Shown in pieces: positions 1-64,000 of a DNA stretch of 64,000 bases; positions within the stretch are counted from its first letter, which is position 1, and each line of letters opens with the position of its first letter. The stretch spans positions 20,037,657 through 20,101,656 of the forward strand of contig CM119266.1 in NCBI GenBank assembly GCA_051294375.1, written 5' to 3'. The DNA comes from Paraspadella gotoi. Taxonomy: Eukaryota > Animalia > Chaetognatha. The notes beneath the pieces were generated by a model, which did not search any database, was not told the DNA's origin, and was given only the letters and a program-made list of their open reading frames with translations. The position numbers were made by a program, and so were the translations under genes.

Positions 1-1
1 A

Positions 2-187
2 GGCAGGGTAGAGAGCTCATTCCTTTACTTCTTAGATGAAACTAGTGGTAATCAGAGCGTCGCAGATATAAGTTCTCGATTGTTTACATTACTTGTAGAC
101 AAAAAGTTCAGGGATTGCCGTCCAGCCCCGATGAATCACTTTTGCAAGAGACCTCTACCGACGAGAGCCGCAAACTCTTCTCTTTAA
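2..187 (+). CDS. Possible 3' coding end of a gene entering from the left edge
   Basis: Frame 2 is open from the window edge to TAA at 185-187 (GRVESSFLYFLDE...RAANSSL*), followed by AT-rich sequence. No recognisable motif. Confidence 0.3.
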   Translation, partial: GRVESSFLYFLDETSGNQSVADISSRLFTLLVDKKFRDCRPAPMNHFCKRPLPTRAANSSL

Positions 188-1615
188 ATAGAAAACGAAT
201 CCACTTCCCAAAGCAACTTATCCAAAAGCTTCCATATTTATATTTTTTTCTTTTAATTTGTCTTAATGGTACTGAATTTTAAATGCATGATACATATAAA
301 TTTCCAATATAAATCAGACCAGAATAAAAATTTTATTCGCCAGACTAGGTAACTGTTCAAAAACGTTCTAGGCTGATTGAGATCAAAAGATGATTAAAAG
401 TATTTCAGTAAAAAATCTAACAAAATGTTAATTTATATTATCAATACAAATCATGTCAAAAGATTCATTATCATATCTATCTCATGTTCGGCTTTACACA
501 TGTAACAGGACTTCTTACCACAATATTCTATGATTCTAGGGCGATTGACATACTTATTAACAATTTACCAAAAGTCAAGATTTTAATATTGAAATTAAAA
601 AGAACATAGGCACTGGAAAAAGTCACAGTCCTGGGCTAAATGAAATTTAAAAAAAAGTGAATAACGTAAATCTTAATATCCGTCTCAAACACATCGGCTA
701 ACCAACGCTCAATAAAAGGAGTATGTATAAACATGGGGGTCGACAAAAATATGTACACTCAAGAGTGAAGACGCTTGCTTTTGAATTACCGCCGCATTTT
801 ACTTCGTTCAATTAATTACATTAATACTCAATAAATGAAAAGGGCAAAATTTCAGTTTCGCCGATAAGGTTTCTCGAATTGCAACTTTTGAAGAATACTT
901 AAAAAAAACAACTTAAACAGAAAGAAGCGAACCCCTTGAACACCCCTAACCCTAAATCATGAATAGAATACCACATAGAAAGGGAAAAAAATGAAAACAA
1001 AAAATGTAAGAAAACCCAAAGATCTAAAAAATCGCGAAAAAGTCAACAAGGGTCCTTTTAGGAAGGCTTTAAACGGTGAAGCTGATATTTAGCCATAAAA
1101 ATTTCAGGAATTCTTAAATATTTCAGCCAATACAAACGATATTAAGTCACAATCTTAACTATTAAGATGGCAACAAAATAAATAATTTATTTAAAATAAA
1201 ACAAACATTGCTATATATATAGCCACAGAGCCGTGCTTGGACAGTGAAACCGGAATAAGTCTAGACGGAATGCGTAATAAACTGTAAAACAGAAACAATA
1301 CTCAAAAATTTGAATAGCATTATGCAAGTTCAGCAGCGAAATTCAGAAAACGTCTTTATTAATATTTTGTAATTGGTGTAACTGAGACAGTTAAAGCGAC
1401 TGAGACTAAAAGCACTCTTTCGCCTAATAAAAATTAAAATTCACCCTCAACTCCTCGTATCCATTTTCTCTCAATAGAGTCATTTTCCTTTATCGAGATC
1501 TGAAGTAATTGAACGTCCCTAGGAAAGGTGTTAACTACGACACAAAACTTTTTCTACGCGAAAAAGCAAAAGATGATTAAAGAACGCTTCAGAGGATAGT
1601 GTCCGCGAATTGTCC

Positions 1616-6359
<4,744 letters not shown>

Positions 6360-9300
6360 GGAGTCAATCTGAAAATATTTCATTATTTATATTAACAATA
6401 AATTTGGTGTAGTAATAATTTTCAAGAAAACTAAGTCAGAAACCTGTTAATACGTTGGATATTTCCAAATAGTCGAAATGCAATCGAAAACACGTAATTA
6501 TAAATAAGAAGTTTCTGTTTTGATGTTCAAAAACCTAGTTAAAGGTTTCTTAAAGAATTGTTGTGTAATAACGCCCAAGGAAAGGTCCGAGTGAACCGAA
6601 ACACGAATTCGCATCCGTCATTTACGTGGCATCTTGTTTTTAGGATAATTCGTGATCGACTTCAGTGACGAATTTCTGACATGAACGATTTATTGATTAA
6701 AACGTTCACATTTATATAGCGGTGAAACTGTAAAAAGTTAACAACAAATACTAAAGTTTCGTAATTCACGCAATTAAATTAAGTCAATAAAAAGTAGAAA
6801 GATTTCCCACCGCATTAAAGATGAGGAATTCAGACTCGATTTAATCGACATGCATTAATTTTTTTACTAGTTTATATTTTTACTTTGGGCTAAAACGTCA
6901 GCGCGACGAATAAAAACAAAGGAAAGAGAGCTCCGAGTTTGAATCAAGTCATGGCCGAATTCATTCCTTTTTCTCATGAAGAATCGAACGTGGCGGCGAG
7001 AATGATGATGATCGACATGGGCTCCTTCAATTCGGTAGAGCCAAGAATATTTCACTTTTTCGTGTTTCCCCAATAATACATATTATCTTGAATAATAACT
7101 ACGTTAGTTAAATTTTACGAAGGCTATCCTTTTTTTTCTAAATACCATATGCTGGGGAAACAAGTCTTTTAACCATGAGAGATGGCGATGGTGAAATTTG
7201 ACATCGTCTATAATGCAGTCGGTTAAACGTGTAAGTCGCCCAAAATGGATGACATGAGACGGATGAAAGAAAGAGAAATGGAAGCCAAGAAACGAGGTGA
7301 CGATGGTGATCATTGATAAGGATATTAATGATAAACACGGAAGACGGATGTCGTCGAGGGGATGAGGAGCATCTTAATTATAAATGAAAATCAAGAATCA
7401 AATTTTTTAGTACTTATCGAAATCCGTAAGAAAAACGCTAATTTCATGTGACATGCTGTGACGGTGCAAGTGCCCACGATAAAACGGACGAGTTGATAAG
7501 AAAAGTGACGCCAAGGATCACGCCGCGTGGCCCGTAAAGACAAGACAACGTTCAAATACGGAAGAGGGCACAGAGCCAGGAAGCTGTATGAAACAACAAG
7601 AAAGAAGGCAACAAACAGTCAGAATTGTACAGTTGTTATCTCGCATACGAGCCAAGACAACCATCAGCAAATTAATGAAAATATGTATGTGGAAATATGG
7701 GGAAAATTTAACTAGTCTCGTTCATTTTAAATGTATAGGAACGGATCTCGTTTTGGTAAATTATATATAATTAAAAAATTTCTTCGTAAGACAATGAGCG
7801 ATCTCATGATTTCGATCGATTCGTAATGTTTTTAAAAAAATCCACTCGCTTGGAAAGTGGCTCGTATGCGAGGTACGAACTAACACATCGATAGAATAGG
7901 GGATCTGCCTCCTAAACAGCATCGGTAGACTCGGGTGATTGCATGATGGGTCACATTCAGGTAAAATTGCCCATATATAGAAGAAGTTAAAACTGGATGA
8001 AATGGGGAAACAAATATAAGTAAACATAAATGAATTAAACGTCGCCAATGATAATTAGTATGGCTTCATTATTTAAAAACGTTTCTGGAAGCTTTCACTT
8101 GATCCATAATACATGCAAAGTCCTGGAATAACCAGCTCTCAAAGAGGCTGTTAAATTTGCTGCTACAGCCGCGCCCCCGACGTCGCTGGATCCGCGGGGA
8201 CCGCAGCCGAAAGCGAGTCGCTGACGCCGCTGGGGATAGTTTAAGAACCCGGCAATGAGATTTTTGTTCGTTTTATCTCAACAGCATGACAGCATGGACG
8301 TGAGACCGACTCTCTTTTCATGGAGAAACATGGAAAGTAATGTATTCGGTATGAGTAAAAACTATTTTATATATAAACCATATACAAACATTGTATAAAA
8401 CATACATTTTAATATAAAATTGAATAGTTTTGCAAAATCTAGGAGTAAAAGAAATTCAACAAGATTGGGTTTCAATTCATGAAAATAACGAAATTTAGTA
8501 CTGGTACAACTCATCAAAACCTAACATCCGACAACAGTACCTACAAGGGAGACTAGGACTTCAAGTGAAACCTCCTTCGTCCTCAGTTTTAAGTCATGGC
8601 AGCGTTTCGGTCTGTCGCCACTTGGATAAAAAAGTAAAATTTGTTATAAAAAAAAACAAAAAAAAAACAAAACTAGATATCTTGTATTTGGGGAAATACA
8701 GAGAAAAAGAAGGAATTTAATTTAAGTGCATGTCCATTGAGAAACGGGCGAAGAGGAGGATTCGTCGAAACGAAATGGAAGAAAATTTCATTATGAAAAA
8801 AAGTGGTTGCCGTAATGAAAGAAAAGTTCAGGCGTTAAATGGATTTAGTAGAGGCACGACTATGGTACAGCCCGAGTCTGTTTTTTAATAGTTAATGTTT
8901 TCCTCTCCTACCCTTTCCTTTAACACCAATACATACAGAGTAATGACGAATAATTCCGAGTGATGTACATGATTTTGAAACGCGGTAGCAACGACCTCCT
9001 CCTCCGCCGCCGCCTTCCTGGTTTCCTGCTGCGCGGCGTCCCTGTCCCTTCTTGGCGCGTCCTTTTCTCTCTACCTCTGCGCGAGCCGACATAGCGCCAG
9101 AGTCAAAGAGGCGTGACAAGAGAAAAGTGACGACCATCGTCGAAACCAATGTAACCATTTTAAATAATACTAATAATAATGGAATTCGTAATGAATTTCC
9201 AGAGCGCGAAAAAGGCATACAACACTATAAAATAGGATGGAATCATTAACTTATCATAGATTACCATAGTATGGGTCAATAAGGCGGGCCAAAATTGAAC

Positions 9301-10108
9301 ACTTTTTATAACTTCTAATTTTCTAAAAAAATTTTTTTTCCTTCTATTATTAAATCGATTTTCAATGCAACTTTTTGAATTAGTTCATTGGGTTGTTACA
9401 CTGAACTGAACTGAACCTTTTTTAAACATTTATAATTATATATCACAAATGACAAAATTTTTTAAGAACGGATTCCTATAAAGCTTGAAAAGTTAAATGA
9501 AAGTTAATACTACAATTTTTTAAAATTTTGACAAGAAATTGGTTAAAAACATAAAAAACGTTAAAAAATCATGATCATCATTATCATTGGCTGAATTTTA
9601 TGGTTTTTTAAAATTTTTGTCAATAAAACATAAAAATTTTAAAAATTTGTATTAATAACTTTAAAAGCTCTATCACAATCTATTAAAAAAATTTAAAAAT
9701 TCAAAAAAATATTTTGAACTTTAAATAATAGTAATAAAATAATCTTTAAATGCTTCCGTGCGCTTATTAATAAGATAATTTTTTAAAATTATTTTTATTT
9801 TCATATTCTCTCACAGTCACTTTACCATTATTTATTTGAGAGAACTTCTAGTTTTCAACCTGTTCCGGCCTAATGGGTCGAGAAAGCCTATTTTTTATAT
9901 GGCCATTTTGGGTAAATTTACTATTTGACGTCCGCAACCAACCTTAGCTACCACCACAGCTTAAAATTTAGGTAAACTAATATAAAATATGTTTTTGTGG
10001 AAAAGTAAACGTCTATGCAACTGTTCAAAACAAAAATAATTAAAATTTTTTTTAATTAGAGAATTGACAAAGTTTTTGTTTGCAACGAATTTTATTTATA
10101 GTTGAACA

Positions 10109-10144
10109 GACATGTTTCGACTTGTTTTACAAGTCTTCATCAGC
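10109..10144 (-). ncRNA. Minimal type I hammerhead ribozyme motif (Penelope-like)
   Basis: Minus strand: G CTGATGA A GACTTGT AAA ACAAGTC GAAA CATGTC; palindromic ACATGT in stem III. Confidence 0.8.
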
Positions 10145-12489
10145 GTTTTTTTTTTTTAAATTTTGGCCAATTTTAACCGCTATGGGTGACCCCTCCGGGG
10201 ACCCATATCTCCCCTCAGGGATCAAATATTGAAATTCGCCTCAATAGTTCTATTTGTATTCACTTAGAGATTTTTCATTCCAAATTTCAATAAATTTGGT
10301 CCAGTTTTTTTTTGTTCTGGTCACAAAAAAATCTTTTAAGCACAAGTAGAGCCAAACTTCGTCAATGGGGTGGGTCATAAGTTTGATTTGGAACCTTTCT
10401 AAATGAAACTTCATACATTTCTGAGAAAACTTTCAATGGAGCAAAATTTTCTAAAATGACAAGAAGCATTAGTAATTATTTTTTAAATATTTATTTATAG
10501 ATAGGAAATGTCAAAAATTTTTGTTGGAATTTTTATTTTTAAAAGCAGATTCAAATAGCTTATGAAAAGTTATCTACGCAAAATATAATTCTTTTTTCAA
10601 TATTTTGATGATAAGTGGGTTAAAATTGAGAAAAACCTTAAAAAATCATCATCATCATCATCCGATGATTTTAGCAGTTTTTACTAATTTTTAATAATAA
10701 AACATCAAAATCTTAAAAATTTGTAATTTATATTTTTGCTTAACTTTTTAAGCTCTATCAGAATCAATTAAAAAAACTTAAAATATCCAAAAAAAATTTT
10801 TGACATTATATAGCAATATAATAATATTAATTAGCAAATTAATCATGGTTCGGAACATTTTTGCAAAAAAAATATTTTAACACAATAATTAATACCAATA
10901 ATGGATTAGTTTATGCTGTTCCCATTAAAATTTGAATTTGGTCGGCTACTGCTAGCATAAGGATTGTCGCAATCGCATAAGAAAAATCTGGATTGACGAC
11001 AAATTTTGAATAATAAAAAAAAAAAATTTGAGAAAAGAAAATTAATTTATAAACAAAGAAAAATTATATTTTGCAATTGTCAATTAAAAGTTACAGTTTC
11101 TGAAAAAAAAAAGAAAAGTTTTTTTTGTCATTGTCAATTATCATTATCAATTGTCATTGTCAAAAAATAAACTAATCAGCCCCTGAGAAAAAAACAAAAA
11201 CAGACGATTTCTCAAAAACTATTGCATCCCACTAAGAGTTATAAAGTCGGGCCGGAAACCTAAAAAGGATAATTTTTTTTTTCAGCATTAAAAAAAATTT
11301 TTAATCATTTTCATTAAAAAAAAAAGAGAGAGAAAGAGAGAGAGAGAGCCAAATCGTTTTCGGACGAATCAGTAGCGGCAGCATTACCCAGAAAAAAAGA
11401 AAGAAATCAAAAGGCAGAAGCAGCAGGAGAAAAGAGAAAAAAAGAATAAGCCCCTGCAGAGCCAGCTGCAGACTCGTTTTTTTCCCCCATGAATCAGTGA
11501 CTAGAGAAAAGAGAGAGGGAGAGAGACAGGTAATTAAAATAGAAAAGAGAGAAAGAGAAAGAAATATAAAAATAAAAGAGAGAAAATTTGTTTGTTTTGA
11601 TAAAACGTAAACAAAATATATTTAATAACTGTCCAGACTCAATTATAAGCACATCGATGATGAGAAGCTGTATAGAAATTTTCAGCTTCATATACCCAAA
11701 TTTAATCATAAAAAAGGTGATTTATAATTTGGAACGCCGATGACAACGACGACGACGCCACTTATGAGCAAAAGCGTTACAATATCGTCGCAAACGCTAA
11801 AAAATGCTACCTCATTTTATAATATGAAGCCTTCTGTATTTAATCAATATTTACTATCACTTTTTTTAACAATTGAAGCACAGTATAACATTAAAACATT
11901 TAAATATTTATCAATGCATAAGCAAAGAAATTATTTTTTTATAAAAATTTTATTTATTAAGAACGGACTCAGATTAGTCATAAAAATTTGTCTACACAAT
12001 GTATAATTTGTTTTTCAATATTTCGATGATAAGTGGGTCAATAGTTTTTGCTAATTTTAACCAAAAATTTGGAAATCTTTTGGTTATGTTTTTTTTTTCA
12101 AGTTCTACCCGAATCCGCTTTTAAAAATTATAATTAAAAAAAATAAATCATAAAATACAATAAACTTTAAATTCTATATGTTATTAACTATATATTTCAT
12201 AAAATGTTTAATTTTTTAAAATTTCATTATCCCACAGGGATGCTCTAACGTTATTTATATTACAGAACTCGTAGTTTTTACTTTGTTCCGCCTTAGTAGT
12301 TAGGGTTTAAGGGTAGTTCGGGGAGTTTTTGAAATGAAATTTGTAATAAAAAGTTTTTCTACTCTTACCAGTATTCTTTTTTTTCATTTTTGCCTAACGA
12401 GATTTCTATGCGTCGCTCATAAAAAGCGAAAAAAAATAACCGACCGCAAAATCCTGGTCGGCGAATGCAAAAATAAGTGAAAGTGTTTC

Positions 12490-12605
12490 CACGTCAGTGG
12501 CATGGATCGCCACTGAGGGTCCGAAGCCACCAACGCCTACGGGGGATAATGGTGAGATGCCCTAACAAGCTGGGCATCACAGGCAGCTCAAAAGTTGCTA
12601 TAGTA
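12490..12605. repeat. Family C structured repeat, partial copy
   Basis: Shares GAGGGTCCGAAGCC, GAGATGCCC..GGGCATCACAGGCA and the GTTGCTATAGTA end with 3550-3638 and the reverse complement of 53850-53925. Confidence 0.65.
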
Positions 12606-12944
12606 TTTAAACTGTGTAGAAGACAACACTAATATCCCTCTACGCAAGAGAATAAGTATCACTATAATTTAAATTTAATAAATATATAAAATAGATTTGA
12701 ATTTAATTTTTTTTAAATTTAGTATTATTTAGTAAAACGAGTAATCTTTTAATTTCCATATTTCTCTTATTTTCGTCTTCTACATTAATAAAATCAAAAA
12801 TTTTAAAAATGAACTATAAAAATTTTAGATTTGAATTGCTTAAAGAAAAAAATTTCGTCATTAAGTATATAAGAAAAAAGTTTATTTTATATTTTATTGG
12901 ATTATAATTATGAAGCCTTAAGAAATATTTTTTTAAAAAGAATT

Positions 12945-13069
12945 TATGGTGGACTAAAATCCATTAACCGTTCTAGCCCGGTGGTCGCCTAGCAGTTAGG
13001 ATATTCAGGGACTGCTTATATTGAACGGTTCTGTCACTAACACATTTTACTTTTGTATTTGTCTCTTCA
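12945..13069 (+). mobile_element. Internally deleted solo LTR of the twister-TRIM family (family A)
   Basis: Starts TATGGTGGACTAAAATCC and ends GTCTCTTCA like the LTR at 49655-49888; most of the tRNA-like head and the ribozyme core are deleted. Confidence 0.8.
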
Positions 13070-13159
13070 CATTTTACTTTTAACATCAACTTTAATCCAA
13101 AGCTGAAATTTTTTTTTTCATAATTAATTTTTAATTTTCACTTTTTTATGGTTAATATG

Positions 13160-13335
13160 GTTAACTGCTAGGTGGACCTTTGGGTTGGAAGTCGAATGCC
13201 GTGCCTCCTGTATGCTGATGAATGGTTGGTGAATTTTACAACCAATATAAAATCCTCCATTCATTTAATAAACTATCTTGCCCCTGACTTTGGACATGCT
13301 ATGGTGGTTTCCGACCTCAATCACTCTTACATGAT
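13160..13335 (-). mobile_element. Chimeric degenerate copy: family B twister unit joined to a family A LTR fragment
   Basis: Minus strand reads GTAAGAGTGATTGAGGTC..CATGTCCAAAGTCAGGGGCAAGATAG..ATATTGGTTGT (family B), then directly AAAATTCACCAACCATTCATCAGC..CCAACCCAAAGGTCC..TAGCAGTTAA (family A). Confidence 0.7.
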
Positions 13336-14066
13336 TTAATTTTTATTTATTTAATTTTACTATATAATGTTTTTACTATATTAATATATATATATACTTT
13401 TTTTTTTAAATATACTGTATATTGATATTCTACTTTTTTTTCTGGGAAGAGAATGTTAATGTTGTCTTCTGGAAATAGAGGGAGCATGTATACAACACAA
13501 GGTCAAAATACTAAATTAGTCTATTGAGGACGAGCGGCCTATTTCTCCATTTGGCAGTCATATTAATTGTTTCTTTGGTCGTGGCCAAAGAGAACTGATT
13601 TAACCCACGAGCATGTCACATTGTTCCATAGCTTTTTGTTGGTTTAACATAATTCTTATGCTGCGCCTCGTATTTAGGGCCCTATTAACACTAAACGGTA
13701 AAAAACAATAAAAGGCTTCAACCATCTCGGAAAATGAATGAGTTGCCAAAATTTATACTCCTTTAATCTAAATATCAAAAATAAAAATACTTAAGGGAGT
13801 AGGCTTTTTAAACAATTGAAACATTTTTTGAAATATTATGCAACTTTATTGATAGGGAAGGCAGGAACTCTGGTAATAAATAAACTTCATTAGACTTTAA
13901 AATTCTATATTAAAATTTAAAAAATAAATGTAAAAATTTAACAAATTTGACTATATATTAGATTTAATCATATTCTTTATATAAAGTATATTCTTTTATA
14001 ATGTAATGGGGAGAGGGATGATAGTGTTATCTTCTGGAAATAGAGGGAGCATCTATACAACATCTA

Positions 14067-15866
14067 CATAAGGCTTCATATTATAAAATGTGGTACCCCT
14101 TTTTTGTGACCAGAACTCGTTCCGAGAAAACTACTGGATCAAATTTATTGAAATTTGGAATGAACGATCCCTATGTGAATACTAATAAAACTATCGAGGC
14201 GAATTTCAATATTTGACTGCTGAGCCGAGATATGGGCCCCCCGGGGGGTCACCCATGGGGGCAAAAAATGGTCAAAAATTTTTTGCGAATTTGTTTATTA
14301 TTTTTGTTTTGAACAGTTTCACAGACGCTTACTCTTCCACAAAAATGTATTTATTACCTCAAAAATATTCATCTACCTTAATTTTTAGCTTCATGAACAT
14401 CAGCAGTTAAAGTCAAATTTGGAATAATTTGGGAAAATTTGATGAAAAAACTATGAACCATGCATCTTCAATAGGGCGTTGAAAAATAACGAAATATAAC
14501 AAATCAAGTAAGGTACATAGCTATTTTAATGTAATAAAGTCTGTAGAATTCGATGATGATAACCATTTTTTTGTATAGTCTCATCTTCTTTGTCGGAAAT
14601 GGCGATTTTTGCAGCAAATAACGTGCTATTAAAATGTAGCAAACATTGTAGAGTATAAGAAACTCAAATTATTAAGATTTTATAAAAGCCATATTTAACT
14701 TACATAATATGAAAATAAAGACCCATATAAATATTTTGGTAAGTTTGTTTACAAATTTTATATTTTATTAATAGTTTGTTAACTATATTTATTAATAAAT
14801 AATAATTAAAAATAAGCTAAAGTGAAAAATTTAAAATTTTAAAATTTTAAAATCGGATTTGAATTCCTAACAAAAAGTTGATATAAGAAAGTATAATCCA
14901 TTTTAAAAAATTCTTTCATTAAGTAGGTTAAAAATATTAAAAACTATTATTTTTGTTTAATTTTTTAATTTTTGACTTTAGAGAAAAACAAAGTTTTTAA
15001 TTGTGGTACAACGAATTTAATTGGAGATACGGACATGTTTCGGCTCACATTTCGAGCCTTCATCAGCAATAAAATTATAGTTTTTATGAATTTTTACCAA
15101 CTTAATGACATAATTTAGATATAAAAATTATATTTTCTTATATCAACTTTTTGCAAAGAATCCATGAAAAAAATTTTGAAATTATTATTTTTTAACTTTA
15201 GCCCAATTTTTACTTATAATTATTAATAAATATAGTTAACTAACTTTTTATAAAACATAAAATTTAGAAATAAACTTACCAAAATATTTTTATAAGTCTT
15301 TATTTTTATATTTCAAAAGCTCATATAAATTTTATAAAATTTTAATAATTTGATTTATCATAACTTATCATGGTTTTGCTATTTTATAACAACTTTATAT
15401 ACATTAAAAACCCTCATTTCCGACAAGAAAGATAAAATTGGTCATCACCATCGAATTCTACAGACTACATTACACTAAAATAGCTATGTACCTCACTTGA
15501 TTTGTTATATTTTGTTATTTTTCAACGCTCTAATCTTCAACCATGCTTAATTATTGCAAATTTATCAATTTTAGTTCTAAAAAGTTTTTTTCATATGTTT
15601 AAAACGTCAATGCACCTGATGCTACTAAACAATTTTGAAAAATGAAAACAAAAATTTTTAGCATTTTTTGGCCCCCCAGGGGTCCACCCCCAGGGCCCTG
15701 TATCTCTTGTCAGGGGTTGAATATCAAAATTCACCTCGATAGTTCCATTTATATAGTCATTATCACTCTAAATGTAAAATTTCATTAAATTCGATCGGGT
15801 AGTTTGGTGGGAACAGATTCTGGTCACAAAAAAGGGGTACCACATTTTATAATATGAAGCCTTCTG
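14067..15866. mobile_element. Non-autonomous TIR DNA transposon (Tc1/mariner/pogo-like, TA target duplication), 1.8 kb
   Basis: TIRs TA|CA(T/G)AAGGCTTCATATTATAAAATGTGGTACCCCTTTTTTGTGACCAGAA at both ends; long imperfect subterminal inverted arms; no transposase ORF. The same right end recurs at about 11813-11838 and 57456-57480. Confidence 0.88.
15031..15067 (-). ncRNA. Minimal type I hammerhead ribozyme motif (Penelope-like)
   Basis: Minus strand: G CTGATGA A GGCTC GAAATGT GAGCC GAAA CATGTC C. Confidence 0.8.
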
Positions 15867-16027
15867 TATACAACACAAAGTTAATAGTTAATAGTTACTT
15901 TCTGCGCTAGTTTTCTAATTATATATTAGACATCATTCTTATTAAGAAGTCATTTATTGAAAATCTCAAAATATCTAAAAGCCTGAAGAGAAAGGGGTGG
16001 AGAGGATAATTTGTTACAGAATTAAGT

Positions 16028-16150
16028 ATATTAGGACATGTTTCGACTTTATTGGTTCGAGTCTTCATCAGCTCTTTCTCTCTAACTCAATGTGTAGAGC
16101 ATTTTTGCTAATGTTTATCAAAGCTGATAGGGTCGAAACATGTCCTAATA
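16028..16150. ncRNA. Outward-facing inverted pair of minimal hammerheads (16034-16072 minus, intact; 16123-16145 plus, degenerate)
   Basis: TATTAGGACATGTTTCGAC (16028-16046) and GTCGAAACATGTCCTAATA (16132-16150) are a perfect 19-bp inverted repeat; the minus copy keeps the CTGATGA..GAAA core. Confidence 0.75.
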
Positions 16151-16295
16151 ATAATAAAATTGTTGTATTGGCAAAAATATTAAACCCTTCCCAATATCCA
16201 CTCAGCAACGAAAAGAGAAAATAATAGAATTAAGTATGTAATTATTAATTATTTAATAATAAGTAATAATAATAAGTAATAATTAATTATGTAAT

Positions 16296-16370
16296 TATCT
16301 TGTAAGAGTGACGGATGCCTTAAATCACTGTAGCCTGTCCAAGTCAAGGGCAAGAAAGCTTATTTATTAT
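16296..16370 (+). repeat. Family B twister-like repeat, slightly degenerate copy
   Basis: ATCTTGTAAGA GT GA CGGA TGCCT TAA AT C AC TGTAG CCTG TCC-AAGT CAAG GGCAAGA aligns with 34120-34180. Confidence 0.7.
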
Positions 16371-16524
16371 TATTTTCCTAAATCGAATAAGCTATTATTT
16401 AATAAAATAACTAAACTCAGAGGTGTGGGGAGCAAATCAAACAAAGCATTTAAAGTAAAATCTGGACATCTCAATTTTATTAACTTTTTTGAAAAAATAT
16501 TTTTTTAAATATATTATCATAGAA

Positions 16525-19500
16525 TTATGGAAACAGAACTTGTTCCGCCCTATCCACTATCATATGTATCTTCAGGACTTCACAGAAAATTGGTGTATGC
16601 TCGAGTTCCGAATCTAACCGGTACAAAAGAAACTTACTTTTGAATGTTCAATTGTTCCTCGAAATAAGCTAGCTGCGTATGCGTACCTTCTAACGGAATC
16701 GACTAGAACACTAAATAATTACAAAATAATAATAGATTTAACCATTAAATATTTAATAACAAATGTGAGAAAAAGAAATCATTAGGAAACAAAGGCAATA
16801 ACTTTGCTTCATAATTTTTTAGTTAATACATATTATGTAGAAGAAAGAAGTGGAGCTAGCATTTCTAATTACAGCGGAGCACTTGCGTTGAAATCAAATT
16901 CATTGGCTGCGTCACGCAATTCATTTACGTTGACCAAAAGTGAAGCTTTTTTAAAACACGAAGAAGCCGCCTACGGATATGAGGAAGTTTTCCAGAAATT
17001 AAATCGTCAAATAGCAACCGAATTATTTGACCAAAGTACCTTCGTCCCTCCGTCATCAGAATCGAAATCAGTTGCTGAAATCAACGCGGACAGTTCAGCC
17101 TCATAAAGAATCTCCCGAGTTTGGGGAGCGGGCGGTTCTAATTCGCGAGACCTGCAAACCAAGGTTCAAAAGTTAAATTTTCTAGATGCGTACAGCAAAC
17201 CCGGGCTTTCCCCCAAATGAAACCCAAACCTAAAATCTTACCCAAGTTAACCTTACCCGGTTATGACGTCTGAAGAACTTGGCGAGCCTAAGCTAGTCAC
17301 AACAGTAAAATCCGTGCTGTCCGTGAGAATATCGCGATCACGCTGTTTGTTGTCTGCACAATGCGTATGTTTGATTCAAAAATAAAACTTAAAATAAATA
17401 TCATCCATTGAGTGAACAATACTAACCATTAATGGTATCATTTTTTGCAGGTCCAGTTATATGGTTGATACGATCCCGAGATCTAGTAAAATAAGGCTTT
17501 AGTAATTTGTAATTTCTGATTATCATTCTTTCTGAATGTCACTGGTTCACAAAATCTTAATGGGTCAACATTCATCTTACCCTTCTAACCGTGGAGTGTT
17601 GTTATAAGATCGCGAAGAACCGTATATTTTTGAATAGTCAACCCTCCGGTGATCATGCTCTTCATACGCTGGACGACGACTGTATCGCTCGCGAGGGCTA
17701 GTACGTTGCCAATATTCTAGATAGCGAAGAGGGTGGAATGCTTCCGTCATACACTCCTGAATAAAAAAAGCAAACATTGGTCAACAATAACGAGAATATC
17801 CCGGTATGTACTCATTAAATTTTTTGTTATGTGATCGTTTTTCATAAGATCACTTGATGTGATCACGTGAGTTGCTTGACTTTGTCCCCTGAACACTTTT
17901 TCTTTTTTATTTTCCTTTTTTGTTCACGTTTATTGTTGACATAAGATATTTTTGCAACCATTCCCGCAATTATTTGTTTGCTCTGTTTTCTTTTCAGAAA
18001 AAAAAAGTATGATACGTATAGTATTGAAAGGTTTTTATCTTCTTAACAAATAAGCACAGATTTTTCTCTCTCGCTCTGTCTGTGAACATTTTATTTTCGG
18101 GGTTTTTAAGCTGTTCTTTTTGTATCGTGTCGATATTTTTCCTTCAGAAAAATATATTTTTTTTTTCTCTTTGCTTCAACCCTAATTTACGCAGTCCATC
18201 AAGAACCGCAGACTCCTTGGCCCTGTTGTTACATTGTCCGGTCATTCTTATTCCTGATATATTTTTAAGTATTGTCCAAAATTTCAAAACAAAACGATAA
18301 CATTTACCCTTTCAACCTTTTTATGAAATATTATGTATATCCCCATAATAAATACTATAGGACCCAGTATAGGGCATGCCAAAGTCATCCTAATACAGTA
18401 CCAGTTAACCATGGAGATATATTGAAATGTAAAATAATAATACAAATATTATTAAAATTAATAATTCTACTGACCACGCAGCAGTCATTGTACTGTCGAC
18501 AATATATGTCCCAGTTCTCCAATGGAGGCTCTTGAGAAAGCGGGGACAAAGACAGTGCCAAAAGATACTGACGATATTTCTCAACGGCCATTGTTGAGGG
18601 GATGTCCAAAAGAAGTTTGTCCATCGGCTGGGCCTTTAAAAAAATTAAAATGTTCATGGAAATGATTAAAGGCGATCGGCAAAATATCTTTCACTTACCT
18701 CCCCGTCAGGTTCATAATTTTTTTCATTCTCCGCGAAGGTGAGTCCCATCTTTAGCCAAGGGCCCAAAACCAGAGGCACTCTTTGCAAAGATTCTGGAGA
18801 CCCAATCCCCGAGAAGGTATCGTCTTCTGTGTCTATCTCTGCTTCGAGTTCTTCATAATGGCTGTCGCTTAGGGTGTGCGGAGGGGGATAACTTGTGACG
18901 AAATGGGGGTCTCCTGAGAACATTATATTTAATTTTCAGACACGGATTCTTAGAAAAAAGTAACAAGTACTCCCAAAAGATTTGCCTCGTGGATGGTTAG
19001 TTCTGGGCAACGCTACTCCGCGGGTCTTTCCAGTCACGTGCCACTTAACGCCAGACTCACGCAATGGAGCTTCTCGAGAAGGACGAACAGAAGGTCCCGT
19101 GTCGCCTGCTCCGCCTTTGGAGAAAAAGCTGCAAAGCTGAACTCATTTATAATATAACAAGTCTGAGCAAACAATGTCGGATCTGCCTACGATAATTAAG
19201 CGGTAATAAACTAATCCGATGATAAATCACGGTAATATTTTCTGACATTCAATTTGTGATCTTAACAGATCATAATAAATCGTAACATAACAAATCATAA
19301 CATACTTCTTAAAAAATATATGAAAAAAATTTTAAATCAATTGATCTATCAATAATTACCAGTAGCTGCGCCAATACCAACTTGCATAATTTAATCAATT
19401 TGCATAATTTGGTAATTTTGCATAATTTGGTAATTTTGCATAATTTGGTAATTTTGCATAATTTAATCAAGTGGCATTATTTTGTCAACTTGCATAATTT

Positions 19501-22500
19501 GATCAACTTGCATAATTTGGTCAATCAATCAATCAGTCAAAGAGAGATAGAGACAGGGAAACTTTTAAAATTCAAATGAATGTGTCTTTTGGTTTTCTAA
19601 TTTAAACTTTTTGAATCCTACGATTCCATCAAAAAATTATATCCAGCTTAACCACATACTTTCCTACCCACACACAAAATTTCATTTCAATTTATCTATC
19701 CAATTTTTAATCAATATAATAATTATGAGTAAAAATACTTCAATATATGAAATATGACTTATTTTTTTCAATTTAAACTCATTTCCACCCGCACGATTCC
19801 ATCAAAACTTTATATCCAGCTCATAATTAGATGTTCTGCCGTGATTTAAGTGAGTGCCCGATAAGATTTAGGGGGACCGACGGACTGACAAAGTGGATTA
19901 TAGAGTCGGAGTCTGCTTATAAGCAGATCCAACTAAAATTTTTTTTGTAAATAAAACAAATGAGTGTATAAATATGAAACATTTGAATCCAGAAGATCTT
20001 GCTGATTAGATGCTATATCTAAATTTTTAGCTTCCTTTGGTTACACACTTTTACAATTTGCGATAGTAAAGAAGCGTAACGACAATGACTGTCACAAAGA
20101 AGCAGAGGCGAACCAAAATCACGCCAAGACGGGCTTAAGCCCGTCTGGCGAGATAAAAATATGATTTTCGTGTTGAAAAATTTTTTTTCAAACATGTTAT
20201 GAACTTACGTATTTTAACTTATCTTTAACTTATTTTAACAAACCGTCAATGAATTTTCAATCATATGGTACAATAAATGATAACGGGTATTTCACTCGTT
20301 AAATTTTATTTAGTGTCAGTCGATACGTAACACGAGGTTTCTTACCGAAATCTTCGATTCCACAAATGTCTGTATCTCCAAAGAGAGATTCCTCATTAAA
20401 TCGCATGGAACGAATGGAAGATGTTTCTGATTTGCTTCGTTGGTAGTTGGCCTTCGTAAAGTGCGAGTAATCTGGTTTGCTGGGGATTAAGGGGAGCAAA
20501 AATTGTTATAAAACAAATGTAGTTAAAATTTCCAAAAAATAGGATCAGTTCAGGACCTAATAAACAAAATTTCATAAGCCACGAAAAATGAAAAATCAGT
20601 TTTGACAAGAACTTATTTATTATAAAAGGAGAAAGAAAAAGAAAGGAATCAGGATAAAGAAAGGAGGAATCAGGATAAAGAAAGGAGGAATCAGGATAAA
20701 GAAAGGAGGAATCAGGATAAAGAAAGGAGGAATCAGGATAAAGAAAGGAGGAATCAGGATAAAGAAAGGAGGAATCAGGATAAAGAAAGGAGGAATCAGG
20801 ATAAAGAAAGGAGGAATCAGGATAAAGAAAGAAATGATGTTTTCTATTAATGCGTTGACAGTAATTCAACAATCATCATTCATTCAAGCTTTATGAAACG
20901 AAATACCAATTTTTATCTTAATCCTTTATTAGCTTTCTAAATTAATGTTATTTAAAATTATTTTGGTTAAAAATAAATGGTTATTGAGAGCCATTGGTGA
21001 CAATAAGCTTGAGGTATATTTGTAGTCGGGCATTGCCTAAGTTAACCCCGCCTATAAGCCTGACACATTCAGTCGCGACCCGGTGGCTCGTTGAGTAAAG
21101 CCATCAGATCATGACCACTAGGTACCGGGTTCAATCCCAACCCGGTACCTATCCTGCGGGAAGCGTGAGGACGGCCGTAAACCGCCTTGGAGGCGTGGAA
21201 AACCCCCAAGCCAGGTTCCATGGCTGCTGTTATTTACAATAATCACTTATAATAATCATTATAATAATCAGTTGTATAAAAGAACTATTAAAAAGAAATA
21301 CGAGATAAGTGAAGATTTGGGTAGATGAACCTGGGTGGCTCGTCGTTCCTTTCGCTTTTATGGTCTTCCTTGTGTTGAGCAAGAGCTACGTACAACTTTT
21401 GACGTTGAAATTCGGTCCCGTTCATAGCAGTGATAGCGCGGTTGGCCGACTCAAGGCAATCAAAACTTACGAAACCGTAACCTAAAAACGTAACTATGAC
21501 ACGTTAGCAAAGGCCTTTTTGATACTAATTTTATTTATTTTTTTTATCCTATTTTTGAGAAAGGATTATACTTTCTTTTACCAACTTTTAATGGCGAATC
21601 AAAATCTGATAAAAGTTTAAATATTTGGAAAGATTAATACTTTGATTTTTATTTTAAAACTTTCACTTCACCCAAATTTATCCGGGCGCTGTTATTTTTT
21701 AAATTTGTAATGGAATCGAAATTCATAACATAAATCACAAAAACTTGTATTTTAATGAAAAATAATTTTAAAACTGTCATTTTAAACACTAGGAGGTAAA
21801 TGTAATAAAATCTAACATTTAACAAATTAAATTTTATTATGCTTTATTGCAGGTTCGAATTTCTTGTAAAAATTTGATATAGAAAACTTATTCTTTTTAA
21901 AAATTCGATCATTAAGTTGGTTAAATATAGGCTCCACGTACGATCGACGTCTTTTAGACAACGAAATCTGAACTTCATTAATTACCATCTTTCTTGATCT
22001 CATTAGTTAGTATGAAGCTTACTATTTAAAAAAACGGTAGTCTCAAGTTATCTCCTTCTTATCACTTAGAACTTCCCAGGTAAATTTCTATGAGTTAAAA
22101 ACACGGTAAGACATGGTTTCTTCAATGATTGTTTATCTAATCTCATTAACTTCGTAATTTTAGATATAAGTATGTTCGAATTTTTATGGTATAGATCATT
22201 TTTAAAGATCGAATTCCTCATAAGAATCTTCACGTCTTTTACTTACATAAAAGTTTTTAGGTAAGACGCCACATTATCTGATACAATTTTTTTTTCTTCA
22301 TACGCTTTCCCTGATTCTTTTTCTTCACTTCTTTTCTTCTCTTTCTTTATATTTTCCTCTTCCTCTTTCCTCCCTTACTTCTCAATCTGTCACTTACCAT
22401 TTTTTGGCCCCTACCTTTTTCTGCCATTCATGCACTTTCCTCACCTTTTTTTTCTCCTTCTCTCTTTCCCTTTCTTTTCCCCTCTTTTTCTTTCCAATTT

Positions 22501-25500
22501 TCCCCTCATTTCCTACCTTTTATTTGTCTCACTATTTTTTCCCCATTTGCCTATTTTGTTTTGCCTTTGGCCCCCTATTTCATTTTCTCCCCTTCTCCTT
22601 TTCTTGTTTTCTCTTTCCTCTTCCCTCTCACTACGTTTACATTGAGCCATATCAAAGAAAATCTTTAATATGCATTATAAGAAAGGATATTAACGGTAAC
22701 GGAGGTTTTTATTTCAATTTTGGTTGCCTAGCAAATTTAGTAAAATTTTGCGGAAAATCTTTCCGCAAAATCTGTCGATTTTCAGAAAAAACAAGTCCTG
22801 ACGCTTTCCATTGGGTTAAAAGGATGCGGTTTTTTTGTTTTATCAATGTCAGTAAGTACCCCATCTTTTAAAACTAATAAATGAGTTGAAAATATTTTCT
22901 TTATCATAAATAAATGCAAGTCACAAAAAGTCACAAATTAAAATTTGTCTTTAAAAATTATTTGTGGCTAAACGAAAAGAGTTTTTTTGATAATTTTGTA
23001 GGTGTTAAAAGCTTATTCTGTGGACTGTATTTTCTGTTAGTTTAAGCCAATTTAAACTATTTTTGTTTAATAAATTATAATAAAAACTAAAACTGCGACT
23101 TTTTGACTTGTCAACTTTAAAATTAATTCATAAGTGAACTATGAATGATATAAGGAAAATATTTTACTCAAGGGTGAAGAAGATAAGGAAGAAAGGAATT
23201 CCAAAATAAAAAAATTTTCTCAACTTTCCTTGGCATTCAAATTTGAAGACGAAAGTGAAAATGGACAAAAATGGACATGATTTTTTTTTCTAAAAGTTGC
23301 AAAAATGTTACTCTCTATATGATTAGAAATAGCTGGAGATGGTTTTAACCAATCCTATTTTGGCCTAATTTATATTATGGTGCAAATTATATTAATTTCC
23401 TTTCTTTTCGTTGTTTTGCAAATTAGAGAAAAACAAAGTTTATTTGTTTATGTACAACGATTTATTTTTACATAGGACATGTTTCGGCTTTAGTATAAGC
23501 CTTCATCAGCGTTTGATTAATCAGACAAATTTTTCTCTTAACATTGAGTCAGAGAGAGAGAGAGAGAGAGAGATGAGAGAGAGAGACAGAGAGAGAGAGT
23601 AAAGAGAGAGAGAGATAAAGCTTCCAACAAAGGTTGAGATAAGGACAGGAGGAGGGAGAGGAGTCTGTATCACCTGCAGCAAAGCAGGCCAGAACAGGCA
23701 TTTGCCCGCCTTGCCGTCAGGCGAGAGGAGGGACTTCGGCAGGCTTATCAGGCCAGAGGGATATCAGAGTGGCATTGGGCATTTTTCCAGGCGGCTCGTT
23801 ACCAGATCCTGGACAATCTCGATCCATGACGATACCCTCTCAGCCCATGACAAGTCAATGACCCGATCATATCATCAACGTCCTGCTTTTGCCAGGCCGG
23901 GGGGGGCCAGCTCATTTTGAGCTCTTTCTTTATCTTTATTTTCTCTAATTCTACAACTTAGCTATCCCTAACCACACATTCTTCTTTTCTCTTTCTCTTT
24001 ATTTCAATCTTAATTAACAAACTAGTTAAAATACTCTCAGTTAAATCTACTAGTTTAAGCATTAAGTATATTTATTTGTTGTTATTGAATTATTTATTCC
24101 TTTATCTTTGTTGTACATTACAAAAAATGTAAATATTTTCTCTCTCTCTGTCTCTTCAAATTTTCACTATTCACATTTCAACCACTTTCCTCTTCTTCTC
24201 TCTCCTTACCTTCACCTGTCCTCAATCTGACCACTGTCCTTATCTCAACCTTTGTTGGAAGCTTTATCTCTCTCTCTCTTTACTCTCTCTCTCTGTCTCT
24301 CTCTCTCTCTCTCTCTCAATCTCTCTCTCTCTCTCTCTCTGACTCAATGTTAAGAGAAAAATTTGTCTGATTAATCAAACGCTGATGAAGGCTTATACTA
24401 AAGCCGAAACATGTCCTATGTAAAAATAAATCGTTGTACATAAACAAATAAACTTTGTTTTTTCTATGGTGCAAATTAAATTAATTTTGTTAATAGTAAC
24501 TGAACAATACTGGAAAAAGTAGTTTTTTCTCTGAATGCGAGGATCGTATGCAGAGGCTATAGAAAGAAAAAATATTTTACTTGCGGCGACGACAACAACA
24601 ACGACAACAACCTTGACAATGAAACTGACATTTGACCAAGGTCAAGTTCCTGACCTTAAAACAACCTTACCTTTACTATTGTTTAGCGTTTTCCCTTATT
24701 TCTTACTTACCATTGTTTTGTCTTTTACCTTACCTCGTTTTTGAATGATTTCGATCATTACATGTCTTATCCTTAAACTGAAAACAACTCGATATTTTTC
24801 TCTACAAAAATCTACAAAGTCAGATCCCAAAGTGGTAAGCCCGACTTGCAACAAATTTTACGCAACCTTCTCACACTAATTTAAAAAAAAAGTACCTTCT
24901 ACTCTCGAAACGAATTCATTATGGAGGATTCATTCCCAGACAAAGCGTTGGACGCGGACACTCTTCTGCCCCGACCTCGCCCGGCGTTGGCGCCGCCCAG
25001 GCTCCCCCTGCCGCCGGCGCCGCCCCCGGTCGGGTCCAATGGGACCAATCGCTAGAACGCCACATGAGTCACCTTGTGGAGAGAGCAGAGAACCGTCTCA
25101 CTGGTCGCCTTGACGTTCTCTTGCAGGCGTCAATTGGCCCTATTGTCGACAGCATCCGGGAGATTAGAGAAGAGATCTCTCGCGCTAAACGCCGCCTTTC
25201 TACCGCCTCTAGCTCGGGCGCTGCGGAAGCTCCGCAGAGGCGCCGCAAACCCCTGAAGGCGTCTCCCTTCTCCGGACGGATTATTTGCCGCCTTCTGTCG
25301 CCCGTGGGACGCCAAGCTCTTCGCGGCCCAATCCTCGACGCCGCCACGCTTCAAACCCGACGCCTCGCCGAAGCGGAAGCACTTTGATGCCGCCGCCACC
25401 GCCGCCGGTGCCAAGCGCTGGTGCCACAGCTCCTATGGAGACAGAAACTGTTCATTTCGACCTGCCTCCTCCCACGGGCGCCGTTCCTTCAAGGCCTCGC

Positions 25501-28500
25501 ACCCCAAAGCTTCCTTCTTTTGATTCTTCAAATATTAAACTATGGTTGGCGGGAGTCGACGCCTCCTTTGGTGTTGCGGGTGTGGAGGATCCCCAAATGA
25601 GAGCAAATATTTTTATTATAATTTTTTTTTTAATTTTTGGCTCACAAAATGACTAAAATTTTAAAAAGTGTTATAAAAAGTTGATACAAGAAAGTATTAC
25701 GAATCCAAATCTGTCTTTTATTAAAAGGATATTTTTCAGGTTTTATATTTTTCAGGACAACCTACAACCTACTGTTTCATTTGAGAATGATACAATCAAT
25801 GAAAAAAGATATGCGATTAGTACTTTCAAACTTTCTACCACCTAACCTCTGGAAACTCCTTGATTCGTCGAAATTCTGACGCTGAGGATGCTGCTCCCAA
25901 ATGAGTCAAACGCCTTTCGGAGCTGCTTTTCATCCACATCTTCGCTAAGATTTCGGACGTAAATATCCACCGGATCTGCCTGAGGTCGAAGTTTTGTTTC
26001 ATTTTTTGTAATAGACATAACAAATTAAAGAGATTCAGCGAAATAAACCTAAGAATGAATTCAGAAAAAAATCGTGATTGCCATATAGTAAATCCAAAAT
26101 CGTCAATCCAAGATTGTCAATAAAACAATGCCCGACTACATTAATCCAATTAATGGTCAAACAATGACCATTAATTAGTGAACGTAAATTAATATTACAT
26201 ATTTCTGTATTCAATGATAATAATAATTAAGGGATGCGATAATATTCATTGTACTAATAATAAGAAATTATTGGGACGATCATAATCGTTTTAAGCAATG
26301 GTAACGATTTTCGTGAAGTCAAAAAGAGAATTAAAACAATACCTTACCTTATCTGTCAGGAGATTGCATTGAACTGAAGAATCGCGTGTTGAAGTCTTGA
26401 TTTTGGGAGAAACTGAGGGAGCCACCACAAATGAATCCGTTGGAGTAGGAATGGATTCCAACGTAGGAATTTGCCGCAGCAATATATTTTCTGCCATCTG
26501 AAATAAATTCAGTAAGTTTGAATAAACAAATTTTAAAAACGCAAAAGACCCCTCTTCGGTAATCTCATGTTCTCCGATAAATTGTCTGGTATTTGAAAGA
26601 TTTATTTAAAATTATCCTTTGCTTACGTTTATTGCATAATAATAATTCCAAAATTTTATTTTAAAAACTAAAGGGCAAGAAACCGGGAACGTCAAAATAG
26701 ATTTCGACTATAAAAAATAATTACCCCAGATATGAGAGGAGAACAAGAGGATATGATGAGCGTCTGACCCTTAGAATTTGTCAAATAACGCGAATGAAGA
26801 TTGCCCGGGTGACTCTGGTTAGTTCGGAGTTCCGTTTCAGGCATCGATACCTCTTTGAACTCCGATTGCTGGGGTTCCTATTAAAAAAAACTTTTATAAT
26901 TAGCACATCACAAAAAATATATTATGACGTGATACAAAACTATCTCTATGTATGTCCATGTCTAGACAATCCAGATAAAACTTTCCCTGAATTACCTCGA
27001 TGGGGTTTTTATCTGCCCCTCGACCTCGTTTACTGGAAAATTTCATTAACTGGTTGGAATAGCTGTTCAAGTCGGCGACAATCTTTCGCAGCACCGCGGA
27101 AATGAATTTCAACTTATCTAAAGGGTACTCTCCGGAAATATTGGCAGACTCTGATTTAGGAGAGTAAAAGGAGTGAGTGTAATTCTCCAACAAGTTAACA
27201 ATCGTTAATGGCAGCTACCCGTATCTAACCTATGTTATCAACAAATTCGCCAAAACGCTGACGAGCGCTATCCAAAACAACAAAACAATCATTGAGGTCT
27301 TCGTCCAAGCCTTTGCCAAACGAACATGTAAAAAACTCCTGAGGTTGGGACTTGTAACTTCGGAGACAATCTAACAATGCCTTGGAAATGTTTTCTGCGC
27401 AAAAGGACTTAAGTTTCAAGACATCGTTTAGCCAAGTCGGTCCCATGGAGGAATCAGTTTCGATTGGAACTGTTATCAACTCTTCCTCAATATGGTTCTT
27501 GGTGAATTCCTTAATAAGTAAATGGAAGACACGCGGCGACTCGTGGACAATAATAATATCCAGTCACGCTATTTATTCGATTCACAACAAATTAACTCTA
27601 TCAAATTCTCACCTTGACAGAAAGACGTGACGGTGAAGAAGGACCTTTTATGCCGTTAACATTCGATTCCGAATTAGCTTTCTCAGGCACGCAATTGAAC
27701 TGTTGCACAGACGGGGTTGCCAAAGCATTACTTGGTTCATTGAAAACCGATTCGACCTCCACGCTGAAATAAGAAAAAATAACGATTTCAGAACGAAGGA
27801 GACCACAGAAAATCGCTAGCGGAAGTACTCTCAAATTCATGAAAATCTTTTATTGATGCTATAAAAGTGAATTATTAATGTGATTATAACGAATTGATAA
27901 CGATGTGATAATATAAGTATTGCTATAATAACAAATCATGAACGACGTCACTCAGAAGAAGAACTGAGACACAGGGGCGGCGAGAGAAAAGGCGGGTCCC
28001 CCCACTGCCCCCCCCGCTTTCCATAATTTTAGTTTTTAGTTTTCGATTATCGACTTTCTGCCTTGAAAATTGCTCCAGTGCTCAAACTTCTGCCTCCAGG
28101 ACTTGTAACCTGGCATTGGTGTTTTACGGAAACTTTTTTTTTAATCACAATCATTGTGCCTCTCCTCTAGTCTGAGCGAGGGGTATAAATTTGTTAAACC
28201 TTCTGACTAGATGAGATTTTGCGCTTATTTTTAACCATGAACAGCAATACAGATATGGTTATATATCACAATCATTGTGCCTTTTTTCTAGAGTGAACGA
28301 GGGGTCTGAATTAGTCAAACCTTCCGAATAAAAAAAATATGGCTCTAATTTTTAACCATTACAGGCTGTACAGTAAAAATATTTAGGAAAACAAAGAAAT
28401 TGGCAAGTACCAAGTTGAGTTGCCTTTTTTCCAATCTGAACGGGAGGACTGAATTAGCCCTTCTGATTAGAAAAAATCCAGCTCTCATAAAAAATTTTAA

Positions 28501-30532
28501 AAAATCATTAAAATACCTCTGCTAGGTTGCAAGTCCTGGAGGAAGAAGTTTGAGAGCTGAATTAGATAAAAACTGAAAAAAATCACAATACTTCAAAATG
28601 TCAGCAACAAAACAAAACGGCTTCAAATTCACTCAGCTTCCCAAAATTTTGTTTCTATAAGTAAATTAATAATAACCTAAGTCCCAAAGAAAAGGATTAT
28701 CGTGTATGCTATCATTGCTATAGTTACTAAGAATTGTGGGGCCCTCATTGATTTTAAACAAGGGCATAAGAACTTTCCATTGAAATTGTTTGTTTTTTAC
28801 CTCGAGAGAGGCTCTAACTTGACTGAATTAGGGGCCCCATTAAAAGTGAAAAATGGACTATATCCCTGAAACTGTTGGGAGATTACCAATAAAGGTGCCT
28901 TGATTTGACTTAAATAGGGGCCCAACTTGACCCGTAAAGTCTAAACGAGGCCAAGCATGATCTAACCCGAATTTGATCAGTGAGACTATCTGCACAGACT
29001 GAACCTTTTTTTATAATCACTCCATTCCTTTTTTTCCCTTTCCCCCCCCCCCACCCTTCTTTTTTTTCTTTCTTTTCTTCTTTCTTTTCTTTTTTTTTCT
29101 TTCTTCTCAGGGCCATCCCTGGCCCCCTGGAGCCATCCCGGTCCCCCTGTGGCCCGAGCCCTTCGCCTGAGGAGAATGAAAGCCCCCTCTCGCCGCCCCT
29201 GCTGTTACATCTCGCATATGCCTGAAAGGCGGGAGAGATAAAAAGACAAAATTGTCGCGGGAAAATCACGTTTCAAAACGACAACTCGTGTCGTTTATGC
29301 CAAAACCTGAGGGTTTCCCAAGACTCGTCTTTGGTCGGTTGTGCAGTGACGGGAGTGCTCTGGTTGGACGAAGATAATGAGGGCGTGTTCGCCGATTGTT
29401 GAGAAGATGGTTCCGAATAAGAGGTAAGATCACTATAAAGAATTTAAAAGCCAAACGTTATTTAACTGTCACTATTAACAGCGTAATTAAAAAAAAAATT
29501 ACTTCGCGCTCAACAGATGTAGATGTTTATTGTAATAAGCCTCGGCCGATGCGACCACGCTCCATCCTTGAGAACGAATTTCCAGCAAGCGAAGAACGGC
29601 GTAGCGTACAGATCGAAGTCGCGGCGCCGGAATAGTCTTCGAATGCACCAGATCGCGAAGCGACTGAAATAACTCCCCAATCACCTCTGAAAATTTTCGA
29701 TAGTTCTTTATTAAATTTATTTATAAATAAACAAAAACCGGTAAGTTTTACGGTTGCGCGGTTACCTTTCTATCAATTAGTGTTATGAAATTAATTATTA
29801 ATTAATGCAATATTAGTTATGAGCATTAAAAGCACAAGTAGGACAGACGGACTGAAAAGTGACTTATTTAAAAAAAATTCTTCTCAGATATTTACAATTC
29901 CAACCACAGAAAAATTGAAGCCCAGAAAACAGAACCCGAACTTATTGTTGTAAAGTCTCAATCATTAATAAGGGTAGTTAGGGTAAAGAGTGGTGAAGGT
30001 TTGGGGTAATAAGAGTTAAGAGTAGTTAGGGAAGGTTAGGAGTGGCAAGGGTTAAGGGTGGTTTTTGAAAAAGTTTTTGTATTCTTACCAGTATTATTTT
30101 TTTAGCGTAAATAAATTCATAAACAAAATTGCTCGGAAAAAAAAATCACCGACTGATAAATCTTAAACAAGGAATGTAAAATTTTGCCAAAATATAATTA
30201 CCTGAATGAGTGCTCTCAAGCTTTGATCCATTATTAACGAGGAAAGTTGAAAGTTCGACTAATTGTTCAATGGTGACACAGCCAGACTTTAAAGCTTTGA
30301 CTACAGATTCTAGGAGAGAGTGCTGAGGCTCTAAAAAAATGTCATATAAGTATAAAAATCAGATTATTATTGGTGTATATTAATGGGATTTATTAAATAA
30401 TCATATACCCGAAATATGAGGGAAAACAAGTTCCCTAGCAGCTTGGGCCTGGGGTTTCGTAGGGATTTGGCGTCCAACTTTGCTATCTAATTTAACACGA
30501 GCACCACGCCCTCTACCCAATGAGGTGGACAT
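16525..30532 (-). CDS. Multi-exon RNA-binding protein with an MIF4G/PAIP1-like helical fragment and a PABP-type RRM (may be more than one gene)
   Basis: ATG at 30532 (MSTSLGRGRGAR..). Exon about 29686-29503 encodes ..RSVRYAVLRLLEIRSQGWSVVASAEAYY. RRM split over exons about 25979-25846 (DIYVRNLSEDVDEKQLRKAFDSFG) and about 21482-21330 (GYGFVSFDCLESANRAITAMNG..KLYVALAQ). Many further GT-AG exons down to a stop at 16525. The full exon chain was not verified. Confidence 0.6.
19381..19521. repeat. 18-bp minisatellite (TTGCATAATTTRRTMAWY)
   Basis: About 8 tandem units; accounts for the HNLVIL-repeat ORF. Confidence 0.9.
19590..19940. mobile_element. Helentron/DINE-1-like non-autonomous element (HINE-like family 1)
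   Basis: Terminal hairpin AGTCGGAGTCTGC-TTATAA-GCAGATCCAACT next to a poly-A/T end, plus GACGGAC/GTCCGTC motifs; homologous to 52560-52950 (reverse complement) and 59500-59680. Confidence 0.55.
20641..20830. repeat. 21-bp tandem repeat (GAAAGGAGGAATCAGGATAAA) x about 9
   Basis: Near-perfect head-to-tail units with no spacers; intronic. Confidence 0.95.
21075..21225 (+). mobile_element. tRNA-derived SINE-like element
   Basis: A-box-like TGGCTCGTTGAGT and B-box GGTTCAATCCC at tRNA spacing; no proper cloverleaf; followed by a GC-rich body. Single copy in this window. Confidence 0.45.
23399..24465. mobile_element. Non-autonomous Penelope-like element with inverted pseudo-LTRs, each with a minimal hammerhead
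   Basis: Inverted arms 23427-23648 and 24234-24465; hammerheads 23475-23510 (-) and 24381-24416 (+); flanked by a 23-bp direct repeat TATGGTGCAAATTA(T/A)ATTAATTT at 23376-23398 and 24465-24487. Confidence 0.82.
24921..25610 (+). pseudogene. Gypsy-type gag N-terminal remnant in an intron
   Basis: GC-rich, frameshifted, Pro-rich region ending in PKLPSFDSSNIKLWLAGVDASFGVAGVED, resembling the KLPxF...P.LWF.Q.EA.F gag start motif; truncated abruptly by AT-rich DNA. Confidence 0.6.
28081..28554. mobile_element. MITE-like element with 35-bp inverted repeats and internal approx. 120-bp tandem units
   Basis: CTCAAACTTCTGCCTCCAGGACTTGTAACCTGGCA (28081-28115) is the inverse of TGCTAGGTTGCAAGTCCTGGAGGAAGAAGTTTGAG (28520-28554); ATCACAATCATTGTGCCT recurs at about 28144 and 28265. 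Confidence 0.65.
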
Positions 30533-30823
30533 TTTTTTAATTTTATACTTTTATACCTGAAAAGAAAATTGTGAAAATTGAAGGTACGAAATCCTTAAAA
30601 GAAAATCATCTATAGTTTGGTTTTGAATTTTGAATAAAAACGAAAATTAAAAAAAATCAAAGAGATATAAGATATCTAATCATTAGTTTTTGACTGCTTT
30701 AGCTAACAGGAATGAACAAATAGAGAGCCCAACAGATGGACATTAGATAAATTTTTTTTCATAATTACAAAAATGTGACAAGGCTATGTTTTATTTGACA
30801 AACAAAATAAATAAACGTTTCTT

Positions 30824-33800
30824 TTAACTATCAAAAAATGTTTTAAGTAGATGCAACTTCTCACTTTTCATATTGTATTCTGCGGTCAAATTTTTCAGTT
30901 CGTCTCCTAGATTTTTATTCAACTTTTTGAGGGCTTTGATTTCTTTCAAAGTTCCTTGGAGCTCCTTGCGAAGATGTATATTGTTTTCGTCAATAGAAAC
31001 CGATTGGAACTCTTCTAAATTTTCGACGAAGCCCGCAGTTCTGAGCTTCTGAGCCACGTTCATTTCATCAATAACTACGTCGACACTGTGGCGAATGGGC
31101 ACCTCACTATGATCAACTTCATGGCAACGCAAAACAACTGAAGCGTTCACAAAGTCCCTCATCAGCATGGTCGCTTCAGGAGACCAAGCACCGTCAGTTT
31201 CCAAAGCACGTATACCGCGCAAGGCGCATCGAATGCATAGGGCGGGTAATTTGGTCATTTCCTTCGGTAAGTCAATGAGATCTTGAAAATTAACAACGAC
31301 CATATTGCCGTCATCGACAAGCCAAACTTGCACTTTTTTCTCTTCTGCGAAAGTCGCTGCCAAAAGAGCTCGGTGAAGTTTACCCTGGTACAAAGCTAAC
31401 ATTGCAGAACCGCGGGGAACAGTGGCGACCTCCATTTTTCCAAGACCTCCCATCAATTCGCCCGACTTAGATAAAATATTTTCTTCGAGCTGTCGGTACT
31501 TGGATAATTCATCCATTAGGGGTACAACAACACTAAAGTTTTTTGGGTTACTGACGCATTTGAGAATGAAATCGCCTTCAGAACCGATTTGAAGAGATCT
31601 CATTGGTATAGTGTTTGAAAGAGTAACAGGAGGGGCCGACGACGATGCAGGCTTCGACCTCAGCACGGCCCGAGGAACCATACGAGCGGAGTAAAGTGGA
31701 TTCGCATTTGCAACTGGTGGCTTGTATCAAAATTTTTCAAGTAATGTACGGACACAATAATAATAATAATAGTTCTAATGAAAATTCCTGGGTGTTGCGC
31801 CGAATTAATTTTCTTTTTATGTTATCGCAACTCGGAGTAGATGGAGTTGTTGTATCACCTATCTGCTAAATCTAATTATCGACTAAAACTATACACTGTA
31901 TAGTATACAGCGCAACATGAATTATGTAGCATTAACATATTAACACTGCTCCGCATTACATACCTTAGTTATTTGCATTGACTTTTTCTCAGGCGATTAC
32001 AATTTAGGGTTCTCACGTTGCTACACATGGATAAAATATGAACTAAAGTTTCTCAAGGTACATAACCTACTGGGACATCTACTGTCGGGCGCAATGATAG
32101 TTGTAAAAATCGAAATCCTATAAAACATCCTTTTAAAGAAACTTTTTGAAAAAAAAATCTTAAAAGTATAGTGATCTGGCCAGACGTTACTATCCAAGAA
32201 AAAAATGATAATGATAATGATTGATGCAATGATAACCAATAATAATCATTCATTGATGCGATGATAGTCACTCATTGACGCGATCAGAGATAGAGAAAAA
32301 AAAAGAGAGAGAAAGAAAAAGAAATGCAGCCGTTTTTAGACGAATCAGAAAAGGCAGCGAAGGAAAAAAAAAGAGAGAGAGTACGACATATAATTAAAAT
32401 GTAATTATAATTCATAGTATTTTTTATATAAAAATTATTTTGTAAATAAAACAAACAAATGCGTGTAGCAATATGAAACATGTGATTCTAAAAGATCTTG
32501 ATGATGAGAAGCTATATCTCAATTTTTAACTTCCTATGGTAACACACTTTTACAATTTCTAATTGTAAAAATGCTTGACGACGGCAACAACGGCACAAAG
32601 AAGTGATGATTAAGCCCATCTGGCGAGATAAAAAAATATTTTTTAATGAGTCAGTTTATTTGTTAACGTATAGCGTTAACCATATAAATAGTTAAAATTT
32701 AAAATTAAACAAATTTGAATTCGATTTTTTTTTAAAATAAAATTTTTCGTTATATACTTAAAAAAATTTGATACGCAAGAGATTGAGAGTGGAGATGGTT
32801 GGGACGGTTGATCGCTGACTGCATACAATGAGTTTTTTCTGTTGTCCGGAGAAACGGTAGCTTCCTACAAAAGACAAATTTATGTAAAATCTAATTAAAA
32901 CGCACCTTAACAAATTCGAAAATGGGAATTTATAATTTCAGAGGGTCATGTAAGGACACCTGCCAATATGCATGGAATTTTCCTTCTTTTTCTTCCTTTC
33001 TTCTCAACCTTTCCATCTCAGAGATAGCGACCTCGAAATGCAATGCGTTCGCGTTATCGATCTTCTTCCCGTTTAAATTCTCCATGGCGACGTTGGCATT
33101 TCGAAAACTTTCATATGTAACCCAAAGACGTGATAAGTCTTTACGAACATGATCGTTGGCTCGGGATATCTCCAAAACAGTACCATATTCGGAAAACATT
33201 TCTTCAAGGGAAGCTGTTGTGCAGCGACGGGGAACGCCTGTAAGGATTTCCATTTTTACGGTTACGTCGTTAATGAAATGATAAACTATGGCAACGGGGA
33301 GACAAATGTGATTCCCGGGGTGTGGCATCTCCCGACAGCTGGCGCCCCTGCAGTGACCACCCCATGTCGCTGGCGTGTTTATGCCAAAACCATCACACTT
33401 AAGCAGGGTTACAGTGAGGGGATTGAACCAGGAACTCACGGTTGGTGAACGAGTACTAAGCTGTCAAAAGCAATGTGACGAGCTGAATTTTCACCAAGCC
33501 ATACGTGAGGCGAATTTGGGATTCGCCACAAAATCACACAAAACTTAAATGAAAAAGGCCACTTAAATATTTTTAATTCCAGCGCGGCAAGGTTGTGGGA
33601 TCAGAGCGTCAGAAATCAGGCGAAGATTTTTTAACTGATTTGTGTGCCGTCGAGGAAAAACACTACTCGCTAGATAAGGATTAGGTGTTTAGGGGTAAGG
33701 ATAAGGATACTAACTACTAGATAAAATTAGTCAAAAGTTAGTAAACCTTTACCACCGTTAAGTGTCAGTAGGGTTGCTTGGCCCGGTTGGGGTTATAGGT

Positions 33801-34535
33801 TATTTTTGAATAATAAAAGCAACAAGAAAAAAAATTACCGACTTGAAAATCTTAAAAGACGAATATAAGTCAGGGGCCAAATAGCTTATTTATTAAATGA
33901 ATGGATAATTTTTATATTGGTTGTACCAATTTCATAAAATTCAGCTCCTTGTATTTTGATGCTAGTGCGGAGTACAATAAGTATTCCACGATCTAATACT
34001 TAAGGGAGTGGTCTTTTCATACAATTGAAACATTCTTAGAAGCCAGGTACTCTGAGAGTGAATAAACGAGACTGTGAGAGAGTCTTGATTGAAAGCTTGC
34101 AGGGACTTGCTATGTCATAATCTTGTAAGAGTGATGGAGGTCTTAAACCACCAAAGCCTGTCCAAAGTCAGGGGCAAGATAGCTTATTTATTAAATGAAT
34201 GGGATAATTTTTATATTGGTTGTACCAATTTCATAAGTGTTTACCGAATTCAGTATAACCGTTCAGTGAATTTTTGATAAAATTTGTGTTAAAGTTTAGG
34301 CGATATTCATTAATCATTTGAAAGAACGAGAATGCGAACCTGTGATATAAAGCTTTATCGGGCGCTTCTCCTTGGGATCTCTGGTTACGCGACGCTCCTG
34401 TCCGGCATCAGCAGATGTTTCGTCCTGTTGAGCGCAAATATCACGACCAACGCCGGTGTCGTAAACGTTAAAGTATTTATCTGAATACGCATCCGACGCA
34501 GGATTCCATAAGTCCAGGACGTCGCAATGGGACAT
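30824..34535 (-). CDS. RRM + extended Tudor domain protein (Vreteno/TDRD10-like; probable piRNA-pathway factor)
   Basis: Exon 34535-34340 (MSHCDVLDLWNPASDAYSDKYFNVYD..IKLYITG) splices in phase to 33237-32960 (VPRRCTTASLEEMFSEYGTV..WVTYESFRNANVAMENLNG, RRM), then 32864-32775. The last exon has an eTudor fold (LALYQGKLHRA..VQVWLVDDGN..LPALCIRCALRGI..WSPEA) and a coiled coil. Small middle exons are uncertain. Confidence 0.75.
32160..32635. mobile_element. HINE-like family 2 element with subterminal inverted repeats
   Basis: Begins AAAAGTATAGTGATCTGGCCAGACG and ends CATCTGGCGAGATAAAAA. Homologous to 51117-52260, 19960-20160 (palindrome AGACGGGCTTAAGCCCGTCT at 20127-20146) and 11330-11800. Confidence 0.6.
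33867..34235 (+). mobile_element. Family B element: direct repeats with 298-bp period containing a twister-like ribozyme
   Basis: AAGTCAGGGGC..ATAGCTTATTTATTAAATGAATGG..TTGGTTGTACCAATTTCATA occurs at 33867 and 34165; the spacer is homologous to about 13785-13872. Confidence 0.75.
34120..34180 (+). ncRNA. Twister-like ribozyme, P5-permuted, without P1/P3 (family B)
   Basis: P5 ATCTTGT/GCAAGAT; GA then T1 TGGA pairing with loop TCCA; TAA at 34144-34146; P2 AC/GT; T2 AC with GT; P4 CCTG/CAGG around loop TCCAAAGT. Confidence 0.65.
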
Positions 34536-34945
34536 TTTCGTTTGGTCAAAATATTTATAGGATATTTGCTCTGGTAACAAAGCGGAATGATGAAAATAGC
34601 AAGTCTCAACAAAGTAAATAAAATTTAATTTCAAATTTTCTCCAAGAATTTTCAATTAAAAATAAAATATATATATACTGTACCAACGAAGTAACGTAAA
34701 ATACTTTTTATGCGTACATAAAGTGACCGGATGAACGTCTTAAATGTCAATTTAGCAAATGAATAGTTGGTACGCAGTAATAACAAAATTATGGCTCTTT
34801 GGCTTCAAGCCAGTATTCTAAAATCAAAACGCTTAAAAAATAAAATTAAAAAATACAAATCGCTATGTACGAATGACTAAAATCGATATAAACTTTTCTT
34901 GTTTAAAAGGGGGCTTAAAATCGGTTCACAGTGGTCATAGGTTCG

Positions 34946-35018
34946 GTGTTCTAGCCCGGTGGCCGCCTAGCAGTTAAGAGGGACATGACAGGAACGATTC
35001 TATCAGTATCTATCACTA
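34946..35018 (+). mobile_element. Family A LTR fragment
   Basis: GTTCTAGCCCGGTGGCCGCCTAGCAGTTAAGAGGGAC..GAACGATTCTATCA matches LTR positions 49741-49777 and its tail. Confidence 0.7.
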
Positions 35019-35169
35019 AATGAATAATTCATAACAATTATTCAATCTCTTCAACGATTCATTCGCTTTTTTTCCCACCCGCCATTTCTTGATTTAAAAA
35101 ATCTGAAAAAATTTAATTCTAAAAAATAAGAGGGATATACAGTATATATAGTAGTTAAACCACCATAGC

Positions 35170-35240
35170 ATAGGCCTGGCTCAGCTGGCCAACTCTCCAT
35201 CCCAAATGTGTGTTCCTGGTTCGATCTCGGCCGTCTTTTT
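35170..35240 (+). other. Degenerate tRNA-like / Pol III cassette
   Basis: A-box TGGCTCAGCTGG, B-box GGTTCGATCTC, then a T-run; anticodon arm does not form. Confidence 0.4.
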
Positions 35241-35946
35241 GCCCTGATTTCGCTCCAAGTTTAAGACTCCTTTTCTTGTTCATTATTATTACGTGTTCTT
35301 GTATAGTATTAACTATAACGTCAACCTAAAACCTTAACATTTTGATTATAAAAGTTATAAAAGTTACACCTGTTACTTCAATTTTAATTTTTTTAATATT
35401 TTAGAAACCAATTTTAAAATGCCTCACACAGACACACATTTTCATAGCTCTTAATAAAACATTAGTTACATCCATCGATCCATTTCGTTCTTATAGTAAT
35501 TAAATTATAAAACAGCAAATTTTTTTCGTAATTTTTACTTATATATCCTTAACATCCTCTAGGCTAGCACAACACTAAACGGTATACTTTTTGAATTCTA
35601 AATTCTTAAAATTTGAATTGTCCAAAGAACTGGGTGAAAAACCATATTTAAATTTTAAGCTTTAAACAATTAAAGAAAAAAAAAAATCAAAAATGACATA
35701 ATTACTTTTAAAAAAATGATTTTATAAACAAATGCTTGTATGAATTAAAAAATTCTAATTATGAAAAACCTTGATAATGAAAAACCATTTCTAAATTCTC
35801 AGCTTTATACAATTACACACTTATATTTAATTTTTATATTGGTTGTAGCAATTTCATACTTTTCCAATATAATTGCAAAAAGGATGATAACGATAACGAA
35901 TAACGAATAACGAATACTTAAGCCTTAATAGTTACAAATCATATCA

Positions 35947-36969
35947 TTAATCCAAAAAACCAGCTAAATCGGTAATAGAGTTAATATAGTAGTCCGGAAG
36001 AAGGCTACTTAGTGGCATTCCAAAATGATTTTCACCGTCGTCATGACTAAATTGAGTTATTGATTTAAAGGAAGTAACGCCAGTAAAAACTACCAAGGAG
36101 GCAATCCCAGTGCGTTTTGCAAAAGCAATGTCAGATTTCAAGTTGTCCCCTATCATGCAAGTTCGAGTTCGATTTATCCCCGGTATCTCTTTCTTTATTA
36201 TTTCGAACATAAGCGGCTCCGGTTTGCCCATATAAATAGGCGCACGACCAGCGCATGCAGAAACGCACTGCGCCAAACTACCCACAATAGGTTGAACTCG
36301 ACCGGGAGAGAATTCACAGCCTGTCTCCCAAGAAGTTGCGATAAAATAAACGTCAGGGTTTTTTAAATAACTAGCAGCTTTTGCCAGTTTCATATAATTA
36401 AAATACTGATCCTGCCCTACCAGCACTGCTTTGACATTATTCTCCAGAGTTAGGGAAATTAAATCTTCGGGACGGTAGGAGGCAGCAGAGTTGTCGGGAC
36501 CGAAACCAAAACAACGAACTCCATGAGCTTCAAGTTCATTTATCGTCCCCTCTGAAGCCATGGCGTATACCAGTTCATTATCTAAATTTTGTTGTTTCAA
36601 ATAATGAACCAAGACGCGGTTGACACCGAACATATCAGAGATAGAACACTCGTATCCCGTCATGGCTGTTATTTTTTTCACAAACTGAGAGCTCGAAGGG
36701 ATGCTGTTGTTTGAGGCGAACAGAAGGCGTTTTCCCTTTTGGCGAAGTTTTTTTAAAGTAGATGTAACACCTTCAAATCGTCTCTCATGATCGACGTTCC
36801 ATAAAACACCATCACAATCCAGAATAAAGGTATCAAAGTCATTGATAAATTCAGTGGCATTATCACGAGTGATGGGACGCGGACGATTCGAAGTTTCACA
36901 CTGAATCGTTAAGTATGTTCGACGAAATACACGGTCCGCTAATCGAAAACCCGATGAATAAGGAACCAT
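35947..36969 (-). CDS. HAD subfamily IIA phosphatase (phosphoglycolate/glycerol-3-phosphate or pyridoxal phosphatase-like), intronless
   Basis: Motif I FILDCDGVLW, motif II ASNNS, motif III GKP, motif IV MIGDNLKSDI, C-terminal V.TGV and PDYYINSI. Confidence 0.92.
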   Translation of the reverse strand: MVPYSSGFRLADRVFRRTYLTIQCETSNRPRPITRDNATEFINDFDTFILDCDGVLWNVDHERRFEGVTSTLKKLRQKGKRLLFASNNSIPSSSQFVKKITAMTGYECSISDMFGVNRVLVHYLKQQNLDNELVYAMASEGTINELEAHGVRCFGFGPDNSAASYRPEDLISLTLENNVKAVLVGQDQYFNYMKLAKAASYLKNPDVYFIATSWETGCEFSPGRVQPIVGSLAQCVSACAGRAPIYMGKPEPLMFEIIKKEIPGINRTRTCMIGDNLKSDIAFAKRTGIASLVVFTGVTSFKSITQFSHDDGENHFGMPLSSLLPDYYINSITDLAGFLD

Positions 36970-38354
36970 TGTTCATCTCGTCGGAAAATACGAACAATTG
37001 CAAATTTTGCTAGTAACCAAGGTGAAAGTTCATTTCTATTCAAATGATGTGAATGTTCATTTCAATTCTAAAACCAAATTTAAAACATTAGAAAACAATT
37101 AAAATATGGTTTCAGTATATAAATTGAAAATACTCTGATATATTTGCAAACATTGATGATTGACGCCTTTGAACTATTTAAGCCGTAAAACCGTTGAGAT
37201 AAACTTTGAAAAACCGCAAAATAATCCGTCATCTGCCCTTGGTTTACTGCATGGGTGATATGACCAATAAAGCGTAGTAAAAATTTTAAATTTAACTTTA
37301 ATTAAAATTCTAAAAGTGAGGAACTAACAACATTATACTAATTAAAATTTATGTGTAAAAAAATTTTATAATAAATTTTACAATTTACGCAGTAGGCTAT
37401 ATTTAATAAATATAAATATAAATATTATAAATAAAATAAATAAATATAAATAAATAAATATAAATAAAATATAAATATTATTTATACTACTACTAATCCA
37501 ATAAATGTTAAAATTTCAAAATAGTTTTTTGTATGATTTTTTTGCAGATTTGGATTCGTCATGAAAAGAGAGAAATATTACTCTTTTTTAAAAATTATTT
37601 TAAAAACCTATATTTTAAGCTTTTATCAACTTTTGACAAGGAATTTGCCTAATTTGAAATTTTTCGATTTTATAAGGATAGTACTATATATAAATATAGC
37701 CTACTGTAAAAATTATCAAAGAATATAAATTTTTTTTTTTACAAATTAATGTTCACTGATGGTATGTTGTTCATAATTAACATTCAAAATTTTCGTATGT
37801 AACCTTCACTACGCTCTAATGACCAACGTTTCAGTTGTATCAGCTAACGAGTTTTTGTTACAGAAGAAATCCTTTCAGTATCACTTTCAGGTGTAAAATA
37901 AATTATTCCAGTAACAATAATTCATAATGCCCTTGTCCAACTTAGTGCGTTTTGATTTAATCAAATGAAAAATTGGCTTTCATACCAATTAAATATCCCA
38001 AATATCTAAGAAAATATCTAAGATACTTAGGTTTGATCGAATAAAATAATAAATTAACCATTCATTTAATAAAGCTAATTAAATTAATGGGTAGAAATAA
38101 GTTTAGAACTGATCAGTATAAGGCAACCAATGGCTCAAATGAAATAATGGAATTTCCTCGAATGACAACAGTCCCAATCTGTAACAAAGAAAATTCAAGA
38201 AAATATATAAGAAATTTGCATTGAAAATTACCAGACTAGGGACTAGGCAGTTACCTTTGCCTTCGGGTCTTTCATTGATATTACGGTACATTCATTAATG
38301 ACCTAAAAAACATTCTAAATTATTCGACCACACAATTACAAAGCAGAAATATGG

Positions 38355-38441
38355 GATAGAGGCCTTAACCCTGTCCAAAGTTAGGGGCAAGATAGCTTAT
38401 TTATTTAATGATTTTTATACTGGTTGTAGGTACCAATTTCA
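38355..38441 (+). repeat. Family B degenerate copy
   Basis: GAGGCCTTAACCCTGTCCAAAGTTAGGGGCAAGATAGCTTATTTATT..TGGTTGTAGGTACCAATTTCA. Confidence 0.7.
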
Positions 38442-39207
38442 TGACTGTCTAGCTTCATCTCTGAATTAGCTTACTTTCAGTTATACCTCCCAGATCAGGT
38501 TTATCTTTTGTTTTGGTGATTTGTTATATAAGATAACATTTTGAAATATTTTTTACATCAACATCCCCATCTCGAATTCACTGAAAACCTTAACAATGCA
38601 TAAAACCTAACGACTTATGAAAGTTTAGCGGCATGGTGCTCTTAGATTAATAAGTTTAGCGAACAGCTTCTGTACTAGCGTCTGCACGGAAAATTTTTTT
38701 AGCTATAACTTTATATTAAAAAAATAATATAAAATGGCTAAATTTATTATTAATATTATACTAGTCAACTCGGTTCTCGCGACTAAATTTAATTAAATTT
38801 ACCACGTTCATAAATGGATCGAAGCCAATCAATGTCCCTTTCAACTTCATATGGCATATTAGTTGAACCAATACTGGTTTATTGACCAACTTTTTAAGTT
38901 CAGGACAATTAATTTTGGACATCTTTTATCAATCTAGCGTAGAGATAACAAAAAATTAAAGGAAATTAAATAAAATGTTACATGCACGACTAACCAAATT
39001 AAATACGCGTGTAAAAGAATTAAGGTTTGAACTAAACCAATTTCCAGCGTACTTTGTTTTCTCATCAATCTAGTTTCGAAAGGAAAAAAGAGAAAACCGG
39101 TTTAAAAAGTCTGCAAATACGAAAAGAAAAAACAAATCGTTATTTCATATTAACGGTAGGAAACAAGCCGTTTAAGATTAGATTTGGATTGTGTTTTACA
39201 CAAAACT

Positions 39208-42200
39208 TCAGCTACCTCCAAATTGCGGTTTTTCATATGTTTCTAACGTAGTCCGTTTAAGCTCCTCCCTGAAATACTCAATTGTTTTATTGAGACCCTC
39301 CCGCATTGAAATTTTTGGTTGCCATCTTAGAAAAGTTTTTGCTCTCTCTATGTCCGGCTTTCTCCGCTGGGGATCATCCTCGGGTTTTCGTTTGTGCTCA
39401 ATCATCGAATGTCCACCAACCAAACCCCTGATAATTTTAGCAAAGTCAAGAATAGAGTATTCTTCAGGATTTCCCAGATTTACTGGTTGCGAGACGTTTG
39501 AGTTCATGAGAAGAATCAATCCGTCAACAAGATCGGATACATATTGAAAACTCCGTGTTTGCGATCCCGTTCCATAAACTGTGATTGGCTTATTCTAGAA
39601 AAAGAAAACTGGGTTATTAACACAACTGATAAAATCAAGATATATTTTAAACATTGCGGTATTCATGGAGATTAATGCGTTTTAGAAGTCTATAGATGGG
39701 AAAATAAAGAGCAAGGTTTTTCATAATAAATTAACGGAAATAGAAGAGGAATGAAACAGAAAGGAAGAAAGAAAAACTTAAAGATTCGGATATATCATTA
39801 TTTGTTATTGTTGTTATTATATTAATACTAACTTTACTAAGGTAATGATTATGTTATAGTTAAAAGTTAAGGTCATAGTAAATTGAGGTAAGGAATAAAT
39901 TAAATTTTAGTTAAGAAGAAGGGTAAGTAAAAGTTAAAAATAGGATAAGATAAGGATAGGATAAGTTAAACTAAAGGGTAAGTTAAGATTAGGGGTAAGT
40001 TAAGGTTAGGGATGTATCACAGCTATTGTATTGGCGATCGTTTAAGATATGAAATAATAATATTTCTTTTAACCAAGTTTCTTATTACTTCGGAATCCGG
40101 ATGACCCAATTTGAAGAATTTACAAAAAGCCCTAACCTCAAACAAACCTGCAAAGCTTGAAGAATAAAATTAGATACGACGCGACCATCATTCAAATGCA
40201 TTCGAGGACCAAAAGTATTAAAAATTCGGGCGACACGAACTTCCACCTGTTCCTGGTTAGCGTATGCATAACACATTGTCTCAGCAACGCGTTTTCCCTC
40301 ATCATAACAAGCACGAGGTCCAATAGGATTAACGTGACCCCAATAAGTCTCTTTTTGAGGATGTTGGTGCGGATCGCCATAAACTTCTGAAGTAGAAGCA
40401 AGTAGCATTCGAGCGTTTATTCGCTTTGCTAACCCGAGCATATTTATAGTTCCAACGGTATTTGTTTTGATTGTCTTAATGGGATTGTACATATAATTCG
40501 GAGGAGAGGCCGGTGAAGCAAGGTGGTAAATTTGATCAACTTCGATGTAAATTGAATTGACGATGTCGTGATTAATAAGTTCAAAGTTAGGATGACCAAC
40601 CCAATGATCAACGTTTCGTTTTCGACCAGTGAAGAAGTTATCCGCGACAACAACCTGATAAAATATTGTTAAGCATAAAAATTAATCTTCTTCACGTAAT
40701 ATTCTTCACGTAATTAATTGCTAAGAGATAAAACTACCATGATAAATACAATCGCGAAAAATTAGCTTGGATACTTAAAAAACGTAATTGCTTGATATCG
40801 ATTGTGTAGAAGACAACTAATAGAAAATAACATGAAAAATAATGTTAAAGAATACGTTAAGGAACGAGGAGACTTCACTGTCTCCACGGCGGTGTAACTT
40901 TGTCAGTCTATGGTCATGGCCAGAGTAGGCTGACCATGGTGACAGAAAGATAAGGAAGGGTATACAATTTAGGATCAGCCGTGGGATTAAGCTGGATAAG
41001 TTTTGAAGGAATCGTGCGAGTGGAAATGAGATTAAATGGAAAAAAACAAAAGTTATATTTAATCGAATTTTTTTACTTGTATTTCTTCAATTATTCAAAT
41101 TATGGCTAAATTTTACTTTCGGAGACCGCGGTTTTGGCGGCTTTTAAAAACCCACTTAAAAATACTTATTTAAAAAAAAAATAAAAAAAAATATTACTTA
41201 ATTACCCTAACCCAAAAATCTTTCTACCCTAACCACCCCTAAAGTGTGTGCTGGTGTAATCGAGCGAGCAGAAATAGAAAAAACAAAAAAATTTTAAGTT
41301 TCTCTTTCTCTCTTTCTATCTCTCTCTCTCAGATAAAATGATTGATTGGCTGATTGCACAGTTGATTAAATTCTTTTATTGATTTGCTAAAAAAATTGTT
41401 ATGATTAACTTTAATATGGAAAGGTTTAAAAAACCTCAACTAAAGCAGTAATTTTTTTATTGATTTTATTGATTGCATCAATGAAAGACTATCATCACAC
41501 CAATAAATGATTTATTGATTATCATTGAATCATTAAATGATTATCATTGAATGACTATCATTAAAATTTTTTTTATTCTGAACATTTTCATATTTTCTTT
41601 AAAATTTTTTTCTTCTGTCAGCATCTACCTGATCTTCCCTTACATTGTTTAATTTAATTTTTATAAATTTTATTTTTATAAAACCAAATGGGGAGCTTTT
41701 TGGTAAATAAAATAAAAATCAATTTTAGTTTACGTAAAAGTTATGTAAATTAAAAAACTCTGCAAATAAAAAAAATTATGCTGATTGAAAAAATTATGCA
41801 AGCTGAAAAATATATGAAAATTAAAAAAATTACACGAATTTTAAAAGTTTAAAAATTATGCAAGTTAAAAAAATCTTATAAGCTGAAAAAATTTTTACAA
41901 GCTGAAAAAAATAATAAAATATTCATATGATTTTAATTGACATTTTTTTCAAATTATAAAAAAATATTTGTACCGGTGAAACATTCAGATTAATCCCTTG
42001 AAAGTGATTTATTGTATGTATTATATTGTATGTATTGGTTCATTGACTGAATGATAAATTGATTTATAGATTTTTTCATAGATTTACTGAGAAGTTTGTA
42101 CGGAGTTATTTATGATCTGTTACTATCTGTTAAGATCACAAATTTAAAAAATTATCGTGACTTATTAACTGATTACCGCTAAATTACCATACGCAGATCT

Positions 42201-43335
42201 GACGTTATTTTCTCAAACTTGTTTATTGTAATATCCTTATAAATTCATAAAATTTTACATTATTTTTTTTCATTTTTGAGAACAGATCCAGATTTGCGGA
42301 AAAAAAACTTCGGCCTATTTTAAATTTTTAAATTTGTGATAATCTTTTCGTTTGTTGTTTGAAATAGATTAGAGGAAAAACGAAATTTTTTCGCGCTTTA
42401 ACAACATTTAGTCTTTATCAGCATTGAAAAAGATACTTTCACAAACTTTTTTATATTGGTTTAAGGGAGAGAGAGAAAAAGGGAGATATTGAGGGAGAGA
42501 GAGAGTGAGAGAGTTTCCAACAAAGAAATTGAGTAAAGGACAGTGGTCAGATGTTAGGACAGGAGAAAGTGAGGGAAGGGAAGGAGAGTGAGTGAATTTG
42601 AGATTGGTAAAAAAGAAAGAGAGAGAGAGAGAGATCAATACATTTGGCAATGTACAACAGTGAATAGAAGTGAAAAACTAAAGTAACATAAGTTAATAAT
42701 AAATAAATGTTTGTGAAAATTTGGTTTTATAGTAAGAATGAAATATGAAATGGAAGAATAAGTTGTGAGAAATAGCTAAGGTAAGTGTTAAGAGAAAAAT
42801 ATGATGAGATAATAAGATAAGATGCCAGCTCATTTTGAGCTCTTTCTCATCTTATTTTTCTCTGATGTTAGGGGAGGTCTTTGGGTTAAGGCGAAAGTGA
42901 AATTTTTATAAATTGTACCTCGTGGCCGTCCTTCATTAGCCTGTCAGTGAGGTGGCTCCCAACAAATCCGGCGCCACCGGTTATGAGGATGCGTTTCCGG
43001 TCTTTTATGTTGAGAAACTTAACGGTCGGATAACTTTTTCTGGAAGCCTCCAATTCTGAGATGCGATGTTGCAGTTGAGCGATTGAGTCTGTTAGCTCTA
43101 AAAAAAGCGCGATGTCTTTTTTATTGTCGTCCGTCGTGGCAGTACTGGCATGCACGGTAGAAGTCGAGGAAAGGGGTGAAGAATAAAAGAGGATGGTAAA
43201 AAAAGCGCCTATTAGTGCGAGCAGAACTGTAATTCTTTGGTATTTAGGTGCCCTTAGAACTTGCCAGCCGGTATGTCCGATAGTACCACGTATCAGTCGA
43301 AAGCGCATTTTAGTACCAAAACGGCATTTCATCAT
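39208..43335 (-). CDS. UXS1: UDP-glucuronic acid decarboxylase (UDP-xylose synthase), 3 exons
   Basis: Exons 43335-42919, 40654-40148 and 39594-39208 join in phase. N-terminal TM anchor, [51 protein letters not shown]. Confidence 0.96.
42470..42865. mobile_element. Diverged fragment of the Penelope-like family seen at 23399-24465
   Basis: TTCCAACAAAG..TTGAG.TAAAGGACAGTGGTCAGAT and CCAGCTCATTTTGAGCTCTTTCT are shared with 24205-24260 (reverse complement) and 23907-23930. Confidence 0.6.
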
Positions 43336-43998
43336 ATGTTTTTAAACAAACATCAATAAAAGTTGTTTCAGTTCAATAATCTTGTAGTATCTGCTAATTA
43401 ATCTTGATTAAAAACATTGAAGACAGAGAAACTGAGCAGAACTCTGGATAGTTTGTGAAACTGCCACCCTATGAAATACTATTTCACAAAAAAAACGATA
43501 AAAACCTTTTGCTCAGCGTTTACTTACAAAATTCTGTACGAAAAAAGGATAATGGTTTTAGACAGTAACAAAGTTTAAATATTAAAACTGTTCAAACTGC
43601 TCATGTACATCATAAGTTATTAACCTTTCAGCTAAACAACAATTAGGATATTAACATAGAATTTTTCATTCAACTCAAACTAAAACTTAGGTTAGTACTT
43701 AGAAAATAATTCAATATACATCCCAGTGCAGTGCAATAAATTAAAGTCGAAGTTCGACATGATTATTTCTTGCGGAACTAAATACTTAAATCTTGAGTGA
43801 CCTTTCAGTGAAACTGATGAGCCAAAAACAAATAAAATTTTACCAATTTCAATATAGAAAAATCATTCAAAACTTGTCAGGTGCTCGCCCTCCAGGGGCA
43901 AGGGTGTTTACAAAATTTTTACTGTTCATTATACCTTTAAGAAAAATGTTAAAAAATCACAGTACATTTAAAACAAAGCCTAGGTGGTGGAAGACAAA

Positions 43999-44463
43999 TT
44001 ATTCAGAAGGTCGTTTTTCGGCGTATTTCCTTGTAAACTCATCGGCCGACTTGAGAAATTTTTTTTTGTCCCTGGAGAATTCTTCTGCCAAGTCGGATCG
44101 CAGGGGATGATCTGGTTCTGGATCATTGACGAGAGCCACTAGGGACTGAATAACCTGATCAGTCTTGGTTGCTGGCTTCCAATTCTCGGTAGAAATTATT
44201 GGCAGGCAAACTTGGCCCTTTTCATCTATGTTAGGATGGTAGATCTTAGTCTTAAAGGTAATCTTGGGTGGCTTGAAAGGATATTCTGCCGGGAAGTTGA
44301 TTTCGATTCGAAACGCTCCTTTATTGTAAGGAGGATTTTCCGGCACGATGAGGCCTTGCCAACAGAGAATATTCGTTTCGTCTACGCTAATGTCGCGAAA
44401 AGCCTTAAGGTTTGAGCTTCGAATGTCTTGCAATTCTTTAGCCAAGCGCCTGGTGGCTGCCAT
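43999..44463 (-). CDS. UBE2L3: Ubiquitin-conjugating enzyme E2 L3 (UbcH7), intronless CDS
   Basis: 154 aa; [63 protein letters not shown]. Confidence 0.97.
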
Positions 44464-45248
44464 TTTAAAATTTTTCTTATCAAGGCTGTAGAATGATCTG
44501 AAACCGAAGCAATACTTTCATTAACCAGAGATTGTATCATAAAAATCAATAGTAAATTTTTTTTTTAAATTTAGGTACATACAATTTTTTAAAAATAATT
44601 TTAATAAAAGCTAAAACAGTGATCGCATAATTTAAATTTCTTTGTAGTAAAATGGAAGACTATTGTCTATTGAGTATTAATACAGATCATTAACGAATAT
44701 AAATAAAATCGCCAAAAAGGGGGAAAGACATATGTCACCATTCCAAAAAAATATTTTTAATCATTAAATGAACCAATTTTAATTTTTGTTTAACTGACTA
44801 CATGATGAAAATATCCAGCGCAGTGAATTTTTAATTTTACATTAAGTTTGAAAAGTTTTAACATATCTTTGTAACGAAAAAAAAAATTTATATAATGGTG
44901 ACTCAAAAATGTAAAATCATATTTGGCAATTTTTATCCAAAACAAAAAAATGATAAAGCAAAGTAATTAAAATTTTTGTTTCATAAAGAAATCCTTGAAG
45001 AGTCCTTACTTCTGACCCACAGCATATTGATCGGCTATTCATACATTAATAAATAATTATGGATAAAACCTTAAATCATATACATATAATATTGAATTTA
45101 AGGAAATGCCATGTCATGACATACAAACAGCGTTCGTATTCATTTTCAGGCCTCTGTTTTAAAGAATCCTATAACAAACAACTTTTGTTGTCCTCCTATT
45201 TTAATATATAAAATAATTATTATTATTATTAATTAATATTCACATTGC

Positions 45249-45284
45249 GCTGATGAAGACTCAAAAAAGAGTCGAAACATGTCC
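45249..45284 (+). ncRNA. Minimal type I hammerhead ribozyme motif (Penelope-like)
   Basis: G CTGATGA A GACTC AAAAAA GAGTC GAAA CATGTC C; predicted cleavage after C45283. Confidence 0.82.
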
Positions 45285-47140
45285 ACTTAAAGAAATAAAC
45301 TAAGTTGTTTGTAAACAAAAAACAAACTTTGTTTTGTCTCTCAATTTAAAAACGAAACGAAAGAAGTCCTTTCACTATAATATATATATATATATATTTT
45401 TTCTAAACCTCAACCGCGACGAAGAGAAAGAAAATCAATATGTCTACTATAAGATAAAAAACGGATTGTTAAATGTAAGTTCACGGACATACAAGACCGA
45501 TCGCCGTATTAACAACTAACAACTAAGTTATTAAGGTTATTAAGGTGCAACATATTAATTCTAGGTTGAGAAACCTAGTTGCGCCGGGAGTACTAGCGGA
45601 GGACCCGAGCACTTGTTGATCGGTCGATCGGTCTATCCCACGTACGTTTATAATGCACAGAACTTTTGCAAAATTATAGCATTTAAAAAATATTTGGTAG
45701 TAAGACGATGAGCCACGAGATGCTTAATTTACATATGTTACATACTTGGGCAGTCACGATCACCTTAAAATGCGATCACATGACCAGAAAGTAAATGCGG
45801 CATAATTCATTCAATACCGAATCATTTTAGTTAAAGCTTAGCAATGAGATGAGGTATTATTAAACGCTTGTTGTGCATATGTTTCATACTTGTGTAATAT
45901 CGTGAACAAGTAAAAAATACGTGATCAGAAAGTCAATGCTTTGTTTGATACTGGTGTATTGTGTAATCACGTGATCATCTAGAAATGCGTCTCGACACTG
46001 CAATACGGTTATGTTTTCCTTAACCCAGTTTTTAATCGGACGTAATAATACAATGCGTTGTAATATTAGAATCAATGATAGAAGGTTTGCAACGAAATTT
46101 CACGTCTTAATATTTTTAATGTTAACCTTAATCTTAAAAATTATTGCAACAAAGACAAATAATAGATTTAAAATTTTAGCAATCGAAGAAACCATTTAAG
46201 TTTTAACTTTTTCTATATCGCTATCTCAAACTCTGAAGAACCTCTCTCCTCGTTTTGACCATTATGATTATTCGTGAGGCCTTGTGAGAAAGAGAGACTA
46301 GCCTCTTCGATCGATAGAGAATAATATTTAAATCAAATATTACAGATTATTAAACATTCAGGAAAACACAATTGTAAAATTTTTTGTAACGATTTATTTT
46401 ACTGTCATTCAAATATGACTGAGTTTGGCACAAATATTTGAAAACTAATGTAATCGTTTTTTGACAGAAAATATTTCGTTTTACGACTGATGATGAATGC
46501 TGAAACTGGTCAATGATTTCAATCTTGATAATTTTAAAAGCGATTATGTTGGATAAAAAAATTCTATTCTAAATGCATTAAAGCTAATAGATCTGGAAAA
46601 AAGTCATTAAGTCTAATAAAAAGTTTTATCACATATGTACCAAATCCAAAATATTTGGTGAATATTAAAGCACATAAAATTAAAAGGTTGCAACAACTAT
46701 AACTTAGATTGCTAAACCTCAATCTAAACTAATTAATTTACAAGCTTGGTATACACAGCTTGAAACAATCATGATAACGATTTGCCTAGCATAATTCGTA
46801 AAGGTAAAATTTTACATTCGCCGCATGGGATTTTCGCTATGACAATCAATGTATAAAAATTTTGTTATATAAAAAATATTATTCAACTAGCTAACCTTAT
46901 CCCTACTTATTAAGTAGTACTTAACCTAACCACCCCTAACCCTGGTCGGCGAATATAATATTAAGCCACCTTATTAATTATGGAACCAGGGAAAACGCAG
47001 AAAAAGATTAAAGATGATAGTACTTATTTGTCCATTAGCAATACTGATTCTAAAAAGTTATAAAAACAGTAATTTGGCGTGTGTACGAGCCACTCTTATT
47101 AAAGCTTGAAAGGATAGTTAACATGACTGAGTCTGACGCC

Positions 47141-48433
47141 TCATAAATTCCCAACAGGCCTAGACGATCTTTTTTCTTGTTGGCTACGTCGAAGTTGCTG
47201 ACTCAAGCGGTGACGCTTTCGGGAGTTCCGCTGCTTCCTCGTTTGTCGACTCGAAAATGGTCTTTTATTGCCACTGGTTATTTTAGAGTCAGTTTTTCCA
47301 CTTATAATTTTTTGAGTTTCCGAAGTCATGAACTCAACAGCTTTGCTACATGGGTTGTCACGAAACTTTTTTAAGGCTCGTCTATAATCACGAGATTTTT
47401 TAGGTTTTTTCATTACAAAGGAAGTAACCCAACGTTCATCGATAAGATTTGCCATTATCAAAAATACATCCTTCTTCAAATGCGTCGAAAAATGAGGACA
47501 ATCACAAGTATTTCCGTTTTCAAGAATAATGCGTAAATCCTTAACCGATCTCTTCCTGACCTTTTCGGCTTTGTACACTTTGCTTTTGATCAATACAAGA
47601 TCCATAGAGCCGTCACCACGCCGACGTTTTTCTACAATTTTAGACCGAACGACGACATCGGCTCGACAAAAATTATCCATAATGCCTTCAAACGTCTCAG
47701 ATTGCTCGCAAGCGTCGCAAGAATTACCCTCAGGTTGCATATGCGCTTGAGGTTTTATACACAGGTCATTGTCGAGAGGAAATTTGTCACAATTGAGCAT
47801 ATCAGGCCATGCAAAGCCATAAGACATCATTCGTTTTTCACAGCCCGCCTTCACGGCCATACAGGTTGATCGGCATGGATAAATAAGCCTATCTAAACAA
47901 ACGGGCGAAAATAGGGAACAGAGAAAGAGCTGAGAGTCAGGATGACACTTTATACCGACGAGTCCAACCCAAGAAGCGGCTTGGTTGACAACTTCTGTCA
48001 AAGTGTCGTGATCGAGTAAATTGGGTAGCCTCATTTTGTCATATCGTATATTGTTGCACAAAGTCAGATTTTTTGGGATGGGTACGCATTGAGGTGCGTG
48101 AGAGCGTCCTCCCAGCATGAACCAATCATTATGACTCATGCCAGAGCCCCAGGGATTTTCATGACTCATATGGGCGCCCCCAGACGCACCGTATCCAAGC
48201 GAATCAACGCTTTCGTCCATTGACGGATAGACGAAAGCGACCGCACGGGAAATAGGGTTGCAGTTTATCACGAAAATCACTAAGATGAGCATAAATGAGC
48301 GAATTTTGATTTGGATGAGTTGCAGGTATCTTTGATTCGTTGCGCCAAGTTGCGACTGTGATTTTTTTGATTGCTCCATAGTCAATTTTATTTTCAAGTA
48401 AGATATTGTGCAAAATCCCTTCCAAAGTAGCAT
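47141..48433 (-). CDS. Secreted frizzled-related protein (sFRP1/2/5 type), intronless CDS
   Basis: Hydrophobic signal segment, Frizzled CRD (CVPIPKNLTLC..MRLPNLLDH..CHPDSQLFLCSLFSPVCLDRLIYPCRSTC..FAWPDMLNCDKFPLDNDLC), NTR domain and basic tail. The true start may be a downstream ATG. Confidence 0.93.
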   Translation of the reverse strand: MLLWKGFCTISYLKIKLTMEQSKKSQSQLGATNQRYLQLIQIKIRSFMLILVIFVINCNPISRAVAFVYPSMDESVDSLGYGASGGAHMSHENPWGSGMSHNDWFMLGGRSHAPQCVPIPKNLTLCNNIRYDKMRLPNLLDHDTLTEVVNQAASWVGLVGIKCHPDSQLFLCSLFSPVCLDRLIYPCRSTCMAVKAGCEKRMMSYGFAWPDMLNCDKFPLDNDLCIKPQAHMQPEGNSCDACEQSETFEGIMDNFCRADVVVRSKIVEKRRRGDGSMDLVLIKSKVYKAEKVRKRSVKDLRIILENGNTCDCPHFSTHLKKDVFLIMANLIDERWVTSFVMKKPKKSRDYRRALKKFRDNPCSKAVEFMTSETQKIISGKTDSKITSGNKRPFSSRQTRKQRNSRKRHRLSQQLRRSQQEKRSSRPVGNL

Positions 48434-49687
48434 TCACGATATTCTCTCCGTTAAATATCCATCATTTTTTATTGGGGGAGACGTTGAAAATCACAGACAT
48501 CTTGAAAGTAGAGGTTTTGATGCGATTTGCGTCATCTAAAATGAAAAAAAAATATAATAACAATAATATTTACGTATTTACTTTAAAAGCAATTGAAATA
48601 CATCATCTCTAGAAAATTACAATGTAAACAAAATTCACTCAAAAGATTCCAATATATTATTCATTAAGATTCTCCAATTTGCTAATAGTAGTACTACGAT
48701 ATTTTTTTTCTTCTGATATTAAAACATCACAAATGATTTTAGAATTCGGAACGTTGCAAGACAACTACGAAGGCTATTTTTTCTTAAAAATAATGTCATA
48801 TTTAATTATTATATTTAATTCTTAGAATACATAAATGAGATCTGCGGGATGAGAGACTCAAGGAGTTATTTTAGTGAGAGGGCGCTAATTCGGTTGGACG
48901 AAATGTTTTTCAAATAAAGCCCAACTTATACAAAATTAATTAATGATCTAATAAAGAGATTCCTACACAGGACTTACTAAAAAGCAGCAATCTGTAACAA
49001 TTATATTAATTTAAGTAATAACTACGCACTAGGAGAGAAATATTGGTGATCTTGATTTCTCAGCTGATTTCTTGCATCATCGTAGAGAGCAGCGGCTCGA
49101 GGTCAAGTCTAATCGGAATTCCCTTTTGTTCGTCCGTTGCTAAGGATACGTCCCTTAACTTTTTGTTACGCACAACAGCATCAATGTATGACAAAGGACA
49201 AACGCACTCAATAAAATGATAAATAATCATTAAATTATGTATTAAATTAATGGATAATTTTCTTGTCATTATTAATGTAAATATTATAATTTCCACTGCC
49301 CCAATTTGGAATTTTGGCTTACTTTTTATGAAGTTCGTAGCTAACTGGTTATTGTTTCTGTGTTTGGTCAGCTAAACTAAAAATTAAATCTCAATTCTAA
49401 TCGCTTATATCTATTCAATCCTCAACACATTTTAAAACAATTCCTAAAAAAATATTTGTCAATTAAATACGTGGCAAGGCGCAACATTTTTAAATCAAAT
49501 AATACGTTCTCATTTTGATAATAGTACTTTTATTTTAAATAAAGGAAATATGGCTCTATAGTCAAGTCTATTGATACAACGATCATAGTTAATGAATGTA
49601 AAATTTTATACTAAGTCGTGACGCACAAGTCCTGATTACATTGCTTAAAAGTACTATGGTGGACTAAAATCCACCAACCGTTCATCA

Positions 49688-49760
49688 GCGGCCATTGGTG
49701 CCGGAGGCAAGTCATTCGCCTCCCAACCCAAAGGTCCGGGGTTCTAGCCCGGTGGTCGTC
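49688..49760 (+). promoter_or_regulatory. tRNA(Gly)-like Pol III internal promoter in the 5' LTR (repeated at 50109-50181)
   Basis: Acceptor-like stem GCGGCCA/TGGTCGT, A-box-like TGGTGCCGGAGG, TTCGCCTCCCA resembling the tRNA-Gly(CCC) anticodon region, B-box-like GGTTCTAGCCC inside a CCGGG/CCCGG stem. Confidence 0.65.
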
Positions 49761-49762
49761 TG

Positions 49763-49836
49763 GCAGTTAAGAGGGACGGGGCGCTTAACCCGCCTGTAAC
49801 ATGGTGTTACAGCCTGATCCGAAGCTCAGGGACTGC
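49763..49836 (+). ncRNA. Twister-like ribozyme, P5-permuted, P1 nearly absent (5' LTR)
   Basis: P5 GCAGT/ACTGC; GA then T1 CGGG pairing with loop TCCG; TAA at 49786-49788; P2 CC/GG; T2 GC with GC; P3 CTGTAAC/GTTACAG; P4 CCTGA/TCAGG around loop TCCGAAGC. Confidence 0.75.
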
Positions 49837-50183
49837 TTATATTGAACGGTTCTATCACTAACACATAACAATATTTACTGTCTCTTCATTGGTGAGCCCG
49901 ACTTCCGAACACAACAGCAAACAACAACACTTTCAGGCGACATGCCTCAACCTGGCGATGCACTTTCCGCCCACAACACATCAGGCGACATGCCTCAACT
50001 TGGTGACGAACTTTCCACCAACAACACAATTCACTGAAGAGATGCAACAGACTTCTCCTTACGGGAGGGGGGATGTATGGTGGACTAAAATCCACCAACC
50101 GTTCATCAGCGGCCATTGGTGCCGGAGGCAAGTCATTCGCCTCCCAACCCAAAGGTCCGGGGTTCTAGCCCGGTGGTCGTCTG

Positions 50184-50257
50184 GCAGTTAAGAGGGACGG
50201 GGCGCTTAACCCGCCTGTAACATGGTGTTACAGCCTGATCCGAAGCTCAGGGACTGC
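50184..50257 (+). ncRNA. Twister-like ribozyme (3' LTR copy)
   Basis: Identical to 49763-49836, offset by 421 nt. Confidence 0.75.
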
Positions 50258-50837
50258 TTATATTGAACGGTTCTATCACTAACACATAACAATATTTACT
50301 GTCTCTTCAGTACTTAACATTCTTTTTTCTTAAGAATGTATAATTTTATACCTCATTCCTTCTCCGCGGCTCCCCTCCCTATTCTAGTCTTTCTTCCTAC
50401 TCTGTTAGGCCATGCCCCTCCCTATCTTTAAGTTTCCATTGCTTTAATTTTTCTCATCCCATTTCCCCCCTATCACAAAACTCTCCATTCATCGTCGCCC
50501 CCCTTTTTCCGAGGTTAAAACTGGACTTCAGCCCTGTAGCATTCCTTCATTGCCGGTTCCCACACCCTTTTTAAGGTTAAAACAGTAAGGACTATAAAAT
50601 TTAAAGATAAATATTTTACAGTAATTACTTTAGCTTAAACTATAAAGCAAAGGTATATATAATGATCCTTGACCAATTCAAACAGTTATAAAAATAAATA
50701 AAAATCATGTGATCTGAAAAATTTGTGAACTGATTGAAATATGTGGAAGAAACAAAAAGTTTTCTATGATGAAAGTTCATCTCTATAATTTCATAGTTTT
50801 TTCTTTAAATTCTTTTTATTCTTTAAAAATTTTCTAG

Positions 50838-60514
<9,677 letters not shown>

Positions 60515-60919
60515 CATTGGCATTTAAAGCAATGCACAATTGCACATAGCACATAGCACAGCTGACATCTTGTTAGGAAAGAATGTATTCCTTAAATAAC
60601 GATATAAACCCAATTACTTAGGTTATAAAAAGTTATGGCAAGATTTACTTAGAATGGCAATAACTACTAAAACACACAAACCACTAGTTACGATGCTGAG
60701 AAAAAAAATTGAATTTAGCTTTTCTATTCACTAGCCATCCTTTTGTGAAAGTTTTGCTGTATAAATACATGCAAAAATTGATTAGGCTGGAAATATACAA
60801 TAAAATACAGTGTAAAAGTCGAAATTCTAACTAAAAATGTAAATTTCTAGAAATTTTATTAAAATGCAAATATAAAAAAATTTATGTTACCAGTAAAGAG
60901 AGAAATAATTATTAAGAAT

Positions 60920-61078
60920 GTGACAGAACCTGATCAGGCCGTAACACCGTGTTACAAGCGGGTTAAGCGCCCCGTCACTCTTAACTGCTAAACGGTCACC
61001 GGGCTAAAACCCCGGACCTTTGGGTTGGGAGGCAAATGACTTGCCTCCTGCACCAATGGTGGATTTTAGTCCACCATA
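60920..61078 (-). mobile_element. Degenerate solo LTR of family A
   Basis: Minus strand: TATGGTGGACTAAAATCCACCATTGGTGC..CTTAACCCGCTTGTAACACGGTGTTACGGCCTGATCAGG; ribozyme loop L4 is deleted. Confidence 0.85.
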
Positions 61079-62581
61079 AAATATAGATTAAAAGAAAAAA
61101 TCGTTTTGTAATTCTGGTATCATAATTCATTTAAATATTTTGTACTTTTCCTCAGCGCCAAATTATTTACTTGTGGATCTGAAGTATTGCTCTTTTTCTG
61201 TAGATAATGAGAATCTATCGTTAAAGCTCTTTATGTAAATTTTTAAGGTAACCAAGGCTAATGTGAGCTTTTTTCATAACTTTCCGTCAGATTCTTTCCT
61301 TTCTTAACCCTATTGCCCCTCTTGTGAGCGATTGACACTCATGGAGATAGTACCTGAGGTCCCTAAAAACCATATGTAAAAAAATAGAGATAAAATACTA
61401 AAATACTCTTAACATATTTAGCCTCACATGGTTTAGATCATTTTCTCCTCAGAATTAAACTAACTTAATAAAACTAATCACGTAGGATTATAAAATAAAC
61501 TAATAAACTAATAAAACTAAACTAATAAAATAAACTAATCACGTAAAATAAACGAATTGTGTTGGATGAAATTTTTAAAAGCTCCTTTTGTTTTTTGGAA
61601 AATAAATTTGCATCACTTCTTCTTATTTGATCGTCAAACCAATGAACCATATAGAGTTTTCAGTACCTGCGGTGTCCCCACTTTGGTTTTCGTGATACTT
61701 ATTTCAGCACATAATAACACATAAGTAATTAAATTATTAATGTGACTTATAGGGGGCACTAAATAAGAGCTAAAGCACTGCTGAATCTTTTGTCTCCTTT
61801 TTGCATTATGATTATTATTTACTACATAGTAAACGGCGCCTTCGTACGGAGAAAAAACCACCGGTTCAGCGCATAAAAAAATATGGAATTATCTATTACT
61901 TTTTTTAGTTGTATTGCTTTCAGTAGTTAACGGGTACGGCTAAATTATATTTATGAAAGAATATAAAAAAGTATAATACGCTTTTAATTATATTTTCCTC
62001 CTAAGACTAAATCAATTCAATTCATTTATTAACAATAATCGAAATACCTTGTAAGCTTATTACCTTCGAATGACTAGATCATGCAAATCTTCCTTTTTCT
62101 ATCCTGCAGTGCAGAGACTGTTCGATTCTAAAGACCGGTTTTTAACCGGTTTGAGTTTTTATTCGAGCTCAGAGTTTAAATTCTTGGCTTTTGCACAGTA
62201 TTCGAAATTTAAGGTAGGCATATTTTTTGCGGGAGTTTAAAAAAGGGTCCGAGAACAGTTGATGACACAATACTAAATCCAAACGTGAATATCAAGTTTT
62301 ATTAAGTAACATTTTATATTATTTATCGAATACGATAACTGGCGTTTTTTAAATTATAGTGATATTGATTATATTAGTATAATAAGTCACCTTATTATAT
62401 ATTTTATCTAAAAAAATTTAAATAATTTAATCGTGGCAAAATTTAAAAAATTGAAAAAGCTTTATGGAATTTTTTTAAAAAATACTAAAATGACCAAGCC
62501 CGAAATAAAATCTTTTGTTTTATTTATTGTTTCATGAAATTATTTCAGTCACGCGATTAGCTATTGATCAACATCGAAAAC

Positions 62582-64000
62582 ATGAAGCGGAAAACAGAAC
62601 ATTTTGCAACTTTGTTCCTCTACTTTGTGGCCAATTTTTACCCGTCGATGCAAGAAATTCGATTCGACATCTGCGACGTATCAAAATCGTTTTCCACCGA
62701 CGATCTTGCAAATAGCGGCATCACCCTTTTAATCTCTACAGGGTTAAGAAATAATTTCATCGAGAGCAGGAATCCTCGAGTTCTTTCCCACTGCAAAATT
62801 GTCCTTTCGCTGGACTCTAGCAAAACCACCGAGATCAGCTTTCGGGAACCACCAAATAGAAAATTATTAACTGAATCCACCCGCTATTGCCTAAACTTTG
62901 AATTAGAAAAGGCGGGTGTTCAAGTTCGGACGGAATCGTTGTCTTGTAATACCACCCAGCCATCCAAAAAAATACTGATTTATATCTTGGATACGGAAAA
63001 ATTGACCCTTCGAATTGATGAATCTGTGGCGGTGACGGACAAACTCGACTTCGAGATTTTAATTAAATCGCAGGATTACTCAATCGTTGAGCCGAAATAT
63101 GTGTACGCGACAAACAAATTACTATTCAAATGCGATTACGAAAACAATGATTATCTCTCTCCAAATCTATTTAAGGGAGACATAGATTTGACCGCCAACT
63201 TGGTTAATCGAGAGTACCGTCATTCATTGGCTGGCGATACTCCTAAAAACGCGTCTGGTCGTTATGATTGTACCTGGGGCTCCTCCGCCTCAGATCGTCG
63301 TCCACTTACCTCCTTCTATGCCGTGGTGTACTCCACCCGAGTAATTTGCGAAGTTCAGGAGCGCAATGATGTTTCAAATCTCCTTTTGACCAGAAACGAA
63401 AGTAGAGGCTCTGAAATCCAACTCGTCGTTCCGGAAGGAACGAGTCTTTCGAATTATCGTATGTTGTGTTCGCTCGCCTTCGGCGGGACCGAAGAGTCGT
63501 CAAAAGCAGCCACACTTGATTGGGAACCACCACTCGGCTATAACGGTCCGGAGCAACCCTTTCCTGAGACACATACCTCGAACGCTGACCTCAAATCGCG
63601 CGGACTACTTCACTCGATCACAGTCAACGGTTCCGTTACTTATAAGTGCCAGTTGACGACGAATGTCTCGATTGATGGCGGAAAACCTCAACCCTGTACA
63701 ATTCGTTTTGTCACCGAGAGGGTGCTGGAAGAAGAGGAGCGGTCAAGATCTGCCGGATTGTGGTGGATCACAATCATTGTAGCTATCGTAGTCATTATCA
63801 TCGTCGTTGTAGTTGTGGTGTGCGTTAAGGTACGATCACGGAAATCCAAAGATGGCCGGACGCCGGTCATATCCGAAACTAAGTCAGAGGCAACTTTCGA
63901 CGACGTGTCTATCGACACTCGAGAAGTGGATTTGAACGACAAAGCCAGCGCTGCGGACGACAACCCATCGGTCAGTCCCATTGAAAACATTCCCGATGTT
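62582..64000 (+). CDS. Single-pass type I membrane protein with probable Ig-like ectodomains (3' partial)
   Basis: ORF from ATG 62582 is open to the window end (about 473 codons), so it is not in the ORF track. Weak N-terminal hydrophobic segment, Cys pairs with SGRYDCTW and VTYKCQL, TM WWITIIVAIVVIIIVVVVVVCV at about 63761-63826, then KVRSRKSK. Confidence 0.8.
   Translation, partial: MKRKTEHFATLFLYFVANFYPSMQEIRFDICDVSKSFSTDDLANSGITLLISTGLRNNFIESRNPRVLSHCKIVLSLDSSKTTEISFREPPNRKLLTESTRYCLNFELEKAGVQVRTESLSCNTTQPSKKILIYILDTEKLTLRIDESVAVTDKLDFEILIKSQDYSIVEPKYVYATNKLLFKCDYENNDYLSPNLFKGDIDLTANLVNREYRHSLAGDTPKNASGRYDCTWGSSASDRRPLTSFYAVVYSTRVICEVQERNDVSNLLLTRNESRGSEIQLVVPEGTSLSNYRMLCSLAFGGTEESSKAATLDWEPPLGYNGPEQPFPETHTSNADLKSRGLLHSITVNGSVTYKCQLTTNVSIDGGKPQPCTIRFVTERVLEEEERSRSAGLWWITIIVAIVVIIIVVVVVVCVKVRSRKSKDGRTPVISETKSEATFDDVSIDTREVDLNDKASAADDNPSVSPIENIPDV

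Follow-up and report, generated by a model that had tools for sequence, protein, structure and literature searches.

Anatomy and copies of the element

The window, by which we mean the whole 64-kb stretch of DNA that was analysed, contains the ORFs UBE2L3 and sFRP, which match animal proteins, the closest named sFRPs being about 50% identical, which points to an invertebrate bilaterian as host. It also contains an element of 655 bp bounded by two LTRs (positions are those of the window, and features lie on the forward strand unless stated otherwise). The 5' LTR (49655-49888; 234 bp, TA...CA ends), delimited by repeat comparison and by the loose ends of reads, and the 3' LTR (50076-50309) are 100% identical across 234 bp with an offset of 421 bp. 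Directly outside them lie the two copies of the TSD GTAC (49651-49654 and 50310-50313), which was read at the single full-length copy, the one in the window. The internal region (49889-50075; 187 nt) is made of C/A-rich linkers, small hairpins and a 48-nt duplication and is non-coding, the longest ATG-started ORF of the element in six frames being 77 aa long. A PBS of the tRNA-Trp type, a 13-mer at 49890-49902, starts 1 nt past the 5' LTR and shares 12 of 13 letters with the tRNA-Trp PBS of Gypsy-32_NVi and Helenus-2_SyJa (PMC10886601 Fig S2), a score that refers to these published sites and from which the host's own tRNA-Trp 3' end may differ. At the other end of the internal region, an 11-nt polypurine tract (PPT; 50063-50073) is separated from the 3' LTR by a 2-nt spacer. 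A run of four T is absent inside the element, and the first T6 occurs at 50323, 14 nt beyond the 3' LTR.

Within the 5' LTR, the MFE fold contains a terminal hairpin (49657-49676), and a 9-bp helix, whose 5' arm at 49676-49684 pairs with 49843-49851, brackets a degenerate tRNA-like head (49688-49759) and a fold of the type-P5 twister kind (49762-49837). A first-pass annotation of this DNA had described the identical LTRs, the GTAC TSD, the PBS at 1 nt with one mismatch to a tRNA-Trp type, the PPT, the lack of coding capacity, and the hairpin and bracket around the last two modules; all were found in place, and the termini are now also fixed by reads.

The copies of the element were followed in public DNA runs. 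On a 1.4-kb stretch, 19,937 contig pieces were placed from run X1, 3,064 from X5 and 1,167 from X9. The summed depth in X1 was about 2-3 million over the LTR, 0.7-1.1 million over the internal part and 216 over the right flank; as summed read depth is no copy number, it is read only as an order of magnitude, and on that reading the copies of the family number in the thousands or higher. Loose ends whose flanks were unrelated piled up at 49655, 49888, 50076 and 50309 (69, 62, 47 and 56 contigs in X1, respectively), the agreement among their flanks being 0.41-0.56, and in X5 and X9 the loose ends fell at, or 1-2 bases from, the same four LTR ends. Fixed termini, unrelated flanks and a multi-copy internal part indicate a dispersed LTR element and not a local duplication. 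Other runs (organisms B and C and one biofilm) were considered as independent hosts and rejected, as each contained only 1-2 low-depth contigs. No divergent relative was found in a metagenome scan (117 loci from 52 of 64 parts) or a viral scan (5 loci), which returned chance matches only, and none of these 117 metagenome and 5 viral loci showed blastn similarity to the element.

Next to the one full element, the window holds five further LTR copies, decayed or deleted. They include a decayed solo LTR (55570-55804; 88%) in which the twister still matches and which is without a TSD, and, identified by similarity to the LTR of the element, a truncated copy on the reverse strand (60932-61078) and an internally deleted copy that kept both termini (12945-13069). 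This excess of lone copies would fit a locus that is no LTR element and in which two SINE-like or pseudo-LTR units, each with a tRNA head and a ribozyme, stand around unrelated DNA and are mobilised by a LINE or a Penelope-like element. Neither of the two partial copies checked has a perfect TSD (none, or 3 of 4 letters), and SINEs combining a tRNA promoter with a hammerhead are known in Schistosoma (PMC6765202, in part). We nevertheless regard this explanation as highly improbable: the PBS and the PPT occupy canonical positions, the TSD is of 4 bp, the ends are exact at many loci and carry no poly-A or other tail, and the internal region, too, is present in high copy. The data support a recently active TRIM with the hallmarks of animal Helenus, in line with the recent insertion that the identity of the LTRs had suggested in the first-pass annotation.

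The twister fold in the LTR

A twister-like fold in each LTR had been suggested in the first-pass annotation, and the pairings bear it out. The fold of the 5' LTR is supported by a twister pair check, a descriptor null and an independent covariance model. It consists of P5 (7 bp; 49762-68/49831-37), P2 (2 bp; 49773-74/49789-90, plus a bulged third pair 49771/49791), P3 (6 bp; 49795-800/49806-11) and P4 (5 bp; 49813-17/49826-30). The pair check places G49775, followed by A49776, as the catalytic general base. Pseudoknot T1 is formed by three pairs (49777-79/49819-21) in a CGG/CCG variant, and pseudoknot T2 by two pairs (49792-93/49824-25) plus a C-G pair (49794/49812), so that 6 of 6 pseudoknot pairs are Watson-Crick. 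The UAA (U49786, A49787, A49788) would be cut at U49786|A49787, and the second twister fold, in the 3' LTR, has its scissile position at U50207|A50208; these predicted sites, placed as originally proposed, enclose a unit of 421 nt that holds both the PBS and the PPT. A second register, in which G49771 would act as the general base, was examined by eye and discarded, T1 being mismatched and P2 left without a partner.

Several results bear on whether such a fold could arise by chance. A descriptor with relaxed requirements (GA, T1 pairs, NAA, two P2 pairs, GC, four P4 pairs and L4), which was devised once the sequence had been seen, matched 18 dinucleotide-shuffled versions of the LTR out of 373,816 and had three matches in the window. 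Among 122 sequence-pattern matches from viral and metagenome contigs, none had T1, P3 and P4 together. A covariance model was built from 16 natural P5 twisters, with the element sequence left out; of its five matches in the window, the best three were the two LTRs and the solo LTR (22 bits, E of about 0.006; next match 9 bits), with the UAA of the element put in the wrong register. Combined, the descriptor null, the pattern matches and the covariance ranking indicate that the fold is not due to chance, and we conclude that it is almost certainly derived from a twister.

The Rfam check suggested by the first-pass annotation turned out negative: at the gathering threshold and even at E<10, the element matched none of the twister, tRNA and hammerhead models and fell short of the gathering score of clan CL00120, and 7 of 20 control loci were matched as twister in the same kind of search. 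The twister form present here is thus one that Rfam misses. Compared with Twister-P5 (RF02684), the element has the same order of elements, both pseudoknots, the catalytic G and A and the UAA, and it differs in having a P1 of a single pair with a palindromic loop, a P3, a short P2 and an A-U pair in place of an invariant G-C pair, and in a score that lies under Rfam detection. The CGG/CCG form of T1 does occur naturally and is frequent among twister folds of phages, the phage locus L116 scoring 46.3 bits on the same Rfam model. A full P2 and P4 were found in 30 of 121 viral pattern matches, about half of which belong to one closely related set. Published screens show that T1 pairs can be swapped and that defects in P1 and P2 are tolerated (PMC5113685; PMC11662667; in part).

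Whether the fold is active is a separate matter. The pair that closes L4 at the top of P4 is A49817-U49826, versus G-C in all 30 natural folds with a swapped T1, and the twister G-C pair at this position has been called essentially invariant (PMC5408937, in part). P2, which in twisters has 3-4 pairs, has its two pairs and the bulged third one here, and in a single copy P1, a conserved but dispensable stem of twisters, is one G·U pair. Furthermore, a rival local hairpin (49774-80/49789-94) ties up strands of P2, T1 and T2 and is more stable than the twister secondary structure by 10 kcal/mol, compared with corresponding gaps of 1.6-5.9 kcal/mol in 14 of 14 natural controls; pseudoknots were left unscored in all folding energies, for the element and the controls alike. 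These features would suit a twister carried along as a passenger or left as a relic, which came in together with a SINE or a Penelope-like fragment and is locked off by the hairpin, in what would otherwise be an ordinary Helenus-like TRIM, and the negative Rfam search points the same way.

Variation among the family copies speaks on both sides. Three positions of the twister core vary at a level of at least 2%. Two are located in the loop of P3 (49801 and 49802), and the third, G49821A, breaks T1 and accounts for 3-12% of the read depth, as a relic would allow. The majority sequence of the family, in contrast, keeps every catalytic and pseudoknot nucleotide, and a further variant, G49762A, keeps its P5 pair (G·U to A-U). 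The core is also less variable than the remaining LTR (1 of 64 versus 16 of 170 positions; Fisher p 0.046), a weak difference that is based on 40 of the 82 variant rows and counts 49762 outside the core. With a candidate ribozyme of a second class at the corresponding position of wasp Helenus LTRs (see below) also standing against a relic, we hold that explanation to be unlikely without being negligible, and we consider it likely that the twister cleaves in some context.

Helenus, candidate wasp hammerheads and other ribozyme-bearing retroelements

Helenus (TRIMp3), as described by Kojima in 2024, groups non-coding elements of 311-1263 bp with two LTRs, a PBS and a PPT; in animals the TSD is 4 bp long, the LTR contains a tRNA-derived segment with a box A (TRGCY, YGG) and a box B (GGTTC), and mobilisation is attributed to a Gypsy element sharing the primer (PMC10886601, in part). 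The element described here has in common with Helenus its small size, the lack of coding capacity, the PBS, the PPT, the 4-bp TSD and, less clearly, a tRNA-like LTR segment, which agrees with the likeness named in the first-pass annotation. It differs in its degenerate A box and in the position of the tRNA-like segment, which most Helenus families covered in the available part of that source carry near the 3' end of the LTR, followed by a T run. No sequence relative of the element was detected by motif searches and inspection of the part of the PMC10886601 supplement at hand.

The tRNA-like head (49688-49759) is a putative Pol III promoter, and this part of the first-pass annotation was borne out in part. 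A B box (49740-49750) is present, of which about one match is expected per 64 kb, together with a T-arm-like hairpin. The head folds better than shuffled sequences (z -2.7), and its T-arm region is alike to that of Helenus-1_MyGa at about 20 of 24 positions when compared by eye. A likeness to tRNA-Gly may exist. The A box, in contrast, is weak, the TRGCY motif of Kojima being absent from the head, and no tRNA tool recognised the head: ARAGORN reported 0 genes, the Rfam search listed no tRNA, and a covariance model of 19 T5 tRNAs gave no match to it. A blastn search of the head against phages returned 17 chance matches, none of them a tRNA, and 0 of 26 loci matched by a pattern derived from the head were tRNAs.

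The nearest parallel was found in Helenus elements of Synergus wasps. In Helenus-2_SyJa and Helenus-2_SyUm, the two tRNA-Trp-primed families in the part of the supplement available, a candidate type III hammerhead that looks intact can be discerned by eye directly after the tRNA-like part, with CUGAUGA and GAAA as its core, GUC as its site, the helices I-III and a loop-loop pairing of 12 bp. CTGATGA occurs eight times and CTGAAGA twice in the supplement, and only the two Synergus sites look like hammerheads. The Synergus elements share with ours the tRNA-Trp PBS, its 1-nt offset and the order of tRNA-like part, ribozyme and tail, and they differ in the class of the ribozyme, a type III hammerhead there and a twister here. 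PMC10886601, in its available part, describes no ribozyme in Helenus, the word occurring once, in a reference; on this reading by eye, the Synergus hammerheads appear to be previously unreported. Of all evidence from outside the element, this recurrence of the layout with another ribozyme class speaks most strongly for the module being of importance. No twister was seen by motif search in the supplement, where line breaks may hide matches. A 12-nt match between the LTR of Ajax and the P1/P2 junction was set aside, the Ajax sequence forming a plain hairpin there and the match being estimated at about chance expectation.

Ribozymes in LTRs have been described in plants. Plant LTR retrozymes carry a type III hammerhead in each LTR of about 350 bp and a tRNA-Met PBS (PMC4918200, in part), and according to the available part of a 2026 preprint, plants are still the primary home of LTR retrozymes (10.64898/2026.07.22.740005). 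As far as the available sources go, they share with the element a ribozyme in each LTR, a non-coding middle, a PBS, a PPT, a 4-bp TSD and Gypsy-like ends, a correspondence that the first-pass annotation had noted and that agrees with PMC4918200 and PMC7761336 (both in part). The differences lie in the hammerhead and tRNA-Met versus the predicted twister and Trp-type PBS, in the circles, demonstrated in plants while the element is known from its sequence, and in the tRNA-like head, which is present here and is undescribed for plants in the accessible part of PMC4918200. With no hammerhead and a Trp-type PBS, the element is not a member of the LTR retrozymes as they are defined, though it is predicted to work alike.

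Twisters have been tied to another retroelement, Perere-3 (RTE) of Schistosoma mansoni, in which twister T-variants process the 5' end (PMC8501958, in part). A weak or variable P1 is common to both systems, and according to the same partial source Perere-3 differs from the element in being non-LTR, in having a single P1-type ribozyme at its 5' end and in forming no circle. A full-text literature search, with most subscription papers, Repbase and Dfam lying beyond its scope, returned no twister LTR element and no ribozyme in Helenus, in keeping with the expectation of the first-pass annotation. The layout of an LTR retrozyme is already known from plants, with a hammerhead, and within the reach of that search its putative twister version in an animal LTR element appears to be new.

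Possible two-copy folding and the proposed life cycle

The P1 linker GGCGCU (49780-49785) offers one G·U pair and a palindromic 4-nt loop, GCGC, and its counterpart in the other LTR lies at 50201-50206. As the linker pairs fully with itself, forming a 6-bp helix with a duplex energy of -8.3 kcal/mol, two LTR copies could pair as a double twister. In the predicted structure of a two-LTR transcript, the 5' half of one twister finds its partner in the 3' half of the second, and the resulting nested arrangement is built around a shared 6-bp P1. This double twister is modelled at -194.3 kcal/mol, compared with -211.3 kcal/mol for two rival hairpins and -191.1 kcal/mol for two single twisters; it thus gains 3.2 kcal/mol over two single twisters and remains 17 kcal/mol above two hairpins. 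A self-complementary 6-mer is expected by chance in 2-6% of cases, which keeps the two-copy fold conjectural.

A precedent comes from hammerheads of axolotl, in which one helix is a single pair with a palindromic tetraloop and which cut far better as dimers (PMC7229834, in part). The type I hammerheads of axolotl and newt, which belong to non-LTR retrozymes, share this design with the element, as well as the second copy per transcript. In the sources available they differ from it in forming tandem repeats without LTR, PBS or PPT, and in that dimer cleavage is shown there and predicted here. Two-copy cleavage is accordingly put forward tentatively, as somewhat less likely than not, from the model and by analogy with the newt and axolotl type of hammerhead. 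The literature search, with most subscription papers outside its reach, returned no two-copy twister in print.

Our preferred reading is that the element is a non-coding mini-LTR retrotransposon with a permuted twister in each LTR, which likely acts as an LTR retrozyme; we give this a probability of about one half. We infer each RNA-processing step of this reading from an anatomy that is itself directly observed. A Pol III transcript would likely start near 49688, from the tRNA-like head, and because no T4 is present in the element it could span both LTRs. A lone LTR would reside mostly in the inactive hairpin, and cleavage would be favoured once two copies pair, the palindromic linkers forming the shared 6-bp P1 of the fully nested double twister. 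Cutting by both twisters would then release the 421-nt unit. Such a unit is without a terminal repeat and would have to be ligated for reverse transcription to proceed round a circle; an RtcB-type ligase might do this, as the example of animal hammerhead retrozymes suggests. A reverse transcriptase of the Gypsy type, borrowed and primed by tRNA-Trp, could copy round the circle and rebuild two LTRs, and a Gypsy integrase would make the 4-bp TSD. For the circle route as modelled, the odds appear to us to be even.

An active twister could serve in a simpler manner, by trimming one end of a linear transcript, which would leave a terminal repeat of about 100 nt for ordinary strand transfer and yield no circle. 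In this case it might define the 5' end in the manner of Perere-3 or R2, or substitute for a missing Pol III 3' terminator. The trimming of the 5' end of Perere-3 by twisters (PMC8501958, in part) offers a precedent, the element is without a T4 terminator while most of the Helenus LTRs examined have a run of T shortly downstream of the tRNA part, and partial repression by the rival hairpin would yield singly cut RNAs. The identity of both LTR copies argues against trimming at one end, since whatever leads to cleavage at one site should do so at the second as well; pairing of the two copies in the nested fold would expose both sites simultaneously, and plant LTR retrozymes of the same layout yield circles (PMC7761336, in part). 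We consider one-end trimming improbable. The verdict that we reach is that the element is a Helenus-like TRIM and probably a twister LTR retrozyme. The retrozyme reading of the first-pass annotation holds as to the TRIM and the fold and gains from the parallel with the candidate wasp hammerheads, but it had overlooked the rival hairpin, the A-U pair, the palindromic P1 loop and the weak A box.

Going further, animals may possess an LTR retrozyme class of their own, made up of miniature elements that are driven by Pol III, primed by tRNA-Trp and carry an interchangeable ribozyme behind the head, a twister in the present case and a type III hammerhead in Synergus Helenus-2. The element would represent it as a double twister with a palindromic P1 shared by the two LTR copies, so that cutting to a unit fit for circularisation would be confined to full-length transcripts and the finished circle would escape renewed cleavage. 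We regard this generalisation as speculative and, on present evidence, rather doubtful. For eukaryotic twisters, one role has been shown, the 5' processing of a non-LTR element (PMC8501958, in part). At 655 bp, the element provides a cheap test system for what genomic twisters do, and its modelled fold predicts a two-copy twister. If the proposed class is real, ribozyme-cut and probably circular replication would have arisen repeatedly in parasites of Gypsy elements, and the class of ribozyme would be swappable.

Internal region and decayed LTR copies

The internal region of the full-length element contains a 48-nt duplication (88%) within positions 49933-50028, where small hairpins follow one another in series, separated by C/A-rich linkers. 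This duplication or row of hairpins could provide packaging signals. Five decayed or internally deleted copies of the LTR were found in the window (12945-13069, 13174-13238, 34936-35050, 55570-55804 and 60932-61078), several of which retained both ends and had lost most of the twister.

Genes and other repeats in the window

Long, uninterrupted ORFs for UBE2L3 (43999-44517, minus strand) and an sFRP1/5-like protein (47141-48433, minus strand) lie in surroundings that are gene-dense. Two tRNA-like heads, at 21075-21150 (plus strand, B box at 21128) and about 33400-33450 (minus strand, B box at 33419), probably belong to SINE2-type repeats of other families. The segments 23415-23648 and 24234-24475 form an inverted repeat pair, 94% alike across roughly 240 bp and with some 600 bp between the arms, which resembles a TIR element, either a MITE or another type. 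At 51188-51496 lies an AT-rich tandem array whose units recur every 23 nt.

Ribozyme folds with the same T1 variant or a similar LTR context

The CGG/CCG variant of the T1 pseudoknot was found in natural twister folds, of both the P1 and the P5 permutation, on contigs from phages and bacteria (comparison loci L116:298-349, L416, L454 and 30 loci among L294-L414). By eye, an apparently intact type III hammerhead follows the tRNA-like part in the LTRs of two Synergus wasp TRIM families, Helenus-2_SyJa-LTR and Helenus-2_SyUm-LTR (DataS1, PMC10886601), and a 12-bp loop-loop pairing is discerned within this candidate; PMC10886601 makes no mention of such a hammerhead. Helenus-2_SyJa and Helenus-2_SyUm would be animal hammerhead LTR retrozymes.
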